Positions 1 to 64,000 of a DNA stretch of 64,000 nt are shown here, in pieces. The DNA comes from Candidatus Poribacteria bacterium (GTDB taxonomy: Bacteria > Poribacteria > WGA-4E > WGA-3G), in the NCBI GenBank assembly GCA_965205025.1, contig CBDBFU010000012.1:352001-416000 (forward strand), written 5' to 3'. Made by a program: the position numbers and the translations under genes. The notes under the pieces were generated by a model. The model worked only from the letters and a program-made list of their open reading frames with translations, searched no databases and was not told the DNA's origin. Every line of letters starts with the position of its first letter. The first letter of the stretch is position 1.

Positions 1-1695
1 AGTTCTTTACGACATGGAGATTCTGCATCCGTAATCTTAATGTCTGATATCCCAAATCCTATTTATAGAGAACTCACTCCTGACATTAATGGAGTTATTA
101 AATCCATAAATGATACACAAGTATCATATCGAGGAACTAATGTTCAGTCCAGTATTGAATTGGCTCACAAGATTCTATCAAAGTCAAATCATACAAATAA
201 AGAATTATATATTATCTCTGATTTTACCAAGAACGGATGGGAGAATTGGAGTCAGATTCCCAATATCTCTGGTTCACGTATAATACTTATTCCTATAAGA
301 AGTAATCGTACTCATAATACAAATATTGAAGAAATTTCTCCATCCCATCAACTAATAGGAGTAGATTTACCATTATATTTAAATATCAAAACCAACAATC
401 ATTCAGATACACCATTAACACAAACAACACTTTCAATGTATACAAAGAATAAAAAACAAATAGAACAATCCTTTTCAGCTAATCCACATGAATTGATTAG
501 TAAGTCGATTAGCCATAGCTTTCCAGCTCCAGGATTTCATATAGGATCATTTGAGTTAACCTCTGACCGATTAAATATTGATAATAAACGATATTTTGTT
601 TTAAAAGTGTTGGGGGATATTCGTGTGCTTTGTGTGAGTGATAATAATGAAATTATAATATTGTCATTAAACCCTTTATTCAATTCCCCTGAAAGTGTAG
701 GACAAGGAAAAAACTCAATGATCTTACCTATACCGTGCCACATATCTGAATTCGATGAATACCCTCTTGATGATATAGATATAATCCTCTTTACAGATGT
801 CTCATCCATATCAGAGAGATCTGAATCTAAGATAATAGAATTCATCAGAAAAGGTAAGGATATAATTGCATTTGTTTCTGAAAAAAGCAACTTCACATGG
901 TCTCCAGCAGAATTTAATCAAGTTGAAGAATGGGATAGACCAAGGAAAATTATCCAATATGATAAAACACATCCCATATTTGAGATTTTCGAGGAAGGAG
1001 TCTTGTCTGGACAATATGCCCCTCAATTCTATCGTGGATTGACAACAGTATTATCCAAAGGCTCTAATATAATTGCAAGTTTAGATGACGATACACCTTT
1101 TCTAATTGAGAAACAAGAAAAGAACAGTAAAATTATTTTCTATAATGTATCTCTTGATAGTGATTCAATAAGAAATGAGCTTTTACTTAACCCATATTTT
1201 CTACCTTTGATACAAAATACTGTCTTATATGCCAATTACGATGAAACACAAAGGAATATTTTAATAGGTGAATCTTATATTAAAAAATATAATAATCTAA
1301 TAGGAAGTCCTGTTTGGATAAAACGAGTTGATTCTGTAGATGAGAATGAAGGAACTACTGTTATTATACAGGAAGATGGATCTTTGAAATATAATTCAAC
1401 AGAAGAGCCAGGGATATATCAAGTAGACATATCATCAGAAGGAAATCTTTATAGAGAATTCTTTGCAGTAAATACACATCCATCTGAATCAAATTTAGAA
1501 CAGATTCATCTAAAGGATGCATCCCAAAAGATTAATGCACAAACACAATCATTAGATGGTGTGGAATTTGATTCTAAATCATTAGATTTACATAGACACG
1601 GTCGAGAAATCTGGGGTGAATTGTTACTATTAGCAGTATGTCTATTGTTGGTTGAAGGATTTCTCTCTAATCGTGTAAGTGCCACCACATCATAG
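1..1695 (+). CDS. BatA/VWA-domain membrane protein, 5' partial (VWA end, Ig/CARDB-like and GATase-like domains, C-terminal TM)
   Basis: Frame is open from base 1. Contains VWA-like 'GTN...LYIISDF', 'DRLNIDNKRYFVL' and 'FAVNTHPSESNL', then C-terminal TM 'REIWGELLLLAVCLLLVEGFL', as in BatA/VWA surface proteins. Confidence 0.7.
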   Translation, partial: SSLRHGDSASVILMSDIPNPIYRELTPDINGVIKSINDTQVSYRGTNVQSSIELAHKILSKSNHTNKELYIISDFTKNGWENWSQIPNISGSRIILIPIRSNRTHNTNIEEISPSHQLIGVDLPLYLNIKTNNHSDTPLTQTTLSMYTKNKKQIEQSFSANPHELISKSISHSFPAPGFHIGSFELTSDRLNIDNKRYFVLKVLGDIRVLCVSDNNEIIILSLNPLFNSPESVGQGKNSMILPIPCHISEFDEYPLDDIDIILFTDVSSISERSESKIIEFIRKGKDIIAFVSEKSNFTWSPAEFNQVEEWDRPRKIIQYDKTHPIFEIFEEGVLSGQYAPQFYRGLTTVLSKGSNIIASLDDDTPFLIEKQEKNSKIIFYNVSLDSDSIRNELLLNPYFLPLIQNTVLYANYDETQRNILIGESYIKKYNNLIGSPVWIKRVDSVDENEGTTVIIQEDGSLKYNSTEEPGIYQVDISSEGNLYREFFAVNTHPSESNLEQIHLKDASQKINAQTQSLDGVEFDSKSLDLHRHGREIWGELLLLAVCLLLVEGFLSNRVSATTS

Positions 1696-1739
1696 ACGGT
1701 ATAATGATTATATTTCAGTAATATAATGTAGGTAGAATC

Positions 1740-3662
1740 GTGATTACAATTAATTACATCTCTAAATCTACTCTTACGAGTATTATGATTCTTGGTTTAT
1801 TCCTCTCACTAATTCTACCTATTTTGGCAAATCAACAAATTAGGATTGAAAGCATTGTCTTGTCTGGAAATCAATCATTCAATAATGAACAGATACTAAA
1901 ATTAATGGATGTGAAAATCGGGGAGATTTATGACAAGGAATTAATCAAAAATGATACTGATAGAATATCCAAATTTTATCGGAATAAAGGTTTCCTATAT
2001 GTAAGAGTGATAGAATCACCCAATATCATAAATGATGAAGTATTCATAAGATTAATAATAGATGAAGGGAAAATCCGTTCATTTACTCTAACAGGGAACA
2101 CAAAAACAAAAGAAAATGTAATTTTACGAGAACTACTATTTCAGAAGAATGATGTATATATAGAAGCAGATAGGAAAGAAAGTGAAAGAATATTAAGACA
2201 AAAACCGTATATAGGTGCAGCAAAGATTGAGTCTCAATGGAATGAAGATTTACAAGGAGTTGTAATTCATGTCACAGTGACTGAGTTTTTCTCATTGACA
2301 GGTGCAATTGATCCAGGAATTAACAATCAAACAGGTTATTTTCTTGTACAGATGAAGGAAACCAATTTATTCGGCTCTGGACAAGGTAGCCAAATTAGAT
2401 ATGAAAGAATCAGTGAAGTTGGTGAAAAAACACGAGGGTTTGTTACGATGAAATATAGAATACCTCGACTTTTCGATTCTCATTTAAACTTCGATGGACA
2501 ATATATCCAGAATAGAGAAGGTGATTCCTGGAGTGTATTGTTAGAACGACCACAATACTCCCTTAAAAGTCGTTGGAGTGCCCAATTAGGTATATCTGAA
2601 TTGATTAATCAGGTGCGATGGTATGAACACGGCATGAGAACTGATACATTTGAACAAACAAGAAATAAAGCTGCTGGGAACGTATTACGTTATTTTGGAG
2701 ATCGTCATCATCAGAACTATATAGGGGTTTGGTTTGATTCAATACGTTCAAATTACTATTCCATAGAATCTGTTAGTCAATCAATAGCATCACCGATGAA
2801 TCATGATATTAAACGTGTTGGTATTAAACTTGGTCGAAGAAACATTGGTTTCCATAAAACAAGGTTTCTCAAAGGTATGGGGGGAGATGAAGATTTTGTG
2901 ACTGGATCAGTATATGATTTATCGGTAGGCTATTCATCTCCTCTATATGGATCTGAGAGAACAGAGACTTATACGTCCCTTTCTTTTAACTCAGGTTGGG
3001 AAAGTAAGGATAGATTATTTGCAACGGCATTGATAGGTTTTAAGACAGGTTTTACCAATCAGATTGAGCATTCTGTAATACAATCTGGTTGTGCATTCTA
3101 TTTTAGAGATGTCTTTAATACAGGTGATATTTATAGAGTAGATAAAGGATTTCGTAAGAACGGTCTAATTGATTTTCATCAGACTATTGTTGCACAATTC
3201 AAATCTGTGATGCAATATGGATGGCGAGGTGAGAGTCAAGTTCTATTAGGTGCTGATACTGGTTTACGAGGATATGCTTTAAGAGAGTTTAGCGGTGAGA
3301 AAATGATGCTTCTTAGTATAGAAAGTCGAACACTATGTGGAGGATCAATTTTTAATAGTATAAATAATGGTCTAACCAAATTTGCTACATTTATTGCCAA
3401 ACCGTTTGTTAAGAACCGAACGATCGATCTTGGTTTAATCATGAGTTTTACATCCTTTATAGATTTTGGATATATCTGGGATAGTGATAATCCATTTAAT
3501 GGACAGGATATAAAACGGGGCATAGGATTTGGCTTGAGGGGTAGTTTTGCTAAGGTTAGTGATGCAGGTATATTCCGATTTGAGGTGGCATTTCCTCTTG
3601 ATCCAACACCTCCTGACTCTATTAAACCTCATTTATTGTATGGAATTGAACGAGCATTCTAA
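1740..3662 (+). CDS. Omp85/BamA-TamA family outer-membrane protein with POTRA domains
   Basis: Signal peptide, POTRA motifs (GNQSF..., GNTKTKENVILREL), 'ETNLFGSGQ', 'LRGY' loop motif and terminal Phe. Confidence 0.8.
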   Translation: MITINYISKSTLTSIMILGLFLSLILPILANQQIRIESIVLSGNQSFNNEQILKLMDVKIGEIYDKELIKNDTDRISKFYRNKGFLYVRVIESPNIINDEVFIRLIIDEGKIRSFTLTGNTKTKENVILRELLFQKNDVYIEADRKESERILRQKPYIGAAKIESQWNEDLQGVVIHVTVTEFFSLTGAIDPGINNQTGYFLVQMKETNLFGSGQGSQIRYERISEVGEKTRGFVTMKYRIPRLFDSHLNFDGQYIQNREGDSWSVLLERPQYSLKSRWSAQLGISELINQVRWYEHGMRTDTFEQTRNKAAGNVLRYFGDRHHQNYIGVWFDSIRSNYYSIESVSQSIASPMNHDIKRVGIKLGRRNIGFHKTRFLKGMGGDEDFVTGSVYDLSVGYSSPLYGSERTETYTSLSFNSGWESKDRLFATALIGFKTGFTNQIEHSVIQSGCAFYFRDVFNTGDIYRVDKGFRKNGLIDFHQTIVAQFKSVMQYGWRGESQVLLGADTGLRGYALREFSGEKMMLLSIESRTLCGGSIFNSINNGLTKFATFIAKPFVKNRTIDLGLIMSFTSFIDFGYIWDSDNPFNGQDIKRGIGFGLRGSFAKVSDAGIFRFEVAFPLDPTPPDSIKPHLLYGIERAF

Positions 3663-3685
3663 ATCTATTATATAGATAATGATAT

Positions 3686-5593
3686 ATGTTAAAACCATCT
3701 ATCTTATCAACAGAAAATATCACATTACGATCTATACTAATTGGACTTCTGTCTCTTCCACTTAATATCTACCTAGTTGTTCAAACAGAGACTGTTTGGA
3801 CTACACAATACCCTACTACGATGGCGATCTTCTTCAACGCCGTCTTCACGCTCTTCATCCTAACAATTCTAAATCTGTTTCTGATTAAATACCTACCAAA
3901 ATGGAAGTTCTCACAGGCAGAAATGCTCACAGTTTACCTAATGGTAACCTTAGCATGTGTTGTCAGTGGACACGATTTATTGCAAGCAACTATGTGCATT
4001 TTGGGTCATGCAAGTTGGTTTGCAACCCCTGAAAATGAATGGCAAGCACTATTCTTTCGATACATCCCTGACTGGATTGCCGTTATGGATCAAAATGCAC
4101 TTACTGGTTATTATGAAGGAACATCTAATTTCTTTGAAATAGATCATATACAAGCATGGATTACACCTATAACACACTGGTTAATATTCTTTTCAGCATT
4201 AGCATTTTCTATGATAATGCTGAGTGTAATACTTCGAAAACAATGGATTGAACATGAAAAACTCAGTTATCCTATTATCCTACTTCCTTATGAAATGACA
4301 ACAGGGAGTGGATTCTATCGAAGCCGATTATTATGGATAGGAATTGGCATTGGACTGGGACTTGACCTATTGAATGGACTCAATTTTCTATATCCAGTGA
4401 TACCGGGAATACCAATTAGGCATGATATTGGAAGAATGTTTACAGAAAAACCGCTTAATGCAATCGGTTCAACACCTATACATCTAAATCCTTATGCTAT
4501 TGGAATAGGCTACTTGATGCCACTTGGTTTATCACTATCATGTTGGGTCTTTTATTTATTTTGGAAAGTACAGCTTGTATTTGGTTCAATTACGGGATTA
4601 AACCAGACCCCAGGATATCCACACATTGATATGCAATCACTCGGTGCTTATTTTGCATTATGCTTTTTTGCATTATGGGTTACACATAAACATTTATGGA
4701 AGGTATTCAAGAAAATTATCGGTGTTAGAAGCGATCTTGACTTATCCAATGAACCAATAGGATACAGAGGAGCATTCATAGGTTTTCTTATCAGTATTGC
4801 TATAGTGTTTGGATTTTGTCTCAGAGCGGGAATGTCATGGTGGGGGATTCTTGGTTTCTTTAGTATTCACTTTATATTAGTTTTGGCATTCACACGAATG
4901 AGAGCAGAACTTGGTACACCAACCCAAGACTTTTATCGTGCAGGACCAAGTTTTTTCCTTACAACTATCTTCGGTTCACGGAAGATAGGGGCACAAACAC
5001 TTACAGGATTTTCATTCTTATATGGATTCACTCGAAATTACCGTTCACAACCAATGCCAAATCAACTTGAAGGATTCAAATTAGCTGATAAAGGTTCCAT
5101 TAATAACAAACAACTTCTGTGGGTGATGTGGGGATCATCAGTAATTGGATTGCTCATCGGATTCGTTGCATTTCTTCATGCTGGATATCTCCATGGAAGT
5201 ATAGGAACTTGGCGAGGACAAGAGGCATTTAATGATCTTCAACGTTGGTTGACTATTCCAAGTGAAACGGAATGGAGACATCTCGGTTTCTTTGGATTTG
5301 GAGTTATATTAACAATAGGCACTTTATTGATGAGAATTAAATTTCTTTGGTGGCAACTACACCCACTCGCTTACCCACTTGCAGGGAATTGGAACTTTGG
5401 AAGACTGTGGTTTCCAGTCTTCATTGCTTGGACTATCAAGACAATACTTGTTCGTCACGGTGGAATTGGTGCATATAGGAAAACACTACCTCTGTTCTTA
5501 GGAGCAATGTTGGGGGAATTTGTTATGGGGAGTATTTGGGCGATTTTAGGTTTATCATTAGGTGAACGTATGTATTCATTCAAACATTGGTAG
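3686..5593 (+). CDS. Polytopic membrane protein, DUF6785/DUF6784-like putative peptide transporter
   Basis: Many TM segments; family-typical 'RKQWIEHEKLSYPI', 'RMRAELG', 'WWQLHPLAY' and 'GGIGAYRKTLPLFLG'. Confidence 0.65.
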   Translation: MLKPSILSTENITLRSILIGLLSLPLNIYLVVQTETVWTTQYPTTMAIFFNAVFTLFILTILNLFLIKYLPKWKFSQAEMLTVYLMVTLACVVSGHDLLQATMCILGHASWFATPENEWQALFFRYIPDWIAVMDQNALTGYYEGTSNFFEIDHIQAWITPITHWLIFFSALAFSMIMLSVILRKQWIEHEKLSYPIILLPYEMTTGSGFYRSRLLWIGIGIGLGLDLLNGLNFLYPVIPGIPIRHDIGRMFTEKPLNAIGSTPIHLNPYAIGIGYLMPLGLSLSCWVFYLFWKVQLVFGSITGLNQTPGYPHIDMQSLGAYFALCFFALWVTHKHLWKVFKKIIGVRSDLDLSNEPIGYRGAFIGFLISIAIVFGFCLRAGMSWWGILGFFSIHFILVLAFTRMRAELGTPTQDFYRAGPSFFLTTIFGSRKIGAQTLTGFSFLYGFTRNYRSQPMPNQLEGFKLADKGSINNKQLLWVMWGSSVIGLLIGFVAFLHAGYLHGSIGTWRGQEAFNDLQRWLTIPSETEWRHLGFFGFGVILTIGTLLMRIKFLWWQLHPLAYPLAGNWNFGRLWFPVFIAWTIKTILVRHGGIGAYRKTLPLFLGAMLGEFVMGSIWAILGLSLGERMYSFKHW

Positions 5594-5719
5594 ATTTACA
5601 GATTAGAATATGATCATCCTAATACATCTATATAAAGAGTGTAATAGATTGTCTTCATCAATAAAAAATAATGATGTCAATCTTAATGAATAAGTTTGTA
5701 AATTTAATAAGAGCTTAGA

Positions 5720-5766
5720 ATTGATGAAGATCGGAAATGTGGGAACCCGTATACATCTTCATCAAT
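5720..5766. terminator. Inverted repeat between convergent genes
   Basis: ATTGATGAAGAT (5720-5731) and ATCTTCATCAAT (5755-5766). Confidence 0.4.
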
Positions 5767-5782
5767 CCATAGTAAACTCCTA

Positions 5783-6340
5783 TTATTTATCATCCTTTTT
5801 CTCTTCTTTCTTATTCTTTTTCGATCGAAGTTCTTGAAGAATTTCCACAACAGTTTCCATCTGTTCTTCCAGTTTATCCAGACGTGGTTCTACTGATTCA
5901 ACTGTTATATCATCATCATCTTCTATTTCGACACTTTGAGGTCCATCAGATTCGGAAGAACGACTTTCTTTATCACTAAAAAAGGAACGTGTGAATATAT
6001 CACCTATATTCTTCATCTCATCTCCAATTGTCTTTTTCGCTTCATGTATATCAAAGTCAAATTCAAACCCAGAACCTTCTTTTAAATAGGTTGCGACTTG
6101 ATGATATGCATAACCAATGTCACCAACAGAGGCATTGCTATCTAAAGGTTGGAAGAATCCTTCTGGTAATGCTTCTAATTCATAAAGCCGATTTAAGGCA
6201 TTATTAAACTGTAGAATGCATCTGTTTTCACCATCAGAAAAATTGTCTGTCACTGATGGTTTTTCAAGAAATCGTGTAGTTGCTTCTAACATCCTTACTA
6301 TTTTACGTATTTCTGTTCTAATTTCACGTTCATTACTCAT
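5783..6340 (-). CDS. Hypothetical protein with C-terminal coiled coil
   Basis: ORF; start moved to MSNERE (6340) because GAGGAG precedes it. Confidence 0.7.
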   Translation of the reverse strand: MSNEREIRTEIRKIVRMLEATTRFLEKPSVTDNFSDGENRCILQFNNALNRLYELEALPEGFFQPLDSNASVGDIGYAYHQVATYLKEGSGFEFDFDIHEAKKTIGDEMKNIGDIFTRSFFSDKESRSSESDGPQSVEIEDDDDITVESVEPRLDKLEEQMETVVEILQELRSKKNKKEEKKDDK

Positions 6341-6475
6341 GATTAATCTCCTCAATATTATTATAGACACTTTGAAAATATAGAGTCACCTATAAAATAA
6401 AAGGATAGTAAAAAGTTAAAATATTTTTCAATGACCTGATATTTTCCCGATTAATACCATGTGACGAAGTTAATC

Positions 6476-7684
6476 TTATCCTTCTTTTAATTCCCCAACA
6501 TTCCGTCTTATTTTTATTGCTGCTTTTACAATATCTTCCATATCATCTTCTGTTCCCATTAATATATTCTGACCTAAAGCAAGACCAGATTGGCATATTC
6601 TTTCAGTTTCAGGACAGTTTGTGTTAGAATAATCCAGTTTGTCCCCAAATGTATTTGTATTGAGAAAGGTAGAACGATACATAGGAGTACTATACCAATA
6701 ACCGATAGGAATACCTTCAGCACGCATAGCACTAATGAATGTAGCTCGAGAAATATCCTCAAAATCCTCTGAATCAAAAATAGCTTTGTATCCGTGTGAA
6801 CCACCTCGAGTCGCCCGTGGATCCAGAGGCGTTACTTTAATACCAGGAATTTCACCAAACCATCCATCTAACCAACGCATATTCATGTGTCTGTGGTTTG
6901 TTTCACTTTCAAGTCTTGTTAATCTGGAATTTAGAATTCCAGCTTGCCATTCAGTCATTCTGAAATTTGCCCCAAAAGGTTCGATATTACCGTATTCTGC
7001 ATCAGGAGTTGTACGTCCACAGTTGTGTAGAGAATACACTCGCTCATATAACTCCCGATCATTCATTAGGACAATTCCCCCTTCACCGGCACATAGGTTC
7101 TTTGATGATTGAAAACTAAAACATCCAAAATCTCCCCAGCTACCGACTCCCTTTCCACGCCATTCAGCACCATGTGCCTGTGCACAATCCTCAATTACTC
7201 GTAAGTTATGTTTTGCTGCAATTTCAATAATTGAATCCATATCTGCAGGATAACCAGCAATATGTACAGGGAGGATTGCCTTTGTTCTATCAGTAACTGC
7301 GTCTTCCAATTTTGACGCGTCAATCAAAAAACTATCAGGGGCAGTATCCACAAAAACAGGGATTGCATGCGTCATTAAAATTGCTACAACTGTGGCTTGA
7401 AAGGTGTAAGCAGTTGTAATTACTTCATCATCCGGTCCAACATCTGCAGCCTTTAAAGCAAGATAGAGTGCTGTTGTACCACTATTAACACAAACGCCAT
7501 ATTTTGCACCCTGGAATTCGGCGAAACTATTAGAAAACTCAGAAACTTGTTTCCCTCCAACTCCCCAAACTTTACTATTATAGATACTCTCGAATATCTC
7601 TAAATCTTTTGGATCAAGAGTAGGCCAGGACGGAAAAGGTTTATCTCTTACGGGTACGCCACCATTTATTGCTAAAACAGACAT
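6476..7684 (-). CDS. DegT/DnrJ/EryC1/StrS family PLP aminotransferase
   Basis: 'NSGTTAL', 'IEDCAQAHGA', 'FSFQSSKNL..GEGG' (PLP lysine) and 'NFRMTEWQA'. Confidence 0.92.
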   Translation of the reverse strand: MSVLAINGGVPVRDKPFPSWPTLDPKDLEIFESIYNSKVWGVGGKQVSEFSNSFAEFQGAKYGVCVNSGTTALYLALKAADVGPDDEVITTAYTFQATVVAILMTHAIPVFVDTAPDSFLIDASKLEDAVTDRTKAILPVHIAGYPADMDSIIEIAAKHNLRVIEDCAQAHGAEWRGKGVGSWGDFGCFSFQSSKNLCAGEGGIVLMNDRELYERVYSLHNCGRTTPDAEYGNIEPFGANFRMTEWQAGILNSRLTRLESETNHRHMNMRWLDGWFGEIPGIKVTPLDPRATRGGSHGYKAIFDSEDFEDISRATFISAMRAEGIPIGYWYSTPMYRSTFLNTNTFGDKLDYSNTNCPETERICQSGLALGQNILMGTEDDMEDIVKAAIKIRRNVGELKEG

Positions 7685-7804
7685 ATTCTACTCCAGTGTT
7701 TACTCCAAATTATAAGGTTAGAAATAGTTCTATTGTATAAAGAAATTAGAACATATTACATAAACAAATTTTTGTAGTTTTTGCAATGTGCTATGTTAAA
7801 CAAA

Positions 7805-7828
7805 CGGACAGGGAGACCCTACCCCTAT
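7805..7828 (-). repeat. Degenerate REP-like palindrome
   Basis: Reverse complement ATAGGGGTAGGGTCTCCCTGTCCG matches the element at 56945-56968 at 19 of 24 positions. Confidence 0.5.
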
Positions 7829-7916
7829 GCAGAAAGACTATATTTGCAAAACAGGTCGTATTTATGAGACACACTGTATCTGACAGCATGAGTTTAGAGA
7901 ATAGTAGAAAATCCAA

Positions 7917-8435
7917 TTACGATAGTTGAATTACATGGTCTTTTACAATTTTCGGTGGAAATCTTCCTTTGGTGGTTTCCTTAATCAGATAATCCATAGT
8001 ACTTCTTGCTTTATCGGCAACTTCATCAGATATGACTCCATTCTTAACCGCTTCCTCGAATTCGTCTTCATCTTGAATGGCATAACCACCGTCAGGAGAT
8101 ATCCATAAATCTAAGAATAAATCTACAATCTCATATTTAGTCTTACTTCTGGTGACTGGCAATATTATATCACAATAATATCCTGTCCATTCACTATCAA
8201 GATTGTAGATTTTACCAATATCATACCATAAACCTGTGAATACAAACCAAATAGCAGTAAAATTATCTGCTAATACCTCCTGACCATTAAATATTATTGG
8301 AGAAGATGGACAGATTTTTTGTGTTGTTATTATAATATCATCATTTTCATACAGTAGTATCTGTTCAAAGTAATTAATTCGATCAGGTAATCGTTTATAT
8401 GTTAGTGTGATTTTTTCAGACACTATTCTCTCCAA
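7917..8435 (-). CDS. DUF402 family protein (FomD/Ntdp-like phosphatase)
   Basis: 'WYDIGK...GYYCDI...DLFLDLWI.PDG...DEDEFEEA' signature. Confidence 0.85.
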   Translation of the reverse strand: MERIVSEKITLTYKRLPDRINYFEQILLYENDDIIITTQKICPSSPIIFNGQEVLADNFTAIWFVFTGLWYDIGKIYNLDSEWTGYYCDIILPVTRSKTKYEIVDLFLDLWISPDGGYAIQDEDEFEEAVKNGVISDEVADKARSTMDYLIKETTKGRFPPKIVKDHVIQLS

Positions 8436-8444
8436 TTCTACAAC

Positions 8445-9059
8445 TCAAATAGGTATATCAGTATTTCTCACCTTCTGAATGAATTTAATCATTTTACAAT
8501 GATCTTTTATACCTTTTTCATGTTCCACACCACTTGCGACATCAACAGCATTGGGTTTAACATATTGGATTGCTTCTGATACATTTTCTGGTGTTAATCC
8601 CCCGGCAAGTATCAATCTGTTGGAATACCGTTTAGCAGACAAAGCTAAATTCCAGTTTGCTGTTCCTTTAGTAGATTTTGGTTTATCCAGAAGATGTGCG
8701 TTGACACTATATGAATCTAATATCTTAAGGTTAGATTTCTCATTAAATTCAAAAACTTTAATTATTGGTAGACTGAAGCTATCACAATATTCTGGTGTTT
8801 CAGAACCGTGTAATTGAATGAATGTTATTCCTGTTTCAGCAACAATTCTATGGATAATTGGTTTTTCTTCATCTTTGAAAACACCTACAGTAGATATAAA
8901 TGGTGGAATGGATTGGATTATTTTTGCAGCATCTGAAGGTTCAATATAACGTGGTGTTTCAGGGACAAAAATAAAACCGAGAGCATCTGTTCCAGCTTCA
9001 ACTGCACCGAGGGCATCTTTTCGGTTAGTTATACCACAGATTTTTACACGGGGAGTCAT
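8445..9059 (-). CDS. trpF: Phosphoribosylanthranilate isomerase
   Basis: 'VKICGIT', 'IQLHGSE', 'LAGGLTPENV' and 'VDVASGVE'. Confidence 0.95.
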   Translation of the reverse strand: MTPRVKICGITNRKDALGAVEAGTDALGFIFVPETPRYIEPSDAAKIIQSIPPFISTVGVFKDEEKPIIHRIVAETGITFIQLHGSETPEYCDSFSLPIIKVFEFNEKSNLKILDSYSVNAHLLDKPKSTKGTANWNLALSAKRYSNRLILAGGLTPENVSEAIQYVKPNAVDVASGVEHEKGIKDHCKMIKFIQKVRNTDIPI

Positions 9060-9233
9060 GATATGTATCGTACTTTAATAATCAATACACTTTGCTATAG
9101 TAGTTCGTTTTAATTATATTTGGATTGAAGGTAAAATTAATATGAGATTGAAACTCTTCGTTATACTGTCCAAGATAGTCAATATGGTAGATATGATTGG
9201 TAAATACTATATTATGAAGAGAAAGTCAAGGGA

Positions 9234-10229
9234 CTAAAGTGAATCAATACTGTTTCTGAATGCAGCTATGTGATTGGGAGTTGTTCCGCAACATCCACCA
9301 ATAAAATATGCACCAGAATCTATTAGTTTAGGCACATATTTTGCCATATCCTCTGGTGTTTGGGTATATACAGTTTTATAATCTTCATCAAGAATAGGCA
9401 TTCCAGCGTTTGGATAAGCCATCATCTTTTTACTATTTATATCCATATTTATCATTGCATTTCTAAGTTGTTCTGTCCCCTTAATTGCGTAAGGCATGCC
9501 AGTATGTTCATCATGTTTAGATTCAGCACCACAATTTAAACCTATTATATCAACATAGTCAACAAGTGAGTCACCATTTGAAAATTCCCCACTTGATAGT
9601 ATTTCGAGTAGGTCTTGTGCACTATGTCCCCAATCAGTCTTATATATTTCTTTACCGGTACGACGTTCTTTTGTCCATTTATAGGTTAAATTAACGGCTA
9701 TTGGTAGACCTGTTTCTCTTGCTATATCAACAGCAATTGCAGCTTCTTTAGCAGAGAACATTGTTTCTAAACATAGAAAATCAACCCCTTCATCTGCAAG
9801 CGTATTGATAACAAGTTTATGAGCTTCACGAACTTTGTCATTCGCTATTCCGAATGTAGTATCTCCACTGTCTGCCTCAATTGCACCAGGAGATGGTCCT
9901 ACTGAACCAGAGATATACACTGGTTTATTAGTTTTTTCTACAGCAGACTTGGCATGCTGAACTGCAAGTCGTGTTAAGCGTTTAGCATCAGATACATTTT
10001 GACCTGACATTTCAAGGTGTAGTGGAGAAACGACAAAAGTATTAGTTCCAATTGCATCTGCGCCAGCATTAATATAATCAGTGTGTATAGCAACAACATC
10101 ATCAGGATTTGATTCATTTGCTAACGCACTATTTGCAAGTTGAATATCTCGAGCAAATAACTGTGAACCGAAACCACCATCATATAAAATAGGAATATCA
10201 AGATTTAAACGTTCACCAAAGTCTAACAC
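9234..10229 (-). CDS. Stand-alone homocysteine S-methyltransferase domain protein
   Basis: 'DGGFGSQL', 'AGADAIGTNTF', Zn ligands 'GLNCG' and 'GGCCGTTP', and 'YPNAGMP'. Confidence 0.9.
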   Translation of the reverse strand: MLDFGERLNLDIPILYDGGFGSQLFARDIQLANSALANESNPDDVVAIHTDYINAGADAIGTNTFVVSPLHLEMSGQNVSDAKRLTRLAVQHAKSAVEKTNKPVYISGSVGPSPGAIEADSGDTTFGIANDKVREAHKLVINTLADEGVDFLCLETMFSAKEAAIAVDIARETGLPIAVNLTYKWTKERRTGKEIYKTDWGHSAQDLLEILSSGEFSNGDSLVDYVDIIGLNCGAESKHDEHTGMPYAIKGTEQLRNAMINMDINSKKMMAYPNAGMPILDEDYKTVYTQTPEDMAKYVPKLIDSGAYFIGGCCGTTPNHIAAFRNSIDSL

Positions 10230-10246
10230 TTATTATAACTCTTTCT

Positions 10247-12151
10247 CTAACTTATATCTTTAGGCATAGGTTTAAATTGACAACCCTCAACAAATACCTC
10301 AAAAAAGTCTGGAGTTGTTTCAAGTTCAATATGCTCTATGTTTTTGACTAGTGCCTCTATTTCTTGACGTTTTTCCTTAGAAAGCAACACTGATTTTGCA
10401 CCTGCTAAGGCAGCATTACCAATTTTTTCTATACGTTTTTCAGGAATTGGTGCCAGAAACCCGATATCAATTGCCTCACCAGAATTTACATAATTTGCGA
10501 ATCCACCAGCTAAATACAGTCTGCTGATTTCATTTGGGGATACACCGAAATGTCTTAATACGATATACTGACCACAATAATTCGCAGCCTTAGCTTGTGC
10601 TAAATTACTTGCATCCTCGCGTGAGAAAGTTATCCCATATTCAGGTAAAATAGGTAATATCTTTTGTTTTTTATCGGCAAAGACACCTTTTGGATTCATC
10701 TGATTTGTACGTATCAACTCAGCCAGTAATGAAATTAATCCTGACCCACAAAATCCTTCAGGTTTTTCATCATCTATTGTACGAAAATCAATTTCACCAT
10801 TATTCAATCTAATTGATTCGATAGCTCCAGGATAGGCTGGCATACCATATTCTATGCCACCACCCTCAAATGCAGGACCTGCTGGACACGAGGCTGCAAC
10901 CATTTGGTCTTTATTACCAACAATAACTTCCGTATTTGTTCCTACATCTACTAACATGACAATATCATCTTGATTTTGCATATCTATTGCAATCAGATCT
11001 GCTGCTACATCAGCTCCAACGTGACTCGCTATTAAGGGTAAACTATAAACCATTGCCTTCGGATTAGATCTAATCCCAAGACGACGGGATTTTTCTGTTA
11101 GTGAAGTACTCATACGTAACCCATCATTAAGCTCATGTTCAATTACGGATTTGTATGGTTTTTGACCTATACTCTGAACATCATGTCTAAAGAAGATATC
11201 TCTCATTGTAGTATTGCCAGCAACCACAATTTCATAGATCTCTTGTCGAACAATATCTAATCTCTCACACATCTCCATAATTTCACTATTTAATGCAGCC
11301 AATAAAGATTTTCTCAATTCCCCTTCAAACTCTGCATCGTATGAAATACGGTGCATTATGTCACTACCACCAAAACGTTGTGGATTTTCAAATGAACTCA
11401 CAGTAACGGTCTTACCATTTTCTAAATCAACAAGATTAGCCACGACAGTTGTTGTACCAATATCTATAGCTAAACCATAGATATGTCCTCGAAATTTATC
11501 TATGGGTTCATTTTTATAATATACTATCCCATCTTGTTGGGTAACAAATGGATTGATGTGTTCTAATTTATCTTGTTCTGATGTAGTTTGGGTAAGTATT
11601 CGGGGAGAACGACGTAGTGGTGCAAATTCTATATCTTGATCAACATCAAGAACAACAGATTGGCATGCTAAACGATAGTCTTCTCTAAGGAAGGCTTCCG
11701 CCTCGTTAGGAGGTCGCAAACTATCCATACCACTTTTAATTTCCACGATACATTCATGACATTGTCCTGTACGGAAGCAGGATGTAGGAACTTGAATTGC
11801 CAAATCATCGGCATAATCGAAGACAGTTTTTCCTGGTGTTAGTTGATAAACCCTTCCGTCGCAGGAAATAGTAGCGTTAGTCTTCCCGATTAAAGTTCCT
11901 GTGGTTGGAGATTCATCTGTTTCCCATGCTGTACGGTAGTCTAATTTATCGTCACCAACACATTTTAACCCTGTACCTTCATCAATCTTACGTTGATTTC
12001 GACATCCAAATTTAGCAGTACAATGGTCATTTCTATTCTTGTATGGACAACGATATGTCGCTTGTTCATCGGCATGAACTACAAGCTCTTCAAAGATCTC
12101 AGTGATTTTGTTGAGTCGTTTTTCATACTCTTTTTTATTAACTTTTTTCAT
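10247..12151 (-). CDS. ASKHA-type reductive activator of corrinoid protein (RACE/RamA-like, DUF4445) with 2Fe-2S domain
   Basis: 2Fe-2S motif 'CFRTGQCHEC...RLACQ'; 'DIGTTT', 'GNTTM', 'DVGTNTE', 'CPAGPAFEG', 'CGSG' and 'AGGFAN'. Confidence 0.9.
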   Translation of the reverse strand: MKKVNKKEYEKRLNKITEIFEELVVHADEQATYRCPYKNRNDHCTAKFGCRNQRKIDEGTGLKCVGDDKLDYRTAWETDESPTTGTLIGKTNATISCDGRVYQLTPGKTVFDYADDLAIQVPTSCFRTGQCHECIVEIKSGMDSLRPPNEAEAFLREDYRLACQSVVLDVDQDIEFAPLRRSPRILTQTTSEQDKLEHINPFVTQQDGIVYYKNEPIDKFRGHIYGLAIDIGTTTVVANLVDLENGKTVTVSSFENPQRFGGSDIMHRISYDAEFEGELRKSLLAALNSEIMEMCERLDIVRQEIYEIVVAGNTTMRDIFFRHDVQSIGQKPYKSVIEHELNDGLRMSTSLTEKSRRLGIRSNPKAMVYSLPLIASHVGADVAADLIAIDMQNQDDIVMLVDVGTNTEVIVGNKDQMVAASCPAGPAFEGGGIEYGMPAYPGAIESIRLNNGEIDFRTIDDEKPEGFCGSGLISLLAELIRTNQMNPKGVFADKKQKILPILPEYGITFSREDASNLAQAKAANYCGQYIVLRHFGVSPNEISRLYLAGGFANYVNSGEAIDIGFLAPIPEKRIEKIGNAALAGAKSVLLSKEKRQEIEALVKNIEHIELETTPDFFEVFVEGCQFKPMPKDIS

Positions 12152-12167
12152 ATACTAAAGTAGGAAA

Positions 12168-12927
12168 CTACCAGTCATCATCTGTTTCTTGAAGAAATTC
12201 TTTTGCTAAAGCAACACATTCTAATGCATCTTTACCATAACCATCAGCACCCATGTCATCAGCGAATGTCTGTGTTACTGGTGCCCCACCAACCATGATC
12301 TTTACCTCTTCGCGTAAATCCTCATCAATAAATGCATCAATAGTCTTCCCCATGTTTGGCATGGTTGTTGTTAGCAATGCAGACATTCCTAATATGGGTG
12401 CTTCAAATTCCTCAACTGCATCCAAAAATTCATCTTCAGATGTATCCACTCCCAAATCATGAACCACGAATCCTGCTCCTCTTAGCATCATAATACACAG
12501 GTTTTTACCAATATCATGTAAATCCCCTTTCACTGTTCCCATTATAACAGTGCCTATAGGGTCTATCCCAGAATCTGATAGAATTGGTTCAATGTGGTTC
12601 ATTCCAGCCTTCATTGCGCGTGCACAGGCAAGAACTTCAGGAACAAATATAAAATTCTCTCTGAATTTTATACCAACGATACCCATACCTAAGATAAGAC
12701 CATCATCCATTACCTCCAGTGCTTCAATTCCCTCATCAAGTGCTTGTTCTGTTAACTCGTCAACAGAATGATGATCACCATCTATCAATGCAGCTGCAAT
12801 ATTCTGCATCTTGGACGAAGCAGCTAAAAACATATCCACAAATCTATCTTTTTTCTTCAGGTCGCTCAAGATATTCTTCAATTTCCTCTCGAATAAATTC
12901 ATTCGAGATATCACTTATTGATCCCAC
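12168..12927 (-). CDS. Corrinoid (B12-binding) protein, MtbC/MetH cap plus B12 domain; probable +1 indel near the 5' end
   Basis: 'GTVKGDLHDIGKN', 'SALLTTT' and 'VGGAP'. AAGGAGG at 12940-12946 precedes GTG at 12927 (MGSISDISNEFIREEIEE...); this frame joins the main ORF if one base of the T6 run at 12849-12854 is removed. Confidence 0.88.
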
Positions 12928-13041
12928 AGGTTTGGTGTACCTCCTTGAAGATATAGGATAACATACACATGATAAAATGGCAATGAAATTGAATTACAAA
13001 TGGACCATAGTGTATGTGAATTAGGAGGACATTAACAGTTT

Positions 13042-13638
13042 CTAATTCTGTATTACCATCGCAATTGCTGCTTCACGATAAAGTTGGATCTGTTCCATAT
13101 TTCGAGGAACAGCCACTTGGAGGGATTTACGTTTTCTATTAAGATCTTTAATCACTATTGGAGCCCGTAATATATTTGTCAAAGTCACAATACCGGATTC
13201 ATAATATACCCATATTCTATGTTCGGTATATGGATTAAGAACATAGGATGAAGTAATATTTTCAGATTTACCGACAATCTCAGAATATGAATCATATTTA
13301 GGTAGAACTAATTCGACTGTTTTATCATATCCTTCTAAAAAAATCTGTTCAGGAGGCATTTTTGGGGTATACCCACTTAATTTACATCTATGTATTTGAA
13401 TTGGGGAACTCGACTTATTTGTCAGTTGAAGAGATATTATGATTGCCAGTTTGTTATTGTCATCCCGATTGATAAACCATGTATCATCCTTAATTAATTC
13501 CACTGTCAGACCTGGTATTTGTTTCCATCTATAGTATAGGTATAATAAAGCTATTACACATCCTAAGCTAAGTATAAACCAATTTCCATTTGTGGATACC
13601 AGGAAATTTAGGATTTCTTTAATAGTCTGTTGTAACAC
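13042..13638 (-). CDS. Hypothetical protein with N-terminal TM anchor
   Basis: ORF overlapping the end of tsaC; one hydrophobic helix followed by a beta-rich domain. Confidence 0.65.
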   Translation of the reverse strand: MLQQTIKEILNFLVSTNGNWFILSLGCVIALLYLYYRWKQIPGLTVELIKDDTWFINRDDNNKLAIIISLQLTNKSSSPIQIHRCKLSGYTPKMPPEQIFLEGYDKTVELVLPKYDSYSEIVGKSENITSSYVLNPYTEHRIWVYYESGIVTLTNILRAPIVIKDLNRKRKSLQVAVPRNMEQIQLYREAAIAMVIQN

Positions 13639-14231
13639 GCTAATTCCATATTGAGTGTCTCTTCTGATATAATACCTTCACGACGTATCACTGGAGGAGA
13701 AATGGAGATATCGTATACTGTGGATGGTATAGGTCCAGGAGTCATACCATCATCAACAATATAATCCAGTTTATTGCTTAGTTCAAAACCAAAATCCTGT
13801 GGTGAGGTGGATGCAGGTTCTCCAGATAAATTTGCACTTGTAATAGCTATTGGAGCACCGAATTCATTGAGTATTTTTAGTAAGAGTATATGATTTGGGA
13901 TTCGTAATCCTACAGTATTCCGACCAGCAGTTAGTTGGGGTAATAGGTCCTTTGATTTAACAATTATTGTTAAGCCACCTGGCCAATATTTTTTTGTAAG
14001 ATGGTAGAAGTAACCAGGGATATTCTTTGCAACTTTATTAACATCATCAACTGACCCAAGTATTAAAGGTATTGGTTTTTCTTCTGGTCTACCTTTTATG
14101 GTATATAACTTCTGGATTGCATCAGCATTAGATGCATCTGCACCTAAACCATAGACAGTATCCGTAGGAATTGCAATGATACCACCAGTTCTTAAAGTGG
14201 ATACTGCCATTTGAATCCGTAAGTCAGACAT
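13608..14231 (-). CDS. tsaC: Threonylcarbamoyl-AMP synthase (TsaC/Sua5/YrdC)
   Basis: 'PTDTVYGL', 'KGRP', 'WPGGLT' and 'TSANLSG'. Confidence 0.93.
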   Translation of the reverse strand: MSDLRIQMAVSTLRTGGIIAIPTDTVYGLGADASNADAIQKLYTIKGRPEEKPIPLILGSVDDVNKVAKNIPGYFYHLTKKYWPGGLTIIVKSKDLLPQLTAGRNTVGLRIPNHILLLKILNEFGAPIAITSANLSGEPASTSPQDFGFELSNKLDYIVDDGMTPGPIPSTVYDISISPPVIRREGIISEETLNMELACYNRLLKKS

Positions 14232-14245
14232 AACTGTTTTGCCTT

Positions 14246-15265
14246 TTACACATCAACTAAAGCCCCATTGGCAGCAGCGTTAAGAGATAGTTTATCTTGC
14301 AGTCCTTGTTTGTGTTTTTCAAAGGCAATACCGGCAATCATAGCCCCATTATCTGTACACAATCTTATTGGTGGATAGTAGACTTTAACATCAATTTCAT
14401 CTGCAGCTGAAGTGAGTGAAGAACGCAATTGACTGTTAGCGGCAACACCACCAGTTAATGTAATTGATAAGACACTTGTTTCATTTGCGGCTTGAATAGT
14501 CTTTGCTACAAGTACATCAACTACTGCTGCTTGAAAACTTGCAGCGATATCTTTGATTATTATATCATCAATATCAGTTCCATTACTCTTTGCTTTTTCA
14601 ATAAAATATCGAACAGAGGTCTTAATTCCACTAAAACTGAACTGTGCATTCCCACTACGTAACATTGGTCGAGGAAAGTCAATTGCAGTTGGATTGCCTT
14701 CTTGAGCAAGTTCATCTATTATCCTACCCCCAGGGAAACCGAGTCCAAGATATTTAGCGACTTTATCGTAAACTTCTCCAGCTGCATCATCCTGTGTTGT
14801 ACCTATAACCCTATATTTCCACCCTTCATATACCTCTACAAGTAATGTATGTCCACCAGAGACAGTCAAACAGATATGTGGAAAAGTTATGGTTTCATGA
14901 ACCATATAATTCGCATAAATGTGTCCTTCAATATGATTTATTCCAAGTAAAGGAAGATTGTGTGAGTAAGCGAGGCTTTTTGCAGCAGCAACCCCTACAA
15001 GTAATGCCCCGATCAATCCTGGACGATTTGTAACCGCTATTGCATCTAAATCGTCAAAAGTAAGATTAGCATCATCTAAAGATCTGTTGACAATATAGTT
15101 GATTGCTTCAATGTGTTTACGCGATGCCAATTCTGGAACAACACCACCATATTCTTGATGATCTTTGATCTGAGAAGCAATAACATTTGATAAGACTTCA
15201 CGGCCATTTTCAACCACTGCAACTGCTGTTTCATCACAAGATGTATCAATTCCAAGTATTTTCAT
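14246..15265 (-). CDS. tsaD: tRNA N6-threonylcarbamoyltransferase TsaD
   Basis: 'GIDTSCDET', 'GGVVPELASRKH', 'HIEGH', 'SGGHT' and 'TDNGAMI'. Confidence 0.97.
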   Translation of the reverse strand: MKILGIDTSCDETAVAVVENGREVLSNVIASQIKDHQEYGGVVPELASRKHIEAINYIVNRSLDDANLTFDDLDAIAVTNRPGLIGALLVGVAAAKSLAYSHNLPLLGINHIEGHIYANYMVHETITFPHICLTVSGGHTLLVEVYEGWKYRVIGTTQDDAAGEVYDKVAKYLGLGFPGGRIIDELAQEGNPTAIDFPRPMLRSGNAQFSFSGIKTSVRYFIEKAKSNGTDIDDIIIKDIAASFQAAVVDVLVAKTIQAANETSVLSITLTGGVAANSQLRSSLTSAADEIDVKVYYPPIRLCTDNGAMIAGIAFEKHKQGLQDKLSLNAAANGALVDV

Positions 15266-15300
15266 AGTTAATCTCTATCTGTAAACTTGAAAATTAAGAT

Positions 15301-15347
15301 GTCAAATATATTAGGTACGGTTACATACCGTACCTAATATATTTGAC
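15301..15347. terminator. Perfect 21-bp stem hairpin downstream of the BCCT gene
   Basis: GTCAAATATATTAGGTACGGT, loop TACAT, ACCGTACCTAATATATTTGAC. Confidence 0.6.
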
Positions 15348-15431
15348 CATAATTACTGTTCATCATAAAGAAGTAGAACCGTATTTAACTGCTGTTGGAA
15401 CATTTCCAACTTACAGGTAAGAGAATTGAGA

Positions 15432-17075
15432 TTAAAAATCTCTTTCTTCACTCCTTAAATTCTTCAATTCTTGATTTAACCCATACAAGACACATCCCCC
15501 CATACCTAACAGGACAATTGAAAATGGGAAGCCAGTTACAAGTGATGCTGCTTGTAAAGCTGTTAAACCACCACCCAGTAATAGTGAGATAGCAACTAAC
15601 CCTTCAGCTGTACACCAAAATACGCGTTGTGGTATTGGGGCATCAACCTTCCCACCTGCAGCCATGATATCAATTATTAGTGATCCAGAATCGGAAGAGG
15701 TGACAAAAAAGATTATGGTTAATAACATACCGCAACAAGATAGCAATGTTGACCAAGGTAATCCTTTAAACATTGCATACAACGCGAGTTCAGGTTTATA
15801 TGCCTCTACTATTTCTGTTACTTCAGTGTACCCTTCTGTGAAGAATTGATGAAGTGCAGTTCCACCAAAAGTACTAAACCAAATCAAACATAATAATGTC
15901 GGCAAAAGGAGAACAAAGATAACGAATTGACGAACAGTACGTCCTTTTGAGATTCTTGCGATGAATGTACCAATGAAGGGTGCCCATGCAATCCACCATG
16001 CCCAGTAGAATGTAGTCCATCCATGTAGGAAACCAGTATCCTCACGACCAATCCAGTTACTCAGTGGAACAATCTTCATCATATAAGTTCCAAGACTTGT
16101 GAAGATACTACTGAAAATATAACTTGTTGGACCAAGTATGAATACTACTGATAATAAAATAAAAGCAAGTATTATGTTAAACTGACTCAACCTTTTGATT
16201 CCTATATTTATACCTGTCATCACGGACACAAGCGCGATAGATGTTATCACTATAATTAATAGGACCATCGAAAGAGTATTTGCAGGAATATCAAATAGGT
16301 AGTTAAGTCCAGAGGTTACTTGTTGTACTCCCAAACCAAGAGAGGTAGCAAGACCGAAAATACCAGCAAATATGGCGAATGTATCAATGACATGTCCTAT
16401 CCAACCCCATATACGATCACCAAATATTGGATAAAACGCAGATCGAATTAGGAGTGGTAATCCTCGGTTATAGGCATAAAACCCTAATGCCAATCCTACC
16501 ACACCATAAATTGCCCAACCTTGTAGTCCCCAGTGAAAAACTGTTGCAGCTAAACCCAATGAACTTGCTTTTTGTACGATTGGATCTGTGATATCAGGTA
16601 CATTTTCAGCATTATAGATAGTATCTGTGTCATAGACAGTACTTTCACCGAGTGGTGGACTCTGATAGTAGGTGACAGGTTCTAAAACACCAAAAAATAG
16701 AAGACCAATTCCTATTCCTGCTGCAAAAAGCATAGCCAACCAAGTTATGTTAGAATACTCAGGTTTTGCATCTTTTCCACCTAACCTAATTTTACCGAGG
16801 GGGGATATGGCAACAAACAAACAGAAAAGAAATACAATATTCGCAGTTCCCATAAACAACCAGTCAAGGTTGGTCGTTAACCATTTTCTTAAATTCCCAA
16901 ATAATGTGGTTGCTTGTTCTTGAAAGATCAGTGAAAAAACGATAAAAAAGACTATAGTGATACTTGAAATTACAAACACAGGTGTAAGGTAGATCTCTAA
17001 TCCGAATAATTTCTTGTACCTGCCTTCATCAATTTGATGTGGCATCTGCTGAGGTTGTTTTTCTTCTTCGTTCAT
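15432..17075 (-). CDS. BCCT family betaine/choline/carnitine transporter
   Basis: BCCT signature 'GWTTFYWAWWIAWAPFIGTFIARISKGRT'; also 'MLFAAGIGIGL', 'HWGLQGW' and 'TSSDSG'. Confidence 0.95.
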   Translation of the reverse strand: MNEEEKQPQQMPHQIDEGRYKKLFGLEIYLTPVFVISSITIVFFIVFSLIFQEQATTLFGNLRKWLTTNLDWLFMGTANIVFLFCLFVAISPLGKIRLGGKDAKPEYSNITWLAMLFAAGIGIGLLFFGVLEPVTYYQSPPLGESTVYDTDTIYNAENVPDITDPIVQKASSLGLAATVFHWGLQGWAIYGVVGLALGFYAYNRGLPLLIRSAFYPIFGDRIWGWIGHVIDTFAIFAGIFGLATSLGLGVQQVTSGLNYLFDIPANTLSMVLLIIVITSIALVSVMTGINIGIKRLSQFNIILAFILLSVVFILGPTSYIFSSIFTSLGTYMMKIVPLSNWIGREDTGFLHGWTTFYWAWWIAWAPFIGTFIARISKGRTVRQFVIFVLLLPTLLCLIWFSTFGGTALHQFFTEGYTEVTEIVEAYKPELALYAMFKGLPWSTLLSCCGMLLTIIFFVTSSDSGSLIIDIMAAGGKVDAPIPQRVFWCTAEGLVAISLLLGGGLTALQAASLVTGFPFSIVLLGMGGCVLYGLNQELKNLRSEERDF

Positions 17076-17144
17076 TATAAAATTCTCCTTTTAAAACTGA
17101 AGGTATCCGTAATGAGGATATATAAATATAGATAGGAAAAAGAT

Positions 17145-18365
17145 TTAGAAATAATATCCAAAATTAAAATTTAGACGCCAATGCCAACTGTTATTTCCAT
17201 TGGCACCAACATGATTTACGCCAGTAAGAATATTATTGTAATCATCGTCTGTATTCCCAACGAAGAAGTTTCCATCTGTAAGACCAAAATCACTATAAAC
17301 ATACAAAGCACTGAATAACGTCCAACTTGCACCAAGAGTTATTAGTGTACTGTTATTATAATCCTCAACAGTCTTTAGGATAGTACTCCCTTCAATATAA
17401 GGTGTAACACTATCAATCCATGAAATACTTGAGGTATCTATACCACCATATCGTAAGGATAATGCAGGTATCAATCCAGTAGATGCAACAGGCCAAGCAA
17501 AATCGTATGCCCCCATAGGTATTAGATCACCTGTATTCCATGGAGTTTCATCAGAGATATTATGTGTATAAAATGAAAATTGAGAAAAGAGTGTAAAGTC
17601 AAAGAAGGTATTTTTCATATGTCCAGATACAGCATAGTGATTACCACTATCATCCTCTCCTACATCTTCTCCAATCAACATTCCGTATTGAAGAGATAAA
17701 CCTATATCTCCGATTTGATCAATACTATAGATTGTACGTAGGTTAATTTGATGTCTTTCATCATATCCATTTTCACCGACACCCCATTCAACCTTTCCAT
17801 TACTATCAGCTTTTTCTTTCCATTTAACTATGTCATAACCATATCGTGAACTATTAAGGCTATCACCATCCGTCTGGAATTCACTACCATAAAAGTAACC
17901 TAAATCCAAGCTTAACTTTTCAAAAGTATTACTCCATCTGATTCCTATATCCGGATCATCAGCAAGACCAACATAAAAGTGTTGATCGAAAAACCAACTT
18001 GTTGACACACCATATGCAGTTGGACCAAAAGGAACTCTAACAATTCCTGCCTTCAGTGTTCCTAATTTGTCCAAATTATACCCTAACCATGCAGTGTGAA
18101 AAAAACTATACTTATCATACCATCGGTATTCAATTCTACTAATTATATTGTGATAGTCAAGATCAGAATTTAACCTAAATAATTCAAGATCCACATCTCC
18201 GATTTTCTCTCCTCTGCGATGTGGATTATCTTCATCACCGTATGTACCGTATACGTAATTGACACGCATTGCCCCACCAATCTTTATAGGACTTTTTTCA
18301 GATTCAGTTTCAGCACTAATAGGTATAACTACAAATAATAAAAAGCAAAAGATTATAATTCGCAT
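17145..18365 (-). CDS. Outer-membrane beta-barrel porin upstream of and co-oriented with BCCT
   Basis: Signal peptide from MRIIIFC, alternating beta strands, and C-terminal 'RLNFNFGYYF' BAM signal. Confidence 0.75.
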   Translation of the reverse strand: MRIIIFCFLLFVVIPISAETESEKSPIKIGGAMRVNYVYGTYGDEDNPHRRGEKIGDVDLELFRLNSDLDYHNIISRIEYRWYDKYSFFHTAWLGYNLDKLGTLKAGIVRVPFGPTAYGVSTSWFFDQHFYVGLADDPDIGIRWSNTFEKLSLDLGYFYGSEFQTDGDSLNSSRYGYDIVKWKEKADSNGKVEWGVGENGYDERHQINLRTIYSIDQIGDIGLSLQYGMLIGEDVGEDDSGNHYAVSGHMKNTFFDFTLFSQFSFYTHNISDETPWNTGDLIPMGAYDFAWPVASTGLIPALSLRYGGIDTSSISWIDSVTPYIEGSTILKTVEDYNNSTLITLGASWTLFSALYVYSDFGLTDGNFFVGNTDDDYNNILTGVNHVGANGNNSWHWRLNFNFGYYF

Positions 18366-18866
18366 ACATATACCAATTCCCCAATTATCTCCCCAATTGA
18401 CATATAAATTATACATATAAATGTACCTCTGTTTTGTAATCTACTATTATGCAATCAACAGTTTTGACATGTATTCATGAGTTTAGTTTATTCAATATGG
18501 TTTCAATTGTTATATAAATAGTTATAAATTATATGAACTTTTACAACTATCTGATATTCGTATTATATCATAACCAAACTATTCAATAAATCATAATTCA
18601 CATAGATCATGTAAAACTGTGCTGTTCATACCAATTATATGTGATAATGTATGATTATATCGAATTGAATAGGTTGAGAGTTATAAACATCAAAAATCTA
18701 AAGAACTTTATCAGAAAGTGCAACTAAAAAAGAATCTCTATCGTTTTATATTTGTTGTAAAACTCACTATATATTCTATTTTTTTGATAATGATGAATAT
18801 ACAATATAATTGATGAAAACAGAATCAAGGGTTTAAGACTATTAATTTTATAAAGGAGTCATTCTT

Positions 18867-19232
18867 ATGGGAAATCCTGTCACCTTTTTTGAAATAGCTG
18901 GAAGAGAGGGTGAGAAGTTAAATGAATTTTACACCACCGTCTTTGGTTGGAAAACAGAAATAAATCCATACGGTGGAACATTTATGATCCAGGCTGATGA
19001 TGGAATTCATGGACATATCTTTCCAGTAAGTGAAGAAATGGGATTTAACAACCATGTAACGTTGTATGTTGAAGTGGATAATTTGCAGACATCACTTGAT
19101 CAAGCAGAGAATTTAGGTGGAAAGACGATGATTCCACCGCAGGTCATTCCTGGAAATAATGGTGCTTTTGCAGTATTTCTTGATCCCAGTGGGAATTATA
19201 TCGGTCTTTATAAACAACCAGATACAAACTAA
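18867..19232 (+). CDS. VOC/glyoxalase family protein 1
   Basis: 'MGNPVTFFEI...FY..VFGW...LYVEVD...FLDPSGNYIGL'; RBS AAGGAG. Confidence 0.9.
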   Translation: MGNPVTFFEIAGREGEKLNEFYTTVFGWKTEINPYGGTFMIQADDGIHGHIFPVSEEMGFNNHVTLYVEVDNLQTSLDQAENLGGKTMIPPQVIPGNNGAFAVFLDPSGNYIGLYKQPDTN

Positions 19233-19337
19233 TTTTTAGAATTACATGCGTGTTTATTATTAAAAGATTTGAAATTATTTAATACAATACACATATTAAT
19301 AATCCACTATAAATAAACTATTGAAGGAGCAACAACT

Positions 19338-19694
19338 ATGCCTAATCCAGTAACAATCTTTGAAATAGCTGGAAAGAAAGAAGACTCACTGCCTGATTTT
19401 TATGGTACATTATTTGAATGGGACATCAATCAAGATGATGACTGTGGAAATGATGTTAACACAGGATCAGAACAAGGTATTAATGGCCATATTGTCCAAA
19501 CCACAGATGAAATGCCTATAACAAATCATGTAACTTTTTACATTCAGGTAGATGATATTCATGAATATGCCAAAAAGGTAGAAAGCCATGGTGGACAAGT
19601 GATTATGGGACCAATGTCAGTTCCTCAAGGAGAGGGTACATTCGCAATGTTCCTTGACCCATGTGGTAATTGTCTCGGTTTATTCCAATCCTAA
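19338..19694 (+). CDS. VOC/glyoxalase family protein 2
   Basis: 'MPNPVTIFEI...FLDPCGNCLGL'; RBS AAGGAG. Confidence 0.9.
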   Translation: MPNPVTIFEIAGKKEDSLPDFYGTLFEWDINQDDDCGNDVNTGSEQGINGHIVQTTDEMPITNHVTFYIQVDDIHEYAKKVESHGGQVIMGPMSVPQGEGTFAMFLDPCGNCLGLFQS

Positions 19695-19729
19695 AGTCAA
19701 TAAACAATTTCCACATCGGAGACAATGAT

Positions 19730-20092
19730 ATGTCCAATCCTGTTCCTCATTTTGAAATAGGTGGAAAAGATATAGATAAGTTAATCACATTTTATAGATC
19801 TGTTTTCGATTGGAAAATCACACAACTCGTTGACGAACTATATATTGCTGACCCACAATCAAAAATTGGAATTGAGGGACATCTATTTGAAATAGGTAGG
19901 AGTGAAGACTTCGATAATATTGTACTTATATATATTACGGTTAATGATATATTCGATACACTAAAAACTGTTGAGAATCTTGGTGGTGAAATACTCATAC
20001 AACCACAAGAGATCCCTGGGAACGCAAGTCACTATGCATTATTTAAGGATATTAGTGGGAATAGTATAGGTTTATTACAACGAAGATTGTAA
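19730..20092 (+). CDS. VOC/glyoxalase family protein 3
   Basis: 'MSNPVPHFEIGG...FKDISGNSIGL'; start set at 19730 after GGAG. Confidence 0.88.
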   Translation: MSNPVPHFEIGGKDIDKLITFYRSVFDWKITQLVDELYIADPQSKIGIEGHLFEIGRSEDFDNIVLIYITVNDIFDTLKTVENLGGEILIQPQEIPGNASHYALFKDISGNSIGLLQRRL

Positions 20093-20154
20093 GGAAATAT
20101 TGTCTATTACAGGTCATTCATCTTTCAAAAATTATAGACATAGGAGATTAGTAA

Positions 20155-20568
20155 ATGGTAAATCCTGTAACAAATTTTGAAATTGTTGGTAATGATCCAA
20201 AAATTTTACACCACTTCTATACTACAGTGTTTAAATGGAAAATAAATGAGTATGAGGAAGGATATTATTGGTTTGAAACCGGTTCAGAATCCGATAATGG
20301 AATAGAAGGACATATCTATCCACCTAACGATGAAATCCCACTGGAGGAAGGTGTTGAATTTGCCAACAATATTACAATCTATGTAACTGTAACGGATATA
20401 AGTTCAACTATGAAACAGGTACAAAGTTTAGGTGGTACAATACTCATGAAACCAGTAGTTGTTTCAGATAAAGGACAACAAATTGCCATGTTTCTTGATC
20501 CCAGTGGAAATCGGATAGGTCTATATCAAGAAGGTAACGATAATCAAAATACATTACATAATAGGTGA
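20155..20568 (+). CDS. VOC/glyoxalase family protein 4
   Basis: 'MVNPVTNFEI...FLDPSGNRIGL'; RBS AGGAG. Confidence 0.9.
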   Translation: MVNPVTNFEIVGNDPKILHHFYTTVFKWKINEYEEGYYWFETGSESDNGIEGHIYPPNDEIPLEEGVEFANNITIYVTVTDISSTMKQVQSLGGTILMKPVVVSDKGQQIAMFLDPSGNRIGLYQEGNDNQNTLHNR

Positions 20569-20575
20569 AAATGCT

Positions 20576-20965
20576 ATGGGTAACCCAGTGTTATTTCTTG
20601 AAATTGCTGGCAAGAACAGCGAATTATTAAGTGATTTTTATCGGAACGTTTTTGATTGGACAATTTTACCAATGGGTTGGAAAACTTCATACTTTCCAAA
20701 TGATATATATGGTGTTGATCCTACACCACCACCCCTTACTGACCAAGGAATTAAAGGACATATTCTCCCTTTAGATGGTTCAGAAGAAATGAATAATCGT
20801 GTCTCAATCTTTATACAGGTAGATGATATTTTTCAAACCTTAGAACTGATAAAGAATATGGGTGGTGAAGTTTTTGTTGAACCACAAATTCTACCAGAAA
20901 ACATGGGGTCAATAGCAATGTTCATTGATCCAAGTGGGAATACAGTAGGATTATATCAAATGTAA
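20576..20965 (+). CDS. VOC/glyoxalase family protein 5
   Basis: 'MGNPVLFLEI...FIDPSGNTVGL'. Confidence 0.9.
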   Translation: MGNPVLFLEIAGKNSELLSDFYRNVFDWTILPMGWKTSYFPNDIYGVDPTPPPLTDQGIKGHILPLDGSEEMNNRVSIFIQVDDIFQTLELIKNMGGEVFVEPQILPENMGSIAMFIDPSGNTVGLYQM

Positions 20966-20999
20966 TCCCTTTACTGAATTCAATAGAAGGCTGTTTTGA

Positions 21000-21036
21000 A
21001 CAAACAGAGTAGTATTTAAAAGACTACTCTGTTTGT
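21000..21036. terminator. Probable bidirectional terminator between the VOC array and metH
   Basis: 14-bp stem ACAAACAGAGTAGT / ACTACTCTGTTTGT between convergent genes. Confidence 0.65.
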
Positions 21037-21118
21037 GATAAGGAGTTGATTGATTATCCATCTTAAGTATTGACGAAAAACAAACATATATCATTTTATT
21101 TTAGCAATTATAACAAAA

Positions 21119-24100
21119 TTATTTAAGTAATGGTTTAAACCATTTTACAACTTCTGCATGATCCATTCCTGAACGATTTGAGTAATCTGTAACTTGATCC
21201 TCACCTATTCGTGCTATACTGAAATAACGTGAATCAGGATGTGAAAAATACCATCCACTCACTGAGGCAGCAGGTGACATTGCTAAACTTTCGGTTAATT
21301 CTATCCCAGTATTTTTCGTCACTTCAAGTAAGTCAAATATTATCCGTTTCTGATTATGGTCTGGACAGGCTGGATAACCAGGAGCTGGACGAATCCCTTG
21401 ATATTTTTCTCTTATTAACCCATCATTGTCTAAACTCTCATTTTTAGCATACCCCCAAAGAGAGGTCCGGACATATTCATGCATATATTCTGCAAATGCT
21501 TCTGCAAGTCTGTCTGCTAAAGCTTTCACCATTATGCTGTTATAGTCATCATGTTTCTGTTCAAACTCATTACAGAACTCAGGAACTCCAATTCCTGTGG
21601 TAACTGCAAAGGCACCAATATAGTCATTGATGGACGTGGACTTCGGTGCAATAAAATCACCAAGACTAAGGTTAGGTCTGGAGAATGGCTGTTCTGTTTG
21701 TTGACGAAAATGATGGATTTTTGCTACTATTTCTGTTCTATTGTCATCTGCATATATTTCAGTGTCATCTCCCATACTATTGGCAGGAAATATTCCAGTA
21801 ACCCCATGGGCATGTAACCTTTCCTCTTCTACAATCTTCTGTAGAAGTTCTTTAGCGTCAGAAAAGAGTTGACGTGCCTGTTCTCCCATTTCAGGGTGTT
21901 TTAGAATCTTCGGATATTTTCCTGACAATTCCCATGTAGCAAAAAATGGTGTCCAATCAATATATCTAACCAATTTCTCTAATGAGAAATTATCCAAAAC
22001 CTTGACGCCTATTTGGTTCGGCTTAGATGGATTGTAATCTTTCCAATCAAGTTCTAATTTACGTTTAATTGCTGTAGTATAGGGCAATAATTTTGATTTC
22101 TTTTGGTTCTTTGATCTACGTTTACGTACTTCAGCATACTCATCACGAGTCTTATTGATAAAAGTCTCTTGATTTTCACAGCTCAATAGTTGACTTACAA
22201 CACCAACACTTTTTGATGCATCAATGACATGGATTGTTGCCCCACTATAATTTGGTTCAATTTGTACTGCTGTATGTATTTTCGAGGTAGTAGCACCGCC
22301 AATTAATAGAGGTATATTGAAACCTTGGCGTTCCCATCTCAGATGCAACATATACCATTTCATCTAAAGATGGTGTAATTAGGCCACTCAATCCAATTAT
22401 ATCTGCATTTTCCTTCCTCGCAGTTTCCAATATATCTTCTGCTAATACTTTAACACCTAAATCTATAATATCGTAATTATTACAACCCAGTACGACACCC
22501 ACGATATTCTTTCCAATATCATGCACATCCCCTTTTACTGTAGCCATTACAATTTTGCCCCTGGATGTCAGACCACCTTCAGATTGCTCCTTTTCTATAT
22601 ATGGAATAAGATTTGATACCGCTCTTTTCATCACACGAGCACTTTTGACAACTTGAGGTAAGAACATTTTCCCATCCCCAAACAATTCACCTACTCGATC
22701 CATTCCATCCATTAATGGACCTTCTATAACCTGAATTGGACGATCATACTTAAGCCGTGCTTCCTCTGTGTCAGATTCTATATATTCTATCGTTCCCTCC
22801 ACTAAGGCATAACTTAGGCGTTCTTCAACTGACAACTTCCGCCACTGTTTATTATTTTTCTTTTTCTTCCCTTTTCGTTGTAATGTTTCAGCCAGAGTCA
22901 CCAATCTATCAGTGCCGTCGGTACGACGATTAAATAAGACATCCTCTATAGCTACCAATAACTCTTTTGGAATATCATCATATACCGTCAGTTGTCCTGC
23001 ATTTACAATCCCCATATCCATTCCTGCATTAATTGCATGATATAGAAAAGCAGCATGCATTGCTTCACGTACAGTATAGTTCCGACCAAATGAAAAGGAT
23101 AAATTACTTACACCACCACTTACCAGAGCATATGGACATGTTTTTTTAATTTCTTCACATGCCTGAATAAATGCAAGAGCATATTCATTATGTTCTTCAA
23201 TACCTGTCGCAATAGTTAATATATTTGGATCAAAAATTATATCTTCTGGAGGAAAATCAACCTTATCTACCAATAAATAATATGCCCTTTGACAGATATC
23301 CACTTTCCTTTCAAAAGAATCTGCTTGTCCAGTTTCATCAAATGCCATCACAATTACTGCAGCACCGTGTTTTCTCACAAGTTTTGCTTGCGTTATGAAC
23401 TCTTCCTCACCATCTTTTAAACTGATAGAATTGACAACACCTTTCCCTTGAATACATTCTAATCCTGCTTCAATCACTTCCCATTTACTGGAATCCAATA
23501 CTATTGGAACTTTACTTATATCAGGTTCAGAAGCGATTTAGATTTAGGAATTTCACCATTGCTGCCTTGGAGTCTAACATTCCGGCATCCATATTGATAT
23601 CTATGAGCTGTGCACCGTTTTCTACTTGATCTCGTGCTACTTCAAGTGCTGACTCGTAATCTTCATTTTCTATAAATGATGCAAATTTTCTTGAACCTGT
23701 GAAGTTTGTCCGTTCACCTATATTTACAAAAAGAGAATCTGGAGTAATATTAAAAGATTCTAATCCACTTAATCTACATGATTGGTCTCTATCAGCAGGT
23801 TGTCTGGGTGGGTATTCTGCTGCGACGCTTGCAATTCTGTGAATATGTTCAGGTTGACTACCACAACATCCGCCAACAATATTCACGAACCCATTCTGAG
23901 CAAAATCATGCATCCATTTCGCCATTTCATCAGGTGATTGGGTGTAATCGCCAAGTTCATTTGGTAGTCCAGCATTTGGATAGCAGATAGTAGGAATATC
24001 TGCCAGCTTAGACATTTCAGCTATGAAAGGTCTAATTTGTTCTGAACCAAATCCACAATTTAACCCTATTGCAAGTAGGTCTGCATGTCGTACTGAATTC

Positions 24101-24795
24101 CAGAATGCCTCAACCGTTTGTCCTGATAGGTTTCTCCCACTACCACCACTTCTATCTGATGATACAATAATTGGTATATCAATATTCATATCTTCAGCAA
24201 GAGTCTGAATTGCAAACAAGGCAGCCTTGCAGTTAAGTGTATCCATTACGGTCTCAACTAATAGAAAATCTACACCTCCATCAATCAATCCCTTTGCTTG
24301 AATAGTGTATGCAGAAACCAAGTCTGAAAAAGTAATGTTTCGAAATCCAGGGTCATTCACGTTTGGTGAAATGCAACAACTACGATTTGTTGGTCCCATA
24401 CTCCCCGCAACAAAACGAGGCTTTTTCTCTGTTGAGAATTGATCTGCAACATCCCGTGCAATTTTTGCTGCAGCAGAGTTTACTTCATAAGAATAGTCTT
24501 CCAATTGGTAATCTAACATTGAAACAGTTGTACTTGTAAAAGTATTAGTTGCAATGATATCTGCACCTGCCTCACAATAATTCGTATGTATTTCTCGAAC
24601 AATGTTGGGTTGGGTAATCGATAATAGGTCATTATAACCTTTTACATCAGATGGATGGTCAGAAAACTGGTCCCCCCGAAAATCCTCTTCTGTCAGTTGG
24701 TATGTCTGCAATAGAGATCCCATTGCTCCATCCAGGACAAGAATCCGCTGATTTAATTCAATTGAAAGGTGTTTTATTCGTTCTGGGTTAGTCAT
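21119..24795 (-). CDS. metH: Cobalamin-dependent methionine synthase, split into three ORFs by two +1 homopolymer indels
   Basis: All MetH domains present: HMT (GGCCG), pterin ([13 protein letters not shown]), B12 (GDVHDIGKN) and activation ([12 protein letters not shown]). Removing one base each at TTT 23537-23539 and CCC 22333-22335 restores FLNLIASEPD and EMERQG. Confidence 0.93.
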
Positions 24796-24981
24796 TGTAA
24801 ATCCAATATTTTATATTCATTCGGGTGATATCAACCTATATATTATACTATTGTAAGAAGGGTTTGTCCATCTCATATCAAATTATTGTTTTCAGTTTTT
24901 ACTGATACAATGATGTTCCTATTTTAATATAGTTTATGATAGAATAACTCAAATATCACATTCTAAGGAATTTAAGCTGTA

Positions 24982-25434
24982 ATGTCATTTGTTGATGATA
25001 CAATCATAGAAATAGATAGTCCACCGAATTTAATTACATACAAATTCGCTATTCAGTTTGATGTTCTACCTGAGATTACATATCTTAATCAGTCTATTCC
25101 GATTTTAATTGCAGATCTATTACCAATAATAGATGGTTTCCCAATTGACGTATGGATCTCACAAGAATCCGTAGATGAAGGATTGGATTTCTGTAGAGTT
25201 GTCTTCTGGGTATTTTCTGAATCTACAGATGCAATGAAGAGTTTTACAATCTGGTTTCAAGCTATATTTCGTGATGAGAAAGTATCTGGATTCCTTGAAC
25301 GTATAATATCGTGTGCCTTAGAGGATCCAGATAAAATTGCTATCAACCTATCGGATTGGACCCGCATATATACATCAAGTGCCGATAATCAAGCTGCTAT
25401 TGATGTAGAAGAATCAAGAATGGAACATCCTTAA
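24982..25434 (+). CDS. Hypothetical protein
   Basis: 150-aa ORF with AAGGA upstream; no recognisable motif. Confidence 0.6.
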   Translation: MSFVDDTIIEIDSPPNLITYKFAIQFDVLPEITYLNQSIPILIADLLPIIDGFPIDVWISQESVDEGLDFCRVVFWVFSESTDAMKSFTIWFQAIFRDEKVSGFLERIISCALEDPDKIAINLSDWTRIYTSSADNQAAIDVEESRMEHP

Positions 25435-26106
25435 CTTATTGATATGGGAAATATCAGAAAAGGCTTGAAAGAACTTGGTAGGTCGTAAATAAGAAGTTAT
25501 ATCTTATCTGATTTTGTAGATCATATTAGTTTTTAAGTCAGATACTTGGTGTTAACTAACACCATTTTATCCTCAGTCCCCTCGATTACAAGCGTGTATG
25601 ACAGACGGATAGTCTTCCTGTCTGGGGTATGGATTCCCTCTTTGAAAGTACATCCGTGATTTTAATGCCTTTTGGTTTCTTTCTTTTATCTTTTCTTTTA
25701 TTTTTTATCATGAATCTATCTAACATAATAAAGATCACAGTCAAACTGAATTTACTATATAATATCTATTAAGTCCTTAATATAGCATACTTTCAGGTTC
25801 TGATAAATTAAAATCATAATAATCCCAATATTTCAATCTATTTCTTACATGATAATTACTCTGGATTATCGTTGGAGTATTATACAGAAATATACGGGAA
25901 TGTATCACCATAATTACTTTAGGAGTGTCAACTTAATTCTCGTTCTATTAGTCTGTTAGAATGGTCATTTTGGGATGTAAGACTCAATATCAGTCTATAT
26001 TTTAACAACATCTATCAATCTATATATTATATAAAATGCTTTGACACTACAAACCTGTTATGTTATACTTTATCAAATGTAAATTATCAATAATAGGAGT
26101 GTTATT

Positions 26107-26826
26107 GTGATTCGTCTGTATTTGAATTTCTCTTATAATACTGTCATTTTTATTCCTTATACCTAATGGTTATTCTTTTACAGTTGAGGAGATATTTACG
26201 AATTTTCAATCCGCATATAAGAATTCTGAGAATTTCTCTGCTACCTTTGAAGAAACCACATTATACAGAAATAGAAAGAGTGTTACAATCGGACGTTTTA
26301 TTTTTGCTAAACCTAATTTACTTCGAAAAGAGTATGTATCAAAGAATGACGATAAGAAAATTACTAAGACCATAGTCATTGATGGATTATATGCTTGGTC
26401 TCATGTCCCATTACTCAATCAAGTTAATAAGATGCGATGGAATGATCCAAGCAGACGTGAACTCCTACCTGGTGCGGGTGCATCTCTTGAGGATATATCG
26501 AAAAACTATACAATGAAATTAATTCCTGATAAAGATGTGAACCCAATTGGTATCTATCTAATTCAACTCATTCCAAACAGGATAATAACAGGAGAAAATG
26601 ATAATATACAGCAGGATTCTTCAAATAGAGAAATAATTGAAATATGGCTTAAAAAAAGACGATTGGTTACCAGTACAATTCGGTTATATCAATGAATTTG
26701 AGGATGGCAGTCGTCGTAGTGTTATTTTCAAAATGACTAAAAATAGAACGGGATAAGAAATTACCCCCAAATATCTTTAAGTTTGAAACCCCAAAAAATG
26801 TAGAGGTAATCGACCTTTCAAATTAA
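26107..26826 (+). CDS. lolA: LolA-like outer-membrane lipoprotein carrier, broken by three +1 indels
   Basis: RBS AGGAG and GTG at 26107. Stitched frame reads signal peptide, then 'FSATFEET...GRFIFAKPNLLRKEY...IVIDG..AWSHVPLLNQV...IFKFETPKNVEVIDLSN'. Extra A's near 26125, 26651-26657 and 26738-26742. Confidence 0.7.
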
Positions 26827-26833
26827 TAGGTTT

Positions 26834-27434
26834 ATGAATTTTCGCTCATCTTTTCCATTGGCAAATATACTTACTTTTTCACGATTAATACTTACTATTC
26901 CATTCATTTATTTTTTTCATGTAAAAATGATATTACTTGCTGGTATCATTTTTGGTCTTGCTTCTTTTACCGATTATCTTGATGGTATAGTAGCAAGAAA
27001 GCAAGGAGTTACAAGTTTTGGAAGTTTCATGGATTCCGTGGTTGATAAGATTCTTATTGGTGCAGCTTTAATTTGTTTATACCTTTATCAACATGAATAT
27101 TTACTTGAAAATGGAAACTCTAATTCCTATCTGGATGGTAATTGTCATACTTGGACGAGAAGTTTTAATAACTTTATTTAGAACAATCGTTGTTGCTAAA
27201 CATGGAGAGGTAATTTCTGCTAATCGATGGGGAAAATATAAAACAACTTCACAAGTCATCGTAATTTCTATAAGTTTAGTTTTATTATGGCTTATATCTG
27301 AATCTCAATTTGTAATACAACCGTATGGTCCAATATTCTTTCTAATGTTGATCCCATTGTTTTTAACTGTCGCATCTGGATTAGAGATTATTATAGGTAA
27401 TAGTAGTTCCATAATAACCAAACAAAGTGAATAG
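26834..27434 (+). CDS. pgsA: CDP-diacylglycerol--glycerol-3-phosphate phosphatidyltransferase (one +1 indel near 27108-27117)
   Basis: 'NILTFSRL', 'TDYLDGIVARKQGVTSFGSFMDSVVDK', then 'GREVLIT' and 'GKYKT' in the second frame. Confidence 0.85.
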
Positions 27435-27440
27435 TCTCTT

Positions 27441-28025
27441 TTGGAGCTAAATGTGGGTAATTCTGATTCTATAAGGTGTTTTGTAGCAATAGAAATTCCT
27501 ATGAAGATACAGAACTTAATATTGGAAATTCAGGGAAGATTACACAATAAGTTACCTAAAGCCACGTGGACAAAACCTGGAAATCATCATCTGACATTAA
27601 AGTTCTTAGGAAATGTAAAACAGCATCAAATTACAAGAATCAAAGATGTCTTAAGCGTAGTCGCCTCAAAGAGTGAACAATTCAAAACAGAAATTGGAGG
27701 ATTAGGAGTATTTCCAAATTGGGAACGTCCACGAGTACTATGGATTGGTCTTAAACAAGGAAACCAAAAAATTAGGACATTGTCTGCATCTATTAATAAG
27801 GGTATGGAAGTTTTACACTATCCAATTGATACACGTTTCCATCCTCATTTTACACTCGCGAGATTCAAGAAACAGGTGAATATTCAAAATAGTTCAGATT
27901 CATTCTCCCAATATGAAACTCTTGCAAATTCAGATTTTTTAATTAATGAATTTACTCTGGTAAAAAGCGAATTACACCCTAATGGTGCAGTCTATACACC
28001 AATCAATACTTTTAAATTGTATTAG
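27441..28025 (+). CDS. thpR: RNA 2',3'-cyclic phosphodiesterase (2H family)
   Basis: Two HxT motifs, 'HLTLKFLG' and 'HFTLAR'; also 'RCFVAI' and 'SEL...GAVY'. Confidence 0.9.
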   Translation: MELNVGNSDSIRCFVAIEIPMKIQNLILEIQGRLHNKLPKATWTKPGNHHLTLKFLGNVKQHQITRIKDVLSVVASKSEQFKTEIGGLGVFPNWERPRVLWIGLKQGNQKIRTLSASINKGMEVLHYPIDTRFHPHFTLARFKKQVNIQNSSDSFSQYETLANSDFLINEFTLVKSELHPNGAVYTPINTFKLY

Positions 28026-28038
28026 GAGATAACCAATT

Positions 28039-29179
28039 ATGGCAAAAGATGATATAAAGAAAAATGAAAAAGATACTGAAGAGGAAAAAAACGATAAAGA
28101 GAAAAAGAAAGCTGTTGATGATGCAATTTCTCAGGTAGAACGCGCCTATGGTAAAGGTTCAATTATGCGTTTTACTGACAATGAAGTCGTTCCAGTAGAG
28201 GTGATACCAACAGGTGCACTTTCACTTGATATAGCATTAGGTGTTGGGGGTGTGCCAAGAGGGAGAATCATTGAAGTCTTTGGACATGAAGGTACAGGTA
28301 AAACAACATTAGCCCTTCACATTGTGTCAGAAGCACAAAAAATGGGTGGAATTGCAGCTTTTGATAGATGTTGAACACGCATTAGATACGAGTTATGCAC
28401 GTAATATTGGTGTAAATCTTGAGAATTTACTTATATCACAACCAGATGCCGGTGAACAAGCACTTGAAATTGTAGAAACACTTATACGAAGTGGTGCAAT
28501 TGATGTAGTCGTGGTTGATTCTGTGGCTGCATTAACTCCTCAGGCGGAAGTTGAAGGGGAAATGGGGGATGCCCATGTCGGATTACTTCCAAGATTAATG
28601 TCTAAAGCATTAAGAAAACTGTCAGGTGTTACAAATAAATCAAAAACATGTGTGATTTTCACCAATCAGATACGTCAAAAAATCGGTTTAATGTTTGGCA
28701 ATCCTGACACTACACCAGGGGGTCTGGCACTCAAGTTTCATGCATCCGTAAGATTAGAAATACGTCGTGCTCAACAAATAAAAGAAGGTACAGATGTACT
28801 GGGGAATAGAGTTCTTACTAAAGTGGTGAAAAACAAAGTGGCTCCGCCATTTAAAGAAGCTGAATTTGATGTCACATTTGGAAAAGGCATCTCCAAAGAA
28901 GGGAATTTATTAGATATTGCAGTGGAAGCTGGGATGGTAGAAAAAAGAGGTTCTTGGTTTTCATATAATAATGAACGGATTGGGCAAGGTAGAAATAGTG
29001 CAAAGACATACCTTGAAGAGAATCCAGAGATAACTGCTGAACTTGATCAGAAAATTAGAGAAAACCTTACATCTATCTCAACAGATTCTGGTATTGGTAA
29101 AATTCCTGGAATTGAATCCGTAGATGAGATTGCAACAGAATTTGAAGATTCTAATGATAACGACGATGAAGATAATTAG
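28039..29179 (+). CDS. recA: Recombinase RecA (one +1 indel at T run 28359-28362)
   Basis: '[16 protein letters not shown]', 'DSVAAL', 'FTNQIR', '[14 protein letters not shown]' and 'KNKVAPPF'. Confidence 0.95.
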
Positions 29180-29371
29180 AAGATTCTATGAAATGTCCTG
29201 GTAAACCCAAAATATAGATTTCAGTATTATTCATAGATTAAGTTCTATAACATTTCTTGATTTTTCTTGATGTAATTCACTTTCAGTGATATACTATTCA
29301 CACATTGGACTATACGATAAAAACTATTCTTCATTAAAATTACTTTCAATGTAAAGTGAGTAAACCTTCCT

Positions 29372-31168
29372 ATGGCAAGCAAAACAGAGACCACATTTGA
29401 ATTTCCAAAAGAGCAAGACGTTGAGGATACATCACCCGTAAACGATGATAAGCCTCAAAATGCCGGTGAACTTAATTGGCAGATTGAAATGTTACAGAAT
29501 GAAGTGTCTGATCTTAGGCGCCAACTTCGATCATCTCCAGATGAGGATGTGGATGCACGTTTGTATGATATGACACGGGAACTGATGCAAGCACACCGTC
29601 GTAATCGTAAACTTACCACTACTCTACAAGAAGCAAAAGAAAAGCTTGAATTACTCAAAGAGAAGGTAAAACAGTTAAGTGAACCCCCCAATAATTATGG
29701 TATATTCTTAACTGCAAATGATGATAATACTGCTGATATAGATATTGGTGGAAAAAAGTGGCGTGTTAACCTTGATCCAACTATCAAGGTAGAAGAATTA
29801 CACTCTGGACAAGAAGTTATAGTTAATAGTAGCTTAAATGTAGTAGCTATTAAGACACCTGAAAAACATGGTGATATTGTAAAAATCAAAGAAGTGTTGG
29901 AATCTGATAGAGCAATTGTAAGTCTGAGAACAGATGAAGAACAAGTTGTACGCATGTCCGCCGCGCTGAAAGATGAACCATTGAAAACTGGGGATAGTGT
30001 ATTATTAAATCATTCGAGTGGGATGCTTCTTGAAAAGTTACCACAAAGAGAACTTAAGGACTTACTACTTGAGGAAGTCCCAGATATTAGTTACACCGAT
30101 ATTGGTGGATTAGACACACAGATAGAGGCAATACGTGATGCCATAGAGATGCCGTATTTATATCCAGATGAATATAAGGAATTTGATCTTACACCACCCA
30201 AGGGTGTGTTACTTTATGGTCCACCAGGATGTGGAAAAACATTAATAGCACGAGCAGTGGCAAATAGTCTCGCAGAACGGATTCGACAACAATCTAATAG
30301 AGATGATATAAAAGGATATTTCATCAATATCAAGGGTCCAGAACTATTGAATAAATATGTTGGTGAAACAGAAAGAAAAATACGAGAGGTTTTTGAAAAA
30401 GCACGTGAAAAATCCAGAGAAGGTTTTCCTGTTGTTATCTTCTTTGATGAAATGGATTCTCTATTTCGGTCGCGGGGAATGGGTATTTCATCAGATATGG
30501 AATCAACACTTGTACCTCAATTCCTTGCAGAAATAGATGGAGTTGACAACCTAAGAGATGTTATTGTAATAGGAGCAAGTAATCGTCAGGATCTTCTTGA
30601 TCCTGCTGTTCTCAGGCCAGGAAGACTTGATATAAAAATCAAAATTGATCGACCAAATCCAGATGGGGCAAAAGATATTTTCAGAATCTATTTAACACCT
30701 GAATTACCATTTGCAAATGTTGAATTAGACAAATTTGATGGTGATCTACATAAGGTTGCTGACAACCTAATCAATCAAGCTGTTGATGAGATGTATGCAA
30801 CCACTGAAGATAACAGATTCATTGAAGTTACATACACACGAGGAGAAAGAGAAACACTCTTCTTTAAAGATTTTGTTAGTGGTGCAATGATTAAGAATAT
30901 AGTCTCACGTGCCAAGAAATCTGCAATTAAGCGTCTAATTAGTTCTGAAGGGAAAGAAAAAGGATTGACACTTGAGGACTTGAAGTCTGCTATACGTGAA
31001 GAGTATCGTGAGAATGAAGATCTGCCAAATACAACCAATCCTGATGACTGGGCAAAGATATCTGGAAGAAAGGGTGAAAAAATTGTCAATATTCGCGCTC
31101 TTATTAATGAACCAGAATCACGTAAGAAGCCTGATGTAAGAGTGAGTAAAGGTGGAACATACCTATAG
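29372..31168 (+). CDS. arc: Proteasome-associated AAA ATPase ARC/Mpa
   Basis: N-terminal coiled coil and OB domains ('PPNNYG'), 'GPPGCGKT', 'NIKGPELLNKYVGETER', 'FFDEMDSLFR', 'ENEDLPNTTNPDDWAKISG' and C-terminal GTYL. Confidence 0.95.
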   Translation: MASKTETTFEFPKEQDVEDTSPVNDDKPQNAGELNWQIEMLQNEVSDLRRQLRSSPDEDVDARLYDMTRELMQAHRRNRKLTTTLQEAKEKLELLKEKVKQLSEPPNNYGIFLTANDDNTADIDIGGKKWRVNLDPTIKVEELHSGQEVIVNSSLNVVAIKTPEKHGDIVKIKEVLESDRAIVSLRTDEEQVVRMSAALKDEPLKTGDSVLLNHSSGMLLEKLPQRELKDLLLEEVPDISYTDIGGLDTQIEAIRDAIEMPYLYPDEYKEFDLTPPKGVLLYGPPGCGKTLIARAVANSLAERIRQQSNRDDIKGYFINIKGPELLNKYVGETERKIREVFEKAREKSREGFPVVIFFDEMDSLFRSRGMGISSDMESTLVPQFLAEIDGVDNLRDVIVIGASNRQDLLDPAVLRPGRLDIKIKIDRPNPDGAKDIFRIYLTPELPFANVELDKFDGDLHKVADNLINQAVDEMYATTEDNRFIEVTYTRGERETLFFKDFVSGAMIKNIVSRAKKSAIKRLISSEGKEKGLTLEDLKSAIREEYRENEDLPNTTNPDDWAKISGRKGEKIVNIRALINEPESRKKPDVRVSKGGTYL

Positions 31169-31242
31169 CATTAGTTCATCCAGAATCTCATGGTGAAGAT
31201 GAAGAACCGCATGAACATAGCGGTCCATAGGAGGATGATTCT

Positions 31243-32154
31243 ATGCACATTAAATCAGTTTCGTTTATCACTGTCAGTCTGTCCGTATTATTTATACTTG
31301 TGATCATGGGTTTGTTTTTTTATTCTGCCAAAAATGAACCGCTAAACATAGAGATCTCTGAACGAGAAGAGAAGGAAACAATGGATGAGAATGTAGCGTT
31401 ATCTGGAGAGACAACAATACCAGCAGAAGTTTCCTCACGTATCAACTCATATCGTGAGAAAATAGGATTACCAGAGAATTATTATGAATTATTTGATAAT
31501 AGCGATTTAACCTCGCTACAAGATTTAAAGAAGTTACAAGAGATGCTTGATAAGCATATTGAAAAACTAAAAGCACACGGTATGTACCATCCGCTGCGAG
31601 AACCCGACCCTACCGTTGAAAAAGCGAAGCAAACTATTGCCGAAGTAGATGCTTTTCTTGTTAAAAGTAACCGTGAAATTGAAGAACAGAAAAAGATCGT
31701 ATTCGAAATGAGTGAGAGTATTGATCGCTTTACAAAAAAGACTCGCGAAAGATCCAGGCGTGTCAAGGCTTGGTTGGATCAGATCGAGAACACAAAATCT
31801 ACAAAAACGTCTCCATCTGACACAAAACGGACACCCATAAACACAAGTGCGTGGCAAAACGATCTGGATACCTATATGACGATGCTGGATGATGATATCC
31901 TGAAAAAGTATCCGATGGCAACATTCGTTCAATCTCTATCGAAAAAAGAAATTGATACCCATTTTGATACTGATTCAAAGTCGTTCTTACAAAGCCAACA
32001 AAAGCAGATGGTGACTGATATATCGCAAAGGGTCAATCAATATTTATCAGAAAATGGAGACAACAGAACTGATAAAATTAACTATATACATGAAAAACTA
32101 TCGCAATATTGGGATGCAGATATAGTTAGGCAAATCAGCAGCCAACTTAAGTGA
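31243..32154 (+). CDS. Orphan protein with N-terminal membrane anchor and coiled coils
   Basis: RBS AGGAGG, hydrophobic N-terminus and helical body; no family recognised. Confidence 0.75.
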   Translation: MHIKSVSFITVSLSVLFILVIMGLFFYSAKNEPLNIEISEREEKETMDENVALSGETTIPAEVSSRINSYREKIGLPENYYELFDNSDLTSLQDLKKLQEMLDKHIEKLKAHGMYHPLREPDPTVEKAKQTIAEVDAFLVKSNREIEEQKKIVFEMSESIDRFTKKTRERSRRVKAWLDQIENTKSTKTSPSDTKRTPINTSAWQNDLDTYMTMLDDDILKKYPMATFVQSLSKKEIDTHFDTDSKSFLQSQQKQMVTDISQRVNQYLSENGDNRTDKINYIHEKLSQYWDADIVRQISSQLK

Positions 32155-32239
32155 AGTTGTGTGTCTATTGTAAAACAACTTTCTACGACTATTGTTTGTG
32201 GACTTGTATTTAGTTTTTTATTTTATGACGAAAGAGAAT

Positions 32240-33727
32240 ATGTCTGTACCAACGATTATCGGAACCGAAACAGAGTTCGGTATTTCTGTCAAGAATGCAC
32301 GAGAACAAGATCCTATCGCAGCATCAACCTTAGTGGTTAATGCATATAAAAGTCGTAACTTAACATCGGTTTCATGGGATTATGAACAAGAAAGTCCATT
32401 AACGGATGCAAGAGGGTATATTGCAGAAACAGGCACAATTCAAGTTGATGAAACAAATAATAATGTCATCAATGATATTCTAATCAACGGTGGAAGGTAC
32501 TACGTTGATCATGCACATCCTGAATATTGTACTCCAGAATGTACAAATGCAAGAGATCTTGTAAAATATGAAAAAGCTGGAGAACTTATTTTAGAATTAA
32601 GCCGTCTTACAGCAGAAGAACTCTTACTTGATAATCAAGAAATTATAATCTATAAGAATAATACTGATTATAAAGGTCATAGCTATGGTTCACATGAAAA
32701 TTACTTGATGTCAAGACAAGTGCCATTCACGGATATTGTTGATGGACTTATTCCTTTTTTCGTTACACGGCAAGTCATCACAGGAAGCGGCAAAGTTGGA
32801 GCTGAAAATGGTGCCGATGAAACAGAATATCAGATTTCACAAAGAGCAGATTTCTTTGAAAAAGAGGTTGGCTTGAGTACAATGGTCGAAAGACCATTGA
32901 TCAATACAAGAGATGAACCACATGCTGATTCAAAAGAATATAGACGTTTACATGTAATTGTAGGCGATTCCAACATGTCTGAGTTTGCTATATATCTTAA
33001 GGTTGGAATAACATCTATTGTATTGCAGCTAATTGAGAAAGGAATAATAGGTAAGAAATTCTGTTTACAGAATCCTATAGCTGCTATCAAAACTATTTCT
33101 CGAGATCTATCTTGTAATGAAGAAATCGAACTCAAAGATGGACGTAAATGGAGTGCTTTAGAAATACTGCAAGAATATCTTACTCTTGCTCATCAACATC
33201 TCACTCAGGATGAACGGACACCAATCGTAGAGGATATATTAGAAAAATGGGATTTTGTATTACAGAGTCTTAAAACAGATCCTATGAGTATGGGACAATA
33301 TTTGGACTGGGTAATAAAGAAAAAGTTAATTGATGCTTATATTGAAAGACATGGTTTTGACTGGACAGATTCACGAATTCGAATGCTTGACCTACAGTAT
33401 CATGACACACGTCCTGAAAAAGGTCTCTATGCAAGATTACAGAAAAATGGACATGTAAAACGTATTGTTACACATGAAGAAATAGTTAATGCAATTTCCC
33501 ATCCTCCTATGGATACACGGGCATTTTTTCGAGGTACATGCCTTAGGAAGTTTGGTAATGATATACATAGTGCAAGTTGGAACTCTATCATATTTAATGG
33601 TCCAACAGGTTTTGATAAGATTATGATGGATCGTCCACATTTTGGCACTCATGAAATAGTTGGAGAACTGTTAAACACTTGTACGGTCGTTGAACTTGTA
33701 AACAAGATTAAAGCTGACTGTAATTAA
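32240..33727 (+). CDS. dop: Pup deamidase/depupylase Dop
   Basis: 'IIGTETEFGI', Dop-loop 'WDYEQESPLTDARG', 'NGGRYYVDHAHPEY', 'YKNNTD..G.SYGSHENY' and 'NTRDEPHAD'. Confidence 0.92.
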   Translation: MSVPTIIGTETEFGISVKNAREQDPIAASTLVVNAYKSRNLTSVSWDYEQESPLTDARGYIAETGTIQVDETNNNVINDILINGGRYYVDHAHPEYCTPECTNARDLVKYEKAGELILELSRLTAEELLLDNQEIIIYKNNTDYKGHSYGSHENYLMSRQVPFTDIVDGLIPFFVTRQVITGSGKVGAENGADETEYQISQRADFFEKEVGLSTMVERPLINTRDEPHADSKEYRRLHVIVGDSNMSEFAIYLKVGITSIVLQLIEKGIIGKKFCLQNPIAAIKTISRDLSCNEEIELKDGRKWSALEILQEYLTLAHQHLTQDERTPIVEDILEKWDFVLQSLKTDPMSMGQYLDWVIKKKLIDAYIERHGFDWTDSRIRMLDLQYHDTRPEKGLYARLQKNGHVKRIVTHEEIVNAISHPPMDTRAFFRGTCLRKFGNDIHSASWNSIIFNGPTGFDKIMMDRPHFGTHEIVGELLNTCTVVELVNKIKADCN

Positions 33728-33819
33728 ATAGATAATTATCAGTCTTCGGTATTGTTTTTCCTATATATATATATTATGTAAACAGGTTTTATTTATACTA
33801 CTTATAGAAGGAGCACGAC

Positions 33820-34017
33820 ATGCCAAGCGAAAAACAGCAAGAATACAGAGATCATCCTATGAATGAAAATGAGGAGATCCAAACAAATCCAGAACTTGAT
33901 GAAACTGTTGATGAATTAACAGATGATTTAGAAACACTTCTTGATGAAATAGATGAGATTTTGGAAGAAGATTCTGAAGAATTCGTTGAGAACTTTATCC
34001 AACGTGGAGGACAATAG
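33820..34017 (+). CDS. pup: Prokaryotic ubiquitin-like protein Pup
   Basis: 65 aa, acidic; 'LLDEIDEILEEDSEEFVENFIQRGGQ' matches the Pup C-terminal consensus; RBS AAGGAG. Confidence 0.95.
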   Translation: MPSEKQQEYRDHPMNENEEIQTNPELDETVDELTDDLETLLDEIDEILEEDSEEFVENFIQRGGQ

Positions 34018-34019
34018 GA

Positions 34020-34811
34020 TTGCTGAAACTCCGTGACTTTGAATCTACCGATTTTTTTGAAATATTGAAAGACCGGCATCCTGATAAATTGGGTGATTGG
34101 TCACGACTCACCGGAACATACGATTCTAACAACCATAATTTTCTTGAAGGGACGACAGTACTTGCCATAGTCTATAAGGATGGTGTAATAATGGCAGGCG
34201 ATCGTCAAGCCACAGAAGGTTATCAGGTCGGTGAACGCCGTATACAAAAAGTCTATAAAATCGATAGACATTCCGCTATTGCAGTCGCGGGCGTAGCAGG
34301 ACCATGCATTGAAATAGCAAAACTATTTCAAGTACAGATTGAATTCTATGAAAAAATAGAAGGTGTACCCTTAAGTCTTGATGGACAAGCAAACTATCTC
34401 TCAAGCCTTGTCAGGTCCAATCTAAGCTTAGCCATGCAAGGATTAATTGTTTTACCCCTTTTTTCTGGGTATGACTTAAAAAATAATGTTGGTAGGATAT
34501 TTAAGTATGACGCACTTGGTGGTCGATATGAAGAAGACACCTATTATGCTATCGGATCTGGTGGAAAAGATGCTCGTTCCACATTTAAGAAACTATATCA
34601 AACTGATCTTGATAAGGAAACTGCACTAAGAATTGCAGTTGAAGCATTATGGGATGCTGCTGATGAAGATATTGCTACTGGTGGTCCAGATTTAATCCGG
34701 AAAATCTTTCCTACATTCACCATTATTACAAAAGAGGGTGTATCTGAAGTGCCAGAAGATACAATTGGTGAATTATTTCAAGACCTTATCTCAAGATTAG
34801 TACAATCTTAA
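34020..34811 (+). CDS. prcB: 20S proteasome beta subunit
   Basis: Propeptide, then G|TTVLAI (catalytic Thr1); 'AGDRQAT', 'GSGG' and 'DIATGGPD'. Confidence 0.95.
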   Translation: MLKLRDFESTDFFEILKDRHPDKLGDWSRLTGTYDSNNHNFLEGTTVLAIVYKDGVIMAGDRQATEGYQVGERRIQKVYKIDRHSAIAVAGVAGPCIEIAKLFQVQIEFYEKIEGVPLSLDGQANYLSSLVRSNLSLAMQGLIVLPLFSGYDLKNNVGRIFKYDALGGRYEEDTYYAIGSGGKDARSTFKKLYQTDLDKETALRIAVEALWDAADEDIATGGPDLIRKIFPTFTIITKEGVSEVPEDTIGELFQDLISRLVQS

Positions 34812-34847
34812 TCCTATTGTTAGAAAAAATTATATCATAGGAGAAAA

Positions 34848-35558
34848 ATGTCCACACCCTATTACGTTTCACCTGATCAAATTTGGGAAGATAAGAAGGA
34901 TTTTGTCAATCGAGGTATTGAACAGGCTAAGGAGGTAATTGTTTTAGAGTATAAGAATGGATTACTCATGGTTGCTGAAAATCCAAGAAAAACGATATTT
35001 AAAATGTCTGAAATTTATGACAGAATCGCACTCGCATCTACAGGCAGGGTCTCTGAATATGAGGCTTTACGAGTTGCGGGGATACGGGAAGCTGAGATAA
35101 AAGGCTATACCTATTACCGTGAGGACGTGACTGGAAAATGGCTGACCAATTTATACTCACAGCACATGAGTGCGATTGCACAAGCATGGGATACAAAACC
35201 TCTTGAGATTGAACTTCTGGTCTGCGAAATTGATGGACTTTCTTCTGTTAGAAGTCAGATTTATAAGATTACATTTGATGGCACCTATGAAGAAAAAGAA
35301 AGATTTGCTGCTATTGGTGGAAAAGCCGATTCTATTCTTGAGTTTCTTGAAAATACATATCAGGAAGGATTAGATATTAAAGACGCTATTCAACTGGCTA
35401 CAAATACTCTTGAATCCATTGAGGTTGATACTCCTAATTCTTATGAGATTAATCCAAATACTATAGAAATTGCCTGTCTTGATGCTACTTTAGATCGTCG
35501 TAAATTTCACAGATTTACTATTCAAGAAATAGATGAGATTTTAGGAAATGCATCGTAG
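34848..35558 (+). CDS. prcA: 20S proteasome alpha subunit
   Basis: 'MSTPYYVSPDQ', 'AENP', 'KMSEIYDRIA', 'KPLEIELLV' and 'RRKFHR'. Confidence 0.93.
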   Translation: MSTPYYVSPDQIWEDKKDFVNRGIEQAKEVIVLEYKNGLLMVAENPRKTIFKMSEIYDRIALASTGRVSEYEALRVAGIREAEIKGYTYYREDVTGKWLTNLYSQHMSAIAQAWDTKPLEIELLVCEIDGLSSVRSQIYKITFDGTYEEKERFAAIGGKADSILEFLENTYQEGLDIKDAIQLATNTLESIEVDTPNSYEINPNTIEIACLDATLDRRKFHRFTIQEIDEILGNAS

Positions 35559-36909
35559 AATATATGGATTAGAAACCGAATACGGTATCATCTGTACACC
35601 GGAAAAAAATAAAGGAAAAAAACTCACTGTACAGAATGTCGTCATGTATCTTTTCAGAGAGATAATTTCTGGACGAATGTACCCAGATGTATTTCTTGAA
35701 AACGGGGCACGGTTTTATCAAGATATCGGCTGTCATCCTGAATATGCAACTCCAGAATGTGATGATGTTGTTGAATTAGTCGCACATGATAAAGCAGGTG
35801 AAAGAATCGTTACTCGTTTGGCTACCACCGCTGAACGGAGAATGCGTACAGATGGTTTTCGCGGAAAGATTTCCATCTTTAAAAATAACCTTGACACTGT
35901 TGGAAATACATACGGGTGCCATGAGAATTATCTTATGGAACGTGAGAAAGTAAGTTTCCGACAATTAGCCTCCCAATTAATTCCTTTTTTTGTTACACGT
36001 CAAATATATACTGGAGCCGGTAAGGTCAGACATAGTGACCAAGGCTTCTATGAAATTTCTCAACGTGCACAGCACATACGAGAAGAAATTTCTATTGCTA
36101 CAACTACTGCTCGAGGAATTATCAATACGCGGGATGAACCACATGCTGACAGAGAAAAATATCGTAGATTACATGTTATTGTTGGTGATTCCAACATGTC
36201 TGAGTTGGCAAACCTATTGAAAGTTGGTACAACAGGAATAGTTCTCAGAATGATTGAAGATCATTTCATTAATGAGCAATTTGCACTGCGAAATTCTGTA
36301 CAAGCCATACATGAAATATCTGAAGATACAACCTGTAAATGTCTTATCGAACTTGATAACGGAAAACGACTGTCAGCAGTTGAATTACAATGGTTATATT
36401 TTGAAACTGCAAAACGATATTTAGAACAAGCTGAATCAGATCCAACTACAGATGAGGTTATGAAACGTTGGGAATACGTTATGACTCGACTTGAAAAAGA
36501 TCCGAGGTTATTAGATAGAGAACTTGATTGGGTAATAAAGAGAAAATGGTTGGAAACTTATGTGAAACACCGTTCATTGAATTGGAACTCTGCAGAGGTA
36601 AGAAGGGTAGATTTAGAATATCACAATATCCGACAAGATGTTGGTCTGTTTTATAAAGCTGAAAAGAAGGGGTTAACAGAGAGAATATTGGATGATGCAC
36701 AAATAAGACAAGCAATGCATTCACCACCAGAGCGTACTCGTGCAAAGTTTCGCGGTAGATTCATCAAACTCGTAAACAATGGAAAGGTATTATGTGGTGT
36801 AAATTGGAGCTATATACAATTATATGAACCTTATCAGAAGTTATATTTATCTACCGATCCACTTGAACCAGAGTTTGAAGAAGCAAGCCGTATGATTTAT
36901 TCTATTTAG
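35548..36909 (+). CDS. pafA: Pup-protein ligase PafA
   Basis: 'MHRRIYGLETEYG', 'FLENGARFYQDIGCHPEYATPEC', 'FKNNLD..GNTYGCHENY' and 'RGIINTRDEPHAD'. Confidence 0.93.
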   Translation: MHRRIYGLETEYGIICTPEKNKGKKLTVQNVVMYLFREIISGRMYPDVFLENGARFYQDIGCHPEYATPECDDVVELVAHDKAGERIVTRLATTAERRMRTDGFRGKISIFKNNLDTVGNTYGCHENYLMEREKVSFRQLASQLIPFFVTRQIYTGAGKVRHSDQGFYEISQRAQHIREEISIATTTARGIINTRDEPHADREKYRRLHVIVGDSNMSELANLLKVGTTGIVLRMIEDHFINEQFALRNSVQAIHEISEDTTCKCLIELDNGKRLSAVELQWLYFETAKRYLEQAESDPTTDEVMKRWEYVMTRLEKDPRLLDRELDWVIKRKWLETYVKHRSLNWNSAEVRRVDLEYHNIRQDVGLFYKAEKKGLTERILDDAQIRQAMHSPPERTRAKFRGRFIKLVNNGKVLCGVNWSYIQLYEPYQKLYLSTDPLEPEFEEASRMIYSI

Positions 36910-37039
36910 TCCTAAGACATTTGACTATAAAATTACTATTCGTTATTTTACCATACTACAATAAAAATCAAATGCCAACCCTGACACGCAATTCAAGGTA
37001 CACTTCAATGAAAATATCAGTGAATTATCGGAGGAATCC

Positions 37040-37630
37040 ATGGCTACTTCTGCAGCGCAAACACACCTTACACCTGAAGAATATATTACTTTAGAACGCA
37101 AGGCGATACCAGACGCAGAAAAAATAAGAAGTGAATATGTTAATGGTAAAATAATTGGTATGTCAGGAGCAAGTCGAGAACACAATCTTATTACCAGTAA
37201 TATATCTGGTGAACTTCGTAATCTGCTAAAAGGTACTGAATGTGAAACTTACGCCAACGAAATGCGCGTGAGCACACCCAGTACTTCATCCTATTTCTAT
37301 CCTGATATCGTTGTCGTTTGTGATGAACCACGTTTTGAAGATGATGTCTTTGATATACTCCTTAATCCAATTATTCTCGTTGAAGTTTTGTCCCCTTCAA
37401 CAGAGGTTTATGATCGCGGTGAAAAATTTAGTCACTACCGGCTGTTACCATCTTTACAGGAATACATCCTCGTAGCACAAGACAGGATTTGTGTTGAAAT
37501 CTTCCGACGTCGAGAAGACAATTGGATTCTTACCGATATCCAAAACCTTGAAGAACACCTACCACTGCTCTCAGTCCAATCTGAACTCCACTTACGTGAG
37601 ATTTATGATCGCGTAACATTTCCTGAGTAA
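37040..37630 (+). CDS. Uma2 family PD-(D/E)xK endonuclease-like protein
   Basis: 'EYVNG.I.GMSGAS..HN', 'YPDIVVVC' and 'VEVLSPSTE.YDRGEKF'. Confidence 0.9.
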   Translation: MATSAAQTHLTPEEYITLERKAIPDAEKIRSEYVNGKIIGMSGASREHNLITSNISGELRNLLKGTECETYANEMRVSTPSTSSYFYPDIVVVCDEPRFEDDVFDILLNPIILVEVLSPSTEVYDRGEKFSHYRLLPSLQEYILVAQDRICVEIFRRREDNWILTDIQNLEEHLPLLSVQSELHLREIYDRVTFPE

Positions 37631-37880
37631 GACAATCAAATATCAACGGTATATTTGCAGGGGTTATATAAAAGTCTTAAGTTTTGACGATTTTAATTAA
37701 GTCAACACTCATGTCTATTTCAATCCTGTTTTCTTTGACTTTTTCGGAGTAGTACTATATAATTTTATCCGAAGAGTGACCATATATTTTGTATTATACC
37801 ATTAGAGGATGTAAAACGAGAATAACATAGTAAATAACTACAGTATCAATTATACAATAATCTCGAATTAGGAGTATTTA

Positions 37881-40514
37881 ATGAGTCAACCGAAGTATGT
37901 ATACTTCTTTGGAGGTACTGAGAGTGATGGTGATGCAACCATGCGCACCTTACTCGGTGGTAAAGGGGCGAACCTTGCAGAGATGTCTAATCTCGGAGTT
38001 CCTGTCCCACCAGGATTCACTATCTCCACTGAAGTATGTAAATTCTATTATGAGAATGACCAAAGGTATCCAGTAGGACTTGATGAACAGATCACAGAAA
38101 ATCTAAATAAATTAGAAAGTGCTTTAGGGGTGAAATTCGGAGATACAGAAGATCCTCTTCTTGTTTCTGTCCGTTCAGGTGCAGCAGTTTCAATGCCGGG
38201 AATGATGGATACAATTCTAAATCTCGGCCTAAATGATGACGCGGTAAAGGGACTGATAGCTAAATCTGAAAATGAACGGTTTTCCTATGATGCATATCGA
38301 CGTTTTGTACAAATGTTCGGAAATGTTGTCCTTAATGTTGATCATGATGAATTTGAACATTTACTCGAAGAAAAGAAAAAAGGAAAAGGTGTTACTTTAG
38401 ATACAGAACTTGATGCATCCGACTTATCTGAACTTGTAAAAGAATTCAAAAGTATTATCAAACAAAGAACTGGTAACGATTTTCCTGATAACCCCAGAAT
38501 GCAATTAGATATGGCAAGGGATGCTGTATTTCAATCTTCAGGTAACCCAAGAGCAATTACATATCGACGTCTTAACGATATTTCTGAAGAACTGGGTAGA
38601 ACAGCTGTAAATATTCAGGCTATGGTTTTTGGCAATATGGGTGGAAGTTCTGGAACTGGAGTAGCATTTACAAGAAATCCTTCTACCGGTGCCAATCAGT
38701 TTTATGGTGAATTCTTAATGAATGCACAAGGTGAAGATGTAGTTGCGGGTATTCGAACCCCTTTACCAATATCAGAATTACAGAATATTTCACCAAATGC
38801 ATACAATGAATTAGTTGAAATCGGACTAAGACTTGAAAAACACTATAAAGATATGCAGGATGTAGAGTTTACTATTCAGGATGGAATACTCTATATGCTC
38901 CAAACAAGAAATGGAAAACGTACGGGGCAAGCTGCTGTTAGAATTGCGGTTGAAATGGTTGAAGAGGGTCTAATTGATAAACCTACTGCTATCACCCGTG
39001 TACCAGCGAACGATCTTGATCAATTACTACATCCAAGTGTTGATCCTGATGCACATGTTGAAGTAGTTGCACAAGGTTTACCTGCTTCCCCTGGTGCAGC
39101 GTTAGGTAAAGTCGTTTTCACAGCACTTCGTGCTGAAGAACTCGCTGCAAAAGGAGAGAAAGTTATACTTGTACGCACAGAAACATCTCCTGAAGATATT
39201 GGTGGTATGGATGCAGCTGAAGGTATTCTTACTGCCAGAGGTGGTATGACAAGTCATGCAGCTGTAGTTGCACGAGGTATGGGGAAATGTTGTGTAGCGG
39301 GTTGTTCCGATCTCTTCATAAATGAAGAAGCGTTGGAGTTCTATGCAAGTGGTAAACGGTATGCCGAAGGGGATTACATCACACTCAATGGTTCTACTGG
39401 AGATGTACTTAGTGGACAAGTATCCCTCATACAACCTGAATTGAGCGGACAATTCGGTATTCTCATGGATTGGGCAGACGAGGTTAGGTCGCTTGATGTA
39501 CGAACAAATGCCGATACACCAGAAGATGCGAAAAACGCAAGACAGTTTGGGGCAGAAGGTATTGGACTCTGTAGAACAGAGCACATGTTCTTTGGTACTG
39601 GAATTGATGCCGTTCGAGAGATGATACTTGCAGATGATACAGATGAACGGAAAAAAGCATTAGCAAAATTGTTATCCCACCAACGCACTGATTTCATTGG
39701 AATTTTTGAAGCAATGTCCGGTTATCCTGTGACAATCCGAACCCTTGATCCCCCTTTACACGAATTTTTACCAAAGAATGAGTCCGAAATAGCAGATCTC
39801 GCTGAACGGCTTAAGGTTGACCCCCAAAAACTCACTGAAAGGGTTGAAGAATTACATGAATTCAATCCAATGCTCGGTCATCGAGGTTGTAGACTTGGTA
39901 TCGTCTATCCAGAAATTACTGAGATGCAAGCACGTGCAATTTTTGAGGCTGCAGTCGATGTAAAAAAACGCGGAGTTGAGGTTCTACCTGAAATTATGAT
40001 TCCACTTGTTGGACATATTAACGAATTCTCACTACAAAAGAAAGTCGTCGTTGATACAGCAGAGGAAGTGTTTGCAGAGACAAATACTCGTTTAGATTAC
40101 TTAGTCGGTACGATGATTGAATTGCCACGGGCTGCATTAACTGCTGATAAGATTGCTGCTGAAGCAGAATTCTTCTCATACGGTACAAATGATCTAACCC
40201 AGACCACTTTCGGAATGAGTCGTGATGATGCCGTCAAGTTTCTTGATGATTATGTTAAGAACGGTGTCCTTGAATACGATCCATTCCAAATACTTGATCA
40301 GGAAGGGGTTGGAAGTCTCTTAGAAATTGGTACAGAAAAAGGACGAACAGCAAGGGCTGATCTTAAGGTAGGTATTTGTGGTGAACATGGAGGTGAACCG
40401 AACTCTGTCAAATTCTGCTATGGATTAGACTTCAATTACGTTTCTTGCTCACCGTTCCGTGTACCGATCGCTCGTCTTGCTGCAGCACAGGCTGTGATTG
40501 AAGGGAAAGCGTAA
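37881..40514 (+). CDS. ppdK: Pyruvate, phosphate dikinase
   Basis: 'LGGKGANLAEM', 'SVRSGA..SMPGMMDT', 'GGMTSHAAVVARG', 'GLCRTEHMF' and 'GICGEHGG'. Confidence 0.97.
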   Translation: MSQPKYVYFFGGTESDGDATMRTLLGGKGANLAEMSNLGVPVPPGFTISTEVCKFYYENDQRYPVGLDEQITENLNKLESALGVKFGDTEDPLLVSVRSGAAVSMPGMMDTILNLGLNDDAVKGLIAKSENERFSYDAYRRFVQMFGNVVLNVDHDEFEHLLEEKKKGKGVTLDTELDASDLSELVKEFKSIIKQRTGNDFPDNPRMQLDMARDAVFQSSGNPRAITYRRLNDISEELGRTAVNIQAMVFGNMGGSSGTGVAFTRNPSTGANQFYGEFLMNAQGEDVVAGIRTPLPISELQNISPNAYNELVEIGLRLEKHYKDMQDVEFTIQDGILYMLQTRNGKRTGQAAVRIAVEMVEEGLIDKPTAITRVPANDLDQLLHPSVDPDAHVEVVAQGLPASPGAALGKVVFTALRAEELAAKGEKVILVRTETSPEDIGGMDAAEGILTARGGMTSHAAVVARGMGKCCVAGCSDLFINEEALEFYASGKRYAEGDYITLNGSTGDVLSGQVSLIQPELSGQFGILMDWADEVRSLDVRTNADTPEDAKNARQFGAEGIGLCRTEHMFFGTGIDAVREMILADDTDERKKALAKLLSHQRTDFIGIFEAMSGYPVTIRTLDPPLHEFLPKNESEIADLAERLKVDPQKLTERVEELHEFNPMLGHRGCRLGIVYPEITEMQARAIFEAAVDVKKRGVEVLPEIMIPLVGHINEFSLQKKVVVDTAEEVFAETNTRLDYLVGTMIELPRAALTADKIAAEAEFFSYGTNDLTQTTFGMSRDDAVKFLDDYVKNGVLEYDPFQILDQEGVGSLLEIGTEKGRTARADLKVGICGEHGGEPNSVKFCYGLDFNYVSCSPFRVPIARLAAAQAVIEGKA

Positions 40515-40538
40515 GTATACAGTATAGTTTTTTGAAAA

Positions 40539-40575
40539 TATAGGCGTGTGTGCTGTGTAAGTGTGCACGCCTATA
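40539..40575 (+). terminator. Hairpin after ppdK
   Basis: TATAGGCGTG (40539-40548) and CACGCCTATA (40566-40575). Confidence 0.55.
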
Positions 40576-40684
40576 CTATTGCAACTTTGCAAATGAAAAG
40601 CAGTTGAATTCTATAAGCAGACTGTGGTAAATTGTCAATAGTAGATAGAAAATCTGATAGATAAATAATCACAGGAGAAATAAA

Positions 40685-41254
40685 ATGGATACCCAAGAAG
40701 TTCATAAAATCACACCAGATAGTCTTCCTCCAGAAATTCCCAAGATGACTTTGGAGGAATTCTTGGAAAGCGATTTAGAGGGATATGAGTACATTAAAGG
40801 AAAATTATTACCTATGCCGCCTACCTCATTGGAACACAGTTTCATTAGTGTAAACTTAATTTTGCTCTTGGGCACGTATGTTCGTGAAAAAAATATTGGA
40901 TGTATCTCAGTTTCAAGCACAGGTTTTCAGGTAGGTGAACGTGTACTCATACCTGATATAGCGTTTCTTTCTAACTCTCACATTCCAGATAATATTAGCA
41001 AGTCATCGCCAATCCCACCAGATCTTGCCATTGAAGTAGTCTCCCCCACAGATGCATCATCCAAAGTTGAAGAAAAGGCTTTCGCCTATCTTGAGGCAGG
41101 GACGCAGTTGGTGTGGGTACTAAAACCTCTATCCAAAACGGTAACTGTCTATCGTTCAGAAACAGAAATCACACTGTTAACGCAGAATGACATTCTTTGT
41201 GGTGAAGATGTAGTAGATGGATTTACTTGTCAGGTGGCAGAACTTTTTGAATAG
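40685..41254 (+). CDS. Uma2 family endonuclease-like protein (tandem copy 1)
   Basis: 'YEYIKG', 'IPDIAF', 'PDLAIEVVSP' and 'K..AYLEAG..LVW'. Confidence 0.9.
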   Translation: MDTQEVHKITPDSLPPEIPKMTLEEFLESDLEGYEYIKGKLLPMPPTSLEHSFISVNLILLLGTYVREKNIGCISVSSTGFQVGERVLIPDIAFLSNSHIPDNISKSSPIPPDLAIEVVSPTDASSKVEEKAFAYLEAGTQLVWVLKPLSKTVTVYRSETEITLLTQNDILCGEDVVDGFTCQVAELFE

Positions 41255-41368
41255 AGTTTTATGAACAGATAAAAATTGTCCAACTATAGCAAGTAGAATG
41301 TTATTATGATAAATTGAATTCTAAAAGAGTGTAGAGAAGAACATTACAACACATCAAGGAGAAATGAA

Positions 41369-41938
41369 ATGGATGCCCATGAAGTTCATCAAATCACACC
41401 AGATAGTCTTCCTCCAGAAATTCCCAAGATGACTTTGGAGGAATTCCTGGAAAGCGATTTAGAGGGGTATGAATACATAAAAGGAGAATTAATTCCCATG
41501 GCACCAACATCGGCGGAACACGGCTACATTAGTGCGAACCTAAGTTCCCTGTTACACATGTATGTTCGTGAAAACCAACTGGGACGTGTTCTTATATCTG
41601 ATACAGGATTCAAAGTCGGCGAAAGGTTCTTGATTCCTGATATTGCTTTTATTTCAACTGACCGACTTCCAGCTGACCGAAGCAAAGCATTTCCAGTGCC
41701 ACCAGACCTTGCAGTTGAAATTGCTTCTCCATCAGACACTTTTCACCGAATTCAAGAAAAGGTGTTTGCATATCTTGATGAAGGCACACAGTTGGTATGG
41801 ATGATCGCACCCCGAGACAAAACGGTAACTGTCTATCGTTCTGAAACGGTCATCACATTGTTAACGCAGAATGACATTCTTAGCGGTGAAGATGTAGTAG
41901 AAAGATTTACTTGTCAGGTGGCAGAACTTTTTGAATAG
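41369..41938 (+). CDS. Uma2 family endonuclease-like protein (tandem copy 2)
   Basis: Same motifs and same 189-aa length as copy 1. Confidence 0.9.
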   Translation: MDAHEVHQITPDSLPPEIPKMTLEEFLESDLEGYEYIKGELIPMAPTSAEHGYISANLSSLLHMYVRENQLGRVLISDTGFKVGERFLIPDIAFISTDRLPADRSKAFPVPPDLAVEIASPSDTFHRIQEKVFAYLDEGTQLVWMIAPRDKTVTVYRSETVITLLTQNDILSGEDVVERFTCQVAELFE

Positions 41939-41970
41939 AGTCTCATTAAACGCTTAGAAAGGATAACACA

Positions 41971-42420
41971 ATGTTAATCGCAGATGTAAATAAAATGGAT
42001 GGTAGGACATATCCTGCTCGTAGACTAACCAGAAATCTTGTAGGGGGCGCGTCTCCCATTCATATAGACGAATTCTCCATGGGGTTTGTTGTATTAGAAC
42101 CAAATGGAGGACAAGTTCCATGGCACAATCATGTTCAGGAAGAAATATACTTCATTGTTGAAGGTGAAGGTGAAATGTGTCTTGGCGAAGAACGACAAAC
42201 CCTCTCGACAGGGCAAATAGTATTCATACCTTCAAATGTATTTCATCAGTTAACGAATACAAGCGATACCCCTATGAAGATGGTCTATGCTTATGGACCT
42301 GCTGGGGATGTAGATCATTGGAAACAAGAACTTGCCGGTACATTACCAAAAGCAGGGATTGACGTTCCACCCCTTCCAGATGGTGCTTCCCCACAATGTA
42401 CTGATCCTCCAAGAGAATAA
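41971..42420 (+). CDS. Cupin domain protein
   Basis: 'PWHNHVQEEIYFIVEGEG' and 'FIPSNVFHQL'. Confidence 0.88.
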   Translation: MLIADVNKMDGRTYPARRLTRNLVGGASPIHIDEFSMGFVVLEPNGGQVPWHNHVQEEIYFIVEGEGEMCLGEERQTLSTGQIVFIPSNVFHQLTNTSDTPMKMVYAYGPAGDVDHWKQELAGTLPKAGIDVPPLPDGASPQCTDPPRE

Positions 42421-42487
42421 TATCAATCTAATTGAAGTCTTATTCTAAATACAAACACATTTCTTAATCCCGATTGAAGGATTTTAT

Positions 42488-43660
42488 ATGTCAAGTCAAA
42501 CAGAAAAAATACATCGTGTCGGTATCATCATGAATGGTGTTACAGGTCGAATGGGAACGAATCAACACCTAATTAGATCTTTATTAGCAATTTCAGAGGA
42601 TGGCGGAATCCCAATTGGTGAGCATGAAGTTATCATTCCTGATCCATTCTTGGTGGGGAGAAACCCGCTAAAATTGGAAAAACTGTCTGAATCTACTGGC
42701 ATTGAGAAGTGGACAACAGACCTTGATCAAGCTCTAGCAGATGACAACTATTCAGTTTATTTTGACGCTCAACTAACATCACTACGAGTAGATGCTGTTA
42801 ATAAAGCTATATCCGCAGGTAAACATATATATTGTGAAAAACCGACTGCAACATCAGCAGCAGATGCATATAATCTTTACGAAAAGGCAGCAAAAGCAGG
42901 CTTAAAAAATGGTGTTGTCCAAGATAAACTCTGGCTACCCGGTATACAAAAACTCAAAAGACTAATTGACGCTGACTTCTTTGGTAAAATTATTGCTGTA
43001 CGCGGGGAATTTGGATATTGGGTTTTTCAAGGGGATGCTATCCCAACACAACGTCCCTCATGGAACTACCGTTCTGAGGATGGTGGTGGAATAATTCTTG
43101 ATATGTTCAGCCATTGGCGATATGTGTTAGACAATCTTTTTGGTAAAGTAAAAGGTGTTTCTTGTATAGCGTCAACACATCTTCCTACCCGTTGGGATGA
43201 GAATAATCAACAATATACGTGTACTGCAGAGGATGCTGCCTATGCAACATTCGAATTAGATGGTGGAGTTATAGCTCATTTTAATTCTTCATGGGCAGTA
43301 AGAGTTCGCAGAGATGACTTGTTGACTATACAGGTTGATGGATTAAATGGTTCAGCAACAGTTGGATTGAGAGATTGTTGGATACAACCTTTATCTGGAA
43401 CACCTCGACCGGTTTGGAATCCAGATATTGAACAACCGATAAAGTTCTATGATGGCTGGTTAAAGATTCCTGAACAAGAGACCTACGAAAATGCATTCAG
43501 AGCACAATGGGAGTTGTTCCTCCGACATGTCGTTACCGATGAACCATTCCCATGGAATCTTTTAGAAGGTGCGAAAGGTGTCCAGTTAGCAGAAAAAGGG
43601 ATGGAATCTTGGAAATCTCGGAAATGGGTGGATATACCCGAACTCAAGGTAATTTCATAA
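42488..43660 (+). CDS. Gfo/Idh/MocA family oxidoreductase
   Basis: 'NGVTGRMG', 'GKHIYCEKP' and 'GGGIILDMFSHW'. Confidence 0.9.
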   Translation: MSSQTEKIHRVGIIMNGVTGRMGTNQHLIRSLLAISEDGGIPIGEHEVIIPDPFLVGRNPLKLEKLSESTGIEKWTTDLDQALADDNYSVYFDAQLTSLRVDAVNKAISAGKHIYCEKPTATSAADAYNLYEKAAKAGLKNGVVQDKLWLPGIQKLKRLIDADFFGKIIAVRGEFGYWVFQGDAIPTQRPSWNYRSEDGGGIILDMFSHWRYVLDNLFGKVKGVSCIASTHLPTRWDENNQQYTCTAEDAAYATFELDGGVIAHFNSSWAVRVRRDDLLTIQVDGLNGSATVGLRDCWIQPLSGTPRPVWNPDIEQPIKFYDGWLKIPEQETYENAFRAQWELFLRHVVTDEPFPWNLLEGAKGVQLAEKGMESWKSRKWVDIPELKVIS

Positions 43661-43683
43661 CCAACTAATCGGAAAGGAATATC

Positions 43684-45138
43684 ATGGCACAAAACATAAC
43701 ACTCCAAAAAATTGATAAATACCGATGGCGTATTCCAAAGAATTCTATGAAAGGAATGCGTGTAGATGGAATTATTTATGCGAATGAAAAACTCCTTAAT
43801 CAAGCCAAGAGTGATGAGGCTATTCAGCAGGTTGCAAATGTCGCACATCTCCCCGGTATCGTAAAACATTCTCTCGCAATGCCAGACTTACATTGGGGCT
43901 ATGGATTTGTCATCGGAGGTGTAGCAGCAACTGATCCAAAAGCCGATGGTGTTGTTTCACCAGGTGGTATTGGTTATGATATCAATTGTGGCGTTCGACT
44001 TATCAGAACAAATCTTGATATTACACAACTTGAAGGGAAGACAAAATCTCTTGTCGCTAAGCTATTCGAAAATGTCCCATGTGGAGTTGGATCAAAAGGT
44101 AAAATACAACTTACTGTTCAGGAAGAGAAGCAGATGTTGGAGAAAGGCGCACAATGGTCAATTGATCGTGAATATGGACATCCACATGACCTACAATACA
44201 CTGAGGCATCAGGTTATCTCCATGATGCAAACGCTGCAGCAGCAAGCAAACGTGCATTAGAACGTGGAAAAAACCAATTAGGAACTCTCGGATCAGGAAA
44301 CCATTTTCTTGAGGTACAAGTTGTTGACAAGATCTTCTATCAAGATGCTGCTGATGCGATGGGTCTGAATGTAGGAAACATTTGTGTGATGATTCATACC
44401 GGTTCACGCGGATTCGGTTATCAGATTTGTGATGAACATGTAAAAAGTTGGATCAATGTTTCTGAAAGGTATGGAATCAACCTTCCAGATAAACAACTCG
44501 CTTCTGCACCCTTAAATTCACCTGAAGGACGGGATTATGTCACTGCAATGGCATGTAGTGCAAATTACGCTTGGAACAACAGACAGTGTATTATGCATCT
44601 TGTACGGCAGACGTTCACAAAATTTTTCGATACATCTGAAGATGAACTCGGATTAGAACTTGTATACGATGTCGCACATAATATTGGAAAGTTTGAAAAA
44701 CATAAAGTTGATGGAAAGGAACGTGAACTCTTTATTCATCGTAAAGGAGCAACTCGTGCTTTTCCCGCAGGACATCCAGAGATACCACATAAGTATCAGA
44801 AAGTTGGACAACCCGTCTTAATTCCTGGTGATATGGGAACAGCATCTTATGTTCTGGTTGGAAATCCTGGTGCTATGGAAGAGACATGGGGCACAACCTG
44901 TCATGGTGCTGGAAGAGTTCTATCCCGTAGAAAAGCAGTAGAACTTACAAAAGGTCGTTCCATCAAAGATGACCTTGAGAAACAGGGTATATATGTTCGC
45001 GCTGAAGGAAAACGCACACTACAAGAAGAGGTATCAGAAGCTTATAAAGATGTTGATGAAGTTGTCCGCGTAGTTGACGAAGCAGGACTTTCTCGCCGCG
45101 TTGCACGTCTCCGTCCTATCGGTGTTGTCAAAGGATAG
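43684..45138 (+). CDS. rtcB: RNA-splicing/repair ligase RtcB
   Basis: 'MPDLHWGYGF', 'GYDINCG', 'GSGNHFLE', 'HTGSRG', 'HRKGATRAF' and 'CHGAGR'. Confidence 0.95.
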   Translation: MAQNITLQKIDKYRWRIPKNSMKGMRVDGIIYANEKLLNQAKSDEAIQQVANVAHLPGIVKHSLAMPDLHWGYGFVIGGVAATDPKADGVVSPGGIGYDINCGVRLIRTNLDITQLEGKTKSLVAKLFENVPCGVGSKGKIQLTVQEEKQMLEKGAQWSIDREYGHPHDLQYTEASGYLHDANAAAASKRALERGKNQLGTLGSGNHFLEVQVVDKIFYQDAADAMGLNVGNICVMIHTGSRGFGYQICDEHVKSWINVSERYGINLPDKQLASAPLNSPEGRDYVTAMACSANYAWNNRQCIMHLVRQTFTKFFDTSEDELGLELVYDVAHNIGKFEKHKVDGKERELFIHRKGATRAFPAGHPEIPHKYQKVGQPVLIPGDMGTASYVLVGNPGAMEETWGTTCHGAGRVLSRRKAVELTKGRSIKDDLEKQGIYVRAEGKRTLQEEVSEAYKDVDEVVRVVDEAGLSRRVARLRPIGVVKG

Positions 45139-45248
45139 TCCAACTTAATACATTTTAGTAATATATAAGCATTGAAACTCATAAATGCAAGCCTATTTAG
45201 AAGTGGTATAATCTAAGCTTAGCTAAGAATTCTATTGGAGAAACGCCT

Positions 45249-48200
45249 ATGGAAACAAACGATAATCAATCTATAGATTTCTCACCCGGTCAAATTGTAT
45301 GTCTAAAATCTAATTCCTCAACTCGCGGTGCCGTTGTCGCAGTTGTACCGAGTACTCCGGAAAACAAAGTAAATGTTTTTGTTGATGGAGAAATTAAGAC
45401 CTATTTCGCCTCTCAGTTACAACTTGATATTCAAAGTGAAGACGATACCACTCGTTTTTCCTGCGACGAATTTCATGCCTATCTCACCGCGCTGCAAATC
45501 CAATCTCCAGCATTATCAACGTTGTATTCACTTAATGCTGCACGAATAGACTTCATTCCATACCAATACCGACCAGTTTTGAAGTTTATCAAATCTGATC
45601 GACCAAGGCTACTGATCGCAGATAGTGTCGGTGTAGGAAAAACAATTGAGGCAGGATTGATTCTACGCGAATTGCAAGCCCGAGGGGACATTAAATCTGT
45701 CTTGATTATATGTCCGCGCCCACTTGTTGCTGAAGAAAAGTGGTATCGTGAAATGAAACGGTTTGACGAAGATTTTACGCACCTGGATGGGAAGACTTTA
45801 CGATATTGTATCAATGAAACGCATTTAGATGGTGAATGGCCTGAGCAATATCAGAAGGTGATTCTTCCCTATTCGTTGTTAGATAATACACGGCTATTCG
45901 GACCAAGTGGCAGTAAAAAACGGAGGACAGGAAAAGGACTTATAGACCTTGATCCACCGCCACACTTCGATCTGGTCATAGTAGATGAGGCACACCATAT
46001 CCGAAATCAAAGCACTGCAAACCACGAAGCAGTCCGGTTTTTCTGCGAAAATGCTGATGCAGCTGTTTTTCTAACCGCTACACCTATCCAACTTGGCAAC
46101 CATGACCTGTTCGTACTGTTAAATGTTCTTCGTCCTGATCTGGTTTTGGACTATGAAAGTTTTGAGCACATGTCGGAACCCAACCCATTCATCAATCAGG
46201 CAGTAGATACTGCTCGTGCACGACAAATAGATTGGATACAGCATGCAAAGGAAAATCTTGATCAGGCAGCTGCAACTGCATGGGGAAGATCGATTTTCAA
46301 AAACAATCCCGAATTCAAACGGATTAGAAGGCAGTTTGACAACCAACAGATCACCGATGAAGAACGTGTGCAACTTATCACCGATATGGAAGGACTCCAC
46401 ACATTTTCTCGGATAATCAATAGAACTCGTCGTCGCGATATCGGTGAGTTTACCATTCGCAGACCACAAACCGTGGAAATCGAATTGACACAGGAACAGA
46501 GAGAACTCCATGAAGAACTTCTCGAAATTAAGGCGGAGATATTCCGACTCTTTCACGGTGATCAGAATGTTAACTTTATGATGACTACTCTCCGTCGACA
46601 ATTAGCAAGTTGTCTATATGGGTTAGAACCATTACTTGGGGATATATTGGCCCGACAATTTGATGAACTTGAGTGGACCGAGGCTGACGCTATTGATGCC
46701 ATTCCGGCAACAGAGACTATCACACAGATTCAAGAACAAATCCAAGCACTTCTTGAAAATGTAAAAAAACTTGATTCTGATGATTTGAAATTGGTTGCAC
46801 TCCGAAAAATTGTAACTGATAGACAAAGCCTACCCAATAACAAAATCATGATTTTTAGTAGTTTCCGACACACCCTCGCGTATCTTTACAAACACCTAAA
46901 AGCTGATGGGGTTCGCGTCGGTATGATTCACGGTGGTGTACCAGATGAAGAACGTTTAGAACTACGTAATCGATTTGAGAAATTTGGCGAGGAGATTGAC
47001 ACACTCGATCTTATGTTGTTCTCAGAAGTCGGGTGTGAAGGATTGGATTATCAATTCTGTGATTGTATCGTCAACTACGACCTACCATGGAATCCAATGA
47101 AAATTGAACAACGCATCGGCCGTATTGATAGGAAAGGGCAGGAGAGCGAGAGTGTGACCATTTACAACCTAATAACTCCTGGTACCGTGGATGCTGACAT
47201 CTACGAACGGTGCTTACTACGCATCGGAGTCTTTGAAAGTGCATTGGGTGGTAGTGAAGAGATACTCGGAAAAATTACAAAGGAACTGCAAAATATTGCA
47301 GAAGATTACGAGTTGACTGAGGAAGAAAGAAAGAACAAATTGGATCAGTTAGCAGATAATCAAATACGATTGATACAAGAGCAAGAAGCCATAGAAGCAC
47401 AACAATTAGAACTGTTTAGCTTACCACTCCCTGATCAAACGAAAGAGAAAGAGCAAAGGATTGAGAAAGAGGTGGAAGAAGCGTCAAGTTTTTGGTTATC
47501 TCCTGCATCTATACAGCGACTCGTTAGACGATATCTTCAGCAGAAACTTGGGTCAACCCATGAGTTTATCCTCGGTGAAAAATCTAACAAGACGCTCCGA
47601 CTCTCACAAGATGCCCGGGACACTTTACTGCGTGATTACCAACAATTGCCAAAAGAAAAGAATAAGGTCTATCGCGAGTGGGAAAACTGGTTGAAGGGAA
47701 AAGGAACTGACCAGCACTTAACGATAACGTTTGATGCAGAAACTGCTACACAAAATCCTAAAGCAGTGTTTATCATGCCAGTCCACCCACTCGTAAAACA
47801 GGCATCAGCGGCGTTGGACAAAGCAAGAGAAATTGTTGTAACACTAAAGGTCAGTAATAATCAAGTTCCTGCAGGTCATTATCAATTTGCTATCTACAAA
47901 TGGGAGTATCTCGGGAAAAAAGAAGATTGGGTTCTTATGCCTATAACGTCATCAGAAGTGTTAACACCGTATCTGCCTCATTTACTTGAAAAGGCTGAGG
48001 ATAACGATATAGGCGAAAATGTGAGTTTAACCGATCAGAAAGCATTGGAAGAAAGGCACCACACCATGTGGACAGAAGCACGCGAGAAGCATAGAGAACA
48101 CAGCCAGGAAATTGTTGAATATCAAAAGGAGAATCTATCAACGAGTCATCAGAAACGGATAACAATGCTTCAAAAGCAAATTGAGCAAGTACACGATGAA

Positions 48201-48350
48201 CGTTATCAACGGATGCGCAGCCAGCAAATTGCCAATGCTGAGGCAGATTACAATAGACGTATTCAGGAATTAGAGGAAGGAATGGAAACGGCAGACATTA
48301 CGACTGAACTGGTGGCTTATGGTATTTTGGAAGTGGAGAATAACACATAA
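45249..48350 (+). CDS. SNF2/RapA-like helicase
   Basis: 'LIADSVGVGKTIEAG', 'DEAHH', 'LTATP', 'GCEGLDYQFC' and 'NYDLPWNPMKIEQRIGRIDR'; C-terminal coiled coil. Confidence 0.92.
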   Translation: METNDNQSIDFSPGQIVCLKSNSSTRGAVVAVVPSTPENKVNVFVDGEIKTYFASQLQLDIQSEDDTTRFSCDEFHAYLTALQIQSPALSTLYSLNAARIDFIPYQYRPVLKFIKSDRPRLLIADSVGVGKTIEAGLILRELQARGDIKSVLIICPRPLVAEEKWYREMKRFDEDFTHLDGKTLRYCINETHLDGEWPEQYQKVILPYSLLDNTRLFGPSGSKKRRTGKGLIDLDPPPHFDLVIVDEAHHIRNQSTANHEAVRFFCENADAAVFLTATPIQLGNHDLFVLLNVLRPDLVLDYESFEHMSEPNPFINQAVDTARARQIDWIQHAKENLDQAAATAWGRSIFKNNPEFKRIRRQFDNQQITDEERVQLITDMEGLHTFSRIINRTRRRDIGEFTIRRPQTVEIELTQEQRELHEELLEIKAEIFRLFHGDQNVNFMMTTLRRQLASCLYGLEPLLGDILARQFDELEWTEADAIDAIPATETITQIQEQIQALLENVKKLDSDDLKLVALRKIVTDRQSLPNNKIMIFSSFRHTLAYLYKHLKADGVRVGMIHGGVPDEERLELRNRFEKFGEEIDTLDLMLFSEVGCEGLDYQFCDCIVNYDLPWNPMKIEQRIGRIDRKGQESESVTIYNLITPGTVDADIYERCLLRIGVFESALGGSEEILGKITKELQNIAEDYELTEEERKNKLDQLADNQIRLIQEQEAIEAQQLELFSLPLPDQTKEKEQRIEKEVEEASSFWLSPASIQRLVRRYLQQKLGSTHEFILGEKSNKTLRLSQDARDTLLRDYQQLPKEKNKVYREWENWLKGKGTDQHLTITFDAETATQNPKAVFIMPVHPLVKQASAALDKAREIVVTLKVSNNQVPAGHYQFAIYKWEYLGKKEDWVLMPITSSEVLTPYLPHLLEKAEDNDIGENVSLTDQKALEERHHTMWTEAREKHREHSQEIVEYQKENLSTSHQKRITMLQKQIEQVHDERYQRMRSQQIANAEADYNRRIQELEEGMETADITTELVAYGILEVENNT

Positions 48351-48362
48351 TTTTACTCATAA

Positions 48363-51300
48363 ATGATGAAGGGAATTGACACCATGCCAAGCAATTACAA
48401 AACCATAACAGAACATAACGAGGATCAACTGGGTAAAGATACATCATCACGAAAAACACAAGTATCAATGTACTCAGATTCCACACATTTTGTGTACGAA
48501 ATTTTACAGAATGCGGATGATCATGATGCGACAGAGGTGTTTTTTAAACTCTCGGAAGATAAAGTTGTAATTGAACATAATGGTGAACCTTTTAAGGAAA
48601 AGCATGTTAAGGCAATCACGTATTTCGGTAAGGGTACAAGCCGCGAAGATCTCGTCAAAACAGGTCGCTTCGGTATCGGTTTCAAGTCTGTTTTTGCATT
48701 CACAGCAACGCCTATTATTATTTCTTGGCCTGAACACTTCCAAATATATGGTCTGTACCGCGTACGAGAGTATCCTTATCCAGATGGTTTTACAGATTCC
48801 CGTACACGCATAATTCTACCGTTTAACCATGAATCTGAACACCCGGACTTTGTTGAAAAACTGATGACACAGGAGGAGGCATACCAACAAATATCGGAGT
48901 GTTTAACCAATTTGAATATGAACACATTGCTGTTTACGAGAAACATTCGGGAAATTACTTGGGAAATTGGTAATCAATCCGCATGCTATCGACGTGAAGA
49001 TGAGATAGAAAATAATTCTCGTTTAACAACTATCACAGACGGTGATCGTGAAAATAGGTATCTTGTGTTCTCAAAAGTTCCTACGTGGGAAAATGAAGAA
49101 CATAAAGCAGTTGAAATCGCCTTTGCTATAGATGAACGGGATCAGATCACATCAATAGACGACGATAACCTATATGTCCTCTTTCCAACAACAGAAAAAA
49201 CTGGATTGCGATTTTTGCTTAATGGACCTTACCGTACAAACCCAGCAAGAGAAACAGTATCAAAAACTGATGATTTTAATGTCCATCTTATGGAGGTAAC
49301 GTGTGAATTGATGCAGGAATTGCTTCCGAAGCTTAAGAAAAGAAAATTACTAAATCTGCAATTCCTATCAGTTCTTCCCAATAAAGAGGATGAGTTAACA
49401 CATGTATCTAATCGTTTGCAGCTTGCCCTAAACTTAGAGGAAAAACCGAGAGGTTTTTATAGTCCACTCCATAATGTTATAGTCAATGAATTTAGGAATC
49501 AAAAACTTACTCCGACAAAACGCAAAGACTTTTATGCCCCTGCCAAGGATCTCTACCGCGGAACCAGAGAAATGTCTGAGGTAATCGAAGATAATGATCT
49601 AGCCCTACTCTTAGGTAAAGATCACCATTTACCACTATGGGTAAAAAATCTTCCACCTCGGGAACGAGACGATAAGGGGAGATTTATTGAGGATGAAAAT
49701 GCTACTAAACGGAATAAACGTATCAATGATTTTCTTGACACCCTTGATATTCCAGAATGGGATGTTGAAGATCTTATCAAGGTACTGGAATCAGAAGATG
49801 AACCTATAATAGAATGGTTAAAACGAAAAACAAATGAATGGTATCAAGACTTCTATGCTTTTTTAGATGATTCTCCTTCCTACTATGTATATGAGTTATC
49901 GAAACTTCGTATCGTTCGTTGTATTGATGGTGAGTATAGAACAGGAGATGAATGTCACTTCCCCAGTGATGATATTGAACCCGATCAAGATTTATCGAAC
50001 ATCTCTACAACTGTTGATGAAGAAAGATTACCAGAATCTCAAGAAGAAGAACACGAAGACGAAGAAGGTTTCCATTATGTTGCTAACGCAGTCTATATGT
50101 CTGGAAACAGGAAAGATATACAGGAAAAAGTTCGTAAATTTTTGGAAACTATCGGAGTGGAGGACGTTACCGAGACAGAACGGATTAAGTTGATTTTAAA
50201 ACAACGTTATGTGTACAGCACAATTAAACTTCGTCAACCATACTACAAGCAAGATCTAGAGAGGTTTATAAAACTTGTAGAAGATGAACCTGATAAGGCA
50301 CTTTTGTTTGAAAACTACCATATTTTTGAAGGTGATAAATGGTGGAGTCAACCGAACAGATTCTTTCTTGATTTGCCTTATTGCAATACCGGATTAACAG
50401 TGTACCATGAGAACCTTGATGAAGACTCAAAGTATCAGAAATTGGCTCTTTCACAAAAGTATAAAAAATACGGAATAGACTTGGAAAGATTAACAAAATT
50501 CGCTGAAGCCGTAGGAGCCCAGACGAAACTTGAAGCTATCAAACAACCTATTTCGCGAAATGATCCAAACCTGTCATACCTTATAGAGCAAGCGGAAGGT
50601 CAATGGAGATATAACACCGGAAATAGTGAAGATTATTTTATTCCTGAACTAAAAATTTTATATGCTAAACCATCAATAGAAAAATCAAAATTAATTTGGC
50701 GAACAATGTTTTCTTTACCTGAGAAATATCTAAAGGCATGGTATTGGAATAATAATATTGATAAACAAAGAGACCGTCCTCCGGGAAAATCAAGTCTTGT
50801 ACACAAGTTAATGAAGGAAAAATGGGTGCCGCAGAAAGATGGTTCTTTCGTCTGTCCAAGTAGGGCATCAATTGATCAACTGCTGAAAGGTTTTCTATAC
50901 GAACCAGGACAAGAATGGCTTGAAGCAATTGAATTTGGTAAGGAAACCAGAGAACAGAAAGAGGAACATGACCAGCGAAATCAACAGGCCAAAAATTGGG
51001 GTTTTGATTCTAGCGAGGAAGTTGAGAAATTTGCGGAATTGCGCCAATTGTTAAATGATGGAGAAATTACTGTAGATGATCTAATTTTCCAGTACCGGCC
51101 CCAAAATAGAGAATATAGTCCTGATTTTCCCACATCGCCAGTGAGAAACCCGATACGTCGAAGCAAAGGAGTATTAGAACAAATCAGAAACGCGCCTGAA
51201 AAAGAGCATGTAGAAAAAATACGAAATGTGCGCGAAACAAAAGAAGATATTGATCAAAAGACTACCCTGGAGAAATGGTATTCCAACGAGACTAATGAAA

Positions 51301-51686
51301 TGATTTGTCAAATATGTAAAAAGGAAATGCCGTTTAAAAGAACTGATGGTAAGTATTATTTCGTGGCGATGGAAGCTCTTACGATAAAATTTAAGAGTGA
51401 TGAACTACCAGAATATCATTTTCCCAAAGAATTCGTAGCACAATATCTCGCCCTCTGTCCAGAGTGCGCGGCAAGGTTCGATTATTTTGTTAGGACAATC
51501 AAAGACGGTGAAACAGTCATGAAGGAATTAAGAAATCACTTGATAAATTCAGAAGATATGGAGTTTCCTTTGACACTTGGAGAGTTAAAAACGAGTATAA
51601 GATTTGTAGAGACCCATTTCCATGATTTGAAAAGGATATTACACTATTACGAAAATCCAGATGAAGCCGAAGATTCAACTGATTAG
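48363..51686 (+). CDS. Sacsin/NOV-like GHKL ATPase protein with C-terminal HNH-like Zn-binding domain
   Basis: 'YEILQNADD', 'HNGEPF', 'GRFGIGFKSVF' and 'FLLNGPYRTNPARE'; C-terminal 'CQICKKEMPF...LALCPEC'. Confidence 0.8.
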   Translation: MMKGIDTMPSNYKTITEHNEDQLGKDTSSRKTQVSMYSDSTHFVYEILQNADDHDATEVFFKLSEDKVVIEHNGEPFKEKHVKAITYFGKGTSREDLVKTGRFGIGFKSVFAFTATPIIISWPEHFQIYGLYRVREYPYPDGFTDSRTRIILPFNHESEHPDFVEKLMTQEEAYQQISECLTNLNMNTLLFTRNIREITWEIGNQSACYRREDEIENNSRLTTITDGDRENRYLVFSKVPTWENEEHKAVEIAFAIDERDQITSIDDDNLYVLFPTTEKTGLRFLLNGPYRTNPARETVSKTDDFNVHLMEVTCELMQELLPKLKKRKLLNLQFLSVLPNKEDELTHVSNRLQLALNLEEKPRGFYSPLHNVIVNEFRNQKLTPTKRKDFYAPAKDLYRGTREMSEVIEDNDLALLLGKDHHLPLWVKNLPPRERDDKGRFIEDENATKRNKRINDFLDTLDIPEWDVEDLIKVLESEDEPIIEWLKRKTNEWYQDFYAFLDDSPSYYVYELSKLRIVRCIDGEYRTGDECHFPSDDIEPDQDLSNISTTVDEERLPESQEEEHEDEEGFHYVANAVYMSGNRKDIQEKVRKFLETIGVEDVTETERIKLILKQRYVYSTIKLRQPYYKQDLERFIKLVEDEPDKALLFENYHIFEGDKWWSQPNRFFLDLPYCNTGLTVYHENLDEDSKYQKLALSQKYKKYGIDLERLTKFAEAVGAQTKLEAIKQPISRNDPNLSYLIEQAEGQWRYNTGNSEDYFIPELKILYAKPSIEKSKLIWRTMFSLPEKYLKAWYWNNNIDKQRDRPPGKSSLVHKLMKEKWVPQKDGSFVCPSRASIDQLLKGFLYEPGQEWLEAIEFGKETREQKEEHDQRNQQAKNWGFDSSEEVEKFAELRQLLNDGEITVDDLIFQYRPQNREYSPDFPTSPVRNPIRRSKGVLEQIRNAPEKEHVEKIRNVRETKEDIDQKTTLEKWYSNETNEMICQICKKEMPFKRTDGKYYFVAMEALTIKFKSDELPEYHFPKEFVAQYLALCPECAARFDYFVRTIKDGETVMKELRNHLINSEDMEFPLTLGELKTSIRFVETHFHDLKRILHYYENPDEAEDSTD

Positions 51687-52031
51687 TCATTTATAACCAA
51701 CGTTCTTGTATGGACCACCATAATCAATGTCTATTTTTTCATCAGAAATGTCCAAAAAACAGGCGATTTTACCAAACATACAGCCAAAAACACACCTTTT
51801 CCGTTGGCATAATAATTGCTAACTACTACATAAGCCTCCTTAGGGTAGTCGGAACCATATTCTCAAAATGCGCCACATAAAGCCCTGAATGTATGCGTAG
51901 GTTAGTAATCCTCATAAGTCATAACCAACCCGAATGTGGTTTCCGACACTTATCCATTATCTAAAATTGAGTGAAAATCGTTTGAACGCATTTCTGGATT
52001 GTGTTAATATATGTGGTAGTTTTAACACATA

Positions 52032-52730
52032 ATGGAGAGTCTTGTGAAAAAACTTTTTGATATGACCCAGAATGAATTCTACGAATTGCTTCAGCGTCTC
52101 ATTCATGACGATTTCTTTTACGCACGTGAACGACTCATTAATTTGCTCAACGTAAAACCATTATCAGATAACAAAGCGGAATTGGAAACTGAGTTCCGAG
52201 AATTCTTTTGTGGTTATGAAAGCATCGCCTTTTGGATTGAAGAATATGAAGACGATCCGCTACAAGGTCTGGAACCGCACACTTCTCTTGCCAAAAAGTT
52301 GGAACGTCAACTTGAATATATACACGCCAATAGAAAAACAACCCTTGAAGAACGGATGGGCAGACGGATGGGAGTATACTTAGAAAGCGATCCGATGCCC
52401 GAGATAAAGATTTCCGAATTGCCATTCAAAGAGTATTGCAAACTTATCCGAACGCTTGTTACACAAGAAATCTTCAACGTGCGCGAAAGAATTGTGGTTT
52501 TATTCAAGCAGAACCCTTCACGCGAACAGTTAGATGAAGCCTTTCGAGAATTCTTTGTTGCTTATGAACTCTTTGAACTTGCATTGGAAGCTTACCACTA
52601 CGATCCAGATGAAGGATTAGAACTAAAACCCGATATTGATGCTGAGATCGACCAAAGTATTGCTGACTACGAGTCTGGCAAAATTAAAGCTATTCCAATT
52701 GAGGAAGTGGCGAAAAAGTTAGGGTTGTAG
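52032..52730 (+). CDS. Antitoxin-like protein with an internally duplicated domain
   Basis: Two copies of 'RER...FREFF..YE....E.Y..DP..GLE'; C-terminal 'DPDEGLEL...IPIEEVAKKLGL' resembles RelE/ParE-partner antitoxins. Confidence 0.6.
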   Translation: MESLVKKLFDMTQNEFYELLQRLIHDDFFYARERLINLLNVKPLSDNKAELETEFREFFCGYESIAFWIEEYEDDPLQGLEPHTSLAKKLERQLEYIHANRKTTLEERMGRRMGVYLESDPMPEIKISELPFKEYCKLIRTLVTQEIFNVRERIVVLFKQNPSREQLDEAFREFFVAYELFELALEAYHYDPDEGLELKPDIDAEIDQSIADYESGKIKAIPIEEVAKKLGL

Positions 52731-52737
52731 ACTGTAA

Positions 52738-52803
52738 ATGTACCGTTTAGAATTCACGTCAAAGGCTGAGGATGACTTGGCGCGTTATTGGACACCGCAG
52801 TAA
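52738..52803 (+). pseudogene. Truncated RelE/ParE-type toxin remnant
   Basis: ATG 7 nt after the antitoxin stop; reads MYRLEFTSKAEDDLAR, then LDTAV in a shifted frame, and stops after 21 codons. Confidence 0.55.
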
Positions 52804-52836
52804 CGTCTATTGATCTATGAAATTGTAAAAAACGCA

Positions 52837-54294
52837 TTATCCTGCTCCAATCAACCTCCGCAACGTCTGAACTAGTGTTCCCTCTGATATCCATTTTGCA
52901 GCAATCCGCCAAGTACTTGTCGAATAAGTAGGATACACATGCATCATCCCAGATAACTTTCTCAACGGTATACCTTGTTGCATTGCCAGAACATACTCGT
53001 GGATTACCTCCCCAGCATTCGTGCCTACAATGTGTACTCCTAATATCTTCCCTAACCATTTGCTTGTAATTACCTTAGTAAATCCTTTAGTTTCACCATC
53101 AGCAACCGCTCTATCAACATCGGTTTGAGGTAACAGAAAAACATCAACATCACCATGTTTCTCACGCGCTTCCTCCTCTGTTAACCCACATCGAGCAACT
53201 TCTGGATCAGAAAATGTTGTCCACGGTACAACGGAATAATCTATCTTCTGTGACCAAGGTAATAAGAAATTTCTAACAAGCAATTGTGCTTGATATGCTG
53301 CCACATGTGTAAATAAATACTCTCCAATGACATCTCCTGCAGCATAGATATTCTTAACATGTGTCTGAAGTTTCCGATTAACCACAATCCTCTTCTTATC
53401 AACATGTACACCAATATCCTCAAGTTTCAATCCTTCTATATTAGGCAACCGCCCCGCAGCTATCAATATCTTATCAAAAACTTGTATATCATCATTTAAT
53501 TCGTTTACGGTCTCGGAACATTTAAAGGACACAGAAATTTCAGAATCCACTTTTCTCATCTCGGATATAGTACAATTTAGTTTGAATTCAATACCCTCCG
53601 CGCTAAGGTATTCCAATATCTTCTCGGAAACATCGAAATCTTCTTTTTTTAAGATGTTACTACTTCTTTGTATGATTGTAACCTGTGATCCTAATCTCTG
53701 AAATGCTTGTCCTAACTCAATGCCAATTGGACCCGCACCAACAACCAACAATCTCTTTGGTAATTCTTCCAAATCCCATACATTTTCACTATCAAGATAA
53801 TCACATGAATCTAACCCTGGTATATCAGGAATTAAAGGACGAGATCCTGTGGAAATGACAAATTTCTTACTATGGATCATTCTTGTTGTTCCATTTTCTG
53901 AATCTTCAACTACGAATGTATTTGGATTTTGAAAATGTCCATTACCAAATACGACTTCAACCCCCATATCGCGAAATCGTTCCGGATTATCATGTTCTTC
54001 TTCAATTGTATGTTGTGCATCTTGGATATATCTCTTCACACTATCCCAATCAATTTCTTGCTCCACACTATCAATACCATAATTCTCTGAATTTTTGAGA
54101 TAGTTAGCAACCTTCGCTACCTTTAAGAGCGCTTTAGATGGCACACATCCAGTCCAAAGACAATCCCCACCAATACGATGTTTTTCAATCAGTACTGTTC
54201 TTCTACCAAGTTTGACACCTGCAATAGCAAGTACAAGTCCAGCACTTCCACCTCCGATGATTGCAATATCAAAGTTTTCCAATGGTGACTCCAA
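52837..54294 (-). CDS. Class I pyridine nucleotide-disulfide oxidoreductase (mercuric reductase/lipoamide dehydrogenase-like)
   Basis: 'IGGGSAG', 'GGDCLWTGCVPSK', 'GAGPIGIE' and 'HVYPT'; lacks the C-terminal Cys-Cys of MerA. Confidence 0.9.
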   Translation of the reverse strand: MESPLENFDIAIIGGGSAGLVLAIAGVKLGRRTVLIEKHRIGGDCLWTGCVPSKALLKVAKVANYLKNSENYGIDSVEQEIDWDSVKRYIQDAQHTIEEEHDNPERFRDMGVEVVFGNGHFQNPNTFVVEDSENGTTRMIHSKKFVISTGSRPLIPDIPGLDSCDYLDSENVWDLEELPKRLLVVGAGPIGIELGQAFQRLGSQVTIIQRSSNILKKEDFDVSEKILEYLSAEGIEFKLNCTISEMRKVDSEISVSFKCSETVNELNDDIQVFDKILIAAGRLPNIEGLKLEDIGVHVDKKRIVVNRKLQTHVKNIYAAGDVIGEYLFTHVAAYQAQLLVRNFLLPWSQKIDYSVVPWTTFSDPEVARCGLTEEEAREKHGDVDVFLLPQTDVDRAVADGETKGFTKVITSKWLGKILGVHIVGTNAGEVIHEYVLAMQQGIPLRKLSGMMHVYPTYSTSTWRIAAKWISEGTLVQTLRRLIGAG

Positions 54295-54312
54295 TACACT
54301 TCATATCTGATC

Positions 54313-55854
54313 CTAATGTCGTAGTACTTTACCGGGAAGTTTATTAGTTACATTCCCATTTTCAACAACCGGTATACCGTTAACAAAAACCCAATCCACA
54401 CCTACTGCTGGTTGTATAGGATCAAACCAAGTTGAACGATCTGATACAGTTTCAGGATTAAAAATGACGATATCTGCGGCTAAACCTTCTGAGATAATAC
54501 CACGATCAGATAAACGAAATCTCTCTGCTGGAAATCCACTCATTTTATAAACAGCTTCTTTCAATGAGACTAACTTTCGTTCACGAACAAACTTACCCAA
54601 ATACTGGACAAAACAACCGTGACTACGGGGATGAGGATGTGGTATATTATAGACTCCATCACTGGCAATCATCATTCTTGGGTGTGTTGCTGTCTGGTTA
54701 AGGATAATCTCATTTTCCTCTGGTGTTGATACCCACGGCATAATGAATGTCTCAATTGCCAATTCATCCTGTATAAAATCATAAGCAAATTCTTCGATCG
54801 ATTTATTTTCTGATTTCGCAGATTCAATTAGTGTCTTTCCAATGTATCTCCCAGATCGATTGTACCCAACAATTTGATTACCCTTCCCCAATTTATCTCT
54901 TAGGTAGGGTAAGGATTCTTCTCTTACTGTGTCATTTTCAAGATTTGCTAACATTGCATCGGGTGTACCAGTTTGATATTCCATAGGTAACATCATAGCA
55001 AGATGTGTCATACCAGCAGGATATAAATAAGATTCAAATGTTAAATCAATATCCTCACGATCAATCCTCTCAAGAACTACTGCAGATTCGTCATCAACTC
55101 TCTCATGTGAAATATGTACGGGTATGTTGGCTTGTCTTGCTATATCTATGGTCTCCTCCCATGCTGCCTTTCTTCCTATGAGTTGATAACGGATATGTGC
55201 TGCATAGATTGCATCATAACTTGCCGCAATCTTCGATAGATATACCAACTCATTCAAATCAGCATTTGCAGACGGTTGATAGTCAAGACCTAAACATAAA
55301 CAACATGCCCCTGCCTCAAGCCACTCGCGTGTAATCCGTTCCATTACTTTTAGTTCATCAGAAGTAGCAGGACGGGGTTCCCATCCCATCGCCGCTAATC
55401 TAACTGAACAATGCGGAACTTGAGGATACAAATTTGCTGGAATCCGATCCTTAAACATTGATAGATATTCATCAGGAGAATTCCAATTAAGTGCAACTTC
55501 ATCATCCCCATAAGCAAATTGTGTATAATGCCACAGTTCTTCGGCAAGATTCTTTGGTAATGGTGCCCAACCAAAACCATCTGGTGCAGCTAAATGGGTT
55601 GTCACACCTTGTCTAACTGCAGCATATTGATCACGACCACCGAGTAAGGAGATTTCTGAATGCACATGCACATCAACGAATCCAGGACATACAACGAGTC
55701 CATCTGCCGAAATCATATTCTTTGATGTAGATGCTTTTAAATCACCTATTACAGCAATCGAATCTCCCATAATACCAATATCTGCAGTAAAAGGCTCATT
55801 TTTGCCACTACCATCAATTATATTTCCACCTGCAATAATAATATCATAATCCAC
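54313..55854 (-). CDS. N-acyl-D-amino-acid deacylase family amidohydrolase
   Basis: 'IIDGSG', 'PGFVDVHVH', 'QGVTT', 'ASDG...PHPRSHG' and 'ADIVIF'. Confidence 0.88.
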   Translation of the reverse strand: MDYDIIIAGGNIIDGSGKNEPFTADIGIMGDSIAVIGDLKASTSKNMISADGLVVCPGFVDVHVHSEISLLGGRDQYAAVRQGVTTHLAAPDGFGWAPLPKNLAEELWHYTQFAYGDDEVALNWNSPDEYLSMFKDRIPANLYPQVPHCSVRLAAMGWEPRPATSDELKVMERITREWLEAGACCLCLGLDYQPSANADLNELVYLSKIAASYDAIYAAHIRYQLIGRKAAWEETIDIARQANIPVHISHERVDDESAVVLERIDREDIDLTFESYLYPAGMTHLAMMLPMEYQTGTPDAMLANLENDTVREESLPYLRDKLGKGNQIVGYNRSGRYIGKTLIESAKSENKSIEEFAYDFIQDELAIETFIMPWVSTPEENEIILNQTATHPRMMIASDGVYNIPHPHPRSHGCFVQYLGKFVRERKLVSLKEAVYKMSGFPAERFRLSDRGIISEGLAADIVIFNPETVSDRSTWFDPIQPAVGVDWVFVNGIPVVENGNVTNKLPGKVLRH

Positions 55855-56380
55855 TAATATATCCTTTCTGGTATGAACAAAGTTTCTTATACCTCACCAG
55901 GTTCTCTTCAAACTAAAATGTATGCTTTATCTTTTACTTCACATATTTATTTCTATCCATATTAAGCAACAATTGTTCTATATCAAAAATAGATACATTT
56001 GCTTAAAACTTGTTGCCATATAGTCCACTAATTAGAGACCTATCTCACTACGCATTATACCATACCTCTAATCATTTAACTATACCTGTCATATTCTTTG
56101 GTGTGTAAATTTTTCCATCCTACCATCCTTCCGTCCTTCCATATTAATGACATAACACAAAAAGTAAAACAAAGAATAGAATAACCAAAATAAATGAAAA
56201 ACATTGAAGAAAACCAAACCATAACACAACTAAAGATATAATATTATAGAAATATCCAAAATAATAAACTAACATTAGTAAATAAAATAATGAAATATAT
56301 CACAATATATTATTTTTATCTTGACACATATACCTTATTATGTTACTATATATATCACAGTAAAAGCATAACTAAAATGT

Positions 56381-56401
56381 TGTTATGAAACTTTCATAAC
56401 A
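56381..56401. promoter_or_regulatory. Perfect palindrome, candidate operator
   Basis: TGTTATGAAA-C-TTTCATAACA, with extra half-sites at 56402-56410 and 56591-56600. Confidence 0.4.
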
Positions 56402-56835
56402 GTTATGAAAAGGAAATCACAATCTGATACACCTACAAACCTATACCAGAACAGGGTTCAGAACACTTCAAACAAGAACAGAGTATGAATTTTTTAAAAA
56501 AATTAAAAAACTAACATATTTTGAGGTATATTAACAAACCCTTTCTGGGACTGACTTTAGAGCGGTTTAAAACATGCTGATTAAAAATTGTGTTATGAAA
56601 ATACTATTATGGTGTATCTCATAGAATGAATCGTTATTAACATCTACAAAAAGAAGATAGAGCAATAAATAGGAAGAAAAGAAATGACAATCCAACATTT
56701 TCATAAAAATACAATCAGAAATAGAAAAAATAGCGTATGGCTTCAGGGGTCAGCAAATGCAGAAAAACCAGAAAATAACACAAAAATCAAAATTCTTAAA
56801 ATTTCAATAAATTACCATAAACCCAGTCTACCACA

Positions 56836-57267
56836 GGGATTAGAGCGTTTTTTCAAAGTTACACCATGTAACGAAAAGTGTAACTTTTTCATTTTACTCT
56901 CTTTCATTTTACTAAAGCGTATCTCATTATTACAGTTCCTCTTCGTAGGGACGGGGTCTCCCCGTCCGAATCTTCGTAGAAACGCCATCTCCCCCTTGGT
57001 TCAAAATATAGCAAATGGCAAGAACAACGAATTCTCCAAATATAGGATGTATGAGATAAACTCGAACATCTTGTCAAAATGGATAGACAAGATATTTCAC
57101 ATTCATACGTTCCCAATTCAATGGATTAAAAGAAAAGGAAAAGATACCAAAGTGTCACTTTTGCAAATTCTTGTTACCACAAAAAAGTAGCTCTAAACAC
57201 AGAGTAGTACTGACGGGATAGAGGTTTTACCAATGTCACATCCTGTGACAAAAAGTGTAACTTTTTT
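56836..57267 (+). repeat. Two imperfect ~53-bp direct repeats (56836-56889 and 57215-57267)
   Basis: Shared pattern GGGAT(T)AGAG..TTTT..CAA, a palindrome, then the exact 16-mer AAAAGTGTAACTTTTT. Confidence 0.6.
56945..56968 (+). repeat. REP-like GTAG palindrome
   Basis: GTAG-GGACGGGG-TCT-CCCCGTCC-G, a GC-rich hairpin in AT-rich intergenic DNA. Confidence 0.65.
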
Positions 57268-57584
57268 AAACATATAAACAATACAGTTATTACTATTGTG
57301 AATAATTTAAAACGCTAAATTCTCACAAGAATTACACTTGGTTCAATATACAGGGCAAGGAAAAACTATGATTTCGTGAAATTCATCACAAAACTTTACA
57401 CACCCCTCTATTTTTTGGTGGTTTGCATTCACATAGGTGTCATGATATAATCTAATCAGAATTGAATTAATATGGTAATATTTCCTAATAGGTTTACATA
57501 CATCTACACTAATCCTATAAAATTTTGTTCAGAGAACAATAAGAGATTTATATACGGCAAGAAATACAATTTTGGAGAATTAGA

Positions 57585-58772
57585 ATGAAATCCTATCGAC
57601 AAATCGTTGAGGAAGCAAAAACAGAGATACCAGAAGTATCAATCGACGAAGTAAAAGACGAACAGGAACAGGACAACGACTTTGTTCTACTTGATGTAAG
57701 AGATGAAGATGAATACCGGGCTGGATATATACCTAATGCGGTTCATGTTACAAGAGGTATGTTAGAATTTTCTGTTGAAAACTATATCCCCGACCGAGAT
57801 CAGAAGGTTGTCGTATACTGTGCTGCGGGACTCCGTTCATTATTAGCAGCGAAATCTCTTCGTGAAATGGGTTATACAGACACTGTTTCTATGGCAGGGG
57901 GATATCGTGATTGGTCGGCAGCTGGTTATCCAACCGACCAAGATAAACCAATGTCTCATGAACAACTTGATCGCTATAGTCGACATTTTATGTTGACCGA
58001 AGTCGGTGAGCAAGGTCAAGCAAAACTACTTGATGCAAAAGTATTAATGGTGGGAGCAGGAGGATTAGGATCACCAGCAGGAGTATATCTCGGTGCTGCT
58101 GGAATAGGACAAATGGGGATAATCGATTCAGATGTAGTTGAATTAAGCAACCTACAAAGACAAATTTTACATAGAACTGAGGCAGTAGGTACACCCAAAG
58201 TACAATCTGCAACTACCACTATAAAATCTCTTAATCCTGATGTAGAAATTACACCATATAACACTCGTTTAACTGCTGATAATGTTGAAGAGATCTTCTC
58301 AGAATATGACCTAATCGTTGATGGATGCGATAACTTTGCTACACGTTTCCTTGTAAACGATGCTGCCTATTTTATGAAGAAACCGGTTGTACATGGTAGT
58401 ATTTTTCAGTTTGAAGGACAAGTAACCCTCTTAGATCCAAATGAGGGTCCCTGTTACCGTTGTATGTATCCTACGCCACCACCTCCTGGTTTAGTCCCAA
58501 GCTGAAGTGAAGCAGGAGTCCTGGGCGTGCTCCCAGGTATAATCGGCGTGATGATGGCAACAGAAGCAATAAAATATATTCTTGGAATCGGTGAACCCCT
58601 AATAGGTAGACTTATTCTATATGATGCGCTTGGAATGACCTATCGAGAAATGAAGACAGTTAAAGATGAACATTGTCCCTTATGCAGTGATAATCCCGTA
58701 ATTACACAATTAATTGATGATTATGATGCAGCCGCGGAGAATCCAGAAACTTATGCACCTGCTGCGGATTAA
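57585..58772 (+). CDS. moeB: Rhodanese-MoeB/ThiF (E1-like) adenylyltransferase/sulfurtransferase with in-frame TGA, probable selenoprotein (395 aa)
   Basis: Rhodanese 'YCAAGLRS', 'RYSRH', 'GAGGLGSP', 'SNLQRQ', and Zn motifs CYRC and CPLC. ORFs 57585-58505 and 58527-58772 are in one frame and read PPPPGLVPS-TGA-SEAGVLGVLPG. Confidence 0.88.
58506..58537 (+). promoter_or_regulatory. Putative bacterial SECIS element
   Basis: Stem CCTGGG (58520-58525) / CCCAGG (58532-58537) with loop CGTGCT, separated from TGA 58503-58505 by 20 nt. Confidence 0.7.
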
Positions 58773-58820
58773 GAATATATCAAACTAAGTATAATTGAAC
58801 GAAATTATGATAATTGGGTT

Positions 58821-60143
58821 ATGAATATGATTACACATATTCGAATGAAAAACTTCAAATCCTGGAAAGATAGTGGAAAAATTGATCTTGCTCCACTAAC
58901 TGGATTCTTTGGCACCAATAGTTCTGGTAAGAGTAGTCTGATGCAGATGTTGCTTGTATTAAAACAAACTGCACAGAATTCAAATCCAGATGAAGTTATC
59001 TCATTTGGAAATAAGGATTCATTCATAAATCTTGGCTCATTCAAAGATGTGATATTTGGTCATTTAAAAGATGAAATTCTTGAATTAGAGTTTGGATGTA
59101 AATTACAGAAACCAATTATGTTAGATGTATATGATAATCAAGATTTAATGATTAAAATTGAATCCTTCATTTTCAACACTTCAATTTCATCAATATCATC
59201 TAATTTACATGTCTCTGAGCTGATATATACGGTTGAGGTTCCAACCAGTATTATTATTCGTTGGAAGGACAGAGAAATGTTAGTCGAATTTAATTCTCAA
59301 CAAGAAATAAGTAAGATTTATGATACTTCATATGGTGATAGGAATTGCTATGGTAAAACATCTATATTGTATAAGGAATTAAGATTATTCACCGATGCAT
59401 TTGAAACTACATTTTCTAATGTTTTCTATCTTGGTCCAACAAGAGTAGAACCACAACGATTCTATCACTGGCAAGGAACACATCCAAAGGATATAAATCA
59501 GTGGGGTAATCAGACAATCGAAGCACTTCTATCTGCCCGTGTGCGGAAATTGAAAACAAATCAGGATAAAGAGAAAATACCTATTGAAGACAAAATCTCT
59601 AATTGGTTACAGGAAATGGACCTTGCACATTCTTATTCTCTTGACTTGGTGACTGAAGGTGCTCAAGAGTATGAAGTAAGACTACAAAAAAACTCATTGA
59701 GTCCACCGGTAACCCTTGTTGATATGGGTTACGGTCTTGGTCAATTCCTACCTGTTCTCGTTTTATGTTATTATGCCCCAGAAGGATCAACACTCATACT
59801 TGAACAACCTGGTATTCACCTACATCCAAGAGTTCAATCACAAGTTGCTGACCTCCTAATAGAAGTTGTCAAAGAACGAAATCTACAAATACTGGTTGAA
59901 AGCCATAGCGAACATCTGTTAAATAGACTACAACGACGCATCGCCGAAGAGAAAATTAGTTCTGAAGAAACCGCACTCTATTTTTGTAGAAACGATGACG
60001 GAGAATCAACAATTGAACAATTGAAAATAGATGAATTCGGTAATATCTTCAATTGGCCAGACAAATTCTTTGGAGACGAAATGGGAGACCTATTTGCTAT
60101 GACAGAAGCACAGAATAAACGTCAGAAAAGATCGGAGAGTTGA
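58821..60143 (+). CDS. AAA_21/AAA_15-type ABC ATPase with DUF3696-like C-terminus
   Basis: 'KNFKSW', 'GTNSSGKSS', 'DMGYGLGQFLP', 'LEQPGIHLHP', 'ESHSEH' and 'WPDKFF'. Confidence 0.88.
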   Translation: MNMITHIRMKNFKSWKDSGKIDLAPLTGFFGTNSSGKSSLMQMLLVLKQTAQNSNPDEVISFGNKDSFINLGSFKDVIFGHLKDEILELEFGCKLQKPIMLDVYDNQDLMIKIESFIFNTSISSISSNLHVSELIYTVEVPTSIIIRWKDREMLVEFNSQQEISKIYDTSYGDRNCYGKTSILYKELRLFTDAFETTFSNVFYLGPTRVEPQRFYHWQGTHPKDINQWGNQTIEALLSARVRKLKTNQDKEKIPIEDKISNWLQEMDLAHSYSLDLVTEGAQEYEVRLQKNSLSPPVTLVDMGYGLGQFLPVLVLCYYAPEGSTLILEQPGIHLHPRVQSQVADLLIEVVKERNLQILVESHSEHLLNRLQRRIAEEKISSEETALYFCRNDDGESTIEQLKIDEFGNIFNWPDKFFGDEMGDLFAMTEAQNKRQKRSES

Positions 60144-60663
60144 TGGAGGCAGTCATTGTAGATACAAATGTTATCGTATATGCTAATGGTACAGATGACG
60201 AAAACCTTCTTGATTGTGTTAAATCCTGTCAAATTCGACTTAATCAGATTCTCAACAGACCTGAGGTTGTTCTAATTGACGATAATTGGAGAATTCTGCG
60301 TGAATATCGAAAAATACAAAACCAAACACTAAGAAGGGTATTGGTGATCTTTTTGTAAAAACATTACTTCAAAATCTAACCAATACTAATTTCTGTAGAA
60401 TTGTTAAAATTACATCATTGACCGATAATGGAACAGAATTTAATGAGTTTCCTGATGATCCTGAATTAACTGATTTTGATCCAGATGATAGAAAATTTAT
60501 CGCTGTTGCTAATGCATACTATACGCAATACCAAGAAACTCCATCAGTACTATTAGCAATAGATAGAGGATGGCTTCATTTTATTCATCCTTTACAAAAT
60601 TATGGAGTTAAAATTGAGCTTATATGTGAAGATGATATGCTCCAAATAAAATATACTCCTTAA
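60143..60663 (+). CDS. PIN-domain-like protein, one base missing near A run 60310-60314
   Basis: 'VIVDTNVIV', 'ILREY' and 'DPDDRKFIAVA'. The two ORF pieces join on adding one A; TGATG overlap with the ATPase gene. Confidence 0.65.
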
Positions 60664-60690
60664 ATCAAATTATCACTTTCAAAATATTTA

Positions 60691-61539
60691 ATGCGTACAA
60701 AATACCGCATAATTTTCCTTCTCTCACCAGTAATTTGGTGGCTGCTCTTTTTCTTTTTTCTCCCCTTAACCTATGTAATAATTTATAGTTTCTTAGAACG
60801 TGATACTTATGGAGGTATCCAGTGGACTTTCACACTCGAAAACTATTTTCGTTCTATTGACGGTCTATACCTTCAAGTACTATGGAGATCAATAAAGACA
60901 GGATTCGTATGTACTATCGTTTGTCTAATAATTGGATATCCGTTTGCATATTATCTGGCAGTATTTAGACCAAAACATAGAAACATATTACTTCTATTAA
61001 TTGTAATTCCGTTTTGGATTAACTTCCTAATACGCACCTATGCCTGGATTCTCATACTACGAAAAGAAGGTATTTTAAACAGTTTCCTTTCAAATCTTAT
61101 CCCTGGAATTCAACCACTTGAACTACTTAATACACCCATTGCTGTTCAAATCGGTTTAGTCTACACCTATCTTCCCTTTATGATACTTCCTCTTTACGCA
61201 TCATTAGAACAGATTGATTTTTCATTGATAGATGCCGCAATGGATTTAGGGGCTACTCCGCGTAACGCTTTTTGGCATATAACATTCCCCCTTAGTCTAC
61301 CCGGTATTCTGGCAGGATCAATGTTAGTATTTATTCCTACTGTTGGAGCATTTTTGACACCCGATTTACTGGGTGGTGGAAAAGTTAGTTATATCGGGAA
61401 TGTAATCGAAAGACAATTCAAATCTTCACTTGATTATCCATTTGGATCCGCTTTATCTATTTTATTGATGTGTTTTGTCCTTATCGGAATAATCATCTAT
61501 TTTCGTACGTTAAAAGAGAACAATAACTTAGGTTATTAG
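60691..61539 (+). CDS. potB: Spermidine/putrescine ABC transporter permease (PotB-like)
   Basis: 'IGYPFAY', 'PFWINFLIRTYAW', 'YLPFMILPLY' and EAA-type loop 'DAAMDLGA'. Confidence 0.88.
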   Translation: MRTKYRIIFLLSPVIWWLLFFFFLPLTYVIIYSFLERDTYGGIQWTFTLENYFRSIDGLYLQVLWRSIKTGFVCTIVCLIIGYPFAYYLAVFRPKHRNILLLLIVIPFWINFLIRTYAWILILRKEGILNSFLSNLIPGIQPLELLNTPIAVQIGLVYTYLPFMILPLYASLEQIDFSLIDAAMDLGATPRNAFWHITFPLSLPGILAGSMLVFIPTVGAFLTPDLLGGGKVSYIGNVIERQFKSSLDYPFGSALSILLMCFVLIGIIIYFRTLKENNNLGY

Positions 61540-61607
61540 TATAATGATACAAGTAATAACAGGATATACTTATTAAATCCTAACAGTTCAACAGTAGTGT
61601 TTTGAAG

Positions 61608-62393
61608 ATGAAACGTCTATTTCAACTAAATACCTTAATAGTATTCCTCTTCCTATATTTACCTATATTAGTAGTTGTGATATTCTCTTTCAACAAAGGA
61701 GATCAGATAACAATTTGGGAAGGTTTTTCAATGAGATGGTATTCTTCTCTATTGAAAAACAGGGATGTATGGCGAGCCTGTAAGAATAGTCTAATGATAG
61801 CAGGGACTGCAACTATAGTATCCACAATTATAGGCACAGCAGCAGCAATTGCAATTGAAAAACATAGATTCCGTTTTAAAACACCAGTTAGCAACTCCCT
61901 ATATCTACCTATAATAATACCAGATATTGTCTTAGCAATTGCTTTGTTGACATACTTTTCTCAATTAAAAATACAATTAAACTTATTTACTGTTATAATT
62001 GCACATGTTGTTTTTAATATAGCCTATGTAACAATTATAGTTAGAGCACGTCTGCAAGGATATGACCAGACAATTGAAGAAGCTGCACTTGACCTTGGTG
62101 CCAATGAGTGGCAGACTTTTTATAGGGTAACACTACCTATTATCTCTCCTGGAATAATTGGTGGTGCACTCCTTGCCTTTACTTTATCTATTGACGATTT
62201 TGTCATTACATTCTTCACAGCTGGCGTAGGATATACAACTCTTTCTGTATATATCTATAATTCACTAAAATTTGGTATTACACCAGAGATAAACGCTATT
62301 TCTACGATGTTGTTATTCAATTCTATCATATTCATTATTTTGTTCTTATGGTTTCGTACAAAAAACCTATATAATAGATCCGAGAGAGCTTGA
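61608..62393 (+). CDS. potC: Spermidine/putrescine ABC transporter permease (PotC-like)
   Basis: 'FLYLPI...FSFN', 'EEAALDLGA', 'FTLSIDDFVITFF' and 'PEINA'. Confidence 0.88.
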   Translation: MKRLFQLNTLIVFLFLYLPILVVVIFSFNKGDQITIWEGFSMRWYSSLLKNRDVWRACKNSLMIAGTATIVSTIIGTAAAIAIEKHRFRFKTPVSNSLYLPIIIPDIVLAIALLTYFSQLKIQLNLFTVIIAHVVFNIAYVTIIVRARLQGYDQTIEEAALDLGANEWQTFYRVTLPIISPGIIGGALLAFTLSIDDFVITFFTAGVGYTTLSVYIYNSLKFGITPEINAISTMLLFNSIIFIILFLWFRTKNLYNRSERA

Positions 62394-62452
62394 ATCATCC
62401 TAATTAAATGAGAATATAACTATTGATTTCCAAATCATAATTTGGATATAAT

Positions 62453-63244
62453 TTGTTACTATTGATAAGAAATTTAATGATATATTTAATACCTTTATAT
62501 AGAATAGGATTAAATTACCTATTACTATTTCCAATTATCTGTCTTATACCTCTTATTATTGCATGTGACACTGAAAATCTACTCAATACAGAATTGGAAA
62601 TGCTTGAAATTGAAGTAGAGACAGAATCACAACAGCTAATTATTGGGGATACTACTACTCTTAATGCAACCGTTGATTACACTGGAGATCCTTCTGCGTT
62701 GATATATAAATGGAACGCAGATGCAGGAAGAATCCTTGGTAAGGGTAGAAGTATTGTATATGTTGCCCCACAGTCAGCTGGACGTTATACCATATCTCTT
62801 GAGGTTACTGATGGGAAGATTAAAAAGACCTACTCTCTTCACATTGATGTAGAGATCGGAAACGCAATCATTCTACTGCCTAACCGGCATTGGAAAGGAA
62901 ATACATTCACTCAGGAACTAACTTTTAGATTGAGTGTACATGAAATTCATAGAGAAAATATTACCTTGAGATATGAAATCCTACAAGAATCCGCACGAAT
63001 TGGTGCATTTCTTAGTATTGCTATAAACGATACAAACACCATAGAAGATAACTTAATCGGTACTGTACAACCCGGCGAACCGTTGATAGTTGCTGATGAT
63101 GTTGATGTTTCTCATCTAATTACTGAAACAGGTATCTATGAAGTCAAATTGACATTGGATGTCATTGATGTAATGGATAATGCCTGGTTGTTAAAGAAAT
63201 TAATGTTCATTGGTTTAGAAGGTACACTTTCAGAAATACAATAA
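62453..63244 (+). CDS. Putative lipoprotein with PKD/Ig-like domain (start uncertain)
   Basis: Lipobox-like 'LIIAC' and 'YKWNADAG.....G...Y.AP..AGRYTISLEVTDG'. Confidence 0.65.
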   Translation: MLLLIRNLMIYLIPLYRIGLNYLLLFPIICLIPLIIACDTENLLNTELEMLEIEVETESQQLIIGDTTTLNATVDYTGDPSALIYKWNADAGRILGKGRSIVYVAPQSAGRYTISLEVTDGKIKKTYSLHIDVEIGNAIILLPNRHWKGNTFTQELTFRLSVHEIHRENITLRYEILQESARIGAFLSIAINDTNTIEDNLIGTVQPGEPLIVADDVDVSHLITETGIYEVKLTLDVIDVMDNAWLLKKLMFIGLEGTLSEIQ

Positions 63245-63260
63245 AAGAACAGGAATAGAA

Positions 63261-64000
63261 GTGGAAACTAAAATACAATCACATGTTGAAATTGACCTAC
63301 TGAAAATACAAGATAACGCAAAATCAATTAAAGAGTATTGTAACAGAAAATTGATTGCTGTTGTTAAAGCTGATGCTTATGGACATGGAGCAATACAGGT
63401 TGCAGGTGTCTTACATAACATAACCGATATGTTTGCAGTCGCAACTGTTGAAGAAGGTATTGAACTACGACAAGCCGGTATACGAAATCCAATTCTTGTT
63501 TTATTTAGTACATTACCCGATACAGTTGATGAAATAATTTCTTATGAATTAACACCAACTATTGATAATTGGGATTTAGCTATAAGATTGAATGAAGCAG
63601 TCTTAGGTAGAAATTCATTACTTCAATTTGTACCAATTGAGAAAGCAAATATACATCTTGATATAAATACTGGTATGAATAGAAGTGGAATACCACACCT
63701 TGAAGTAAAAAACTTCATAGAAAAATTACAAACCCTCAATCGACTTGAACTTGAAGGGATTACAACACATCTGGCTACAGCAGAAGAAGATGATCAGACA
63801 TTTGTTAATCTACAATTACAGCGATTTGTTTCTTCAATTGAAGATGTTGAGAAATCAGATACAGGAATTCCATTTTTTCACGTTGCAAATAGCGAAGCGA
63901 CATTATCCATTCCTGATTCACATTTCGATGCAGTGAGACCTGGATTAGCTTTATATGGAATTTATCCTTCAAATTCATACTTTGTTGATTTACAACCAGC
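63261..64000 (+). CDS. alr: Alanine racemase, 3' partial (not in the ORF track)
   Basis: GTG at 63261; 'AVVKADAYGHGA' (PLP lysine), 'NTGMNRSG', 'HVANS' and 'VRPGLALYG'; runs off the window end. Confidence 0.93.
   Translation, partial: METKIQSHVEIDLLKIQDNAKSIKEYCNRKLIAVVKADAYGHGAIQVAGVLHNITDMFAVATVEEGIELRQAGIRNPILVLFSTLPDTVDEIISYELTPTIDNWDLAIRLNEAVLGRNSLLQFVPIEKANIHLDINTGMNRSGIPHLEVKNFIEKLQTLNRLELEGITTHLATAEEDDQTFVNLQLQRFVSSIEDVEKSDTGIPFFHVANSEATLSIPDSHFDAVRPGLALYGIYPSNSYFVDLQP

What the first reader, a model, noticed from the sequence alone, without database searches (positions are those of the whole stretch)
57585..58772. E1-like (rhodanese-MoeB) enzyme with probable selenocysteine at the catalytic-loop cysteine and a SECIS hairpin
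Seen: the two ORF pieces share one frame and are separated only by TGA at 58503-58505, reading PPPPGLVPS-[TGA]-SEAGVLGVLPG. A 6-bp hairpin follows (CCTGGG-CGTGCT-CCCAGG); its loop begins after a 20-nt spacer and has G in the second position. The hairpin region uses five consecutive G/C-ending codons (GTC CTG GGC GTG CTC) in a gene that otherwise prefers A/T third positions, which suggests selection on RNA structure. Known: MoeB/MoeZ/Uba4 homologs read 'VPSCAEGGVLG' here. That Cys is the active-site-loop residue of ThiF/Uba4-type enzymes that links covalently to the activated ubiquitin-like sulfur carrier. The geometry fits the bacterial SECIS model. Inference: this is a selenoenzyme E1 that could form a selenoester or selenosulfide with its carrier and relay sulfur or selenium through its own N-terminal rhodanese Cys. 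Sec-containing MoeB-family sequences may have been predicted from metagenomes before; I know of no biochemistry. Standard pipelines will call it a pseudogene.
Basis: partly seen in the sequence, partly recalled or inferred. Interest (0 to 1): 0.85.

Follow-up and report, generated by a model that had tools for sequence, protein, structure and literature searches.

The report
Selenocysteine in a rhodanese-MoeB enzyme
This is a real gene for a sulfur-carrier-activating (E1-like) enzyme in which the reactive loop cysteine is replaced by selenocysteine; the family has been on lists of predicted selenoproteins since 2005 but has never been studied at the bench.

Summary
One in-frame TGA (58503-58505) splits a 395-residue rhodanese + ThiF/MoeB protein, and a 6-bp hairpin lies 14 nt downstream.

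It is a genuine selenoprotein gene:
- The genome carries tRNA-Sec, selA, selB and selD.
- The same single TGA is present in 133 of 137 genomes of the order, down to 60% protein identity.
- Homologs from other phyla have Cys at this position.
- The part after the TGA is under purifying selection.
- Codons +5 to +10 are almost frozen at synonymous sites. The Cys paralog in the same genomes is not.

Sec307 aligns with E. coli MoeB Cys187, ThiF Cys184 and the Uba4 thioester cysteine.

Sec forms also occur in Entotheonella, Nitrospinota, Rokubacteria/Methylomirabilota and Planctomycetota. They carry nearly the same hairpin and form one clade.

Two things were not shown. There is no compensatory covariation, and the sulfur-carrier partner is unresolved.

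A "MoeB" selenoprotein family is already listed in the 2005, 2008, 2022 and 2026 literature. I therefore rate this a new member of a known kind, with moderate interest. No biochemistry appeared in my searches, and databases hold its close relatives as 306-residue truncations.

The parts
57585..58772 (+). Complete gene for a 395-residue selenoprotein (rhodanese + ThiF/MoeB E1-like adenylyltransferase), read with TGA 58503-58505 as Sec307
   Evidence: NCBIfam NF006444 (PRK08762 MoeB) scores 533.8 bits against a cut-off of 449 and covers residues 5-384, across the TGA. pN/pS is 0.083 before and 0.147 after the TGA (25 pairwise comparisons).
57642..57923 (+). N-terminal rhodanese domain (residues 20-113). 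The active-site Cys79 codon TGT is at 57819-57821, in the motif C79-A-A-G82-L-R84-S85.
   Evidence: Pfam PF00581, E 1.6e-20. C79, G82, R84 and S85 are invariant in 16 aligned homologs.
57975..58679 (+). ThiF/MoeB adenylation domain (residues 131-365). It includes the glycine-rich nucleotide-binding motif GAGGLGSP (residues 157-164).
   Evidence: Pfam PF00899, E 9.4e-85, profile positions 1-237 of 238. It aligns end to end with E. coli MoeB 1jw9_B and ThiF 1zfn_A.
58452..58463 (+). First CxxC pair (Cys290, Cys293) of the likely structural zinc site
   Evidence: Invariant in 16 homologs. It aligns with the PCYRC motif of E. coli MoeB. The zinc role is recalled from the MoeB/ThiF literature and was not tested.
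58503..58505 (+). Sec-encoding TGA (residue 307). It is equivalent to E. coli MoeB Cys187, ThiF Cys184 and C. thermophilum Uba4 Cys202.
   Evidence: TGA is present in 40 of 40 extracted orthologs and 133 of 137 order genomes. Cys codons occupy this place in 66 of 80 homologous loci from other lineages. No variant was seen here in contigs of 4 public runs.
58512..58547 (+). Bacterial SECIS element. The apical hairpin is 58520-58525 paired with 58532-58537, loop CGUGCU at 58526-58531. A weaker possible lower stem pairs 58512-58517 with 58542-58547.
   Evidence: The apical helix is paired in 98% of cells across 33 distinct sequences; the lower helix reaches 85%. Synonymous freezing is shown, with the paralog control. 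All 6 pairs in fixed register occur in 22 of 24 Sec-type rows against 1 of 66 Cys-type rows. It meets the model constraints quoted.
58674..58685 (+). Second CxxC pair (Cys364, Cys367), downstream of the TGA
   Evidence: Invariant in 16 homologs. Its conservation shows that the part after the TGA is needed.

Best explanation
The gene encodes a selenocysteine-containing E1-like enzyme that activates sulfur-carrier proteins, in a Candidatus Poribacteria genome.

How the codon is read: UGA 58503-58505 is decoded as Sec by SelB and tRNA-Sec. They are recruited by a SECIS hairpin 14 nt downstream, which lies inside the codons for the conserved peptide V-L-G-V-L-P-G.

What the protein is: an N-terminal rhodanese domain (persulfide carrier, Cys79) fused to a ThiF/MoeB adenylation domain. 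Sec307 lies in the crossover loop, at the cysteine that forms the covalent intermediate with the carrier in ThiF and Uba4.

Inferred mechanism:
1. The enzyme adenylates the C-terminal Gly-Gly of a ThiS/MoaD-fold carrier.
2. Sec307 attacks the adenylate to form an acyl-selenoester.
3. The Cys79 persulfide attacks that ester to give an acyl-disulfide.
4. Sec307 may then resolve the acyl-disulfide, releasing the carrier thiocarboxylate and leaving a Se-S bond that is easily reduced.

Shown here: gene integrity, Sec machinery, conservation of the TGA and the hairpin, Sec/Cys alignment, and the position in the fold.

Inferred, not shown: Sec insertion itself, every chemical step, and the carrier. 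The genome offers four candidates: MoaD, ThiS, a CysO/SAMP-like protein and one more MoaD-like protein.
For: Sec machinery in the genome:
- tRNA-Sec scores 78.5 bits (cut-off 47), and ARAGORN calls SeC with anticodon tca.
- selB lies next to it (366 bits).
- selA scores 599 bits.
- selD scores 364 bits and itself contains one in-frame TGA.

Conservation of the TGA:
- A full-length ortholog with exactly one TGA is present in 40 of 41 relatives and 133 of 137 genomes of the order, across 4 families and down to 60% identity.
- Fifteen full-length homologs at 54-62% identity have an invariant Cys at position 307.
- Of the 80 best loci in genome contigs, 14 have TGA, 59 TGC and 7 TGT.

The hairpin:
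- Synonymous sites are frozen over the hairpin but not in the Cys paralog of the same genomes.
- The hairpin in fixed register is complete in 22 of 24 Sec rows and 1 of 66 Cys rows.
- The published bSECIS constraints are met: 6-nt loop, 6-bp stem, G in loop position 2, 20-nt spacing, -9.2 kcal/mol.

The protein:
- Purifying selection acts after the TGA (pN/pS 0.147), and the downstream CPLC motif is invariant.
- NF006444 scores above its cut-off across the TGA.
- Sec307 aligns with MoeB C187, ThiF C184 and the Uba4 catalytic Cys. The thioester role of that Cys in Uba4 comes from passages of PMC7527816 and PMC11662940.

Weak evidence of expression: contigs from two metatranscriptomic libraries bridge the TGA in a relative about 88% identical.
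Against: - No compensatory base-pair changes support the hairpin. Only one-sided, wobble-compatible changes occur. The covariation score is reached by 23 of 500 shuffles, and the percentage paired by 100 of 500.
- The single sequence folds no better than shuffles.
- The peptide LGVLPG tends by itself to encode CUGGG/CCCAG, and GC-rich Cys forms also fold locally (mean -8.4 against -10.4 kcal/mol).
- The genomes compared are kin, so the counts overstate independent support.
- There is no protein-level evidence of Sec.
- The equivalent Cys is, from recall, dispensable in E. coli MoeB. A covalent role for Sec307 is therefore not guaranteed.
- The carrier is unresolved. No carrier gene lies beside any of 31 Sec-type loci. 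In sister families that lack the Sec enzyme, the short Cys paralog sits inside the cysO cluster.
Confidence: 0.85

Rival explanations
1. The TGA is a true stop. The locus is a decaying or split gene that yields a 306-residue truncated ThiF protein, as gene callers report.
For: Public gene calls for close relatives are 306-aa proteins. TGA is also used as an ordinary stop in the window: 6 of 30 long open frames end in TGA.
Against: - The same single TGA is kept in 133 of 137 order genomes and in five other phyla.
- The 88 codons after it stay in frame with no other stop, at pN/pS 0.147.
- The invariant second CxxC pair lies downstream.
- The complete Sec machinery is present.
- The break falls in the middle of the ThiF fold.
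Confidence: 0.02
2. The UGA is read through, but by a near-cognate tRNA (Trp or Cys) or only at a low level, not by SelB and tRNA-Sec. The conserved hairpin would then serve another purpose, such as pausing or mRNA stability.
For: Sec insertion was not shown directly. The hairpin lacks compensatory covariation.
Against: - The hairpin is tied to TGA: 22 of 24 Sec rows against 1 of 66 Cys rows.
- It meets all four bSECIS model constraints.
- The TGA replaces a reactive Cys, the classic Sec/Cys pair.
- selA, selB, selD and tRNA-Sec are present, and selD is itself TGA-containing.
Confidence: 0.04
3. The gene is a genuine selenoprotein, and its job is what the database name says: MoeB of molybdenum-cofactor synthesis, acting on MoaD only, with Sec307 not forming any covalent intermediate.
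For: - NF006444 is named MoeB.
- The genome has moaD-moaE.
- The literature files the family under molybdopterin biosynthesis.
- From recall, the equivalent Cys187 is not essential in E. coli MoeB.
- In sister families the short paralog, not this enzyme, is embedded in the cysO cluster.
Against: - Cys-type members of the same rhodanese-fused family lie next to a CysO-like carrier, and usually a CysK/M homolog, in 44 of 66 loci.
- Mycobacterial MoeZR serves both MoaD and CysO (abstract of PMC3227635).
- Selection strong enough to keep Sec and a SECIS across phyla argues that residue 307 is chemically used.
Confidence: 0.25

Closest known systems
'Molybdopterin biosynthesis MoeB protein' selenoprotein family (Zhang, Fomenko & Gladyshev 2005, PMC1088965; GOS survey 2008, PMC2398784; reviews PMC9312934 and PMC13188914)
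   Same: It is a ThiF/COG0476 protein with an in-frame TGA, Cys homologs and a SECIS-like hairpin, predicted from marine metagenomes. Counts were 11 Sargasso sequences and 19 GOS sequences (passages seen).
   Different: Those papers give no Sec motif (the table entry is '-'), no residue assignment and no function beyond the name. I could not see their figures or supplements, so I could not verify that their Sec is at this same residue or that their proteins carry the N-terminal rhodanese. New here: the Poribacteria-wide occurrence, the mapping to the crossover-loop Cys, and the single Sec clade.
NCBIfam NF006444 (PRK08762), N-terminal rhodanese + MoeB
   Same: The match is end to end, profile positions 4-383 of 387, at 533.8 bits against a cut-off of 449.
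   Different: In the table it is typed 'equivalog' and described only as MoeB, unlike the table's two (seleno)protein-named models. The aligned homologs from outside the Sec clade have Cys.
Uba4 / MOCS3 (eukaryotic Urm1 E1 with a rhodanese domain)
   Same: Both combine an adenylation domain with a rhodanese domain. Sec307 aligns with the crossover-loop Cys (CtUba4 Cys202) that forms the thioester with Urm1 before the rhodanese persulfide attacks (passages of PMC7527816 and PMC11662940).
   Different: Here the rhodanese is N-terminal, not C-terminal. The residue is Sec, not Cys. The organism is a bacterium. The carrier is unknown.
Mycobacterial MoeZR (and the CysO-CysM-Mec+ cysteine pathway)
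   Same: Both are rhodanese-fused MoeB homologs that sulfurate carrier proteins. MoeZR serves both MoaD and CysO (abstract of PMC3227635). Cys-type relatives of the window's enzyme sit beside cysO-like and cysK/M-like genes in 44 of 66 loci. The window's genome has a CysK/M, PAPS-reductase, CysO-like, JAMM cluster.
   Different: MoeZ has a C-terminal rhodanese. NF005902 (MoeZ) scores 383.8 bits, below its cut-off of 647. In this genome the enzyme is not linked to the cysO cluster.
E. coli ThiF (Cys184) and MoeB (Cys187)
   Same: Same fold and the same aligned position. The ThiF-ThiS acyl-disulfide is cited in PMC11662940.
   Different: Neither has a rhodanese domain, and both have Cys, not Sec. 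That ThiF Cys184 makes the acyldisulfide and that MoeB Cys187 is dispensable are recalled, not read here.

Membership tests
Bacterial selenoprotein gene | In-frame TGA aligned with a conserved Cys in homologs (Sec/Cys pair) | tested here: met
   Position 307 is an invariant Cys in 15 full-length homologs. Of 80 related loci, 14 have TGA, 59 TGC and 7 TGT.
Bacterial selenoprotein gene | The TGA is conserved in orthologs of other organisms | tested here: met
   40 of 41 relatives. 133 of 137 genomes of the order; the misses are G024, G099, G142 and G144, at 73-95% completeness. TGA also occurs in five other phyla.
Bacterial selenoprotein gene | bSECIS model: 3-9 nt apical loop, 4-16 bp upper stem, G in the first two loop positions, 16-37 nt from UGA to loop, MFE at or below -7.5 kcal/mol (PMC13188914, Fig. 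2 legend) | tested here: met
   Loop CGUGCU (6 nt), 6-bp stem, G at loop position 2, 20-nt spacing, and -9.2 kcal/mol for the hairpin alone. bSECISearch itself was not available.
Bacterial selenoprotein gene | Hairpin supported by covariation | tested here: inconclusive
   The apical helix is paired in 98% of cells but has no pair changed on both sides. The covariation score is reached by 23 of 500 shuffles. Support comes from synonymous-site conservation instead.
Bacterial selenoprotein gene | The genome encodes selA, selB, selC (tRNA-Sec) and selD | tested here: met
   tRNA-Sec; selA, 599 bits; selB, 366 bits; selD, 364 bits. All are above the curated cut-offs.
Bacterial selenoprotein gene | Selenium is actually incorporated into the protein | not testable with these tools
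   This needs 75Se labelling or mass spectrometry. Contigs from RNA libraries bridging the TGA show at most transcription.
ThiF/MoeB E1-like adenylyltransferase (PF00899; NF006444) | Profile match above the curated threshold over the whole domain | tested here: met
   PF00899 scores 284 bits (cut-off 28.1), profile positions 1-237 of 238. NF006444 scores 533.8 bits against 449.
ThiF/MoeB E1-like adenylyltransferase (PF00899; NF006444) | Glycine-rich nucleotide-binding motif and two CxxC pairs | tested here: met
   G157-P164, C290/C293 and C364/C367 are invariant in 16 sequences.
ThiF/MoeB E1-like adenylyltransferase (PF00899; NF006444) | ATP-dependent adenylation of a Gly-Gly-ended ThiS/MoaD-fold carrier | not testable with these tools
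   Four candidate carriers exist in the genome. None is adjacent to the gene.
Rhodanese sulfurtransferase domain | Active-site loop with catalytic Cys (C-x-x-G-x-R-S/T) | tested here: met
   PF00581, E 1.6e-20. C79, G82, R84 and S85 are invariant.
MoeZ / Uba4 / MOCS3 architecture | Rhodanese domain C-terminal to the adenylation domain | tested here: not met
   The rhodanese is at residues 20-113, N-terminal to ThiF at 131-365. NF005902 (MoeZ) scores 383.8 bits, below its cut-off of 647.
Published 'MoeB' selenoprotein family (2005) | Sec at the same residue and the same domain architecture | not testable with these tools
   The text passages list only the family name, COG0476 or PF00899/PF05237, and '-' for the motif. 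Figures and supplements could not be seen.

The most novel reading that the evidence does not exclude
This would be a natural E1-type enzyme that uses a selenoester rather than a thioester with its ubiquitin-like carrier. Sec307 would be both the acyl acceptor and the residue that resolves the rhodanese acyl-disulfide through a Se-S bond.

The Sec form arose once and spread across at least six phyla: Poribacteria, Planctomycetota, Rokubacteria/Methylomirabilota, Nitrospinota and Entotheonella. Its origin may have been eased by the conserved peptide L-G-V-L-P-G, whose codons are already self-complementary (CUGGG...CCCAG). That would have provided a ready-made SECIS next to a reactive Cys.

A bolder tail, which I cannot exclude but have no evidence for, is that the enzyme loads selenium rather than sulfur onto its carrier.
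Probability: 0.4. Interest if true: 0.6.

Novelty: new member of a known kind. Interest (0 to 1): 0.4.

Why it matters
- **Annotation.** Close relatives of this gene are held in public protein collections as 306-residue truncated ThiF proteins. The same single TGA is in 133 of 137 genomes of this sponge-symbiont order and in at least five other phyla, where gene callers would presumably truncate it the same way. Sulfur-relay capacity is therefore mis-scored in these genomes.
- **Enzymology.** Sec sits exactly at the cysteine that Uba4 needs for the thioester step. This offers a natural selenium-for-sulfur substitution with which to test why E1-like enzymes pass through a covalent intermediate, and which residue resolves the acyl-disulfide. 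PMC11662940 leaves that residue open as 'CysX'.
- **Evolution.** It is a clean case of a SECIS embedded in, and perhaps pre-figured by, a highly conserved peptide motif. It has a single origin and a patchy cross-phylum distribution.

None of this changes the catalogue of selenoprotein families, which already lists MoeB.

Tried and rejected
- **Single-sequence folding.** The hairpin is there, but the 60-nt stretch is not more stable than shuffles (z = +1.0). I rejected this as evidence.
- **Covariation.** No compensatory changes in the apical stem. The proposed lower stem (58512-58517 with 58542-58547) is only 85% paired, and one of its pairs is mostly unpaired. I keep it as 'possible' only.
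- **Rfam scan of 53000-61000.** Only a chance mir-221 hit (E 0.22). Rfam gave nothing for the hairpin.
- **Neighbourhood clustering of ORFs in 97 loci.** The result is noisy because of shadow ORFs in GC-rich genomes. No conserved neighbour of the Sec-type gene emerged.
- **Carrier by synteny.** The signals conflict. The rhodanese-fused Cys forms sit beside cysO in other phyla, while the short paralog sits in the cysO cluster in sister families. The partner is left open.
- **Phyletic profile of the CysO-like carrier.** It is present in 149 of 151 class genomes, including those without the Sec enzyme, so it does not discriminate.
- **dS with Jukes-Cantor correction.** Saturated upstream of the TGA (nan). 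Replaced by raw pN/pS.
- **Depth figures.** These are contig word depths and were not used to rank expression.
Full report
**Observation.** The + strand ORF starting at 57585 stops at TGA 58503-58505 and continues in the same frame to TAA at 58770-58772. Read through, it gives a 395-residue protein...PPPPGLVPS-U-SEAGVLGVLPG.... The hairpin is CCTGGG / loop CGTGCT / CCCAGG at 58520-58537. Its stem starts 14 nt after the TGA and its loop 20 nt after it, with G as the second loop base. GTC CTG GGC GTG CTC is the longest run of G/C-ending codons in a gene whose GC3 is 0.258; the window's GC is 0.366. Taken alone, however, the 60 nt after the TGA fold no better than shuffled sequence (z = +1.0; 170 of 200 shuffles fold at least as well). 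The hairpin needs comparative support.

**What the protein is.** Pfam finds Rhodanese at residues 20-113 and ThiF at residues 131-365, the latter covering profile positions 1-237 of 238. NCBIfam NF006444 (PRK08762, MoeB with an N-terminal rhodanese) matches residues 5-384 at 533.8 bits, above its cut-off of 449 and straight across the TGA. The MoeZ model NF005902 and the cyanobacterial-type model NF005646 score below their cut-offs. In 16 aligned homologs the following are invariant: the rhodanese active-site residues C79, G82, R84 and S85; the glycine-rich nucleotide motif; and two CxxC pairs, C290/C293 and C364/C367. The second pair lies downstream of the TGA.

**Is the TGA read as Sec?** The window's genome is 5.66 Mb in 33 contigs, 95.5% complete.
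- It has a tRNA-Sec (78.5 bits against a cut-off of 47; ARAGORN calls SeC with anticodon tca), and selB lies directly beside it.
- It also has selA and a selD that itself carries one in-frame TGA.
- A six-frame search of relatives finds a full-length ortholog with exactly one TGA in 40 of 41 genomes. The miss, G024, is 73% complete.
- In a draw of 151 genomes of the class, 133 of the 137 genomes of the order (four families, down to 60% protein identity) have the full-length ortholog with one TGA. The four without it are G024, G099, G142 and G144, at 73-95% completeness. None of the 14 genomes of the other five families has the fused form.
- In 40 extracted orthologs the TGA is at residue 307 or 308.
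- Against the window's copy, 25 equal-length orthologs give pN/pS of 0.083 before the TGA and 0.147 after it. The C-terminal 88 codons are therefore translated and constrained.
- TGA is also an ordinary stop in this window: 6 of 30 long frames end in it. This is not a TGA-sense genetic code.

**The hairpin.** Across the 40 orthologs, third-position entropy is typically 1.1-1.9 bits at four-fold codons. It drops to 0.76, 0, 0, 0, 0.17 and 0.61 at codons +5 to +10 (GTC CTG GGC GTG CTC CCA), which is exactly the hairpin. Every one of these genomes also has a short paralog of about 270-290 residues, without a rhodanese domain and about 62% identical, that reads SCQEAGVFGVLPG with a Cys codon. In 37 of the 38 paralog loci fetched (one did not match my motif), the same six codons have entropies of 1.93, 1.12, 1.08, 1.56, 1.43 and 1.65. 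The constraint therefore belongs to the TGA-containing gene, not to the peptide. The hairpin meets the four constraints of the published bacterial SECIS model as given in the Fig. 2 legend of PMC13188914: a 6-nt loop, a 6-bp stem, G in loop position 2, 20-nt spacing, and -9.2 kcal/mol.

Covariation is a negative result and should be stated plainly. On 33 distinct sequences the apical helix is paired in 98% of cells, but the only changes are one-sided and wobble-compatible (C-G to U-G, U-A to U-G). No pair in the apical helix changes on both sides. The covariation score is reached by 23 of 500 shuffles, and the percentage paired by 100 of 500. A possible lower stem is weak.

**Beyond the order.** A scan of one genome per species names the nearest records Candidatus Poribacteria. 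One truncated database protein carries the same name. Of the best 80 loci, 14 have TGA at the aligned codon, 59 TGC and 7 TGT.
- The TGA forms outside Poribacteria come from Entotheonella, Nitrospinota, Rokubacteria/Methylomirabilota, Planctomycetota and one unnamed bacterium.
- Most keep GTCCTGGGCGTGCTCCC(A/G)GG nearly letter for letter at only 54-60% protein identity. The Entotheonella copy keeps the stem with a different loop.
- In fixed register, all six pairs form in 22 of 24 Sec-type rows and 1 of 66 Cys-type rows. GC-rich Cys forms nevertheless still fold locally in other registers, with a mean of -8.4 against -10.4 kcal/mol.
- On a quick maximum-likelihood tree of 90 rows, all 24 Sec rows fall in one group of 27 (SH-aLRT 97). 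That group also holds three Cys rows with a divergent loop. The Sec label needs at least two changes.
- This is compatible with one origin and one reversion, followed by spread across phyla. No root or donor was tested.
- The codons of L-G...P-G are inherently self-complementary, which may have eased the origin of the SECIS. That is my inference.

**Position in the fold.** HMMER alignments to solved structures place residue 307 on E. coli MoeB Cys187 (PCYRC plus 12 residues), on E. coli ThiF Cys184, and on the cysteine in SCGEAGIMG of Chaetomium Uba4. Passages of PMC7527816 and PMC11662940 make three points:
- Uba4 Cys202 lies in the 'crossover loop' and forms the thioester with Urm1.
- Cys202 and the rhodanese Cys397 are both required for thiocarboxylation.
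- The residue that resolves the final acyl-disulfide is still unidentified.

From this I infer the mechanism: adenylation of a carrier, a selenoester at Sec307, attack by the Cys79 persulfide, and possibly resolution through a Se-S bond. No step of this chemistry was tested. From recall, the equivalent Cys is dispensable in E. coli MoeB.

**Which carrier?** The genome has four ThiS/MoaD-family genes:
- moaD overlapping moaE;
- a ThiS ending in GG, beside an apparently fragmented thiO;
- a MoaD-like gene beside a molybdenum hydroxylase;
- a CysO/SAMP-like gene ending in GGK, in a cluster of an Rrf2-like ORF (named from its N-terminal sequence by recall; not scanned), a CysK/M homolog (by BLAST), a PAPS reductase, the CysO-like gene and a JAMM+NIL protein.

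None of these is near the Sec gene. In 44 of 66 Cys-type loci of the same fused family, mostly Actinomycetota and Chloroflexota, a CysO-like ORF lies directly next to the E1, usually with a CysK/M homolog. No Sec-type locus (0 of 31) has one. This points to protein-thiocarboxylate-dependent cysteine synthesis, as with mycobacterial MoeZR, which serves both MoaD and CysO (abstract of PMC3227635).

There is evidence the other way. The CysO-like carrier is present in 149 of 151 class genomes, including those without the Sec enzyme. In two such relatives, G041 and G050, the short Cys paralog sits inside the cluster cysK / PAPS reductase / cysO / moeB / cysM-like / JAMM. The partner of the Sec enzyme is therefore unresolved. 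My rough odds are one third CysO-like, one third MoaD and/or ThiS, and the rest several carriers or something else.

**Reads.** Contigs of four public runs were laid on 58200-58800.
- One 7,584-nt contig is identical over the whole stretch. It may be the window's own source, so it is not independent.
- No run shows another letter at 58503-58505.
- Two contigs from metatranscriptomic libraries bridge the TGA without gaps: 58275-58770 with 60 differences, and 58344-58770 with 55 differences. They come from a relative, and DNA carry-over cannot be excluded. This is only a weak hint of transcription.

**Known or new?** A 'molybdopterin biosynthesis MoeB' selenoprotein family was reported from the Sargasso Sea in 2005 (11 sequences; PMC1088965) and again in GOS (19 sequences; PMC2398784). 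It appears in the selenoprotein tables of PMC9312934 and PMC13188914, with representative MBT7809913.1 and '-' as the motif, and is listed as not detected in an Olavius symbiont (PMC1976440). These are passages seen. I could not see figures or supplements, so I cannot confirm that the residue and architecture are the same.

Searches for selenoprotein + MoeB, selenocysteine/MoeB/rhodanese/SECIS and Poribacteria + selenocysteine found no paper on the biochemistry of a Sec-MoeB, or on this gene in Poribacteria. One paper notes that selA and selB are enriched in sponge symbionts (PMC5649159). Another lists Poribacteria among phyla with Sec-hydrogenases (PMC13582414).

**Verdict.** This is a real selenoprotein and a new, well-supported member of a catalogued but uncharacterised family. 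The added value here is the assignment of Sec to the E1 crossover-loop cysteine, the order-wide conservation, the single Sec clade across phyla, and the synonymous-site footprint of the SECIS.

Noticed in passing
G000:C4:104148-105074 (locus L013): The selD (selenophosphate synthetase) match contains one in-frame TGA, so it is probably itself a selenoprotein.
   Followed up: no
G000:C20:46321-48363 (loci L001, L011): tRNA-Sec lies immediately beside selB on the same strand.
   Followed up: partly
window 55855-57584: About 1.7 kb upstream of the gene holds only short, low-complexity-looking ORFs. The evalue-mode Rfam scan of 53000-61000 placed no hit there. I do not know what it is.
   Followed up: partly
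window 58821-60663: Directly downstream is a 440-aa AAA_15 / AAA_21 (AbiEii-like) / DUF3696 ATPase. It is followed by two small ORFs (60140-60358 and 60418-60663) with no Pfam match. This may be a defence or toxin-antitoxin-like module.
   Followed up: partly
G000:C7:193117-193992 (loci L092, L178): This is the short Cys paralog of the E1. It has a ThiF domain only, and its best NCBIfam hit is also NF006444, at 422 bits, below the cut-off. A 194-aa ORF (192600-193184) overlaps its start; it had no NCBIfam match and was not scanned against Pfam.
   Followed up: partly
G000:C15:314416-317824 (locus L094): A sulfur-assimilation cluster in this order: an Rrf2-like ORF, a CysK/M homolog, a PAPS-reductase-domain protein, a CysO/SAMP-like carrier ending GGK, and a JAMM (Prok-JAB) protein fused to a NIL domain.
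   Followed up: partly
G000:C2:57761-58448: The moaD ORF runs three codons past its Gly-Gly (...VTGGTDV) and overlaps the start of moaE. This would need C-terminal trimming, or the real stop or start may be different.
   Followed up: no
G000:C17:3639-4780: The FAD-oxidase (thiO-like) gene next to thiS appears split into three overlapping ORFs of 244, 113 and 90 aa. Possible causes are frameshifts, assembly errors or a pseudogene.
   Followed up: no
window 58494-58577 in runs X1, X3, X21, X22: Summed contig depth rises 20- to 200-fold over the SECIS region only. Many short contigs from co-occurring relatives match just this stretch, in line with its unusual nucleotide conservation.
   Followed up: no
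G025:C9:27719-28318: In this one relative the short Cys paralog match carries a TAG and a TAA and covers only residues 122-321. It is possibly broken there.
   Followed up: no
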